Assembly (NCBI GenBank): GCA_014728035.1
Contig: WJMJ01000151.1
Span: forward strand, 1 to 37,327
Direction: 5' to 3'
DNA length: 37,327 nt
Origin: Promethearchaeota archaeon
GTDB taxonomy: Archaea > Asgardarchaeota > Thorarchaeia > Thorarchaeales > Thorarchaeaceae
Notes under the pieces: generated by a model
Databases searched by the model: none
Seen by the model: only the letters and a program-made list of their open reading frames with translations
Told to the model about the DNA's origin: nothing
Program-made: the position numbers and the translations under genes
Shown: positions 1 to 37,327 of the stretch, piece by piece
Numbering within the stretch: position 1 is the first letter of the stretch
How the letters are laid out: each line of letters starts with the position of its first letter

Positions 1-932
1 AGGCTCATGCTATACTTAGCTTTCTTATACCGTTTGTCTTTGTTCTTCTTACGATACTTCCTGTCAATCAGATCCATGTATGTATGAGCAGTATCAGCAT
101 TTGATATCACAATATCAGCATCATAAACAGAGCCATCAACGGTTTCGACACTCTTGACTCGTTTATTATCAGTGACATGAATTTGTCGAACCTCGGAATT
201 CAAGTGGTATTGTCCACCTAGGTCTTGAATCAGTCGTCCCATCCCTTCAACAAGTTTGTGTGTACCTCCTTTGACCCACCACACACCATGTTTCTCCTCG
301 ATGTATGTGATTAGTGTGTATATTGCTGTTGTCGAAAATGGGTTGCCTCCGATAAAGAGTGGGTTAAATGACATCGCTATTCGGAGCCTTGGGTCTTTGA
401 CATAACTTGAAACAAAACCATAGACACTCTTGTATGCCTTGTGTTTTAATCCTGCAGGACCCATTCTAGCCATTTGAAAAATACTCTCAAAGGGCATAGA
501 ACCAAATTTTTCAAACCCTAATTCGTATATTGGTTTAACTCGTTTCAGAAATTTCCTATATCCTTCAACATCTCGAGGACTCATCTCTTCAATTTGAGAC
601 AAGTTTTCCTCTTCACTGGAGTAATCCATCGTAGTTCCGTCGGAAAAATATAGACGGTACTTTGGTGATACTTTTTCAAGTTGTACGTAATCTGAAGTTT
701 CCTTGCCTGCAGCTCGGAACAAATCATCTACAACCATTGGTGGTGTTAGGATTGTAGGTCCTGTGTCAAACACATACCCATCTTTCTCAAATACACCAGC
801 TCTACCACCTAATTGATGTCGTTTTTCTAGGAGTGTCACTGAATGACCAGCTGCTTGCATCCTGATTGCTGCAGCAAGACCACCAAGACCTCCGCCTATT
901 ACTATTACTTCTTTGTTTTTTTCTGTATTCAC
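1..932 (-). CDS. crtI: Phytoene desaturase (CrtI family), truncated by the left window edge
   Basis: Not in the ORF track; translated by hand: (V)NTEKNKEVIVIGGGLGGLAAAIRMQAAGHSVTLLEKRHQLGGRAGVFEKDGYVFDTGPTILT...KYSMS. Shows the GxGxxG-type FAD motif and FDTGPT. GTG at 932 is preceded by AGGAGG; there is an alternative in-frame ATG at 965. Directly downstream of crtB. Confidence 0.9.
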   Translation of the reverse strand, partial: MNTEKNKEVIVIGGGLGGLAAAIRMQAAGHSVTLLEKRHQLGGRAGVFEKDGYVFDTGPTILTPPMVVDDLFRAAGKETSDYVQLEKVSPKYRLYFSDGTTMDYSSEEENLSQIEEMSPRDVEGYRKFLKRVKPIYELGFEKFGSMPFESIFQMARMGPAGLKHKAYKSVYGFVSSYVKDPRLRIAMSFNPLFIGGNPFSTTAIYTLITYIEEKHGVWWVKGGTHKLVEGMGRLIQDLGGQYHLNSEVRQIHVTDNKRVKSVETVDGSVYDADIVISNADTAHTYMDLIDRKYRKKNKDKRYKKAKYSMS

Positions 933-970
933 TTTGTTTCTCCCTCCTGAGAAATCAATGTTCATCTATG

Positions 971-1951
971 TCATTGTGAAGCTTCATCCTTCTTGAGTCG
1001 TTCATATGCTTTCTTTTCGCGTAGATATTCTGAACGAACTCGATATGCTATCCATATCTTCTTCCATTTGGGAACAACTGCTCGTTGCTTGAAGACTTGA
1101 TAGTCCATCTTTTCAATCTCGGACATAATGGATCCATATACTCTGGAAGCTACTTTTACTGTGAATTGTCCAGCAGGGGGTAGATCAAGGATTCCTATCT
1201 CCGCACGAGCATAGAGAGCTTTTGCTCTATGAATCTCATGCTCAATCAATCTCTGGAAATTTGGTCCAACTTCTCTAAGCTCAAAATCATTGGTTGTGAC
1301 TCGAAAATCTTGACGAGTATCTAACGGAAGATAGATTCTACCATTATCATAGTCCTCTGCAACATCTCGGAGAATATTCGTAAGTTGTAAAGCATGCCCC
1401 AAATCAGCTGCTCTTTCTAAAGTTTCTCTTTTTGTACTATCCCAAATATGACACATCATCAACCCGACAGTTGATGCAACATGGTAACAGTATTTTTCTA
1501 ACTCTTTTTCAGTTTTAATTTCAGTGAGTTTAACATCCATCCTTACTCCTTCTATGAGCTCGTGTAGATATCTAACTGGTATTTTGTATTGTACCATGGT
1601 ATCTCCGAATGCTTGAAATAATGGGTGATTGTATGTCTTTCCTCTCCCAAGACCGGATGATATGTCTTTGAGAATATCCAGCTCGCGTTCTATTTCCTCA
1701 ATTCCTATATCAACTTCATCAACAAAATCATCCGCCAGCCTGCAAAATCCATAGAGAGCTGCAAATGCCTTTCTTTCTTTTTCCTCCAAGTATCTAGAAG
1801 CAAAATAGAATGACTTTGCGTGAAGTTTGAATAAATTCAAAGCATAGTCATATGCTTTTTCTAAGCTTCTTGGGTCTTTTATTTCATCAATCTCTATCTG
1901 CGATGGAAGCAGAGTGAGATGAGCTTTGTAATCGCTAAACACTGCACACAC
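971..1951 (-). CDS. crtB: Phytoene synthase
   Basis: HAKSFYFAS, LYGFCRLADDFVD, YCYHVASTVGLM and QLTNILRDVAEDYDNGRIYLP are squalene/phytoene synthase motifs. Confidence 0.95.
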   Translation of the reverse strand: MCAVFSDYKAHLTLLPSQIEIDEIKDPRSLEKAYDYALNLFKLHAKSFYFASRYLEEKERKAFAALYGFCRLADDFVDEVDIGIEEIERELDILKDISSGLGRGKTYNHPLFQAFGDTMVQYKIPVRYLHELIEGVRMDVKLTEIKTEKELEKYCYHVASTVGLMMCHIWDSTKRETLERAADLGHALQLTNILRDVAEDYDNGRIYLPLDTRQDFRVTTNDFELREVGPNFQRLIEHEIHRAKALYARAEIGILDLPPAGQFTVKVASRVYGSIMSEIEKMDYQVFKQRAVVPKWKKIWIAYRVRSEYLREKKAYERLKKDEASQ

Positions 1952-2030
1952 CTATTGGGAAATCATTACGATAGGGTTTCCTCAAACCCTAATGTTTCCC
2001 ACATCCTTTTTTCCTGATAAGGTGTGTTGC
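1944..2030 (-). promoter_or_regulatory. Nested inverted repeats; predicted structured 5' leader of crtB-crtI covering the RBS and start codon
   Basis: Complementary pairs (+ strand coordinates): 1946-1953/2020-2027 (8 bp), 1956-1962/1995-2001 (7 bp), CATT/AATG (4 bp), 1972-1979/1984-1991 (8 bp, 4-nt loop). A TATA-like TTTAATAA lies on the - strand at 2053-2046. Confidence 0.6.
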
Positions 2031-2128
2031 TAATTGGTTTTGTAATTATTAAATAGTTGGATTTAGCTGTAAAATATCGACGAAAGAATAATAGATGTTT
2101 GTCGAAAATATTCATTTTTAGTTAATAA

Positions 2129-2158
2129 TTGCAACTTTTCCAACAAAGTGTTATTAGG
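2129..2158 (+). promoter_or_regulatory. Putative operator (TTGCAACTTTTCCAA) followed by BRE/TATA promoter of crtD-lyeJ-cruF
   Basis: Semi-palindrome at 2129-2143, then AAGTGTTATTAGG at 2146-2158, SD-like GAGGAG at 2185-2190 and ATG at 2202. Confidence 0.5.
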
Positions 2159-2201
2159 CAGAATGTCTTTTATTGAAGATTGAAGAGGAGTGTGCCTTAA
2201 A

Positions 2202-3671
2202 ATGGATGTGAAAGTAATTGGTGCAGGAGTTGGAGGTCTTGCGACTGCTGCATTATTAGCAAAACAAGGACATAACGTCACTGTGCTTGAAAAGAATAAG
2301 GAACCAGGTGGAAGAGCTAGAATATGGAACACGGATGGTTTTACTTTTGATATGGGTCCATCTTGGTATCTTATGCCTGATGTTTTCGAACATTATTTTG
2401 ATTTGTTCGGCCGTACGGTAAAAGATTTCTATGAGTTAGTGCGTTTAGATCCATCATATCGCTTTTTCTTTCCAAATGACGAGATAATTGACATATCTGC
2501 GGATTTGAAAGAAAATATGGAGCTTTTTGACCAACTTGAAGAAGATGGTGCAAAGAAGTTTCAAAGATATTTGAAGCAGTCTCAAGATAAGTATGAGTAT
2601 CTATTGGATGGTCTGATGTATGAAGACCTCTCTGGATTGCGCTCAATGCTAAGTCCAAAGCTTATGGCTGCAGGATGGAAGTTATCAATTCTCTCTAATA
2701 TGGATAAACTCATTCGCAAGTATTTTGATGATGAGCGAGTTCAGAAAATCCTTCAGTATACAATCGTCTTTCTTGGCGGAAATCCAAAGAATACCCCAGC
2801 TCTGTATTCAATGATTTCTCATATTGACTACAATCTGGGTGTTTGGTATCCTTTGGGTGGGATGGGTAAAATAGTTGATGGCTTGGTCAGCTTAACAGAA
2901 GAATTTAATGGGACAATAAAATACAACACTGAAGTTGCAAATCTAGAAATTCTTGATAATAAGGTGAGACAGATTTTCACCAACAATGGTACTATTGAAG
3001 CTGACCTTGTTGTGGTAAATGCAGACTATCCCCATGTCGAGATTAACTATCTTCCTGACGATTTCCAAACTTACGATAAAGGTTACTGGGAGAAAAAGAC
3101 GATTGCCCCATCTGCGTATGTTATGTATGTAGGATTGGATAAGACCATTGATACACTAACTCATCATAATGTAATTTTGGATCACGATTGGGTAGAACAT
3201 TTTGAACAAATCTTTGAAGATCCCCAGTGGCCAGAAAAACCAGCTTACTATCTATGTTGCACTTCAAAATCAGATGATAGTGTAGCTCCACCAGGTCATG
3301 AGAACATTTTTGTAACAGTTCCAATATCTCCTGGAATTGAAGATACTCCTGAAATTCGTGAATCATATTTCGATAAGATGATAGAACACATGGAGAAAGT
3401 ACTCAAAACTGATATCCGAGATGCAATTAAAGTCAAGAGAATCTTCACCCTAGATGATTTCTCTCAGGACTATAATGCATATCGCGGAACTGCAGTAGGT
3501 TTAACTCATTCATTCTGGCAATCTGCTTTCTTCCGGCCGAGTCACAAGAGCAAAAAGGTTGACAATTTGTATTATGTTGGTCAGTATACCCATCCTGGCA
3601 TTGGAGTACCTATGGCTCTGATTTCTGCAGAGATTGTAGCTGACCTGATTAAGGAGGAGATGAAAGAATAA
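2202..3671 (+). CDS. crtD: Carotenoid desaturase, CrtI superfamily; probably carotenoid 3,4-desaturase
   Basis: VIGAGVGGL FAD motif, FDMGPSWYLMPDVF and YYVGQYTHPGIGVPMALISA. Sits directly upstream of lyeJ-cruF, as haloarchaeal crtD does. Start moved to ATG 2202 because of the SD at 2185-2190. Confidence 0.8.
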   Translation: MDVKVIGAGVGGLATAALLAKQGHNVTVLEKNKEPGGRARIWNTDGFTFDMGPSWYLMPDVFEHYFDLFGRTVKDFYELVRLDPSYRFFFPNDEIIDISADLKENMELFDQLEEDGAKKFQRYLKQSQDKYEYLLDGLMYEDLSGLRSMLSPKLMAAGWKLSILSNMDKLIRKYFDDERVQKILQYTIVFLGGNPKNTPALYSMISHIDYNLGVWYPLGGMGKIVDGLVSLTEEFNGTIKYNTEVANLEILDNKVRQIFTNNGTIEADLVVVNADYPHVEINYLPDDFQTYDKGYWEKKTIAPSAYVMYVGLDKTIDTLTHHNVILDHDWVEHFEQIFEDPQWPEKPAYYLCCTSKSDDSVAPPGHENIFVTVPISPGIEDTPEIRESYFDKMIEHMEKVLKTDIRDAIKVKRIFTLDDFSQDYNAYRGTAVGLTHSFWQSAFFRPSHKSKKVDNLYYVGQYTHPGIGVPMALISAEIVADLIKEEMKE

Positions 3672-3700
3672 ATAGTCGTTCTTGGTAGGGAAATAATAAC

Positions 3701-4570
3701 ATGAACATCTTTCGATTAGCATTTAAAGTATCCAGAGTCAGGTTCTGGTTGTATCTAGGGGGTACCTACTTGATTGGATTAATCATTGGTATCAGTGATG
3801 TTTCTCAGTTATTAGATCCCTATTTTATTGCTCATCTCTTCTATTTCATGATACCCGCAAATATTCTGCTCTATGGAGTTAATGATATCTCTGACAAAGA
3901 TACCGACATGTTCAATCCGAAAAAAGATGAGAAGGAGTATCGAGCAGCAGAGAAAGATAGACTCAAGCTATATTTGTTAGTTGGTCTTTCATTTGTCTAT
4001 GGATTCATATTGATGATTTTTCAACCTGATATAATCGCCATTCTACTATTCCTAAGTTGGATGCTTCTATCAGTCATGTATAGTGTCAAACCTTTCAGAT
4101 TCAAAGCTGTTCCAATTGCAGATTTTGCATCTAACTTTCTGTATGTGATTCCCGCTATACTAGCATATTATCAAGTCACAACAATAATCCCCCCCATCCT
4201 TCCATTGTTTGCTGCGTTCATGTGGACATCAGCAATGCAACTATTCTCTGCAATTCCTGATATTGAAGCGGATACCAAAGCTGGAATCAGGACTACTGCT
4301 GTTGTTGTGGGCGAAAAAATCTCTCTTGTCTTGTGTTTGGTTTTTTGGTTGCTATTTGCAAGTGTTTTGGTGTTTATTGCTCCATGGTACCCACCTTGGT
4401 ATGCACCATGGAATCTCATGATGTTCGTATACCCCTTGATACCTCTCTATCTTTTGATCAGGCCTTCAGTGAGTGTTGAGAAATCATATTGGTACTTTCC
4501 AATCTACACAGGTGTCTTCGGGATGGTTCTATTCTTTGCTGTAGGTCTGCCTTTGTTGGGGGTAATCTGA
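3701..4570 (+). CDS. lyeJ: Lycopene elongase/hydratase (UbiA prenyltransferase family, LyeJ/CrtEb)
   Basis: SRVRFWLYLGG, ANILLYGVNDISD..D..NPKK, YSVKPFRFK and FSAIPDIEAD..AG.RTTA; multiple TM helices; carotenoid context. Confidence 0.88.
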   Translation: MNIFRLAFKVSRVRFWLYLGGTYLIGLIIGISDVSQLLDPYFIAHLFYFMIPANILLYGVNDISDKDTDMFNPKKDEKEYRAAEKDRLKLYLLVGLSFVYGFILMIFQPDIIAILLFLSWMLLSVMYSVKPFRFKAVPIADFASNFLYVIPAILAYYQVTTIIPPILPLFAAFMWTSAMQLFSAIPDIEADTKAGIRTTAVVVGEKISLVLCLVFWLLFASVLVFIAPWYPPWYAPWNLMMFVYPLIPLYLLIRPSVSVEKSYWYFPIYTGVFGMVLFFAVGLPLLGVI

Positions 4571-5343
4571 TGGAGCGTTTACTGTCAGCTTACAAAAATC
4601 CTGAAGAAAGGATGAAAAATCTCATCTTAACAATTTTCTCTATCGTGTTCTTTTTTGTTAGTTGGTTGGTTGCAAATGTTCCAATTGGTGAGCAATCTAC
4701 TTGGGTTTCAGCGCTATTTATTGTAGCGATAGCTCTTCCATCTTATTACTTCCTGTATCGTTGGACAACACCTGTTCGAGCTGTTGTTATTATTCTTTTA
4801 TTCAGCATTTTTCCTATAATTATCGAATCAATAGGAATTAGTACGGGATTTCCTTACGGTCCTTTTGAGTATACAGAACAAATGGGATACAAAATACTAG
4901 GCCTTGTTCCTTGGAGTGTAGCTTTTGCTTTTGCACCCCTTGTTCTAGGTTCCATTACTATTGCGAACAAAATAACAAATAGAGCCATTCTTGCTATACC
5001 GCTGAGTGCTTTGCTACTTGTGATTGTGGATTTGATATTAGACCCAGCTGCAGTTGTATTGAACATCTGGGTTTGGGGGATTCCAGGACCTTATTATGGC
5101 ATCCCACTCACAAATTATTCTGGTTGGTTTTTTACTGCTCTAATAGCTTCAGTAATGATGCACATATTAATTGCTGACGATATTTTCAAAACACAAGATA
5201 TCGATGCAGATGTTGCAAGTAGCCTACTAGTCAGTATGGCTTTTTGGACCGGTTTTTCATTTTGGACTGGACTGTGGATTCCTGTTATAATTGGAATTTC
5301 TATGTTTTTGCTAGTAGGATATTTTGTAATTCTTGAAGAATGA
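4570..5343 (+). CDS. cruF: Carotenoid hydratase (CruF/DUF422; bisanhydrobacterioruberin hydratase-like)
   Basis: E.IG..TGFPYG.F.Y...G.K..G.VPW, DL.LDP.AV...W.W and YYGIPLTNY.GW. The ATG at 4570 overlaps the lyeJ stop (TGATG). Confidence 0.85.
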   Translation: MERLLSAYKNPEERMKNLILTIFSIVFFFVSWLVANVPIGEQSTWVSALFIVAIALPSYYFLYRWTTPVRAVVIILLFSIFPIIIESIGISTGFPYGPFEYTEQMGYKILGLVPWSVAFAFAPLVLGSITIANKITNRAILAIPLSALLLVIVDLILDPAAVVLNIWVWGIPGPYYGIPLTNYSGWFFTALIASVMMHILIADDIFKTQDIDADVASSLLVSMAFWTGFSFWTGLWIPVIIGISMFLLVGYFVILEE

Positions 5344-5407
5344 GATTGCGGTTAATTCAAAGATTTACTAAATCTTTATTTCAAATCTTGTGATTATTTT
5401 CATGATG

Positions 5408-5692
5408 ATGCAAATAGAAACTGCTGGTTTGTTCCTTATTGCTATGGCTTTGCTAGTGCTATTGCTATTCATTTGGTTATCCCGACAGAATCCAAAAAGG
5501 CCAAGTGAAAGATTCAGCAAGTCACATCCAGGAAGACCTGATCCCAAAGGAAGTGGTGTCTTATCTAGTTCCTATGTTTCAGATGACTCATATCATCCTG
5601 GAGAACGAGCTTCTGATAAAGGTCCTTTGCCGCTTGGGAAAAAGAGAGAGCGTAGGAAGACTAAAACATTTAGAAACCACAGCTCAGAATAA
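5408..5692 (+). CDS. Small single-pass membrane protein, paralog of 5770..6036
   Basis: N-terminal TM helix followed by basic residues; shares PDPxGxG..SxSYxSDDSYHPGERxSDKGPLPLGKK with the next ORF. Start could be ATG 5402, 5405 or 5408. Confidence 0.75.
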   Translation: MQIETAGLFLIAMALLVLLLFIWLSRQNPKRPSERFSKSHPGRPDPKGSGVLSSSYVSDDSYHPGERASDKGPLPLGKKRERRKTKTFRNHSSE

Positions 5693-5769
5693 GTCATTAC
5701 TGGGTCCTTTCCTCTTATTGACTTCAACAATTGTTAATCTTTAATAGTAGTGCTGAGAGCTAGTATGAT

Positions 5770-6036
5770 ATGCAAGTATTTGATATGATTTCATTGGTTA
5801 TAGTAGTCACTGTTATTGCAGCAATCTTCATAGCTGGTTTTATGATTCGGAGATCTATGCATTCTAAGCATCTCCACTCTGAAACAATAGCAAGAAGTGA
5901 TGATAGAGTAAGTCCTGATCCAACAGGTGGAGGTACCACTTCTGGATCTTATGCTTCAGATGATTCTTATCATCCTGGAGAACGTGGTTCAGATAAGGGA
6001 CCACTACCACTAGGAAAGAAAAAGACAACTGACTAG
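5770..6036 (+). CDS. Small single-pass membrane protein, paralog of 5408..5692
   Basis: N-terminal TM, MHSKHLH segment and the same conserved C-terminal motif. TTTAATAG at 5740-5747 suggests a leaderless transcript. Confidence 0.78.
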   Translation: MQVFDMISLVIVVTVIAAIFIAGFMIRRSMHSKHLHSETIARSDDRVSPDPTGGGTTSGSYASDDSYHPGERGSDKGPLPLGKKKTTD

Positions 6037-6128
6037 CTGACATTGCTGTTTAGCATTGAAATTATAGAGAAGGAAGATGTCGAAAAAATTTTTATCCTTT
6101 TCTTCCTTTTCTTAAGTGCTGGGTTTAG

Positions 6129-7889
6129 ATGAAACAAGAACAATTAGTATCTATCTCCATATTAGTCATTCTTTGCTTTTCAGTCCTTTCCATACCTCAG
6201 ATGATAGTCAGTTCTATCGAGAATAATCAGCATCCAGATATTGATAGTAGATTGAAACTGAAGTCGAGCTCTCATTTTCAATTAAGTGAACATGAAATTG
6301 TAGAAATTCCTTTTGTTGATACTCATTTTGGCATTCCAGATGGAATTATTGACCCTTATGAATACTCAATAAATATTACAGATGCTGATACAGGATATGA
6401 TGCTTATTTCGACCATAATGGAACACATGCTTTCATAGGTGTTTCCGGAGATACAAACGGATGGATTGGGTTAGCATGGCATAATTCAACAAGTGATTTT
6501 CAGACTCTTGGATTAGAAGGTGCGGATATAATCCGTGCGGATGCTGTGGGAACTACTCATAGCTCTTTTGATCGAGTAATTCCAGAGGATGTCGTTGCTG
6601 TTGATTATGAAGTCTATTTTCGAAATGGTACATTCATTGCCTCTGGAACTGTTCCATCTGAAGACTCCTCAACACCATTAAAAGATGAATCTCTATTACA
6701 AGGATACAAAGACATGATAATTGGAATGAGAGTAGGTGAAATCCGTCATTTTATCATTCCAGCCGAAGATGCATATACTCATTCTGGACATCCTTTGTAT
6801 GGTGAAGATCTCGAATACATAATTGAGTTGAAATCAATAAACGGTGTGAGTGAAAACCCAGCTGATTTGAGTAAAGCACAATACTCCGACGATCATGGGA
6901 ACGGTACAACTACTTATGACCAAGACATTGATCAAGGTCGAATTGAATTATGTAATGCTAGCTATGATGGAACCTTCACACAAGTTGAATTTCAGATTCC
7001 TTTTTCAAGCAATGATATTGAAGATGTTCCCTTAGAGAATAGTACGGATATCCAATTTCCTTTTGTACTACTCGCTTCAAATTCGGAAGGATTGGGTTCG
7101 CCTATTGCTTTTAACACATCTTGGATAAATTATTTCCCAATAAAATTTCATCCAAATACTAAACCTAACATATTGATAGTGGAACCAAATATTTCTCAGA
7201 TACAGGGACTAATCTACCTTCAGGTAAACTGTAGTGATAATACAATCGTTCGTGAAGTACAATACCAGATTGATAGTTTTGGATGGAACACTATGTACCA
7301 TAATTTTACACTTGATATGTGGTGTGGAGCTCTTCCAACTTTTAACTACAATTTGGGTTTACATGATATCTCTTTCAAAGCTCGAGATGCATCTGATTTA
7401 GTAAATACAACCAACATTACAGTCGAATTTATTGATAGTGAGAAACCGATAGTTGAGCCATTAGATGATGTTGTTATTCCAATTTCAATGGGAACTTATA
7501 CCTTCAAATGGTCAGTATTTGACTTTCGTCCACACTCTTATATAATTTTCAAAAACTCAACTACGCTCCGCTCAACCTCTTGGTCGGAATATGAGATTTC
7601 AGTTGAATTCGATTTATTGATTCTAGGTGTAGTAAATTTCACTCTGATATTGGTTGATGAGGCTGGAAATACTAATAGTGACACCGTTCTTATTGAAGTA
7701 ATAGAAGAAATTGAACAAACTGATTCAACTTCAACTACCACCACTTCTTCAACTAATGGTATCAACGAATTTGATTCTATCATTGAGGCACTAATTGAAA
7801 ACATAGGGATAATGATTTCAATATCGAGTATTCTCATTATTTTAGTGGTTTCTGTAAAAGTCATCCAGCACAAACAGAAATCAGGATAA
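6129..7889 (+). CDS. Membrane-anchored surface protein with DOMON-like, FKBP-type PPIase and Ig-like domains
   Basis: Signal/TM at the N-terminus; DOMON-like FIGVSGDTNGWIGLAW...GADII; FKBP-like DVVAVDYEV...LLQGYKDMIIGMRVGEIRHFIIPAEDAY; Ser/Thr linker, C-terminal TM and many NxS/T sequons. Confidence 0.75.
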   Translation: MKQEQLVSISILVILCFSVLSIPQMIVSSIENNQHPDIDSRLKLKSSSHFQLSEHEIVEIPFVDTHFGIPDGIIDPYEYSINITDADTGYDAYFDHNGTHAFIGVSGDTNGWIGLAWHNSTSDFQTLGLEGADIIRADAVGTTHSSFDRVIPEDVVAVDYEVYFRNGTFIASGTVPSEDSSTPLKDESLLQGYKDMIIGMRVGEIRHFIIPAEDAYTHSGHPLYGEDLEYIIELKSINGVSENPADLSKAQYSDDHGNGTTTYDQDIDQGRIELCNASYDGTFTQVEFQIPFSSNDIEDVPLENSTDIQFPFVLLASNSEGLGSPIAFNTSWINYFPIKFHPNTKPNILIVEPNISQIQGLIYLQVNCSDNTIVREVQYQIDSFGWNTMYHNFTLDMWCGALPTFNYNLGLHDISFKARDASDLVNTTNITVEFIDSEKPIVEPLDDVVIPISMGTYTFKWSVFDFRPHSYIIFKNSTTLRSTSWSEYEISVEFDLLILGVVNFTLILVDEAGNTNSDTVLIEVIEEIEQTDSTSTTTTSSTNGINEFDSIIEALIENIGIMISISSILIILVVSVKVIQHKQKSG

Positions 7890-8048
7890 TGGATTACTAG
7901 CTAAAGAAGCTATCATAATCTGTACCATATATGCACAGATTCTATACCATATCAGTATTAATGCTTGAATCTAATAATCTATCCAATAAATCCTTATTTT
8001 ACTCGGTTGGAGGTATTCTAATCCCGAAAGAGATATGGAGTTATACTT

Positions 8049-8429
8049 ATGACTAACTATCCTAAAGAATCCTTGAGACCAACAAATGTTAGAATTCGCA
8101 ATGACGGTGCTTATGTTTCTTTTCGACCCCCAAAAGGCGTTAATTCGATTGAGGAGTGGAAGATTTACCGTTCCCAAACCTATGATTACGAAGCACCTTG
8201 TGCTAAGTTGATTGATGATGGCAGTGATTTTGAAGATTTACAGATCTTTACTGTCGATGCATCAGAAACCATGTATGTTGACAAAGACGTTGAAGCAGGT
8301 AAACGATATTCTTACTATGTCTTCGCAGTTGATGAGAATGGAGATCTTCACTTTCCAAGCTATTGTGTAGGAAAGATTTTGGAAGACGGTCTTCCGATGG
8401 CTGATGGAGGCGAACCAACCTTCAAGTAG
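8049..8429 (+). CDS. Stand-alone FN3-like beta-sandwich domain protein
   Basis: WKIYRS...YVDKDV..GKRYSYYVFAVDENG is an FN3-type pattern. About 63% identical (hand count, 78/123) to the N-terminus of the next ORF. GGAG SD at 8037-8040. Confidence 0.8.
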   Translation: MTNYPKESLRPTNVRIRNDGAYVSFRPPKGVNSIEEWKIYRSQTYDYEAPCAKLIDDGSDFEDLQIFTVDASETMYVDKDVEAGKRYSYYVFAVDENGDLHFPSYCVGKILEDGLPMADGGEPTFK

Positions 8430-8437
8430 TGATAGCT

Positions 8438-9724
8438 ATGGGAAAGTATCCCAACGAATCACTGAGACCGGCAAAGGTCCGGACACGGAATGAGGGTGCT
8501 TATGTTTCATTTCGCTCTCCGAAAGATGTCAGTAAGATTAAGGTATGGAAAGTCTACAGATCAACCACGTATGATTACAAGTCAAAACCTTCCGAATTAA
8601 TCGAAGGGACAGGTGATTTCAATAATCTTTTCATTTTCACTTTGGATGATTCTGCTACTATGTTTGTAGATAGGAAAGTGGAACCGAAGACATCGTATTG
8701 TTACTACGTCTTTGCTGTTGATACGAAGGGGAACTATCACTTTCCGAGTTATTGTGTCGGCAAAGTGATAGAAGATGGACTACCAATGATTGACGGTGGA
8801 GAGCCTACATTCAGTTCTGAACCCAAACCTCTCGAATCTACTGGCGACTATTCTGTATCCTCATCCGAACGCAAGAAATTGATGAAACTATTGAAGCAAA
8901 AGACAGATTCATCTGAGAAATTGGATTGGGTTGAGAGTGTATTGAATGCACTTGAAGCTAGAGATGAACAGGGCTATTGGATAGCTGTTAAAATGGGATT
9001 AATGGAACCTGAAGCCTTCTTGATGTTTGTGGATTCAACAGACGACTTAGTCATCAACTGTGAGACCCTTGTACATGAATTGACTCATGTTGGGTCTACA
9101 ATCCAATATGTCATCCGTGATAAACATCTCAGAATTCCTGATGGTGGAGTAGGCTACATCTACTTGGTTGATGACCACGCAATTGGATGCAGTCTTCCTC
9201 GTAGTGTTTTTTACCGTGAAGAGATATTGAAATTGCTTAATGATAGAGATGATTTTGACTCTGAATATCTAGGCCATTCGGGAAAACAGGATTTCCAATC
9301 GGTATTGAATGAGTTAAATGCGTATTGTCGAGGCCTCAGAACAACACTGCGATTGATAGATCAAGTGTCCTCTGATTCCCCCAGTATAACACATAGACTA
9401 CTGAAATTCATGTTCTATACTCAGATGTACCTGAGAATTGCTAGACAAAAAAATCCAGAAGACTACAAGCTCATTGCTCAATCCAAACCCTTACTATTGA
9501 TTCTTCAGAAAATTTGGGATAATTGTGAGTATTTGGTTGAAGAAGCCTCAAGATATGAGTTAGGTAGAGATGAGTTGTATGATGTTGTTAATTCCAGAAA
9601 GAATCTTTCAGAACTTACCAAACTCTATGAATTAGCTGGATTGGAATTGCATGGTTCTAAACCTATCAAGGATATTGGGAAGTTACCAGAAGCACGTGGT
9701 CTAGCTATAGTAGCTCCAAGATAA
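8438..9724 (+). CDS. FN3-like domain fused to a putative zinc metallopeptidase (HExxH, gluzincin-like)
   Basis: The N-terminal ~125 aa are paralogous to the upstream ORF; TLVHELTH plus downstream LNELNAY. No signal peptide. Start ATG 8438 (or GTG 8429). Confidence 0.7.
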   Translation: MGKYPNESLRPAKVRTRNEGAYVSFRSPKDVSKIKVWKVYRSTTYDYKSKPSELIEGTGDFNNLFIFTLDDSATMFVDRKVEPKTSYCYYVFAVDTKGNYHFPSYCVGKVIEDGLPMIDGGEPTFSSEPKPLESTGDYSVSSSERKKLMKLLKQKTDSSEKLDWVESVLNALEARDEQGYWIAVKMGLMEPEAFLMFVDSTDDLVINCETLVHELTHVGSTIQYVIRDKHLRIPDGGVGYIYLVDDHAIGCSLPRSVFYREEILKLLNDRDDFDSEYLGHSGKQDFQSVLNELNAYCRGLRTTLRLIDQVSSDSPSITHRLLKFMFYTQMYLRIARQKNPEDYKLIAQSKPLLLILQKIWDNCEYLVEEASRYELGRDELYDVVNSRKNLSELTKLYELAGLELHGSKPIKDIGKLPEARGLAIVAPR

Positions 9725-9758
9725 GAATACTATCACCTGAAGTCTAATAGAACTAGTT

Positions 9759-10247
9759 TCACTCTTCAGGTGAACTCTCTTCATCCCAGACTGATTCAAT
9801 ATTTTGGGGTTTTACAAAGTAACCAAAAAGTATCGCCATAATCGAAGCGAATGGTATAGGAACCATCGTGGTGTAGTACTCTATTCCTCCACTCATACCA
9901 CTGGGGATAAAAGAGAGGGGGAGAGTTAGAATTATGCCGATTGTCGTCAGGATAAGAACATTCCTTGCGAGAGTTTTAAACGAGTCTATTTTTCCCTCTA
10001 CTAATCTTGGGACTTGATATGCAGATATTGTATACGGAATCCAATAAAGTACCATGACTAGCATCATGGGACTGAATCCAAAGTATGTTTCTGTTCCAGC
10101 CTTATAAAATATCCATAGAGGTGCATAGATTATAAAGTACTCATTTCCTACCATTGGACCAATTGTTATCATAAATGGAAGCAGAAAACTCAATATTAGT
10201 GAGATAGCCGACAGGATTCTTTTTCGATTTGGTTCCAATTCCCACAC
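9759..10247 (-). CDS. Hypothetical integral membrane protein (~4 TM)
   Basis: 162-aa ORF with several hydrophobic segments that fills the gap between neighbouring genes. Confidence 0.75.
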   Translation of the reverse strand: MWELEPNRKRILSAISLILSFLLPFMITIGPMVGNEYFIIYAPLWIFYKAGTETYFGFSPMMLVMVLYWIPYTISAYQVPRLVEGKIDSFKTLARNVLILTTIGIILTLPLSFIPSGMSGGIEYYTTMVPIPFASIMAILFGYFVKPQNIESVWDEESSPEE

Positions 10248-10325
10248 CGAAGACAGTCATCTATTGAAGACTGATATATATTCGCCTGTAATTAATAGTG
10301 GAAATCATTATGAGATTAATATCTA

Positions 10326-11612
10326 TTATTCCTTCGGTTTATTTCGCCACCATACATAACTCAGAACCATCATGATTACGATAACTCCTGTTCCAATAGC
10401 TGGAATCATAAGTGCCAATGGTTCTGGAATTCCAGCTGGTTGATTTATTTCAAAAGCATACCAATCAGGAAGATCTGTATTGGGGTGTAATGTGGGATGG
10501 ATATCTGTATTATTCTTTGAACCTTCTATTAGATATGCAAAGTCAATTACGAAATCCATATCAGCATCAGTATGATTCCATGGATTGTAGTAATTCCAGT
10601 CAAAGATATTTTCTGTTCCATCATCTATACACTGGTATTTTTCTGCGTTATCAATGAAGTCATTGAATCTAACTGTGTTCTCGCTGGTTTTTCCATCCAA
10701 TCTAACCGCATAACTTGAACAATTCAGAATTGTATTATTATAGATGGAATTATCTTGAGCTAAAAAAGTCCCCCAAATGCCCATTCTATTATTTTCCCAT
10801 ATGATATTGTGATGGATGTCGTATCCTTCTCCATATACGAAAATTCCAGACGCTGTATTTTTCGCGATTATGTTGTGATGGATTTTTGACCCGTTTCCAA
10901 GAGCTTTGATTCCATGGCCATGGTTTTTCGATAATGTATTACCTAAAATGATATTGTCATGACTATCTTCAAGTAATTCAATTCCTACAATCCAGTTTTC
11001 ATAAATCTCATTTTCTTGAATAACGTTTTCAGTATTATTCCAATCAAGCCAGATACCACCTTCTCGATTTGCATATATTGTGTTATTCATGATTTTATTT
11101 CCAACACAAGTTAGTTCCAAAGCGATTCCCATAGCTGAATTATCGTAGATATCACAATTCGATATTATCGAATCATTAAGTTCTAACATATGCATTCCAA
11201 TTGCTGCGTTCTTAATTGTTACATTTCTGACTATTGCATTTGATACATGAGCAAGATAGAGACCACACCATGAATTGTCTAAACCATCTAACCAGCAATT
11301 TTGGAAGATGAAGTGATAATCTGTGTCAACTACTCGAAAAAGATGTCGATTGTTCGTAATATTATAGTTCTCGATAACAAATGGATCTTCTGCTGTTCCT
11401 GATCCTGACCAATCTAGTAGATCTGCTTGATTTTCAAAATCTTCGTTACCATTGATTGCAATGAAATCTATTGGAATAAAAGAATCATTTGATAGATGCG
11501 AATGGCTAGCGTTAATTCTGAATAATGGAAAAGACATATGTGGTGAAATCACTACTATTGAAGTTAGAATAAAGAACATCGAGAATAATACTACATTTTT
11601 CCTCATTAACAT
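10326..11612 (-). CDS. Right-handed parallel beta-helix (NosD/CASH-like) surface protein
   Basis: Signal peptide MRKNVVLFSMFF; GSGTAEDPFVIENYNI; repeated N.I..N...GI.L; C-terminal TM. Start trimmed to ATG 11612/11606 because the longer ORF overlaps the divergent gene. Confidence 0.85.
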   Translation of the reverse strand: MLMRKNVVLFSMFFILTSIVVISPHMSFPLFRINASHSHLSNDSFIPIDFIAINGNEDFENQADLLDWSGSGTAEDPFVIENYNITNNRHLFRVVDTDYHFIFQNCWLDGLDNSWCGLYLAHVSNAIVRNVTIKNAAIGMHMLELNDSIISNCDIYDNSAMGIALELTCVGNKIMNNTIYANREGGIWLDWNNTENVIQENEIYENWIVGIELLEDSHDNIILGNTLSKNHGHGIKALGNGSKIHHNIIAKNTASGIFVYGEGYDIHHNIIWENNRMGIWGTFLAQDNSIYNNTILNCSSYAVRLDGKTSENTVRFNDFIDNAEKYQCIDDGTENIFDWNYYNPWNHTDADMDFVIDFAYLIEGSKNNTDIHPTLHPNTDLPDWYAFEINQPAGIPEPLALMIPAIGTGVIVIMMVLSYVWWRNKPKE

Positions 11613-11782
11613 TTCCAGAATCTGTTTATATTTCATCCAAAATAAAGAATTGGTCAGAGCAATACTACTTCTTAGTATTTTGTACTTTTTTGTAGACCTG
11701 TTTGTACTAAAGGATGACCTCCTTATCTTATGACTCAAAAACATTTTAAGATTGGAAGAATCGAAAAATGTGGAGATTAATT

Positions 11783-13201
11783 TTGGCACTTAGAACACCA
11801 TCTATCTTTCGAAAATTTGTGGATATGGAGGAGAGTATGAGTTTGTTTGCCCTTGAAGTTGATGGGGTTCGTATTTGGGAACGAATTAGAGCTCCTCTTT
11901 ATCTACGGCTGCAAAATAGAATAATCAGCAAAAAGGAAGAAACCAAGCCAAAACAGTCTCTCAAGAAGCGGATAATGTTTTATATAAAATCCATAATTAG
12001 ACTTGACAAGAATCCTCTATTTTCGTTTTCAAAAGATGTATTAATTTGTGGAAGCCAAAGGCGATTTTTGCATGAAGATGGAAAGTGGTGGGATATTTAC
12101 ACGGACTATATATTAGATAAAATAGAACACTCTACAATTTCTATCGAGAGAAGCTGGCAGCTTGGTCATAGAAAGCCGTCCAAAACAAAAAATCTCTATT
12201 ATTTCGATATAATGGAAACTTTGATTTTCATTGCTAATCGACTAAAATTGTTTCAAGTCAATTTACAATCCCATGAGATGAAATCTCTGTTGAATATATC
12301 TCGGGAGATAAAGAAGAGGTTCAATATTTACATTGATGTCATGCAGTATGCTACAACAGTTCTTTCTCGCAGAAAAATAAAATTAGCATTCTATAGAGTA
12401 CTGTTGAAAAGAATTAACCCGAAACTGGTTTTACTTGTTGTTAGTTATGAGAGAGAGGATTTAATCGAAGCTTGCAAAGAACTAGGGATACCCACGGTAG
12501 AACTGCAGCACGGTGTAATTAGTCCACATCATCCTGGATATTCTTTTCCTCCATCTACTAAACAAATTGAAACCTTTCCTGATTATATCCTTCTATTTGG
12601 TGACTATTGGAAAACACGTTCATCATTTCCCATTTCCAGTAACCGGTTAGTACCAGTGGGTTATCCTCATATGGAAAATATGTTAATACGATGTAAAAGG
12701 CTCAATAAGAGAAAGCAAGTGGTATTTATTTCACAACCTATGCTCGGAGATGGATTAGTGAAATTTGCAGTTCAGTTGAGTCAGATAGATGATTTTGATT
12801 ATGATATAATTTTTAAACTTCATCCAAAAGAAATTGCAAATTGGAAAGAAAAATATCCTCTGCTGGTTGATACTGATATTATAGTTGCAGATAGTCTTGA
12901 ACAAATTCTCTATGATTTATTTGCACAATCCGTAGCCCAAATTGGTGTATCTTCGACTGCCTTATACGAAGGAATGGCTTTCAATTTAGAAACTTTCATT
13001 ATCGATATACCAAGCTCAAGTTATTTTCATGATCTAATAGAAGAAGGACTGGTTCATCTGGTTTCAAGACCTGAGCAAATAAGAGATATACTAATCAATA
13101 AATCTACCACAGATGAAATAGAAACTTCTAAGATTTTTCTAAGTAGCTCTACTGAAAGAATCTTGGAATTCATAAACAGAATGGTAAATCGAAATGCCTG
13201 A
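11783..13201 (+). CDS. GT-B fold glycosyltransferase-like protein (capsule/polysaccharide biosynthesis; sialyl/glycerophospho-transferase-like)
   Basis: GIPTVELQHG, FPDYILLFGDYW, VFISQP, IFKLHPKE and IGVSSTALYEG. The TTG at 11783 follows GGAG; GTG 11768 is an alternative start. Confidence 0.7.
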   Translation: MALRTPSIFRKFVDMEESMSLFALEVDGVRIWERIRAPLYLRLQNRIISKKEETKPKQSLKKRIMFYIKSIIRLDKNPLFSFSKDVLICGSQRRFLHEDGKWWDIYTDYILDKIEHSTISIERSWQLGHRKPSKTKNLYYFDIMETLIFIANRLKLFQVNLQSHEMKSLLNISREIKKRFNIYIDVMQYATTVLSRRKIKLAFYRVLLKRINPKLVLLVVSYEREDLIEACKELGIPTVELQHGVISPHHPGYSFPPSTKQIETFPDYILLFGDYWKTRSSFPISSNRLVPVGYPHMENMLIRCKRLNKRKQVVFISQPMLGDGLVKFAVQLSQIDDFDYDIIFKLHPKEIANWKEKYPLLVDTDIIVADSLEQILYDLFAQSVAQIGVSSTALYEGMAFNLETFIIDIPSSSYFHDLIEEGLVHLVSRPEQIRDILINKSTTDEIETSKIFLSSSTERILEFINRMVNRNA

Positions 13202-13326
13202 ATACTTACTATTCATTTTTTCATCATAATGTTGTAATAGTGACTTCTTGAAAAGTAATAATGACTAAGATGTGAACGCCTTTTTATCCCGAGAGATTCA
13301 ATAGGCTCAATATCAAGTTATTATTT

Positions 13327-14544
13327 GTGACATCTCAATCTGACAGAACCCATTTCAATCTATCAACTGACATTCCTCGCCATACTGAGATTATAGAGAT
13401 TGATTTGGGTTTTCTAAGAAAATATCCTAATTTGACTTCTGTAAAAATTAATCATGGTGAAAGACTAAAGCAACTAGATCTTCGAGTTTTAGGTCAGTGT
13501 AAAAAATTAAAAAAACTAGAGATATCTCATTTATGGAGTCTTAAAGAAATTAGTCTCGACCCACTTTCTGAGTGTTCAAGTCTACAAGAATTCAAATTAA
13601 ATTGGAATTCGAGTTTGAAAGAGTTAAATCTTCAACCCTTAGCGTCATGTAAGAATCTACAACATTTAGAGATAAGATGGAATGGAGCGCTTCGAGAACT
13701 CGACTTAGAACCATTAGCACATTGCAAACAATTACGGAGTTTTCAATTCACAAGATCAAGTCATCACCAAAGCACTAATCTCACTCCATTAGTTTGGTGT
13801 TCTAATCTACGAGAACTCCGAGTAGATGGTAATTCCCATGCTGATAGTATTCTAACTTTTCATCCCGCTATTCGGTCTTCTGATTTTAGTTGCAATCTAT
13901 TCTATCCATCGGTTCTCCTAAAGGAGTATGTTGAGAAAAATGGTTGGGGGTTACTTTTTTCTCTAATGAATGATGATATTTACTTGGACGATGTTTCTCT
14001 TATCCAGCTCCAATATCGGTGGTTTGCCGCTTTTGGATTAAATGAATTTGGGGTGTTCGATGGTGACATCCGTAAACAATTGGAGGCTATTCCAGATTCG
14101 TATAATTTTCAAGAGATTTTCAATCAGGTTAAGAAAAGAATTCAAAATTGTATGATTGAACAAATCAGGAATAACGGCCCTACAAGACATATGGATGTTG
14201 AGAAGCTTAAATCCTCTATTGGGGTCATCATGATTCCGCATATCGTGAGAAGAAGACGAGAGGAAATTGAAAATCTGGTTATCGCTAAAGAATATGATTT
14301 GTCAATAAAAGATAGATTTGATATCTCTCAGGAGTACTATGATTTAGGGCCTTTGTGGGTTACTCATTATGGCTATGAAATTCTCAGTGCGTTAGAGATG
14401 AATGTTGTTGCCAAAAAATATGAAATTGAAGAAATTAAGGACGCTCTTAGACGAATTGGTTTGGAAATCGAAATTGGGCCTAGATCAATTTATTCTGTAG
14501 AGATGTCCAAAGCAATGAAGGAGTATCTGGTGACCAAAAGATAG
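13327..14544 (+). CDS. Leucine-rich repeat protein
   Basis: About five to six ~25-aa repeats of L.ELDL.PL..C..L..L.L..N, followed by a helical C-terminal domain. Confidence 0.85.
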   Translation: MTSQSDRTHFNLSTDIPRHTEIIEIDLGFLRKYPNLTSVKINHGERLKQLDLRVLGQCKKLKKLEISHLWSLKEISLDPLSECSSLQEFKLNWNSSLKELNLQPLASCKNLQHLEIRWNGALRELDLEPLAHCKQLRSFQFTRSSHHQSTNLTPLVWCSNLRELRVDGNSHADSILTFHPAIRSSDFSCNLFYPSVLLKEYVEKNGWGLLFSLMNDDIYLDDVSLIQLQYRWFAAFGLNEFGVFDGDIRKQLEAIPDSYNFQEIFNQVKKRIQNCMIEQIRNNGPTRHMDVEKLKSSIGVIMIPHIVRRRREEIENLVIAKEYDLSIKDRFDISQEYYDLGPLWVTHYGYEILSALEMNVVAKKYEIEEIKDALRRIGLEIEIGPRSIYSVEMSKAMKEYLVTKR

Positions 14545-14545
14545 T

Positions 14546-14968
14546 TCATGATAAACTCTTTCTGAAAAACACTTCACCTACACCTCCTTCATTCATACCA
14601 GCTATGATTCCACATTCTTCAAAGCCCATATATCGATGCCAAGCTTGCGGTTCGGCTTCATTTATCGTAGAAGATGACATCAGTATTGAATGTCCTTTCT
14701 TCACATGCTGCTCCTCTATAAATTCGAGTAATTTTCTCCCTATTCCCTTTCTGCGGAATTCTTCCACTACCCGAATTAGTGCGAGAAATGGAATTTGTGA
14801 ATACATATATTCCAGTCTGACGTATCCAGCTCTCTCGCTTTCCTTCTCAGCAATAATAATATGAGATAATCGTATTTTGTTTTCAATAACTTCCCTTGAT
14901 ACATGATTATCAAAAGAATTACACCAATCGATATCTTTGTCAGTTGCATATCGTACTAGTATTGACAT
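14546..14968 (-). CDS. GNAT family N-acetyltransferase
   Basis: Acetyl-CoA motif A V.EEFRRKGIGRKLL and a C-terminal MGFEECG. Confidence 0.9.
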   Translation of the reverse strand: MSILVRYATDKDIDWCNSFDNHVSREVIENKIRLSHIIIAEKESERAGYVRLEYMYSQIPFLALIRVVEEFRRKGIGRKLLEFIEEQHVKKGHSILMSSSTINEAEPQAWHRYMGFEECGIIAGMNEGGVGEVFFRKSLS

Positions 14969-15349
14969 ATTTTCATTAGATACATACCTACCAAATAATT
15001 ACTTTGTGAGAATATTGTATACATTCTATGAAAAAATAGTGTTATTTCTGAATAATGCAGAATAAGATTAACATCCTGAATACTGCGGTGTAGCTGACCT
15101 AATAATTTACCTATTCATTATTCTCGATACATTTTTGATTGATCTGCGATGGTCTATTTTTCAAGCTCTCCCAATTTTGTTATTATTCTTAATTGTGTAC
15201 GAAAAAACAGGTTGCGTTCCAAAAAGTTTCGATTTCATGATAAACTTTCTCGGGAATAGAAAATACAGAATCGTATTAGATTGCTATTACACTTGCAATC
15301 CTAATTTGCTAATATAATGAAAACTAGCCCAAATTATGAAATAAAATCA

Positions 15350-15409
15350 ATATATCTAATAGGTGGTTTGCAACTTTTGCAATTACCATTCGTGTAACCA
15401 CCTGGTGAT
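15350..15409 (+). promoter_or_regulatory. Putative promoter/operator region of GTPase module 1
   Basis: ATATATCTAATA at 15350-15361 (11/12 match upstream of module 2); inverted repeat AGGTGGTT 15361-15368 / AACCACCT 15396-15403; palindrome TTGCAA-CTT-TTGCAA at 15368-15382; SD GGTGAT at 15404-15409. Confidence 0.5.
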
Positions 15410-15413
15410 AAAT

Positions 15414-15959
15414 TTGACAAATGATTCCCCTAATATTGCGAAGTTATTACTTGTAGGCTCCGGTGGAGTTGGGAAAACCAGTCTCGCGTCAAGACTGGTT
15501 GGAGATAAATATGAAGAATCTCCCATGACGGTAGGGCTCGATATATCTACCTGTGAGCTTGAAGATAAAGAAGATGGATCAAAACTTAAGATTGTTACTT
15601 TTGACCTTGGAGGCCAGGAGCGTTTTCGCTCTTTCCAGAAAGATTTTTCTATTGGCTCTAAAATTTGTTTGGTAACGTTCGATCTCTCAAGATATAATTC
15701 ACTGCTCGAACTTGAAGAGTGGATTAGTTTTATTGATTGTATTCCAAAAGAAGGCCGTATTCTTGTAGGAAACAAATCAGATCTGTCTTGTGAAGTGTCA
15801 GATTCCGATATTGATGAAATTTCGAAGCGTTACAACATGCCTTGGCTAAAAGTAAGTTCAAAGACTGGTGAAAACATAGATAAATTGGAAGGGTTGATAA
15901 TTGAAACAATTAAATCCAGTAATGATTATTCAACCAGAATAGAAGAATTCCTGACTTGA
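15414..15959 (+). CDS. Small Ras-superfamily (Rab/Arf-like) GTPase, module 1
   Basis: G1 GSGGVGKTS, G2 MTVG, G3 DLGGQERFRS, G4 GNKSD, G5 VSSK. Start TTG 15414 follows GGTGAT. Confidence 0.92.
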   Translation: MTNDSPNIAKLLLVGSGGVGKTSLASRLVGDKYEESPMTVGLDISTCELEDKEDGSKLKIVTFDLGGQERFRSFQKDFSIGSKICLVTFDLSRYNSLLELEEWISFIDCIPKEGRILVGNKSDLSCEVSDSDIDEISKRYNMPWLKVSSKTGENIDKLEGLIIETIKSSNDYSTRIEEFLT

Positions 15960-15979
15960 GTTAAGAAATAGGTGATTAC

Positions 15980-16423
15980 TTGCCTTCGATTAAATTTACT
16001 TGTCCAATATGCAAACGTACGGAGACAATAGAAGTTAGTGAGGAAAAAATCCAAAGTGCAGAAAGAAATCCTGTTCCTGTTCTAATAACACACGGTTCTC
16101 CTGAACATGCTGTAACTGTTTTTATCGACAAGTCATTTAATGTAAGAGCTACAAGTGCTGCTGATATTATCCAACGTATTCAAGATACAGAATCTGCACC
16201 TCGGAAGTATACTCGAAGGCATGTACCGGTTCCAAAACAAACCAAAGTCCAACTTGATGATTTAGACTATGCTCAAGTTAAAATTGTAGCACTTGCTGAT
16301 GGAGATAAGAGTGTAGATGAACTTGCAGAAATCTTGGATATTCCTGCAATGAGATTGAAAATTCTCTGTGAACAATTAGTAAAAATGGAACGACTAGAAT
16401 CTGTAAAAACGGTGGTAGAATAG
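15980..16423 (+). CDS. Zn-ribbon (CxxC...H...H) plus C-terminal winged-helix protein, module 1
   Basis: FTCPICK...VPVLITHGSPEHAVTVFID; wHTH-like ADGDKSVDELAEILDIP...LCEQLVKM; AGGTGATT SD before TTG; paralog at 18940. Confidence 0.82.
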   Translation: MPSIKFTCPICKRTETIEVSEEKIQSAERNPVPVLITHGSPEHAVTVFIDKSFNVRATSAADIIQRIQDTESAPRKYTRRHVPVPKQTKVQLDDLDYAQVKIVALADGDKSVDELAEILDIPAMRLKILCEQLVKMERLESVKTVVE

Positions 16424-16424
16424 A

Positions 16425-17036
16425 ATGAAGAATTGGTTAATAATTCAAGCATCTAAGGCGAAAAAATTAGGAAGTGAAAAAGTAGTCACAATGACTCTGA
16501 CTAAACTAAACGACCTTCTAATGACAAGTCTTCTGGATATTGCTGGGCCTGAAAAGAGTCTTCAGACTGTGTTTGAAGGTGGAGTTCAGTTAGGTCATGA
16601 GTTTATGATGGAACTCTCAGCACATCTCGAACCTGATGAAAGTAGGATCCCCGCATATGGTGAGGCGGCATGGATTATGTTCTCCGGACACAAACCAACA
16701 GAACAGAATCTTGAGAATATAGAGATTGATGAGAAAGAAGCTTTCTTGTATACTTTTACGGATGATGATTCACCTTGGTGTCGGGATATTTCTTTTCCTC
16801 ATAAATTCTGTCAGTTCCCAGCGGGTGCATATCAAGGTGCAGCTCAGACTTGGAGTGTTCTTACTAGAGATGGTTATTATAATGTTCTTAGTCGTGAAAC
16901 AAAATGCAAAGCAGTGGGTGATGATTGCTGTGAATTCAAGGTATTTTTTGTCCCTCAGACTATAGATATCGCTAGAATGAAAGAACTATATCCCTCCTTA
17001 TTTGAAGAGATACCCACAGGATTTTCCGTATATTAG
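16425..17036 (+). CDS. V4R domain protein (Bet3/TRAPP/H-NOX fold), module 1
   Basis: FEGGVQLGHEF; FCQFPAGAYQG...RETKCKAVGDDCCEF matches the V4R C..G...G / E..C...G...C.F pattern. Start could be ATG 16491. Confidence 0.82.
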   Translation: MKNWLIIQASKAKKLGSEKVVTMTLTKLNDLLMTSLLDIAGPEKSLQTVFEGGVQLGHEFMMELSAHLEPDESRIPAYGEAAWIMFSGHKPTEQNLENIEIDEKEAFLYTFTDDDSPWCRDISFPHKFCQFPAGAYQGAAQTWSVLTRDGYYNVLSRETKCKAVGDDCCEFKVFFVPQTIDIARMKELYPSLFEEIPTGFSVY

Positions 17037-18256
17037 CGAAGCAAAGATTTCAAAACTGAGATTGGAGCACGTCTATAGACTTTACTCCGTGCTTCACCAT
17101 AACTCTTGAGTCCGATAATCATCTCTGCGGCTGCCTTACAAGTATCCTCATCTGATGCCATCATTTTAACTAATAGTTCCATTCTGCGAACCGATTTGTA
17201 GACGAGATTGGCCAATGGTAGACCTTTGTTGATAAGATCGTCTCCAAAATCTTCCATCCATTTTTCTTTGTAGATTGTTACTAGTTCATCATCCAATTGT
17301 CCATCAATATCCTCATGGATTGTTTCAGCAGCAATTCGACCAGTTGTAGTACCATAATAGAGACCTTCACCCGTAACTGGAGATACAAAGCCTCCTGCAT
17401 CGCCTATCAATAGGATATTACCGATTCCGGTGGGATCAAATGGTTTCTGAAATGGCACTGGATGAGTTTTCCTTGTACTACCATCAAAGTTTTCCGGCAC
17501 TACCCCTCTTTTCTTCAAGCTCGCGAGAAAAATATCGAATATTTCAAATTGGTTAATTGGTGGAGTTTCTTGGTTACTAAAACCTATGCCGATATTGAGA
17601 TACCCTCTTTTTGGAAAGACCCATCCATAGCCTCTTGGAACAACACCGAAATAAAGCTGAATTTTCCTCTTACCATCAAAATGATGATCTAATATACTGT
17701 CGTCAATAGGATTTTCCGCACACACGGTTCTAGCCATGTATTCATAGGGTTGGGTGAAACCTAATTTTTTCTTATAAGATCGAAGACCTGTACCATCTGC
17801 AATTACTACATATTTTGCTTTTACTGGGTCCTGGTCTTTGAAAAAAACTCTAATGAATGTCTTCTTCGGATCTATATCTTTGACCATAGTTTCTTCAAGA
17901 GTTTCTGCACCTGCATCTTTGGCGTCCACTAGAAGTGCATGGTCCCATTCAGTTCTAACTACAAGGTTAAGACATTCTTCACCTTCATAGTCAGCTTCCT
18001 GATAACTAGGTGAAAAGACAGTTAATCCTTCACTTTGGCAATTGATTGACTTTATACCTTTTGGACCAAGATTTATCTTTGTTCTTTCTGATAAAGCACC
18101 TCCACATGATTTGAATCGAGGGAATTTCGCTTTATCAACAAGTAAAACATCCAAACCTATTTTTGCTGCATGCATAGCACAGATACTACCAGCTGGACCA
18201 GCACCGACTATAACTAAATCCTTCAGGGTTTTTTGGCCTCCGGCATTAGAGGTCAC
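17033..18256 (-). CDS. Geranylgeranyl reductase family FAD-dependent oxidoreductase
   Basis: DLVIVGAGPAG, FPRFKSCGGAL, VVIADG, GYGWVFPK and LLIGDAGGFVSPVTGEGLYY. Confidence 0.9.
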   Translation of the reverse strand: MTSNAGGQKTLKDLVIVGAGPAGSICAMHAAKIGLDVLLVDKAKFPRFKSCGGALSERTKINLGPKGIKSINCQSEGLTVFSPSYQEADYEGEECLNLVVRTEWDHALLVDAKDAGAETLEETMVKDIDPKKTFIRVFFKDQDPVKAKYVVIADGTGLRSYKKKLGFTQPYEYMARTVCAENPIDDSILDHHFDGKRKIQLYFGVVPRGYGWVFPKRGYLNIGIGFSNQETPPINQFEIFDIFLASLKKRGVVPENFDGSTRKTHPVPFQKPFDPTGIGNILLIGDAGGFVSPVTGEGLYYGTTTGRIAAETIHEDIDGQLDDELVTIYKEKWMEDFGDDLINKGLPLANLVYKSVRRMELLVKMMASDEDTCKAAAEMIIGLKSYGEARSKVYRRAPISVLKSLLR

Positions 18257-18410
18257 AAACTACCTTATATTATCTTTGTGAGATTTCGTATTAAGGAATG
18301 ACAAACGAATTTTTTGAATTGAATTCAGACATAAGACACCATACATCTAATAATGCAGCTGAATGAACTGATAATGATTTAGAATTGGCATAAAAAAAGG
18401 AGACTCACTA

Positions 18411-18920
18411 ATGTCCAAAAAACCAAAACATGTGAAAATCGCTTTGGTTGGGTCTGGAGGTGTTGGAAAATCAACTTTGGCATCTCGATTGGTAACTGGC
18501 GATTTTGTTGATACCTCAATGACGGTAGGGATTTCTGTTGAAACTTGGACTATTGAAGAAGATGCATCGGGAGATTCCTACAAAGCAGTGGCTTTCGATC
18601 TAGGTGGGCAACAGCAATTCCGATTCTTTCAGGAATCAATGATTCAAGGTGCAAAGATTGCTCTGATAGTTTTCGACGTTAGTAGATTTGAAACTCTTAT
18701 GGGACTTGATGAATGGATTGAGATGACCGAGGGGATTCCAAGTTATCGCAGGATTCTTGTTGGGAATAAATTGGATTTGGGGATGTTGATTCCAGAAGGT
18801 GAGATTGTAAAAATAGCAGCAAAATGGAATATGCCTTGGGTTATAGTGAGTTCATCAAACGGAGAAAATTTTGATGATTTAGAGCAAAGGATTATTCAAG
18901 CAATTCGCTCAATAGAATAG
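18411..18920 (+). CDS. Small Ras-superfamily (Rab/Arf-like) GTPase, module 2
   Basis: G1 GSGGVGKST, G2 MTVG, G3 DLGGQQQFR, G4 GNKLD, degenerate G5 VSSS; AGGAGA SD. Confidence 0.92.
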   Translation: MSKKPKHVKIALVGSGGVGKSTLASRLVTGDFVDTSMTVGISVETWTIEEDASGDSYKAVAFDLGGQQQFRFFQESMIQGAKIALIVFDVSRFETLMGLDEWIEMTEGIPSYRRILVGNKLDLGMLIPEGEIVKIAAKWNMPWVIVSSSNGENFDDLEQRIIQAIRSIE

Positions 18921-18939
18921 TTGTGTAGGTAGTTTTACT

Positions 18940-19386
18940 TTGACTGAAGTTACGTTTACTTGTCCTATCTGTTCATCAGAGTTCAAGACTGAAATCGATG
19001 ATGATATGATACGTGAAGGAAAGACGAACCCTGTTCCTATCGTAATTCCACATGGTGATCCTGAACACGCTGTTACTGTCTTTATTGACAAGGAATATCG
19101 TTTAAGAGGAGTAAACCCACTTCAGTTTGTACATCGCTTTGAAGAAGTCAAGCTTGAAAGCAGAGATTATTTCAAATCTTACATTCCATTTCCCTTGGAG
19201 GAAGAAGTGAGTTTTAAAGGACTAGATAACAAGTTCATCACTATTCTTAATGTAGCTGATGGTCATAAGACAGTTGAAGATATTGCGGAGATAATCGATG
19301 AGAGTCCTTTTACTACTAGGATGATATCTTTGCTATTAGTACGAATGGGAAAACTAGATTCGCTAAGGACGGTGATGCGATCGTGA
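18940..19386 (+). CDS. Zn-ribbon plus winged-helix protein, module 2
   Basis: FTCPICS...NPVPIVIPHGDPEHAVTVFIDK; ADGHKTVEDIAEII...LLVRMGKL; colinear paralog of 15980..16423. Confidence 0.82.
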   Translation: MTEVTFTCPICSSEFKTEIDDDMIREGKTNPVPIVIPHGDPEHAVTVFIDKEYRLRGVNPLQFVHRFEEVKLESRDYFKSYIPFPLEEEVSFKGLDNKFITILNVADGHKTVEDIAEIIDESPFTTRMISLLLVRMGKLDSLRTVMRS

Positions 19387-19982
19387 GAGATTTTTTCTTA
19401 AGAAGTAGTTCTAAATCCAAGGAGGTCTTACGCTCTATTGTAGCAACAAAATATAACGAGATTCTTATGGAGAGCATGCTTGAGTTATTCTCATCAAATG
19501 AAGCTATTCAGAGAGTTTTCGAGAAGGGAGTACAACTTGGTCCAGAATTCTTAGCAGAACTTACACCACGACCAGATGATGAACTAGGAGCAATCAGAGA
19601 CTATGCTGAATTGGGCTGGGAACTTTTTGCTGGACATCGTCCAATTGCTATCTCATGGGAAAGGAAAAAATTGGGTGATATTCGACTTTGGATGTATGAA
19701 ATAAAAGATGATGACTGTCCATTTTGTAGAAATATGACAGCACCCTGCAAATTCTGTTATCTTCCTGCTGGTATTATCCAAGGAGCAGTACAAGCTTGGT
19801 CGAATTATCTCCATAATGGATCTTACAAAGCAATATGCAGAGAGACCTGCTGTTCTGCTATCGGAGATCCATATTGTCAATGGACTTTGATTCTAGTCCA
19901 GAGATTGACTGCAGCTGAAGACTTGGAATCTACACTTCCGGATATTTTCAATGAAATTCCAGCTTCATTTTCCACTTTCTAA
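19383..19982 (+). CDS. V4R domain protein (Bet3/TRAPP/H-NOX fold), module 2
   Basis: VFEKGVQLGPEF; CPFC...KFCYLPAGIIQG...RETCCSAIGDPYCQW; GTGA overlap with the upstream stop. Confidence 0.82.
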   Translation: MRDFFLRSSSKSKEVLRSIVATKYNEILMESMLELFSSNEAIQRVFEKGVQLGPEFLAELTPRPDDELGAIRDYAELGWELFAGHRPIAISWERKKLGDIRLWMYEIKDDDCPFCRNMTAPCKFCYLPAGIIQGAVQAWSNYLHNGSYKAICRETCCSAIGDPYCQWTLILVQRLTAAEDLESTLPDIFNEIPASFSTF

Positions 19983-20060
19983 AGATATATTCCAAGTGGA
20001 AAAGCATTAAGAGCGGTCAATACGAATCTCTTTTCGATAACTTTGTTTCATCTCTGGATA

Positions 20061-20753
20061 ATGAATGCTGCAGAAATTACAGCTCCTCACTATTTTCATT
20101 TCTATGCATCGAGTTTGGAATATGAACAATTTATCGAAGCTATGAAGGACGCTGGTTATGACAAATTCAACAGGGGAAAATCAATATATTTAGACAATGG
20201 TGGTGTGCTAATTCAAATTAGGCAAGGTTCAAAAGACACCTCATTCTCTGGTATGATACTCCCCTTGAGAAAACGACTAGTTTTGGATGCCTATAGAAAA
20301 AAGGAAAGCAGAATACGGCTTTTAATATTCCTCTTTGGATGTGCATCGATAATTCTTACAATGTTAATGCTATATGCTCAAAGTATTTCTGAAGTATTCA
20401 CATACAATCTGTTATCGGTATCGTCTCTAATCTCTACTTCAATTTTCTGTATATTACTATTTGTCAATTATCGTATGCAGAAAACAACTCTAGATTTAGA
20501 AGGCGACTCGGTCAAAGTTGAAGTGTTAGCTACAATTGAGACAATCAAAATAATCTCAAAGATTATCTACACTGTTTCCAAAAAGGTAGAAATAACTACT
20601 CTTTCTGATGAAGATAAAAAACTAGAGAAATATATACCCAAGGATATTTGGAATGAATTGAAAGTAGCTTTCGAGGATTCTGGAGTTGTTTCAAGCTTGG
20701 ATATCCCTATATATCGTGTAAGATTACCAAAGTCACTAAAATTCATGATCTAA
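20061..20753 (+). CDS. Hypothetical membrane protein (2 central TM helices)
   Basis: Two hydrophobic segments; no recognised motif. Start ATG 20061 or TTG 20043. Confidence 0.7.
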   Translation: MNAAEITAPHYFHFYASSLEYEQFIEAMKDAGYDKFNRGKSIYLDNGGVLIQIRQGSKDTSFSGMILPLRKRLVLDAYRKKESRIRLLIFLFGCASIILTMLMLYAQSISEVFTYNLLSVSSLISTSIFCILLFVNYRMQKTTLDLEGDSVKVEVLATIETIKIISKIIYTVSKKVEITTLSDEDKKLEKYIPKDIWNELKVAFEDSGVVSSLDIPIYRVRLPKSLKFMI

Positions 20754-20802
20754 TTTTCTGTATGCATGAAACTATTTATGGAATTAATTTGCGGATGATA
20801 CA

Positions 20803-21708
20803 ATGCAAATACCTACTGATGTCGTTCTTGGAGTATTCATAGGACTCTCCACTGCATTACTCTGGGGTATCTCTACCAATGTCTACAAGTCTCAGAGCGA
20901 AGAAGCTACTCCTTTAGCGATTTCAGTTGTGAAAATGTGGCTCTCTGGAGTATTCATGGCGTTCATTGTTCTACTTCCTTTTCGGACTGAGCCATTTTAC
21001 ATTCCTTTGGATTCTATCTTCTTCTTAGTAGCATCGGTTACTGTGGGTCTTGTAGTTGGAGACCTTGTATATTTGATCTCTCAAGAGAAGATAGGTGTCT
21101 CCTATGCATTTCCAATAGCAAATATTTTTCCAATCACAACTTACATTTTCGCTGTATTCCTTGTGGGAGAAGAAATAGTTTTACTCCGTTTCGTTGGAGT
21201 TATTGTGGCTATTATTGGAGTGATTCAAATTTCTCGAGCAAGTGCGAAAAAATCTACAGATGAAATTGAAATTGATGTGAGTAATCTAGGTGGAATCGCA
21301 TTAGCTTTGCTTGCTGCAATTTGCTGGTCTCTAGGAAGTATCTTTTTACAGATCGGTGTAACAGATGTCAATCCTATAGATGCGAATTTCATCAGGATGC
21401 TTTTTGGATCATTTATTATGCTTCCCTTATTCATCGGAGCTAGGCAACAAGGTATGCCTATTCCCAATAAACGATCAGTCAAAATTATCATGTTCGGTGG
21501 CTTTCTAGGAATGGCACTGGGTTCCCTCTTCTACACCTATACCGTTCAACTCATTGGAGCAGCAACAGCTTCGCTATTAGGCTCTACAGCGCCACTTTTC
21601 GCGTTACCTATCTCTATCTTTGGTCTGAACGAAGAATACACCGCGTTGTCAGTTCTAGGAGCTATTCTCACTGTCATTGGTGTAATCTTGGTTGTATTAG
21701 CAATCTAA
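20803..21708 (+). CDS. DMT superfamily (EamA-like) transporter
   Basis: About 10 TM helices in two repeats; ALLWG, KIGVSYAFPI, LVGEEI and LALLAAICWS. Confidence 0.9.
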   Translation: MQIPTDVVLGVFIGLSTALLWGISTNVYKSQSEEATPLAISVVKMWLSGVFMAFIVLLPFRTEPFYIPLDSIFFLVASVTVGLVVGDLVYLISQEKIGVSYAFPIANIFPITTYIFAVFLVGEEIVLLRFVGVIVAIIGVIQISRASAKKSTDEIEIDVSNLGGIALALLAAICWSLGSIFLQIGVTDVNPIDANFIRMLFGSFIMLPLFIGARQQGMPIPNKRSVKIIMFGGFLGMALGSLFYTYTVQLIGAATASLLGSTAPLFALPISIFGLNEEYTALSVLGAILTVIGVILVVLAI

Positions 21709-21746
21709 TGGATAGCAGACCCAGATTATCCTGAGTCTTTCTCCAA

Positions 21747-24545
21747 TTATTCTCTAAAATCTTGGTCTTTGTATTTTTCAGGATTTGCTTCAAATGTCTG
21801 TTTACAATAGGATGCGCAGAAGTAGTACCTCTTGCCCTCGTAATCAGTATATAGATCAGCAGTTTCTGTATCTACATCCATTTTGCAAATCGGATCCACT
21901 GCAATTTTTGGCTCTTCAGTTTTTTCTTGTCGAGTATCTTCGTCCTTGTACTTCTCAGGATTTGCATCGAAAGTTTGTTTGCAATACGGTGCGCAGAAGT
22001 AATACCTCTTGCCTTCGTAATCACTGTACAGGTTGGCTGTTTCAATATCGACATCCATCTTACATATTGGATCTACAGCAGTACTTTTTGCTTCGGTTTC
22101 TTTTTCAGTATCGTCTTCGGAAATTTCAAACTCTTCCGGTGAGAATCGATTGAGAAGAAGCGCATTTGATACCACACTTACACTTGACAATGCCATTGCA
22201 AGACCTGCAAATTCTGGTCTGAGAATAATTCCAATTGGGAATAGGAGACCAGCTGCTATTGGGAGTAGTGCCATGTTGTAAATTAGTGCCCAGAAGAATC
22301 CTTGTTTGATTTTACTCATGGTTGCCTTTCCAAGCTGAATGCCTGTGACAACGTCCATGAGGTTATCCTTGACCAGAACGATGTCTCCTGTCTCAACTGA
22401 TACATCCGTTCCGGAGCCCATTGCAATTCCAACATCTGCTTGAGCTAGAGCAGGAGCATCATTGATTCCATCTCCTGTCATTGCAACAACTCTTCCACTC
22501 TTTTGTAATTCTGCAACTTTTCCAGCTTTGTCCTGTGGAAGTACCTCAGCCATCACATTCTCTATACCTATTTTCTTAGCAATTGCATGAGCTGTACGTT
22601 CGCGGTCTCCGGTGATCATCCAGACTTCGATTCCCTTATTCTTAAGACTCTTGATAGCTTCTTCAGAAGTATCTTTGAGAGTATCTGCAATACCTAGAAT
22701 GGCAAGGGGACCATTTTCAGTACCTGCGAAAATCGTTGTCTTGCCCTGCTCTTGGAGCATCTTACTGTGTTCTGGTAGAGAACCTAGATTGATGTCGTTC
22801 TCGGAGATGTAAGCTTCACTTCCGATGAACACTCTTTTGGAATCGACAATTGCTGTAACACCTTTTCCTGAAACTGCTTCGAACTCCGTCGCATTGGGAT
22901 ATTCGATGTTGTTTTCTTTTGCATAATCAACTATTGCCACAGCTAAAGGATGTTCGCTATTATGTTCAACAGCTGCTATGAGTTGAATAGTGTCTTCTTT
23001 GTTGACCCCTTCTGCAGTTATGATGTCAGTTACAGTTGGTTTGCCAATGGTCAGAGTTCCTGTCTTGTCAAATACGATGGTATCCACTTTGGGAATAGTT
23101 TCGAGACCGCCACCAGTCTTGATGAGCACTCCATATTGAGCACCTTGACCAAGTCCGACCATTATAGCAGTCGGTGTTGCTAGTCCGAGAGCACATGGAC
23201 ATGCTGCTACAAGAACAGCAATCATGAAGCTCAGTGCTCTAACCCATGGTTCAGGTGTTAGAAAGGCCCAAAAGAGAAAGGTTGCAGCAGCGATTACTAG
23301 AACGACTGGAACAAATACTTCAGCAATTGAATCTGCTTTTCGTTGAATTGGTGGCTTATTGGCCTGAGCCTCTTCCACCATCTTTACGATCTGGGATAGA
23401 ACGGTATCTTGTCCTACCTCTGTTGCTTCTACTTGAAGCACGCCATTTTTGTTTATTGTCGCACCTACAACTGAGTCACCAACCTTTTTCTTCACTGGAA
23501 GTGATTCACCAGTGATCATAGATTCATCGACGGAGGACTGGCCATCAATCACTTGTCCGTCAACAGGTATCTTCTCACCAGGGCGAACTAATACAACATC
23601 GCCTACTTCAACGTCCTCAATAGGAATGGTAGATTCCTCGCCATCTCTAATTACTACTGCAACCTTTGCTTGTAGGCCCATCAATTCTCTAATTGCTTTG
23701 GATGTTCTTCCCTTTGCGATTGCTTCTAATGTTCTTCCAAGCAAGATGAAAGTGATTAACATTGCAGCTGTATCGTAGAAGGATCCAAAGCCTTCAAGGA
23801 AGAATGTTGCATAAACTGAATAGAAATATGCAGCACTGGTTCCAAGCATGATGAGTGTATCCATATTGGTCTTGAGATGTCTCAGTCCTCTTAGACTGGC
23901 TTTGTAAAATGGATAGCCACCTATGAATTGAACAGGTGTCGTTAAGAAGAACATAACAATCTCTGGAGATATCGATGCTGGAATAAGTGGAGTAATGACT
24001 CCAAACATTATGAGCGTAACAGGGATTGTGAGAATGAGTGAAAACGTGAATAGTCGTGAATAATACTTGATCTCTTCTTCACGAGCTGATGACTCTCGGT
24101 CTTGAGTATCTGATTCGTCAGAAACCTCAAAACCATGGTCTCGCATTGAACGTCTAACAATCTTGTATGTTACTAGGTCGTCATCATATTCGATAATGAC
24201 TTTTTCGTGATTTGGAAAACCCTTGACAGAGATTATACCGTCGATTTGCATCAGTTCCTGCTTTGTTGACTTCCACTCTTCTCCTGCAGGTGAAGGATTC
24301 ACTGCTAAGCTCATTTTTGACCTTACAGCTTTGTATCCTGTCGAATCTACTGCTTTCTCTAACTTCTCTCTATCCACTTTTTCAGAGTCGTATTCTACTA
24401 CAGCTTTTTCATCTAGTAGACTGACTGATGCATTTACTACTCCATCTTCAGATTTAAGAGACTTCTCAATCGAAGCCACACATGATGCGCAGTGCATCCC
24501 TTCTATGGACATGGACATTCTCTTTGTCTTTTTCTTATCACTCAT
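21747..24545 (-). CDS. copA: Cu(I)-translocating P1B-type ATPase with N-terminal HMA and two C-terminal YHS/TRASH domains
   Basis: [37 protein letters not shown] and MALSS motifs; two copies of DPICKM...Y.GKRYYFC...C...F..NPEKY. Confidence 0.95.
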
Positions 24546-24576
24546 TTACCTAATCCACTCTCATTTGGTATCTATT

Positions 24577-24601
24577 TTAATTAACAATTGTTACTTAATA
24601 A
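24577..24601 (-). promoter_or_regulatory. Palindromic operator overlapping the copA TATA box
   Basis: TTAA-T-TAACAATTGTTA-C-TTAA at 24577-24598 (near-perfect 22-bp palindrome); - strand TTATTAAG at 24601-24594; 32 nt upstream of the copA ATG. Confidence 0.55.
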
Positions 24602-25071
24602 GGGTTATGAAAGTTACTGTCTGTAAGATTCATATCTATATTTCGGAAAAAGAAAGTAATTTTCTGAACAAATAATTAATTGTTTTATTTTCTATCTGGG
24701 AGTCTCATCTGATTTACGATGTTTCGCTTAGAGGTGGATCTATAATCGTCAAAACTGACGGTGAAGGAAATACTCGAGAGTCTGAGGTTGTTTTAGTAGA
24801 AGTTGGTGGAAAAATATGTAGGCTTCAAGCTAATCATTCAATGACTGAAACTGCTGAGTCTACCGTACAAACCTATCGACAAACTAAATAGAATTGTTTC
24901 CATGCAAATTCATGTCAAATCATATCGAACGATGTTCAAGTTTTGAATCTGTTTAAAAAACACAAGTATTGCATTTGTTTCTGATTCAGAGCTGGATAAA
25001 TATCTGTTTTTAGTCTAGAAATTTCATTGTTAACTTGCAATTTCTACAATACTGTTAACTAGAATGGATTC

Positions 25072-25653
25072 CTAGCCAATAAATTTGTCACTTTCTTTTC
25101 CTTCCTCAGCATCTGACATCATTCGAAGAAGTTTCGTAAAAGCACCAACTACGTTCTCACCGGTCTTAGCTGAGGTCTCTACATACACGGCCGGAACTTC
25201 GAGTTTCTCCATGAAGTATTCTGTAAATTCTTCTCCTTCTTCAGTCGTAACTTCGTTATCCACAGTTCCTCTCAGGTCTATTTTGTTTGCAACAATTATT
25301 GTCGGCGGGAGCTTACCCATGTTCTTGTACGCTTCCACTAACCATTTACTCGCATTGTCAAATGATTCTCGATTGGTAATTGAGTATACAAGTACTATGC
25401 CATTACATCCTTGATAGTAATGTCCTCTTACTTTTTCAAATGTTGGCTGACCTGCCAAGTCCCATATAATGAATTTCACAACATCGCCATCAAATAAAAC
25501 ACGTTTTGTTGCAAGGTCTACACCAATTGTAGCTAAATGCCCCTCGATGAAATCTTCCCCGAGATAGTTTCTTCTTATACTGGTCTTTCCGACAGCACCA
25601 TCTCCAATCAGTACAGACTTCATAATCCGACTGCCATCGTCCTGATTTCTCAA
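25072..25653 (-). CDS. Rab-like small GTPase
   Basis: GDGAVGKTS, ATIGVDL, KFIIWDLAGQ, YYQGC, LVYSIT, ANKID and ETSAK. TTG 25653 lies 7 nt after GGAGG (25665-25661). Confidence 0.93.
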   Translation of the reverse strand: MRNQDDGSRIMKSVLIGDGAVGKTSIRRNYLGEDFIEGHLATIGVDLATKRVLFDGDVVKFIIWDLAGQPTFEKVRGHYYQGCNGIVLVYSITNRESFDNASKWLVEAYKNMGKLPPTIIVANKIDLRGTVDNEVTTEEGEEFTEYFMEKLEVPAVYVETSAKTGENVVGAFTKLLRMMSDAEEGKESDKFIG

Positions 25654-25852
25654 ACTATTTCCTCCATAGTTCATCAATAGCCTATATATTGAAAACATTT
25701 ACGGAAGTATATAACTTTGAACTATCTACTACTCGAGTACCATTGCATGCGGAAATTGAATCAGCTGTTCTACACAAACAATGTTTATACTTTTCTTCTA
25801 GTATTATCATGTTAATGCTTTCAAACAAGCAGATGTTGAGGGATAGTATCCA

Positions 25853-27895
25853 TTGAATGCAAGAACAGTATTATTTGCAATCGCAGTTTTATGCGTTGCT
25901 TCACTACTTCCACAATATTCTTTCCAATATCAGAGTGATGAACAAGCAATCTTTGAGCACATGGATAGTACAACTGCTATCCCGATTAACATCAATGGTA
26001 ATAGTGAACTTGATGCATTGGGACTACAAGGTAACGGGACACAAGAAGACCCGTACATCCTAGAAAACATCGAAATAGCTACAGATGAGGGTGATTGCAT
26101 TCGGATTGAGAACATAGATCGGTTTCTTGTAATCCGAAATTGTAGCTTGTCCACAACAGGGTCCGCATATGCTACCTGTATTGTTCTGATTGATTTAAAA
26201 AATGTCAATATCTCAAATTGTTATTTGGCTGATGGATATCACGGTATCTACTCAGATGGTATTTCTCACTGTTCCTTTTTGGATAATCAAATAGTTGCCA
26301 TCGAGTCAAATGGATTTGACATTTATCGTAGTCATCATCTGCATTTTGAAAATAACAACTTGGTTAATTCAACCCAAGCAGTTTCTATAGTTCTGTTTTC
26401 CTGTCAGGAATCTTTGGTATATAATAATTCATTCAATGAGATTCATGTGAAAGAGTCAAGTAATGTTTCTACACTACATAACAATGTTTTTACACTATAT
26501 CATGATGTCGGCATACCTATTATGAGTGATGGCATTTTCTATTGGGGGTCAGAATCATCGTTAATTTGCAATAATTCAATTGATTCCATAAAGGGATTAG
26601 GAATTCATGTATACAACGGCTCCTCACACATTATAATCAAAAATAATAGCATAACAGAATGTGATGAAGGAATCGTTGTGTCAACTGAATGTGAAAATAT
26701 TATTGTAGAAAATAACTACATTTTTGATATTGTAGATAACGATGGAATACGGGTTGGACAATCTAAGAATGTACAACTTCTTTCAAATACCATTTATTCA
26801 GGGATAAATGGAATTGAAATTATCCAGACTGAAGACGTAAAAATATGGAACAATACGATTTCAACATCTTATTGTGATGCTATTAGAGTTGATGCTTCCA
26901 CAGGTATTGATGTGGTTAGCAATGCAATCCACGACATCTCAGATTTTGGTATTCATGTTGAATCCCGTCCTAACCAATTCACGTTCCAAGACACTAAAGG
27001 AGGGCATATACGTATCGTTGGAAATATCATACGTACCATTGGAATTAGTGGCATTGACTTGGCTGGAGAAAACAATTCATATATCGAGTATAACTCCATT
27101 GATGACTGTGGTCAAAGTGGAATAAGGATGTATTCTTGCACATTTGGAATTCTCAAAGGAAATCATATCTCCAATTGTACCGAATACGGCCTTTACATGG
27201 GTTATTCGTCCCATATCAGTATTTTTGAGAATGCATTCATATCCGCAAATGATCGGTTAGTCAAGGTATACCGGTCAGATGATGCACTTTGGAGCAATAA
27301 TAGCAGAGGAAACTATTATGGTGACCATCCTATCACTGATGACGATAACGATGGGATAGCTGATTCTTCATATGCAATTAGTTTTGATTACACTGATTCA
27401 TATCCATTAGCTAAAATTCCTGAGATTGGTAAATCTAATGGTCCGTATGTGGGATGCTTCTTCGATTTTATCGAGTCCCCTCAAATTGATACTGTAGATG
27501 TTCTTGTAATTCCTTTTGGGTTATCTCCTAATGCGGATGTAATTCTCTCTTTTTCAATAAATCAGGGTAACTCGTGGGAAAACAAAACTGTGACCACATC
27601 TACTGATATTTGGTCGGTCAGACTTACAGATTTGCAGCAGAATGTTGAGGTCATTTGTAAAATCTTTGCATTGGATCCACTTTCTGGATGGATGAGGTCT
27701 GCATCGTATAGTTTCATTATAATATCAAATGGAACTAATAGTCAAGCTGATGAATTTCCTGTACCTCTTGATATTCCGACAATTGTTACAATTGCAGGCT
27801 TTGCAGTCATTGTAGGTGGAATTGCAACAATATGTAGATTCGCTCGTAAGTCGAGAAATCAGGCGCGGTGGGAACAATATATGGATGGCTTATAG
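25853..27895 (+). CDS. Right-handed parallel beta-helix (NosD/CASH-like) surface protein
   Basis: Signal peptide, GNGTQEDPYILENIEI, many N.I......GI.V repeats, GNYYGD...D.DNDGI.D..Y...D.YPL cap and C-terminal TM. Paralogous to 10326..11612. Confidence 0.87.
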   Translation: MNARTVLFAIAVLCVASLLPQYSFQYQSDEQAIFEHMDSTTAIPININGNSELDALGLQGNGTQEDPYILENIEIATDEGDCIRIENIDRFLVIRNCSLSTTGSAYATCIVLIDLKNVNISNCYLADGYHGIYSDGISHCSFLDNQIVAIESNGFDIYRSHHLHFENNNLVNSTQAVSIVLFSCQESLVYNNSFNEIHVKESSNVSTLHNNVFTLYHDVGIPIMSDGIFYWGSESSLICNNSIDSIKGLGIHVYNGSSHIIIKNNSITECDEGIVVSTECENIIVENNYIFDIVDNDGIRVGQSKNVQLLSNTIYSGINGIEIIQTEDVKIWNNTISTSYCDAIRVDASTGIDVVSNAIHDISDFGIHVESRPNQFTFQDTKGGHIRIVGNIIRTIGISGIDLAGENNSYIEYNSIDDCGQSGIRMYSCTFGILKGNHISNCTEYGLYMGYSSHISIFENAFISANDRLVKVYRSDDALWSNNSRGNYYGDHPITDDDNDGIADSSYAISFDYTDSYPLAKIPEIGKSNGPYVGCFFDFIESPQIDTVDVLVIPFGLSPNADVILSFSINQGNSWENKTVTTSTDIWSVRLTDLQQNVEVICKIFALDPLSGWMRSASYSFIIISNGTNSQADEFPVPLDIPTIVTIAGFAVIVGGIATICRFARKSRNQARWEQYMDGL

Positions 27896-28122
27896 AACCG
27901 ATGTTAGAATGAAGTTTTAGTGGTAAAAATCATTTATCAACTATTCATATATTTGTGAATTAAATTTGCTAGCTTAATCCTTTTCATCTACTCTGAATGT
28001 TTGGATCATACTCTTTATGATTGTTAAGATATTTCAAGCTTCACGAAATGATAATAGATATGGATGATCTTGGGTTATGTTCAAGAATGCTAACCAATTC
28101 ATAATGTTTCAAATTTAAAGCG

Positions 28123-28288
28123 AAGTGTTATTAGGACAATATCCGGTACTGGTATATCCGCTAGGCGACTGAGAGAGAGAAAGAGGAAGTCGGCACCCCC
28201 AAGTTGGCATATTCAAGAATAACTCTATTTGGAGAGTATTCACGTCACATGAATTCTATTCCAGACGCCTTAGAGGAGGCGTCATGTT
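28123..28288 (+). promoter_or_regulatory. Promoter plus ~130-nt structured 5' leader with an SD-sequestering hairpin
   Basis: AAGTGTTATTAGG at 28123-28135; hairpin 28264-28283 (GACGCCTT-AGAG-GAGGCGTC) overlapping GGAGG 28275-28279; further stems at 28166-28170/28188-28192 and 28217-28241. Confidence 0.6.
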
Positions 28289-31200
28289 ATGGAGCGACGA
28301 AAACTGAAAGTCAAGCTCTTGACGATTTCTATCGTCTTGATCATGCTTGTAGGGATTGTCCCGCAGGCGGCTTTTGCTGGACAAGTTATGGAGGAAAACA
28401 ACGAGCTTTTCCCACGACCTTTTGATGGATACAATCTTGATACGATTTACATTTTTTACGACCCAACAGATGAAATCCTCAAGTCAGTGGGAGAAGGAGT
28501 TGAAGAATTACTGTCATTCCGATTGAATGGTGTAAAACTCATCCCGATCCAATCATATCAGCAGATGCAAGGATATCTGATTGATGGTCCATGGATTGCG
28601 ATTTATGCTTTGCAATCGGATTTAGATAGTGTGAATTTCCTTGATGAAGAAATTTCTTGGAAACATTTCTATTCTATTTTGAATGATTTTGAATCCACAG
28701 AACATGTTGTTGGAATGGCAAACACCCTCTCTCTTGATCCATTCATTAAATCAACTGATATACGTATTCATCATAGTCAATCGGAAGTGGAGGATGCACT
28801 TATTCTCCTACTCTACGATATGTGGTCTGTAAGTGAACTAGCAAAAAGACGCTCTCATATCCATTCTGATTATCTCAATGCATCACGTGACTTGGAAAAG
28901 ATGACATTAGAGGTCTATGCAGATCATTTCAATGAGATTTTCCAGCGTTCTATTGAACCGGTTGATGCAATTGGAGAAGCTAATCCTCTTGCTGCTGAAG
29001 AACGCCACAAGAAAATGATTGAACGTAATCCCGCACAGATAGAGGAAGCTGCATATATTCGAACAGAGGAAGGAGAACTTGTACCTGTTGATCCTGAAAA
29101 CCTACCTGAAGATTTCAATCCAGCTATTGCGTTAACAACAGCAGAAGATGTAGATTCAAACTCTTTCATCCTTGGTGAACTTCCATTTCTTTCAGGATTA
29201 CGTGGGCCAATAGGCAAAATTGTAGATGTGCTTCTTGATTTATTAAAAGGAGCAGGAAAGACTGTTCTGTCCATTCCTACTGATGCCATTGAATCGATAA
29301 AGGACATTTTTGAAACTATTCAACCTTATCTCGGAATCGTGTCTGACTTTGATGCAGAGAGTCCTCTAAAATCTCTCATCTCTGCCATTGCAGATGAGTT
29401 TCCGTTCCCAGCAAATCTTAAGAGCTATCTTGAACCGATTCTTAAAGCTCTATTCAATCTCCGTGGAGACCTTAGTAGCATCGTAGATGTCATCATGGAG
29501 CTCGTTCAGGGGCTTCTCCCAGAAGTTATCCCAACAGAGGTCATGTCGTTTTTGGATGATGTACTCGATATTGGTGGTGGCCTTTGGGATATGGTCTCAG
29601 ATGTTATCAGTAATGGCAAAGGCGCATTCGATACCATTCTTAGTTTTCTTACAAATAACGTGATGGAGGCACTCCTAAACAAGACTCTAGTGGCTACACT
29701 TGGAATTTCAGGAGATATCTCAAACCTGATTAATCGAGGTGTTGCTTTCATCCAATCAACAATCGGATATCTCAGTTCTCTAGATTTCACCAAGTTCATT
29801 GAGGATATCGGGGACAATCTTCTCAATTCAGCTCTTGGGCTTCTAGATAATGCTCCAGGACAAGAGGTTTTTCAGAAGATCATGTCTGTTGTTAAAATGG
29901 GTTTCTCTGTTGTTGACCTTATCGACAAATTCGATGCGGATTCACTAATGGAAATAGTAGCAGAACTTGTACAGGAATTCGCAGGAGCTTCGAATATAAT
30001 TGGTGAAGCTCAAGATTTTGCGGAAAAGTTACTCAATGTGACGAAACAGTTCTCTGAAGGACTGTCATCTGGACTCAGCAATTTCCGTAACCAGATTACT
30101 AGTCTTCTCACTCAATACCTTAAATCAGCTGTCCCAGAATCAACTCGCACACTCATAACAGATGCTATGGCGATGATTACTGGCTTTTTCCATGATGGTT
30201 TCGATCCATCTGCTTTACCAAATATCTTTGACATAGCTGAAGGATTGCTCAATGACCTAGGCCTTGACACTTCTACACTCAATTCTGTTGTTGATGCTAT
30301 GAACAATGCAGTCAAGCCAATCTTGGGAATCATCGCCACAGTTACAGATAGTGACGCTTTGAAGAAGATGATTGCAAATACCGTAAGTCAATTTGCTAGC
30401 TCTCTAGGCAATTTCCAAGATATCTTCAAGACTGCACTAAAATACTTGGATTTAGAAAATGTCTTTGGTTCTATACCAAACCTCGATGATGTCCTAGGCA
30501 CTTTCGGAAACATTGCTGGGGGAATTATGACCTTAGTAGGCTCAATTCGCGACCAGAGCTTTGAAGGTATTATGAATTCCCTTCTAGTGGCTGTCAGTTC
30601 AATTGTAGGCACCTTCCCTTCATTTGACGATGTTCCAATCGATGCAATGCTGAATCTTGTGAGCTCGTTCTTTCCAGAAGCATTTTCATTCCTGTCAGAT
30701 ATTCCATCGCCTGCAGAAGCAATCAACCAAGTTCTCGACATGGCGCAGGGCTTACTTTCTGGAATAATAGACATTCCAATTCTTGAGGACGTACTTGGTC
30801 TTCTGGGTGATGTCAGTGGGATATTCACTGACGGAATTCAATGGCTTCTAGGCAAGGCTTATGATTGGCTTACAGGTCAACTAACTCCATTATTGGAACA
30901 ACTAGAATCAATGATTAATGGAGCATTTGGTGGCCTATCAGATCTACTCGGTTTTGCAGGAGACCTGCCAATTGGTCTTGGTGAATGGTCACTATTCGTC
31001 CTTAGCTTCGATCTTGGCATTGAAGCAAACTTCCACATTAATCCCACTCCCTTCTTTGAATTTGTGAGAAGTATTCTCTTTGAGGGACGCTCACCCTTTA
31101 ATCTTGCATCACTGGGTGAATTCTTCAAGGTCCTTCTTTCATTCTTCGAGATATCACCTCAGTTCCGAGCTGAGTTAGGAGTATCTGGATTTGATTCATC

Positions 31201-34200
31201 CAAGAATGACTTCATGCAATATCTTCTTGGTTTCTTAGGCCTTGAAATATCGTTCTCAGGATATGCTAAATTTGTTCTAACCCTCTTTACCTTCCGTGAG
31301 GGAATGTTCCAATGGGAAGATTTCTTCAAGATAGTCGAATGGGTGCTTTCTCTTGACATAGCTATGTCCAAGACCATCACGCTGCTTGACCTCATTACCG
31401 GAGGTGTTGGTGGAGGAGTGCTGAGCAAGCTCGCCTCGTATATCGGTCTGGATGCAATCAAGATATCCATCTGGTTAGGATTAGAACTAGATATTATCAA
31501 AAAGGCAGCTACTGCAGTAGCTGCTGAGACCTCGACCTTGTCGTTCATACTGACACTAGGCGCGGCGGTCTCGCTTGGGATAGACATTATTGTTGCCTCA
31601 GCAAAATTAACTGGCTCACTAGAGATTATACTGTCCTTCTTCCAGGACTTTGCGTCTGCCAGTCCGATGAAAATAGTATTGTCTTTGGTTCTAACCTTGA
31701 AGTTGAAGATTAAGTTCCTCTGGAGTACGTGGAAGAAGACGTGGACTTGGCAACCAGGCGGTCCCTGGGACCTTAGTCCTAACAAAGGAGACCCCGAGTA
31801 TGAGAATTCAGGTGTTGGATTTGATTCTGATGGTGATGGACTCTCTGATGATTATGAGTCTACCATACCTGGTCTTGATCCCTATTCTGCTGACACCGAT
31901 AATGATGGAGCTTCAGATAAATTAGAAGTTCAGACTATGGGTTCAGATCCGACAGTACCTGATACAGATGGCGATAATCTTCTTGATGGAGAAGAGTGGG
32001 ACCTCGGTACTAATCCAATGCGTCCAGATTCAGACTGGGATGGCACTGACGATTACAATGAGGTCAAGGTCTACAATACCGACCCTCTCTCACAAGATAC
32101 AGATGGCGATGGCCTTTCTGATACCTATGAAATCGAGACCTCTTACAACATGAGTAGTGTCTGGGTACCCCCTGGAACTGAGATTATTGTGTACATTGGT
32201 GGCACTGCCTATACTGACCATACTGACCCTCTTGTAGCTGATACTGATGGTGATACAATTGTTGATGGTGACGAAGGAGTCACTGGCGCTTACTATGGTA
32301 CTGAGGCTCTCTATAATGATACTGAAGAAACCGAAGGTTCAGGTGATTGGGTCATGGATCCTAATCCACTCATCTTCAATAATGGCTTTACTCACCCCTT
32401 AGACCCAGATACAGATGACGATAGCTGGTATCAGCTCTACAACGGTGATGTTGACACACAACTTCCGGATTACTACCTGATGGATATGAACGATGGTGTC
32501 GAGATAGCTGGATTTTGGATTATCGTCTATGATGATGAAGGAGAACCTGAAAATAAACAGGTGTTCACGAATCCATGCAATCCCGATACAGACGGAGATA
32601 CTGGCGTAACTGATAGAACTCCACAACCAGGTGCATGGCTCAACTCAGACGGATACGAACTTGCGCAGACTCCACCCACAGACCCAACTGATGGGGATTC
32701 AGATGACGATGGGCTCTTAGATGGGCTCGAAGGAGTGCTAGCCCAATTCAGTAATCACACTAATGCCAACGATGCTGATACTGATGATGACGGTTTGTTT
32801 GATATGCAGGAGATACTACTTGGTACTGACCCACGTTCACAAGATTCAGATTTCGATATGATAAGTGATGGTGATGAATTCTATATCTTCTTTACAGACC
32901 CTATGGTGTTTGATAGTGATCAAGATGGTGTGAGCGATGGTGAGGAGGTGTATTTCTTCCATAGCAATCCTATGATTGATGACAGCGATGGAGATGGAAT
33001 CACCGACGGAGATGAAATACTGAAATATCTTTCAGATCCGATGGATGAGGATTCAGATAATGATGGTCTGACCGACTTCGAAGAGATTTTCATCTATTAC
33101 ACCTCGCCATTCACTTATGATACAGACGGAGATAATCTATCCGATGGCAGTGAAGTAAAGGAATACGGAACTGACCCGCTTAATTGGGACACAGATGCGG
33201 ATTCTATAACTGAACCGAATGAATATGGTGAGATGACATTCCCAATGTCGGATTATCATGAAGTTATGATTTACCCGACTGATCCTACGATGGCCGATAC
33301 CGATTCAGATGGTCTTTCAGACTCTTTGGAGCTCTACCTTGGCTCTGGGTTGATTCCATGGATGGACCCGATTCCGCTCGATCCAACAAGCAACGATACC
33401 GATCAGGACTGGCTTGTGGATGGTTCGGAGTTACTGATGCAAAATGTATCAGGCATTATCTATCCTTATGTGGCAATATTCCCAGTTCTTAGGTTCAATA
33501 CCTCACCTACAGTTATGGATACTGATAATGACACACTCACGGATTATCAAGAAGTGATGGTCTTTAATTCAGAGCCTGACCAGATTGATACTGATAATGA
33601 TACCATTCCTGACTGGTGGGAGATTTGGGTATATAACACATCAGCTATCTATAATGATACTGATGGTGATGGTCTCGAAGACCAGTTTGAGACGCTGCAG
33701 CAAGTATGGCCGTATGGTGATTGGCCGCCTACGAATTGGTCGATAGGACTAACTAGCGAGAACGAATCTGCTGAGATAACGCCATATTACTTAGCTCAGA
33801 CTTACACTATACCTGATACTGCTACTGTATTATGGGACCCAGATGACTATACACCGATGTATCCAACAGGGGTATTGAATCCCGATTCAGATGCTGATTG
33901 GTTGCCAGATGGTTCAGAAATTCAGTTCTATGGCTCCAATCCAATGGATTCGGATTCTGATGGTGATGGTATCGCGGATACTTATGAGTTCGATAGTGAT
34001 TTCGATTCACTCTCTGACGGTATGGAGTTCAAACTAGGATTACAAACAGCTGCGGGTGGAGGTATCTTCAATCCAGACAGCGATCGAGACGGGCTGATGG
34101 ATGGAGTTGAATATTACGAATATGGCACAGACCCATTGTTAGCTGATACTGATTCAGATGGCTATGGAGACGGTCTCGAGGTCATGGTCGGAACAGACCC

Positions 34201-34774
34201 GTTGTCATATACAAGTAAGGAGGAGTTCGAGATTCATCTTGCTACTCAGAGGGGACTGTATTCGATGAAGATTACAATTCCTGTTGAGGGTGCGGAGGCC
34301 TTTCAGAACACACAGATTACAGTAATCAATTACACAGATTTCCAAGATATGTATTTCAGATATAACAATGGATCTGGATGGAGTGAAAATATCACAATGG
34401 AATATTATCCTCCTGGTGGCGTTTGGACAAGTATTGACATGCGATGGAATCCTGGTGAGTACGAAGTCCAAGTCTTCGGTCTGAACAACACTGGCATTAT
34501 CCACGCACAGACGGTACACTTTACTGTACAACCTGGAGATGATCCTTGGTTGTTGTACCTAATAGCTGGAATAGCTGTAGCTGGGGTCACGATTGTTTCT
34601 GTTGGTTATGTCGGACATCGCAAAGGCTGGTGGTCTCGACTGAAGGAGAAAGTCAGACCTGGTGACGACAAGGGCAAGAAGTCCACCAAGAAAAAAGAGA
34701 CCAAGAGCAAGAAGAAAACGAAGAAGAGTAAGAAGAAATCCGGCCCGGATGAGGGCGATAAGGGAGGTGCATGA
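28289..34774 (+). CDS. Giant (2161 aa) membrane-anchored surface protein with a long amphipathic helical region, a beta-rich region and TSP3-like Ca-binding repeats
   Basis: Signal peptide MERRKLKVKLLTISIVL; about 26 D[ST]DxDG-type repeats; Ig-like domain; C-terminal TM followed by a Lys-rich tail. Confidence 0.9.
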   Translation: MERRKLKVKLLTISIVLIMLVGIVPQAAFAGQVMEENNELFPRPFDGYNLDTIYIFYDPTDEILKSVGEGVEELLSFRLNGVKLIPIQSYQQMQGYLIDGPWIAIYALQSDLDSVNFLDEEISWKHFYSILNDFESTEHVVGMANTLSLDPFIKSTDIRIHHSQSEVEDALILLLYDMWSVSELAKRRSHIHSDYLNASRDLEKMTLEVYADHFNEIFQRSIEPVDAIGEANPLAAEERHKKMIERNPAQIEEAAYIRTEEGELVPVDPENLPEDFNPAIALTTAEDVDSNSFILGELPFLSGLRGPIGKIVDVLLDLLKGAGKTVLSIPTDAIESIKDIFETIQPYLGIVSDFDAESPLKSLISAIADEFPFPANLKSYLEPILKALFNLRGDLSSIVDVIMELVQGLLPEVIPTEVMSFLDDVLDIGGGLWDMVSDVISNGKGAFDTILSFLTNNVMEALLNKTLVATLGISGDISNLINRGVAFIQSTIGYLSSLDFTKFIEDIGDNLLNSALGLLDNAPGQEVFQKIMSVVKMGFSVVDLIDKFDADSLMEIVAELVQEFAGASNIIGEAQDFAEKLLNVTKQFSEGLSSGLSNFRNQITSLLTQYLKSAVPESTRTLITDAMAMITGFFHDGFDPSALPNIFDIAEGLLNDLGLDTSTLNSVVDAMNNAVKPILGIIATVTDSDALKKMIANTVSQFASSLGNFQDIFKTALKYLDLENVFGSIPNLDDVLGTFGNIAGGIMTLVGSIRDQSFEGIMNSLLVAVSSIVGTFPSFDDVPIDAMLNLVSSFFPEAFSFLSDIPSPAEAINQVLDMAQGLLSGIIDIPILEDVLGLLGDVSGIFTDGIQWLLGKAYDWLTGQLTPLLEQLESMINGAFGGLSDLLGFAGDLPIGLGEWSLFVLSFDLGIEANFHINPTPFFEFVRSILFEGRSPFNLASLGEFFKVLLSFFEISPQFRAELGVSGFDSSKNDFMQYLLGFLGLEISFSGYAKFVLTLFTFREGMFQWEDFFKIVEWVLSLDIAMSKTITLLDLITGGVGGGVLSKLASYIGLDAIKISIWLGLELDIIKKAATAVAAETSTLSFILTLGAAVSLGIDIIVASAKLTGSLEIILSFFQDFASASPMKIVLSLVLTLKLKIKFLWSTWKKTWTWQPGGPWDLSPNKGDPEYENSGVGFDSDGDGLSDDYESTIPGLDPYSADTDNDGASDKLEVQTMGSDPTVPDTDGDNLLDGEEWDLGTNPMRPDSDWDGTDDYNEVKVYNTDPLSQDTDGDGLSDTYEIETSYNMSSVWVPPGTEIIVYIGGTAYTDHTDPLVADTDGDTIVDGDEGVTGAYYGTEALYNDTEETEGSGDWVMDPNPLIFNNGFTHPLDPDTDDDSWYQLYNGDVDTQLPDYYLMDMNDGVEIAGFWIIVYDDEGEPENKQVFTNPCNPDTDGDTGVTDRTPQPGAWLNSDGYELAQTPPTDPTDGDSDDDGLLDGLEGVLAQFSNHTNANDADTDDDGLFDMQEILLGTDPRSQDSDFDMISDGDEFYIFFTDPMVFDSDQDGVSDGEEVYFFHSNPMIDDSDGDGITDGDEILKYLSDPMDEDSDNDGLTDFEEIFIYYTSPFTYDTDGDNLSDGSEVKEYGTDPLNWDTDADSITEPNEYGEMTFPMSDYHEVMIYPTDPTMADTDSDGLSDSLELYLGSGLIPWMDPIPLDPTSNDTDQDWLVDGSELLMQNVSGIIYPYVAIFPVLRFNTSPTVMDTDNDTLTDYQEVMVFNSEPDQIDTDNDTIPDWWEIWVYNTSAIYNDTDGDGLEDQFETLQQVWPYGDWPPTNWSIGLTSENESAEITPYYLAQTYTIPDTATVLWDPDDYTPMYPTGVLNPDSDADWLPDGSEIQFYGSNPMDSDSDGDGIADTYEFDSDFDSLSDGMEFKLGLQTAAGGGIFNPDSDRDGLMDGVEYYEYGTDPLLADTDSDGYGDGLEVMVGTDPLSYTSKEEFEIHLATQRGLYSMKITIPVEGAEAFQNTQITVINYTDFQDMYFRYNNGSGWSENITMEYYPPGGVWTSIDMRWNPGEYEVQVFGLNNTGIIHAQTVHFTVQPGDDPWLLYLIAGIAVAGVTIVSVGYVGHRKGWWSRLKEKVRPGDDKGKKSTKKKETKSKKKTKKSKKKSGPDEGDKGGA
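31823..34201 (+). repeat. Coding array of bacterial/archaeal thrombospondin type 3-like (DTDGDGLSD.EE...GTDP) repeats
   Basis: About 26 degenerate copies counted by eye, many with a ~22-23 aa period. Confidence 0.85.
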
Positions 34775-34775
34775 A

Positions 34776-37327
34776 GTGAAGACACGAATACTAACACTTT
34801 CGTTCATGCTGGTACTATTAGTTGGAACCTTTGGAATTATTCCCAGTCTGCCCCTCTTGGCAGGCCAAATAACTCCAGAAGATTTAGCTACTGATGTACC
34901 TGATAATATCATGGACATGAGTATACCTGAGGTCAACGCTGATTTAGCAGAGGCTGACCCGAACTATCCAGAGGATGTAGACCTAGGAACCCTGCTGGGT
35001 GATAATGATAATCAATATACCCCGATTTTCGAGCCGTGGAAGTCCAAGGCTGCCATTCACGCTATTGCATACGACGAGGAGACTGGTCTTCTTGCATTAG
35101 GAGGCGGCTATCTTTACGATAATGAGATTCACATTTTTAGACTTAATATTGAAACCAACTCTTTCGATAAAGTATGGGATACTGGTGATAGTCTTTTGAC
35201 CAGTGATGTCATGAGTCTAGCTTTTGGCGATACCGACCTGAATGACTTCATGGAGATTGCAGCTGGCTGCTCCGATGGTCATGTCTATGTGTTTGAACAG
35301 CGTCACCTCTACGACCCATTTGCAAACACCGAGAATCAATTCGATCTCGTCTGGAAGTCAGAATCTTTTGATAGAGTATGGGCTGTGACTATTGCCGATG
35401 TTGACCGGGATTATCGACCAGATATCATTGCTGGAGGCTGGGACGGTTATGTTCACATTTTCGAATATGATAATCACTCAGGATATCCATTCAATGAGGA
35501 ACACTGGATTACCTACAGAGAGGTTTCAACACTCGAAGTTGGTGAACGAGTATACAGTATTGCAACTGGAGACACGAATGTTAATGGTCTACCAGAGATT
35601 ATTGTCGGCACCCGTGCTGGAACTGTCTATGTCTTTGAAAATGATGGACTTTCTATCATGATTAATGGTTATCCCTTCCCATTGATTAACGATAATCACT
35701 ACTACCTGAATTGGACCAGTGAGGACTATACTTGGACACCAATTCGTTCTATGGAAATAGGTGAGTTGGACGGTGATATCGGAGAAGAGCTTGTTATAGT
35801 TGCACAGGGTCAGGGTGTATTTACTCTGGACTGGGACTTTAGCAGTCGCACGTATGTCTATGAGAAAGTCTACAAACAATATGAGGCTTGGGAAACATTT
35901 GGCTACTGGGGTCTCGATTACTGGGCTGACCGAGTCATCTCAGCAAATAACGTAACTTTCGATGACCCAGATAATACCAGTATAGAAGTCTATGAACCAA
36001 TTCAGTACGAATATACTGGTAGTGGATTCGAGCCAGACGCCAGTGTCTATCCATATAACACTGCAATGGCAACTGAAACCGACAATCGATATTCTACCTT
36101 TGATTCTTCTATCTCTGGTGTAGACAATGCGACAGCCATTATTGACTTCGGACATGATGAGGAGGGAACTGGCAGTGCTAATGATGACTATGATGTTTGG
36201 ATTACTTTCAGCAATCCTCTTGATAGTGGAATTTGGAGTGATTTCAATTTCAGTATTTCAAAGGATGGAATCGATTTTGAACAAGTTTCTATTTTTCACT
36301 GGGTTTACTCAGGAAATGTGCTTAAGATTGATGTTGATGATGCTCTATCTCGGCGAAAGTGGGATTATTTCCAGTACGTCAAGATTTCGGTGTTCAATGA
36401 CGCAGTCTATGAGATCGACTCTTTGGAACTGATGCAGGTCTATAATCTTCTTACTGACGTGCTGAGTGTTGAGATTGGTCCACTTAATTTGGATAAGTCA
36501 ACATACTTGAGTGACTCGACCGAGTTGGATAAAATTCTAGCAGGTACAGTGACAGGTGAGATGATTGGAATCTTCTGGAATACAACATCAGATCGATATG
36601 ACATTTTTTGGGAGAGCGGTGATGATGACTCTTACACATTTGGTGCGAATATGTGGGATATTGAACATATTCCTGGAATTGAGCCCAATGTACCGAACTG
36701 GCGTCTGATGACAGGAACCTACATGCATCCTGATTCCGGTTTAACGTATAATTCATGGAGTTGGGGATTTCTAAACTTCAGTTACGTTCCAATGCATATG
36801 ATGGGTACAAAGAACTCCGCGATTCGAGCCTACGACCTTTATGGCAGCTTGGATGGTGGAACAAATCTCCAGCTTGATATGATCAACACACACCTAGCTG
36901 GCTTAGGTAGTTTTGGATGGGAGCATACTTCTGTTGAGACCCCCTACCTCCCCGCTCAGGAACCAATGACGAATTCACTTCCAATGGTTGCGGTAGGACT
37001 TTATCGACCTGAAGTTGGTATTGATACACTGGGTGGATTAACAAAAGGAAATATTCGTTTCTACTACCGAAGTACAACCACTGAAACTTTTGAACAGTAC
37101 AAGGAAATCTGGGAACTTGATACAACTGGAGAATTGACCCAGCTTATTGGTCTCTCAAAGACAACACCCAAAATGGATTTTGAAGACTATGATAGCGATG
37201 GCGACAAAGATATGATTGTATCAAACGGGCATATCTATCTTGCAAAGAACACTTACTTTGAAACTGAAGAAGAATCTGGAACCGCATGGTTGAATTTCAC
37301 TCTGGTACATGGATACTTTGATGACAT
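34776..37327 (+). CDS. Large secreted FG-GAP/VCBS-repeat (integrin-alpha-like beta-propeller) protein, truncated by the right edge
   Basis: Not in the ORF track (no stop in the window). GGAGGTG at 34763-34769, then GTG 34776: (V)KTRILTLSFMLVLLVG signal peptide. Repeats include FGDTDLNDFMEIAAGCSDGHVYVFE, IADVDRDYRPDIIAGGWDGYVHIFE, TGDTNVNGLPEIIVGTRAGTVYVFE and FEDYDSDGDKDMIVS. The same frame reads sensibly at the window end. Confidence 0.88.
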   Translation, partial: MKTRILTLSFMLVLLVGTFGIIPSLPLLAGQITPEDLATDVPDNIMDMSIPEVNADLAEADPNYPEDVDLGTLLGDNDNQYTPIFEPWKSKAAIHAIAYDEETGLLALGGGYLYDNEIHIFRLNIETNSFDKVWDTGDSLLTSDVMSLAFGDTDLNDFMEIAAGCSDGHVYVFEQRHLYDPFANTENQFDLVWKSESFDRVWAVTIADVDRDYRPDIIAGGWDGYVHIFEYDNHSGYPFNEEHWITYREVSTLEVGERVYSIATGDTNVNGLPEIIVGTRAGTVYVFENDGLSIMINGYPFPLINDNHYYLNWTSEDYTWTPIRSMEIGELDGDIGEELVIVAQGQGVFTLDWDFSSRTYVYEKVYKQYEAWETFGYWGLDYWADRVISANNVTFDDPDNTSIEVYEPIQYEYTGSGFEPDASVYPYNTAMATETDNRYSTFDSSISGVDNATAIIDFGHDEEGTGSANDDYDVWITFSNPLDSGIWSDFNFSISKDGIDFEQVSIFHWVYSGNVLKIDVDDALSRRKWDYFQYVKISVFNDAVYEIDSLELMQVYNLLTDVLSVEIGPLNLDKSTYLSDSTELDKILAGTVTGEMIGIFWNTTSDRYDIFWESGDDDSYTFGANMWDIEHIPGIEPNVPNWRLMTGTYMHPDSGLTYNSWSWGFLNFSYVPMHMMGTKNSAIRAYDLYGSLDGGTNLQLDMINTHLAGLGSFGWEHTSVETPYLPAQEPMTNSLPMVAVGLYRPEVGIDTLGGLTKGNIRFYYRSTTTETFEQYKEIWELDTTGELTQLIGLSKTTPKMDFEDYDSDGDKDMIVSNGHIYLAKNTYFETEEESGTAWLNFTLVHGYFDD

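Follow-up and report, generated by a model that had tools for sequence, protein, structure and literature searches.

The analyzed window, a stretch of 37,327 nt from a Promethearchaeota archaeon of the Thorarchaeia (contig WJMJ01000151.1), contains two intact, ordered three-gene triads (positions 15363/15414–17036 and 18411–19982, by an ORF check of the window), each of which encodes a small GTPase, a zinc-module/winged-helix (Zn/wHTH) adaptor and a V4R-type protein, in that order. The reading that we put forward, tentatively and as a nearly even call, is that of a GTPase switch that senses a ligand and is connected with the reduction of prenyl lipids, in which the GTPase was added to an older adaptor–V4R unit tied to a gene of the geranylgeranyl-reductase (GGR) family. 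This reading draws on observed gene order, conservation, folds, conserved residues and neighborhood statistics, and the features concerned are listed in Table 1.

Table 1. Features of the two triads and the gene between them (positions in the window)
Feature	Position	Strand	Remarks
Small Ras-like GTPase 1	15363 (GTG) or 15414 (TTG) to 15959	+	198 aa or 181 aa; Pfam Ras 2.3e-26
Adaptor 1 (Zn/wHTH)	15980–16423	+	CCHH module and DUF742-like winged helix; AF2 model
V4R/Bet3-fold protein 1, long type	16425–17036	+	203 aa; AF2 model, Foldseek
GGR-family flavoenzyme gene	17033–18256	−	407 aa; TIGR02032
Small Ras-like GTPase 2	18411–18920	+	169 aa; Pfam Ras 3.3e-23
Adaptor 2	18940–19386	+	148 aa; architecture same as adaptor 1
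V4R/Bet3-fold protein 2	19383–19982	+	199 aa; start overlaps adaptor 2 stop by 4 nt

The GTPase–adaptor and adaptor–V4R junctions measure +20 and +1 nt in triad 1 and +19 and –4 nt in triad 2, in exact agreement with the tight, duplicated module described in the earlier note. As that note had also stated, the copies are diverged yet intact: between triads, BLASTP identity was 48% for the GTPases (E = 5e-57), 36% for the adaptors (E = 5e-40) and 35% for the V4R proteins (E = 2e-50). The motifs on which it relied were recovered as well, namely G1–G5 in both GTPases, GQERFRS in GTPase 1, the CPIC...HGxPEHAVTVFID motif (as C-x2-C...HGxPEHAVTVFID) in both adaptors and the cysteines C129, C161 and C169 in both V4R proteins. 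Its statement that Roadblock and longin genes are missing held true for the window, where a scan of the neighbors found neither; the 14 Roadblock/LC7 matches above the Pfam cut-off in this genome all lie on other contigs. The conserved minus-strand gene at 17033–18256, the genome-specific duplication and the presence of TRAPPC3-like genes elsewhere are points absent from the earlier note.

Both GTPases belong to the Ras superfamily (Pfam Ras, 92.8 and 82.5 bits for GTPases 1 and 2, cut-off 21.6; TIGR00231, 60.2 and 57.8 bits, cut-off 42.5, with E = 2e-16 for GTPase 1) and contain G1 GxGGVGK(T/S), the switch-I Thr, DLGGQ, NKxD and an SS(K/S) G5, motifs that are invariant in the alignment. The Rab family is defined by C-terminal prenylatable cysteines together with the full RabF motif set, a definition reportedly due to Pereira-Leal and Seabra. 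Upon sequence inspection, C-terminal Cys residues were absent from both GTPases, and the RabF match was partial (FDLGGQERFRSF instead of WDTAGQERFRSIT), while the best solved relatives of GTPase 1 in the PDB were Rab1B and Sec4 (E about 1e-21); judged by sequence, the window GTPases are therefore Rab-like only, falling outside the Rab family proper. The start codon of GTPase 1 is ambiguous: GGTGA precedes the TTG at 15414, and the longer form is found in the gene caller's record and in the orthologue of genome G336. A GGAG ribosome-binding site lies upstream of GTPase 2. In the phylogenetic tree, the two GTPases form one clade with the C151 GTPase (support 97/93). The genome contains 38 Ras-like GTPase genes, and such genes lie directly upstream of five of the nine Zn-module genes. 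In the tree of 35 rows, the five all fall into a single group of 8 rows, a degree of clustering that was reached by 0 of 500 label shuffles, and the Roadblock-adjacent GTPases of the genome fall outside this group, so that the two form separate sets.

Adaptor 1 (AF2 model, pLDDT 92.7) consists of a CCHH zinc-ribbon-like module (residues 1–66), a basic linker and a winged helix (about residues 80–147). Residues C8, C11, H38, H43, D50 and R56 are invariant or nearly so, and adaptor 2 retains the CCHH, D and R residues. The model places C8/C11 between the first and second strands and H38/H43 between the third and fourth; a zinc ribbon was taken to require two beta-hairpin knuckles with two metal ligands each. 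With the putative zinc module as part of the adaptor model, the closest named Atlas cluster was Zn_ribbon_21 (TM 0.56). The module occurs Asgard-wide and matches no Pfam family; in the Loki-type family f22 it is promiscuous, with a GTPase neighbor in only 3 of the 30 top loci and DEAD-box helicases beside others, and the link between zinc module and GTPase is thus subfamily-specific. The winged helix resembles those of Nprl2/3, Lrp and MarR (Z 7–8 in structure comparison). Against DUF742 (PF05331, cut-off 27), adaptor 1 scored 19.6–21.4 bits and adaptor 2 gave no match in the Pfam search; nine of 33 adaptor family members matched at E ≤ 0.01 (best 1.5e-7), precomputed DUF742 matches exist for an 84% identical orthologue and for the adaptor at locus L114, and the match is confined to the winged helix. 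The winged helices of the Thor triads are acidic to neutral (pI 4.4–6.8), more in keeping with a protein-binding than with a DNA-binding role, and those of distant relatives are basic (pI 9–10), which fits DNA binding there.

We compared the AF2 model of V4R 1 (pLDDT 86.7, pTM 0.82) with the PDB using Foldseek and obtained 64 matches at E ≤ 0.001, the top ones being all TRAPPC3/Bet3, Thor-TRAPPC3, MopR, PoxR or DmpR; TRAPPC3/Bet3, Thor-TRAPPC3 and MopR/PoxR were each matched at E ≤ 3e-6. The model agreed better with TRAPPC3/Bet3 (E 4e-8 to 1e-6, rmsd 3.0–3.6 Å, TM by target 0.69–0.74) than with MopR/PoxR (rmsd about 6 Å, TM about 0.52). The third protein of the triad is accordingly modeled with the two-layer alpha/beta V4R/Bet3 fold. 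Both copies scored below the cut-off of 31 bits for Pfam V4R (PF02830), at 21.6 bits for V4R 1 (2.4e-4) and 22.5 bits for V4R 2 (1.2e-4), and 27 of 30 relatives matched this family at E ≤ 0.01; the window proteins are therefore divergent members of the V4R superfamily. For the TRAPP family (PF04051, cut-off 27), V4R 2 reached 15.7 bits (E = 0.012) and V4R 1 had no match. Conserved residues are C129, E158, C161, C169, P190 and F193, the first four of which were checked in both copies, and the triad V4R proteins are of a long type with a conserved C-terminal tail that is absent from short TRAPPC3-like forms. A profile of triad-type V4R (A5) detected MopR with E = 0.0096 and Thor-TRAPPC3 with E = 0.09–0.58, and eukaryotic TRAPPC3 was not found by this profile. 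Judged by sequence profile, the triad V4R is not nearer to TRAPPC3 than it is to MopR, a phenol sensor of bacteria, and it is not of the TRAPPC3-like subfamily. Only two genes pass the curated TRAPP model genome-wide, both on contig C44; these are the genome's counterparts of Thor-TRAPPC3 (E = 1.6e-21), and each follows a larger DUF742-like wHTH gene and has no GTPase neighbor. All four V4R/TRAPP genes of the genome that were found by profile follow a gene with this wHTH. Relatives of V4R bind hydrophobic ligands: TRAPPC3 binds palmitate, and PoxR binds phenols (PMC10933270).

The order and spacing of the triad are retained in eight of nine related loci, which represent seven Thor genera and a second Asgard family, and the Thor adaptor–V4R junctions range from –4 to +1 nt; the gene-neighborhood survey that had been proposed as a check thus supports a conserved, tightly coupled unit. 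Only 9 of the family's 86 genomes showed a clear adaptor orthologue (E ≤ 1e-45). The adaptor gene also precedes a long-type V4R gene (E 1e-41 to 1e-47 with the A5 profile) in distant archaeal lineages, with no GTPase gene at the locus, and the GTPase looks like an add-on to an older adaptor–V4R pair. The gene between the triads is a member of the GGR family (TIGR02032 GG-red-SF, 211.6 bits, cut-off 158.8), and no equivalog cut-off was reached among the DGGGPL reductase, ChlP and MenJ models. It converges on triad 1, which it overlaps by 4 nt, and is transcribed away from triad 2, with a spacer of 154 nt between them. A GGR-family gene adjoins the V4R gene in eight of nine related loci; in family f8 it is co-directional and scores 209.8 bits against TIGR02032. 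A GGR-like gene (28–30% identical, E 1e-38 to 1e-46) likewise adjoins the pair at loci L108, L110/111, L112 and L113, of which L112 has all four components in a different order and a GTPase outside the triad clade. Pairs lacking a GGR neighbor occur at L106, at L114 and on contig C44; in family f14 a short V4R pair lies beside an HMG-CoA reductase gene, and at L022 the adaptor is near a PAP2 gene. The GGR-family gene is the most consistently linked neighbor and is part of the conserved unit, not a spacer. In the literature searched, we found no description of the GTPase–adaptor–V4R triad, and its presentation as an undescribed system stands to that extent, with a gene order conserved in the loci mentioned above.

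Triad 2 occurs in this genome only. Its adaptor and V4R branches are long (1.95 against a median of 0.45, and 2.45 against a median of 0.28, respectively), and the distances between the two triads are 0.89 for the GTPases, 1.28 for the adaptors and 1.29 for the V4R proteins, compared with 0.76 (adaptor) and 0.60 (V4R) for orthologues in other genera. As a paralogue, triad 2 is either old or imported, and its adaptor and V4R have evolved rapidly. Because adaptor 2 and V4R 2 changed together and GTPase 2 did not, a second ligand or partner specificity is suggested.

In the preferred reading, the older unit would be formed by the Zn-ribbon/winged-helix adaptor and the long-type V4R, whose genes appear translationally coupled and whose products are probably a stoichiometric pair. 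The V4R protein, putatively zinc-stabilized and with a likely hydrophobic pocket, would most likely sense a hydrophobic, possibly isoprenoid, ligand. In Thorarchaeota and in at least one other Asgard family, the gene immediately before the pair codes for a dedicated Ras-like GTPase, whose subfamily is habitually followed by zinc-module genes in this genome. We infer all physical contacts, the ligand, the GEF and GAP roles and the output: the adaptor may act as a bridge, with its zinc module toward the GTPase and its winged helix toward V4R, and the adaptor/V4R pair may set the nucleotide state of the GTPase by ligand occupancy. V4R would hold the place of the Roadblock protein (GAP) or the sensor kinase in a conservon, and the output would probably be the neighboring GGR-family enzyme or the state of the membrane lipids. 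For the GTPase MfpB, the role of GEF has been reported for MfpC (DUF742) and that of GAP for MfpD (Roadblock) (PMC11343762). Given this precedent and the DUF742-like winged helix, the adaptor would be a better candidate exchange factor than V4R, to which the earlier note had assigned that role; as the window adaptors score below the DUF742 cut-off, the analogy with MfpC amounts to weak homology of the winged helix only. It is improbable, in our estimate, that the adaptor and the Bet3-fold protein together represent a new class of GEF and/or GAP that serves a subfamily of Asgard Ras/Rab-like GTPases. Were this so, Bet3-fold proteins and small GTPases would already have worked together in archaea before TRAPP arose, under the control of a lipid-type ligand and with a link to the saturation of membrane lipids.

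Three other explanations were weighed. In the proto Rab-TRAPP switch of the earlier note, V4R would be a GEF acting directly on the Rab-like GTPase, with the Zn/wHTH protein as effector or GAP, and the triad would be a forerunner of TRAPP–Rab1. The V4R/Bet3 fold and the Rab-like character of the GTPase stand, and the better superposition of the V4R model on Bet3/TRAPPC3 than on MopR/PoxR, the Rab1 and Sec4 matches, the conserved gene order and the tail of the long-type V4R are consistent with the proposal; in the TRAPP–Ypt1 structure 3CUE, the Bet3 C-terminus reportedly contributes to Ypt1 activation. However, the sequence is not TRAPPC3-like, the A5 profile places it no closer to TRAPPC3 than to MopR, and only the two genes on contig C44, which have no GTPase neighbor, score above the cut-off of the curated TRAPP model. 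The longin subunits Bet5/Trs23 make up most of the catalytic surface of TRAPP, and neither the window nor the neighborhood contains a longin-type subunit; the combination of longin-type (Bet5/Trs23/Trs20) and Bet3-type subunits that characterizes the TRAPP complex was not found in the window. There was also no Sybindin or Sedlin_N match in the genome, which argues only weakly for a genome-wide absence since the Sybindin control matched nowhere. In addition, the adaptor–V4R pair predates its association with the GTPase, and the GTPases lack the Rab prenylation cysteines. We consider this explanation quite unlikely, and the triad resembles a GTPase switch that senses a ligand and is tied to lipid chemistry more than it resembles an ancestor of the eukaryotic Rab-TRAPP system.

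Less remote, though still doubtful, is a ligand-responsive transcription unit, a split version of V4R regulators such as MsvR, MopR and PoxR, in which the Zn/wHTH protein would bind DNA, V4R would be a separate ligand-sensing subunit, both would control the adjacent GGR gene, and the GTPase would be a lineage-specific modulator or merely co-transcribed. The winged-helix fold is close to Lrp/AsnC/MarR regulators (Z 7.0–7.4), but Nprl2/3, whose winged helices do not bind DNA, are also among the best matches by structure, and the basic pI of distant family members contrasts with the acidic to neutral pI of the Thor triads. GGR-like genes are adjacent in several lineages, with a divergent, regulator–target-like arrangement at L108, at L112 and between triad 2 and the GGR gene here; nevertheless, comparison of the two upstream regions revealed no common inverted repeat or operator. 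The existence of the pair without a GTPase gene, a weak match of V4R 2 to the V4R part of MsvR and the MopR sensor domain as the best profile match of the triad V4R also argue for such a unit, which would not account for the close and conserved linkage with a dedicated GTPase subfamily. Alternatively, and very improbably, the genes would form an accessory unit of the enzyme with no signaling, in which V4R carries or presents a prenyl substrate to the GGR-family reductase, the Zn/wHTH protein is a scaffold and the GTPase controls assembly or recruitment to the membrane. BchJ, a V4R protein, is considered a substrate carrier in bacteriochlorophyll synthesis, GGR-like genes are co-directional with and nearly abut the pair at L110/111, at L113 and in family f8, and the HMG-CoA reductase and PAP2 neighbors in f14 and L022 point in the same direction, as does lipid binding by Bet3-fold proteins (PMC10933270). 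However, the Thor GGR gene is convergent and hence not co-transcribed with triad 1, some pairs (L106, L114 and those on contig C44) have no GGR neighbor, and winged helices and GTPases are without known precedent as GGR accessories.

Among known systems, MglA–MglB and other Roadblock/longin–GTPase pairs share with the triad a small GTPase gene beside presumed regulators; unlike these and the Asgard operon of Roadblock, Rab-like GTPase and DENN (Liu et al., 10.1101/2020.10.19.343400), the triad has no Roadblock, longin or DENN protein. The actinobacterial conservon/mycobacterial Mfp operon (CvnA–D; MfpB GTPase, MfpC, MfpD and MfpE kinase) is similar in that a small Ras-superfamily GTPase, a small DUF742-type winged-helix protein and a third small regulatory protein are encoded in a tight operon with paralogous copies per genome. 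In other Asgard families, and only there, the adaptor gene follows a Roadblock gene, as CvnC follows CvnB. A conservon comprises a kinase, a Roadblock protein, a DUF742 protein and an MglA-type GTPase, whereas the triad has no adjacent histidine kinase or Roadblock gene, has V4R in the place of Roadblock and differs in gene order; its GTPase is Ras/Rab-like by Pfam and PDB, not Group 2 MglA, and its adaptor, below the DUF742 cut-off in the window, has an extra putative CCHH zinc module that is absent from CvnC. Thor-TRAPPC3 (PDB 7YH2, 7YH3; Tran et al. 2024, PMC10933270) and Bet3/TRAPPC3 share with the triad V4R the fold (Foldseek E about 1e-6 to 4e-8), a putative zinc site of conserved Cys residues and a likely hydrophobic pocket. 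The triad V4R nevertheless forms a distinct, longer subfamily with a C-terminal tail, whose A5 profile barely detects Thor-TRAPPC3, and unlike eukaryotic TRAPP the triad lacks longin subunits. The MopR sensor domain is the best PDB profile match (E = 0.0096 over the whole domain; Foldseek E about 6e-7), and the C...E-x2-C-x7-C zinc-site pattern aligns. MopR, PoxR, DmpR and MsvR resemble the triad in combining V4R with a DNA-binding-type domain, whereas in the triad there is no AAA+ domain, V4R and an acidic wHTH are separate proteins, and a GTPase is attached.

The open reading frames confirmed two ordered triads, as claimed in the earlier note, each consisting of a small Ras-like GTPase gene, an adaptor gene (encoding a CCHH zinc module and a DUF742-like winged helix) and a V4R gene; the junction gaps of +20, +1, +19 and -4 nt were likewise correct. 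All six genes are diverged yet intact (48, 36 and 35% identity between copies for the GTPase, adaptor and V4R protein, respectively). Alignment upheld the motifs that had been named: all G motifs are kept in both GTPases, a C-x2-C...HGxPEH motif is common to both middle proteins, and both V4R proteins share the cysteines C129, C161 and C169 together with E158. The reported lack of Roadblock and longin genes also holds for the window, and 0 of the 14 Roadblock genes of the genome lie on this contig.

Coordinates of the triad genes and of associated features in the window, on contig C44 of the same genome and at the distant locus L110
Feature	Position	Strand	Support or description
Triad 1 GTPase	15363/15414-15959	+	ORF; curated Ras and small_GTP models passed
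Triad 1 Zn/wHTH adaptor	15980-16423	+	ORF
Triad 1 V4R protein	16425-17036	+	ORF
Triad 2 GTPase	18411-18920	+	ORF; curated Ras and small_GTP models passed
Triad 2 Zn/wHTH adaptor	18940-19386	+	ORF
Triad 2 V4R protein	19383-19982	+	ORF
Cys/His-rich extension of GTPase 1	15363-15413		17 residues, C-x2-C-x4-C-x-H, if the start is GTG 15363
Leucine-rich-repeat (LRR) protein	13327-14544	+	405 aa; directly upstream of triad 1
Geranylgeranyl-reductase family (GGR) gene	17033-18256	-	
Third small GTPase	25072-25698	-	208 aa; Pfam Ras 6e-42
Duplicated pair: DUF742-like-wHTH protein, then short TRAPPC3-like protein	C44:60561-65540 (L039:2062-7040)		
Long-type V4R protein of one distant lineage	L110:4497-5153		

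The host is a Thorarchaeote; in its closest relative, a Thorarchaeota MAG, the orthologues are 84-86% identical and are annotated as consecutive 'hypothetical protein' genes. The genome assembly is 97.9% complete and 8.5% contaminated; the contig is syntenic with that of the same-genus Thorarchaeota relative (G336), which argues against contamination as the source of the window itself. The possible GTPase 1 extension is partly kept in the same-genus orthologue and the LRR gene is kept in the same-genus relative (66% identical); neither is kept in other genera. No shared operator was found in the two triad upstream regions, where only weak AT-rich repeats precede triad 1 and none precede triad 2.

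A search for related loci with one alignment (A1) yielded only four close Thorarchaeota/Promethearchaeota MAG contigs. Gene neighbourhoods were compared, as the earlier note had proposed, and the three genes kept their order in 8 of the 9 related loci, which come from seven genera of Thor and a single further Asgard family. In 8/9 of the related loci, the V4R gene also neighbors an orthologue of the GGR gene, which is convergent with it in Thor (4-nt overlap) and co-directional in family f8. This gene scored 211.6 bits against TIGR02032 (cut-off 158.8) and reached no equivalog cut-off, so that it is assigned to the geranylgeranyl-reductase family at family level. Full-length adaptor relatives at greater distance (about 25% identity), among them one named Thermofilum/Infirmifilum protein, mostly keep the pair: a verified long-type V4R gene (profile E 1e-41 to 1e-47) follows the adaptor gene in 5/7 distant clusters examined. 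A GGR-like gene (28-30% identical to that of the window, E 1e-38 to 1e-46) is adjacent in 4 of these 5, co-directional with the pair in L110/111 and L113 and divergent in L108 and L112. The conserved core thus consists of the adaptor and the long V4R protein, frequently accompanied by a GGR-like gene. To this core the GTPase seems to have been added, perhaps more than once; L112 shows a fourth arrangement (GGR-like, adaptor, V4R, Ras GTPase) with a GTPase outside the triad clade. The L110 V4R protein contains none of the zinc-site cysteines, and three protoglobin genes flank the GGR-adaptor-V4R set there.

Variants were observed in other Asgard families, namely Roadblock-adaptor, LarA-like-adaptor-short V4R-HMG-CoA reductase and GTPase-long adaptor sets. 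In families f20 and f21 (L018, L019 and L022), a Roadblock/LC7 gene (Pfam 1e-7 to 3e-3) lies directly before the adaptor gene, and in L022 a PAP2 lipid phosphatase gene lies upstream. The f14 loci (L028-L036 and L038) encode a LarA-like nickel racemase homologue (431 aa), the adaptor, a short V4R protein (169 aa) and HMG-CoA reductase; this set is another tie of the adaptor-V4R pair to isoprenoid metabolism. In f28 (L025-L027), a GTPase is followed by a long adaptor form of about 328 aa, whose C-terminal 180 residues matched no family, and then by a 90-aa protein consisting of the zinc module alone.

The adaptor was modeled with AF2 on a 33-sequence alignment (pLDDT 92.7). The model predicts an N-terminal module (residues 3-71, beta-beta-alpha-beta-beta-beta-alpha), a basic linker and a winged helix (residues 80-147). 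C8, C11, H38, H43, D50 and R56 are invariant or nearly so, and the pattern of C8, C11, H38 and H43 fits a putative CCHH zinc-ribbon-like site. Foldseek returned no match to the whole model at E <= 0.001, and VIA-align matched only the winged helix, for which Nprl2/3, Lrp and MarR winged helices were tied by the rule of the tool (Z 7-8). The window adaptors scored 19.6-21.4 bits against DUF742, below the cut-off of 27, and 9 of the 33 adaptor relatives matched this family (best E 1.5e-7). An exhaustive profile search collected 161 representatives, many of which share just the N-terminal module, set in other architectures; no GTPase, V4R or Roadblock domain was found in ten longer module-bearing proteins. 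The module occurs in 396/400 Asgard genomes, with 7-33 copies per genome in a Loki-type family; among the named Atlas clusters, a zinc ribbon from bacteria comes closest to it. Such a widespread Asgard domain without a Pfam family merits its own description.

Within the genome of the window, 5 of 9 zinc-module genes directly follow a Ras-like GTPase gene, of which there are 38, and the four V4R/TRAPP genes found by profile all follow a gene with an adaptor-type winged helix. This pattern suggests that the zinc module pairs with the GTPase, and the winged helix with the V4R protein. A 35-row tree gathers the five module-linked GTPases in a group of 8 rows (0/500 shuffles as clustered) and leaves the Roadblock-adjacent GTPases outside it; both triad GTPases form a clade with the GTPase of C151 (support 97/93). 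A family-wide link between zinc module and GTPase was rejected, since in family f22 only 3 of the 30 top module loci had a GTPase neighbor. Several f22 loci adjoin DEAD-box helicases, and the zinc module therefore also pairs with non-GTPase NTPases; in L061, L062, L075 and L081, a zinc-module protein of ~100 aa precedes a same-strand DEAD-box helicase gene (Pfam-confirmed in the last three). The third small GTPase of the window is more Rab-like than the triad GTPases and belongs to a different clade; its 72% identical orthologue lies directly upstream of the triad in another genome (G315, L094).

The V4R/Bet3 fold that had been assigned to the third protein was borne out by an AF2 model (pLDDT 86.7, pTM 0.82). 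With Foldseek, this model matched TRAPPC3/Bet3 (E 4e-8 to 1e-6, rmsd 3.0-3.6 A, TM by target up to 0.74), Thor-TRAPPC3 (7YH3, E 6e-7) and the bacterial sensors MopR, PoxR and DmpR (E about 6e-7, rmsd about 6 A). The sequence comparison differs in emphasis: a profile of 24 long-type proteins of about 200 aa matched MopR best (E 0.0096) and Thor-TRAPPC3 only at E 0.09-0.58, and found no eukaryotic TRAPPC3. The strong TRAPPC3 signal of a broader V4R alignment came from short forms of 157-169 aa (E 1.6e-21 for Thor-TRAPPC3, about 2e-7 for eukaryotic TRAPPC3; Pfam TRAPP 33.8 and 44.4 bits). On contig C44, winged-helix-ending proteins of 304 and 327 aa are followed by TRAPPC3-like proteins of 169 and 157 aa, both above the Pfam TRAPP cut-off; a 182-aa V4R protein follows the two pairs, and no GTPase gene is adjacent. 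It is these short forms that truly correspond, in this genome, to the crystallised Thor-TRAPPC3; that type therefore also has a winged-helix partner gene. Because the TRAPPC3 signal belongs to the short forms, the triad V4R protein constitutes a subfamily of its own, which is longer and has a conserved tail at its C-terminus (P190, F193 and G199).

Only this genome carries the second triad, and none of the other loci examined contains two; the same-genus relative carries a single triad in the order LRR-GTPase-adaptor-V4R-GGR...EamA-CopA. A recent tandem duplication was rejected as its origin, because each of the three trees joins triad 1 to the G336 orthologue and leaves triad 2 outside (support 92/90, 96/99 and 97/99). 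The branches of adaptor 2 (1.95) and V4R 2 (2.45) are long against medians of 0.45 and 0.28, whereas that of GTPase 2 is not (0.81). Between triads, the distances are 0.89 for the GTPases, 1.28 for the adaptors and 1.29 for the V4R proteins, the last two being about twice those to other-genus orthologues. Distance matrices of the GTPase, adaptor, V4R and GGR genes all correlated at r 0.86-0.97, which is non-discriminating because shared phylogeny produces such correlation. Triad 2 and the GGR gene diverge from a 154-nt spacer, and no composition anomaly was found around the triad. We regard triad 2 as a paralogue, either old or imported, in which adaptor and V4R protein shifted specificity jointly.

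We tentatively favor, at somewhat less than even chances, a ligand-sensing GTPase switch that was added to an older unit of adaptor and V4R protein, itself tied to prenyl reduction. Complex prediction for the three triad 1 proteins (alignments A4, A2 and A5; adaptor scored) gave an ipSAE of 0.01, which weighs neither for nor against a complex. That the ancestral adaptor-V4R pair was a transcription regulator is rather unlikely, although plausible from the winged helices of distant relatives, with pI values of 9-10; those of the Thor triad proteins are acidic (pI 4.4-6.8), which argues against direct DNA binding in the triads. We give a small chance to the proto-TRAPP reading of the earlier note, in which the V4R protein acts with a Rab-like GTPase. 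Its structural part stands, in that the predicted fold resembles Bet3/TRAPPC3 and the C-terminal tail is suggestive; however, longin partners and TRAPPC3-level sequence similarity are lacking. An enzyme-accessory role is the least probable of these readings. Compared with them, the GTPase switch on an adaptor-V4R base remains our preferred account.

Asgard archaea have dozens of small GTPases that resemble those of eukaryotes, and we know of no established regulators for them. The earlier suggestion that the triad is an undescribed system agrees with the literature searched, in which no description of the cassette was found. Tran et al. (2024) solved the structures of Thor-Rab and Thor-TRAPPC3, and noted that the GTPase genes of MK-D1 as a rule share no operon with genes for Roadblock, longin or TRAPPC3 proteins and that a lack of operons hinders matching GTPases to GAPs or GEFs from genome layout (PMC10933270). 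Liu et al. described ESCRT and Roadblock-GTPase-DENN operons, in a main text without V4R or TRAPP (10.1101/2020.10.19.343400), Podar et al. (2008) mention neither operons nor GTPases, and newer Asgard papers contained, on this subject, only citations of Tran et al. The cassette is an exception, offering candidate cognate partners (the zinc-module/winged-helix adaptor and the Bet3-fold protein) for one GTPase subfamily; it points to a prenyl-reductase gene as physiological context, and a single genome provides, for cross-pairing tests, two copies that have diverged and are naturally insulated. Three points are new here: the adaptor-V4R-GGR core occurs in lineages that have no GTPase at the locus, triad-type and TRAPPC3-type V4R proteins are distinct within one genome, and the second copy is unique and has diverged asymmetrically. 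Because the TRAPPC3-like genes of this genome lie elsewhere, not every Asgard V4R protein should be read as a TRAPP ancestor.

Among known systems, the LRR protein beside the Roc/Ras-like GTPase of triad 1 recalls ROCO proteins. DUF742 is the CvnC/MfpC component of the actinobacterial conservon; in its mycobacterial version, the GTPase MfpB reportedly has MfpC for its GEF and MfpD, a Roadblock protein, for its GAP (PMC11343762; PMC4316618). By analogy with MfpC, the adaptor is the more likely candidate for the exchange factor. The Roadblock-adaptor order of L018, L019 and L022 mirrors CvnB-CvnC of the conservon.

Follow-up and report, generated by a model that had tools for sequence, protein, structure and literature searches.

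Does the DNA between an archaeal promoter and the start codon of a giant surface-protein gene in the Thorarchaeota hold chance hairpins beside a strong ribosome-binding site, or does it encode an RNA that governs translation? The Thorarchaeota belong to the Asgard archaea, the prokaryotes most closely related to eukaryotes. Within the window, the whole 37,327-nucleotide stretch of DNA analysed here, the gene in question occupies positions 28289-34774 of the forward strand, on which all features described below also lie. It starts with the ATG at 28289, encodes a secreted protein of 2161 aa that carries a signal peptide and TSP3 repeats, and is followed by a gene coding for an FG-GAP protein. 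The surface protein is probably among the costliest products of these cells, and the region 28156-28288 appears to be the 5' untranslated leader of its operon of more than 9 kb. We lean towards the reading that this leader represents a real, undescribed family of cis-regulatory RNAs confined to one Thorarchaeota family and that it would operate as a bistable translation-initiation switch. Because the leader can adopt one fold that conceals the ribosome-binding site and another that uncovers it, on/off control of translation is its probable role.

Promoter and predicted transcript start

Orthologs of the surface protein (about 2180 aa) are present in 45 of the 86 genomes of this family, spread over at least 13 genera, and 42 distinct orthologous loci with their leaders formed the comparison set. 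The ortholog alignment reveals an archaeal promoter at 28121-28135, composed of a BRE-like CGAAGT followed by the TATA box (G)TTATTAGG, with invariant columns at A28123, A28124 and T28128-T28131; the TATA element TTATTAGG proposed earlier at 28128-28135 falls within it. In nearly all orthologs, AAAG..TTATAT lies 24-27 nt 5' of the conserved leader start. The spacer between TATA box and start is variable among orthologs, and conservation begins at the predicted transcription start, a purine directly preceding the conserved UUCGC/UCCGC. This onset of conservation places the putative start at A28156 +/- 2 nt, in agreement with the initial guess near 28158, and the covariance-model match in the same genome spans 28156-28291. 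The locus has the features of an archaeal BRE/TATA promoter driving a leadered, Shine-Dalgarno (SD)-dependent mRNA, namely a purine-rich BRE, a TTATAT-like box some 25 nt 5' of the predicted start, and a GGAGG whose spacer to the start codon falls within 5-12 nt.

A leader family with one member per genome

All 42 loci share the BRE/TATA promoter and, after it, a leader of 136-168 nt that begins R|UUCGCUGGGCGRCCGA. The covariance model detects exactly one site per genome, always 5' of a surface-protein ortholog. No regulon was found by pattern search: with two mismatches allowed, the match counts were at chance level, and the five best extra matches either belonged to the same gene on a duplicate contig end (locus L110) or fell in coding sequence. 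The preliminary description had recognised no known class, and the Rfam 15 scans bear this out, as the window (gathering thresholds and E<=10) and 15 orthologous leaders (E<=1) returned only chance miRNA and snoRNA matches far below threshold. A leader peptide or an N-terminal extension was rejected; many orthologs have stop codons just 5' of the SD, the lengths of their indels are not divisible by three, and the open reading frames on either strand of the leader are short and unconserved. The stop codons and the non-triplet indels indicate that the leader is non-coding. No bulge-helix-bulge motif was seen by eye, the long-range helix having internal loops of 1x1, and inspection of the P1/P2 junction disclosed no K-turn signature.

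Taken by itself, the window offers no evidence of function, since its fold is not unusual (z-score -1.25, matched by 23 of 200 shuffles) and, when SD occlusion in local folds is compared among 424 GGAGG-led ORFs from this genome, the leader comes out at the 30th percentile. These unremarkable single-sequence statistics are what would be expected if the hairpins had arisen by chance beside a strong purine-rich SD and had no function. We regard that explanation as scarcely credible, because the 42 orthologous leaders lift the case above chance: conservation of the leader sets in at the predicted +1 and extends over at least 13 genera, in contrast to the diverging promoter spacer and upstream DNA, the covariance model marks one site per genome in front of the ortholog, and there are signals of co-evolution, described below.

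Elements of the leader

The leader opens with the 5' segment UCCGCUAGGCGACUG (28157-28171; family consensus UUCGCUGGGCGRCCGA), the core of a predicted anti-anti-SD that pairs either locally, in the helices P1/P2, or with 28262-28277. It is followed by a 17-nt all-purine tract, GAGAGAGAGAAAGAGGA (28171-28187; family core GGAGAG), which is a loop in one fold (state A) and the partner of 28254-28261 in the other (state B). The 3' strands of the local hairpin lie at 28188-28205 and consist of AGUCG (P2) and then GGCACCCCCAAGU, a degenerate counterpart of the family P1 strand GCAYGCACCC-CCAGCG; P1 of the window contains an A.A mismatch. A variable middle domain (28217-28254) holds the 9-bp hairpin 28217-28241 noticed at the outset and an overlapping hairpin AUUCA/UGAAU (28238-28242 with 28250-28254), at whose position the orthologs carry a (G)CCACCA hairpin (ACCAU/AUGGU, CCACCG/CGGCUGG).

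The shared strand UUCUAUUCCAGACGCCUUAG (28254-28273) aligns with the CU-rich anti-SD and the conserved YCGG(N)ACGYC motif of the orthologs; its partner is the 5' 28 nt in state B and, via GACGCCUU, the SD in state A. The SD core GGAGG (28275-28279), located exactly as first described at 9 nt 5' of the ATG, is near-invariant in the 42 leaders, and its spacer to the start codon measures 11 nt in 30 of them. It is sequestered by the hairpin P4 at 28264-28283 (GACGCCUU/GAGGCGUC), in which 28264-28271 pairs with 28276-28283 through 8 bp, seven Watson-Crick pairs plus U.G, around the loop AGAG, with an energy of -13.6 kcal/mol alone. The recurrence of P4 as the RNAalifold consensus helix of the family supports the sequestration proposed from the single sequence. 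Most orthologs use as anti-SD a CCUCUUC tract further upstream; the window's SD partner, GACGCCUU, is the counterpart of the loop sequence in that ortholog hairpin.

Two competing folds

The competing pairing of 28161-28171 with 28262-28273, also anticipated, is present and is lengthened by RNAduplex to 28157-28181 with 28254-28277; its core in the window joins 28164-28167 to 28266-28269. Other members of the family show this pairing too, with compensatory changes. In computed ensembles of the leaders, two mutually exclusive folds dominate and constitute a platform that gates the SD, and the minimum-energy folds of the orthologous leaders are divided between states A and B. Boltzmann sampling under strict state criteria, which replaced loose ones because shuffled sequences satisfied the latter fairly often, assigned 53% of structures to state B, 43% to state A and 3% to neither, compared with 12, 22 and 64%, respectively, in shuffled leaders. 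The SD core is unpaired with a probability of 0.52 in state B vs. 0.08 in state A. In the window, the energies of the two states are about 1 kcal/mol apart (-33.8 vs. -32.8), state B makes up 89% of the ensemble, and G28275-A28277 are still paired with a 5' UCC in state B, so that "ON" is only a relative term there.

It is unlikely, in our estimation, that the leader is a static structured 5' UTR with one relevant fold, the other being a by-product of the GA and CU tracts; such a UTR could, for instance, form a long 5'-3' rod in which the 5' end is buried, shielding a very long, costly mRNA from 5' decay, or it could position the SD. This would agree with state B being favoured at equilibrium in about half of the leaders and making up the bulk of the window ensemble, with the inclusion of the very first nucleotides in state B, with the single copy per genome on one gene, as for stabilising leaders, and with the promiscuous pairing of GA-rich and CU-rich tracts, for which reversed controls reach about -19 kcal/mol. 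Near-equal energies of the two states across genera would, however, be odd for a static element. Moreover, in several genera the strand freed in either state has a dedicated partner, the released P1 strand being paired in state B by a second UUCGCUGG copy, and P4 co-evolves in addition to being the RNAalifold consensus.

A role as RNA thermometer or cold-shock-type leader, with a temperature-driven shift of the equilibrium that would open the SD, appears very improbable. The SD does lie in an imperfect helix and its predicted accessibility, 0.22 at 4 C, reaches 0.39 at 60 C, but so modest a rise is expected of any structure, the predicted fraction of state B stays flat (0.56-0.59) over the same range, and the trends of the orthologs run in opposite directions.

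Co-evolution of the pairing strands

When strands were swapped among 24 sequence clusters, cognate pairing was better for state B (z -4.3, p ~2e-4; controls -0.6, -0.9 and +0.1), also for its core alone (z -3.3), and for P4 (z -3.9; control -1.7), the reversed controls ranging from -0.6 to -1.7. The P1/P2 helices showed no cognate advantage in this partner-swap test (z -0.65), and the initial proposal of a local stem 28166-28170/28188-28192 around the 17-nt purine loop stands as regards its presence in the window and lacks this co-evolutionary signal. In model-fitted alignments, 71.5% of cells are paired for state B and 69.3% for state A, vs. 42-56% and 40-57%, respectively, with the partners slid; for P1 and P2 the paired fractions are 72.8 and 73.1%. 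Double-sided changes number 48 for state B vs. 29 in shuffles and 40 for state A vs. 26, although the shared ancestry of the sequences means that the shuffle statistics overstate significance. Examples of compensatory change are CUG/CAG in the window at consensus CCGA/UCGG, AGCGUCUA/UAGACGCU in locus L041, and ACCAG/CUGGU in loci L009 and L027.

RNAalifold predicted zero pairs on a plain MAFFT alignment and, with ribosum scoring, P4 as the sole consensus helix; with the SD blocked it recovered state B in part only, with a fixed-column consensus mean energy of +0.96 kcal/mol, which indicates that the register of state B differs between lineages. Column-wise pair counting on ungapped alignments gave 62% vs. 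about 50% and is noisy because of these register shifts.

Comparison with known systems

The E. coli thiM TPP riboswitch has a translational platform with competing SD, anti-SD and upstream anti-anti-SD strands. The Thorarchaeota leader resembles platforms of this type in its three-strand logic and in a decision that is probably co-transcriptional. It differs in that its anti-anti-SD, which contains an SD mimic, is formed by the extreme 5' end of the mRNA, and in being a single-copy, gene-specific, archaeal (Asgard) element with no Rfam match and no identified aptamer or ligand. A true ligand-binding riboswitch is decidedly unlikely; in it, the aptamer would consist of the P1/P2 hairpin with its conserved junction GCAYGCACCC plus the GCCACCA hairpin, and a metabolite or ion would lock state A or B, perhaps a divalent cation given that the product is Ca-binding. 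The expression platform and the conserved non-helical motifs of the leaders (GCAYGC, GCCACCA and the GGAGAG loop) are compatible with it. Dual-pairing demands nevertheless account for most of the conserved sequence, the window has no GCCACCA and a degenerate P1, no Rfam class matches, and the element is single-copy and gene-specific with no regulon. Ligand sensing, raised in the preliminary description, is not supported for a leader with one copy per genome, on a single gene, and no aptamer evidence. The broader proposal of a first Asgard-specific riboswitch-type sensor, whose 5' hairpin and conserved junction would bind an ion, metabolite or protein and so determine co-transcriptionally whether the giant Ca-binding surface proteins of the >9-kb operon are translated, is likewise unlikely.

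Refolding is known from hok mRNA, where tac and ucb elements and a metastable 5' hairpin are involved and 3' processing is the trigger, and from the MS2 maturation-gene leader, a kinetic trap based on slow folding of nascent phage RNA. As in these systems, the 5'-terminal element of the Thorarchaeota leader is predicted to be tied up at first in a local, metastable hairpin before it pairs with a remote complementary box beside the ribosome-binding site, and long-range 5' pairing would decide translation via access to the SD. The resemblance is functional only: organism and sequences are unrelated, and no processing site, antisense RNA or toxin was seen within the leader.

A GGA in a 5' hairpin loop together with a GGA at the SD is the classic dual-site layout of CsrA/RsmA targets, and the leader shares the GGA-rich 5' hairpin loop and the GGA-containing SD. 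Unlike in those targets, its GA loop has an internal RNA partner. CsrA is, to our knowledge, bacterial, and control by CsrA was rejected, as no homolog (PF02599) is found in the 98% complete genome, in which positive controls were detected.

Among archaeal cis-regulatory RNAs, TPP and fluoride riboswitches are represented in Rfam. Long 5' UTRs have been reported for cold-adapted methanogens (PMC5378194) and UTR-dependent translational control for haloarchaea (PMC2636863). The leader is similar to such elements as a 5' UTR that would affect expression post-transcriptionally and differs from them in having no sequence or structure match in Rfam. Our literature search found no described cis-regulatory mRNA leader for Asgard archaea.

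Proposed mechanism

In state A, the putative OFF state, the 5' end would fold into P1/P2 and display the GA-rich loop, and the CU-rich anti-SD strand would close the hairpin over the SD. In state B, the putative ON state, the first ~28 nt, including the GA-rich SD mimic, would bind the anti-SD strand, so that the SD stays mostly unpaired. The GA tract had been suggested as a docking site; it is a loop in state A, but as an SD mimic that pairs with the anti-SD strand it belongs to the anti-anti-SD. The choice between the states is probably made during transcription, with the exposed GA loop offering the nascent anti-SD strand a toehold at a time when the SD has yet to be transcribed. In predictions for transcripts that end before the SD strand, the state B pairing reaches ~100% in 39 of the 42 leaders. 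Any factor that stabilised the 5' hairpin would favour OFF.

Implications

Post-transcriptional control in archaea is poorly charted, and the leader provides a concrete target that is conserved across genera. The two-state model is clear and falsifiable and concerns a defined RNA of about 140 nt, and the covariance models R1 and R2 could annotate the leader in new Thorarchaeota genomes. Should a trigger be found, it would reveal what the uncultured Thorarchaeota sense when they remodel their surface.

Sequence features of the leader

The 2161-aa product of the gene at 28289-34774 has a signal peptide and TSP3 repeats, and a gene for an FG-GAP protein comes next. On the opposite strand, 2.5 kb upstream, is a gene for a Ras/Rab-like small GTPase (25072-25698, minus strand; Pfam Ras, E 6e-42), as fits an Asgard genome. 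All features listed for the leader in the preliminary description were found in the sequence as described, namely an SD (GGAGG, 28275-28279, +) placed 9 nt upstream of the ATG at 28289, an SD-hiding hairpin (28264-28283, +; 8 bp, loop AGAG, -13.6 kcal/mol folded alone), a 5' segment (28161-28171, +) that is the complement of 28262-28273, a local stem (28166-28170/28188-28192, +) enclosing a 17-nt all-purine loop, an additional hairpin (28217-28241, +) and a TATA element, TTATTAGG (28128-28135, +). The 390-bp intergenic region holds only short mechanical ORFs on either strand, and no tRNAs were found in the window. The fold of the 143-nt window leader has a z of -1.25, and folding of SD neighbourhoods showed the SD to be at least as occluded in 30% of 424 ORFs with GGAGG at the right spacing in the same genome (4.3 Mb, 173 contigs, the window being contig C125). 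The window sequence alone is weak evidence.

Upstream regions of orthologs were gathered from whole genomes, genome contigs and metagenome contigs, giving 42 distinct leaders in 24 sequence clusters. Of 86 genomes of the window's family, 45 have the ortholog, and these cover 15 of its 16 genera; the products, of about 2180 aa, are 41-57% identical across the N-terminal 400-500 aa. Common to the orthologs is a BRE/TATA (AAAG..TTATAT), followed by a variable spacer of 24-27 nt and then by a purine and UUCGCUGGGCGRCCGA; transcription in the window is predicted from this conservation to start at A28156, close to the position 28158 guessed earlier. Invariant columns upstream of the SD occur only in the BRE/TATA and the 5' segment in a 7-genus alignment. 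Leader lengths are 136-168 nt. Judged by sequence, the leaders are non-coding, because in many orthologs a stop comes shortly before the SD and the indels are not multiples of three. From 5' to 3', the conserved blocks are the 5' segment, a GA-rich tract (core GGAGAG), GGUCG and GCAYGCACCC-CCAGCG, a central hairpin based on (G)CCACCA (in the window, AUUCA/UGAAU), a CU-rich tract (CCUCUUC), YCGG(N)ACGYC and GAGAGGAGGC.

The interval between SD and start is exactly 11 nt in 30 of the 42 leaders (9 nt in the window) and often forms a small co-varying hairpin in orthologs (GCGC/GCGC, GCUC/GAGC, CACGG/CCGUG), which would shorten the effective spacing. An out-of-frame AUG also lies between the SD and the true start in the window (28284; 8 codons, UGA 28305-28307), and in about 10 of the 42 orthologs its counterpart is a mini-ORF of 3 codons, AUGNNNNNAUGA, with a stop that overlaps the main start codon. 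The arrangement may serve for start-stop or re-initiation, or be due to chance.

Two competing folds

By minimum-energy folding, the 42 leaders separate into two classes. In state A, the 5' end folds into helices P1 (CGCUGG/CCAGCG) and P2 (GCGRCC/GGUCGY), which surround the GA-rich loop, and the SD is paired with the CU-rich tract (helix P4). State B instead joins the first ~28 nt to the CU-tract / YCGG(N)ACGYC / UUGAGAG stretch that ends at the SD core (UUC:GAG, GGGCG:CGUCU, CCGA:UCGG and GA tract:CU tract). Since one strand is common to both, the states are mutually exclusive. In several genera, the P1 strand released in state B finds a partner in a second, mid-leader copy of UUCGCUGG, and state A contains a GCCACC:CGGCUGG pairing, resulting in a pairing scheme of 1:2, 3:4 and 5:6 in one state and 1:5 and 2:3 in the other.

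Boltzmann sampling assigned 52% of structures to state B, 41% to state A, 5% to a mixture and 1% to neither under loose criteria that shuffles often satisfied as well. With strict criteria (at least 12 bp for state B, at least 7 bp for P4), the real leaders gave 53% state B, 43% state A and 3% neither, vs 12%, 22% and 64% for shuffles, and 36% of the real leaders, vs 7% of shuffles, had each state at 5% or more of the ensemble. Under the loose criteria, the unpaired fraction of the SD core was 0.52 in state B vs 0.08 in state A. For the window, the lowest energy is that of state B (-33.8 kcal/mol; best P4-containing fold -32.8). The earlier proposal of a competing pairing of the 5' segment is supported. 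State B of the window also pairs G28275-A28277 with the 5' UCC, and the SD is therefore only partly freed.

No leader of the family diverges more than that of the window, which has a degenerate P1 and a different anti-SD partner and lacks GCCACCA.

Co-evolution of the alternative pairings

Duplex energies were calculated for each 5' segment against each pre-SD region, with partners permuted among the 24 clusters. Cognate state B partners averaged -22.3 vs -19.7 kcal/mol for permuted ones (z -4.3, p about 2e-4), and controls were without effect (reversed 3' strand z -0.6, reversed 5' strand -0.9, mid-leader +0.1); the state B core without the GA tract gave z -3.3 (control -0.8) and P4 z -3.9 (control -1.7), and P1/P2 gave no signal (z -0.65). 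When 43 leaders were realigned with one covariance model per state, 71.5% of cells were paired for state B vs 42-56% with partners slid, and 69.3% vs 40-57% for state A (P1 73%, P2 73%, P4 65%). Double-sided changes numbered 48 vs 29 +/- 4 in shuffles for state B and 40 vs 26 +/- 4.5 for state A, counts that are not probabilities because the sequences are related. Against the consensus core CCGA/UCGG, compensation is seen in the window (CUG/CAG), in leader L041 (AGCGUCUA/UAGACGCU) and in leaders L009 and L027 (ACCAG/CUGGU). RNAalifold predicted zero pairs from the plain alignment and, with ribosum scoring, no helix other than P4. The fixed-column state B consensus was unstable (+0.96 kcal/mol), state B appearing partially and only when the SD was blocked, so that its register differs among lineages.

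Distribution

With up to 2 mismatches allowed, the 5' motif occurs at chance level, and close matches trace to the leader, to a duplicate contig end or to coding sequence. The covariance model R2 matched 10 of 27 sampled family genomes, including the window's own (28156-28291, E 3.5e-7), and none of 124 genomes from 26 other families of the phylum. Each genome with a match has exactly one site, always just upstream of the ortholog. The element is therefore gene-specific and family-restricted rather than a regulon-wide riboswitch.

The window's genus is represented by just one further genome (97% complete), which yielded neither ortholog nor leader. The orthologs L005, L008, L014 and L017 (genera g5, g13 and g14) keep the TATA box and GCCACCA motif and are unmatched by the covariance model R1, their leaders being diverged or replaced. 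One MAG, G051, carries the same leader and gene start on contigs C35 and C126 (L023 and L110), both near a contig end and differing by 1 nt in a C run, reflecting either assembly redundancy or recent duplication. A more distant second paralog group (L018, L042-L045; genes for ~2100-2300 aa) is without the UUCGCUGGG motif. The same design may recur there with other sequences, because these genes retain CU-rich tracts ahead of the SD as well as a purine tract of the GAAGGAGAGG type close to the probable 5' end.

Proposed mechanism and comparison with known systems

When the transcript is truncated immediately upstream of the SD strand, predicted folding gives ~100% state B pairing in 39 of the 42 leaders. 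Because truncated transcripts do so, opening of the 5' hairpin in time would allow the anti-SD strand to be captured before the SD is made, and the SD would emerge free; were the hairpin to persist, the local P4 hairpin would form. The single-stranded GA loop would be an obvious toehold for the CU tract, and 5' hairpin stability would be the control point. We infer that the leader is probably a kinetically decided translational switch, state A being the OFF form and state B the ON form. The main rival explanation is a static structure with a stabilising or positioning role, of which only one fold matters. Ligand binding is one candidate trigger. Temperature produced no consistent shift in the predicted folds, and CsrA control was rejected as the own genome has no CsrA homolog.

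The logic of the leader is like that of a bacterial translational riboswitch platform. In hok mRNA and the MS2 maturation-gene leader, a 5'-terminal element alternates between a local hairpin and a distant box, and the likeness to these is even closer, because the 5'-terminal element of the leader toggles in the same manner. Rfam scans of the window and of 15 orthologous leaders matched no described family, in agreement with the earlier statement that no class was recognised, and no Asgard cis-regulatory leader was found in the literature. We rate the leader as a new RNA family; its mechanism is a familiar one, the lineage in which it occurs is not.
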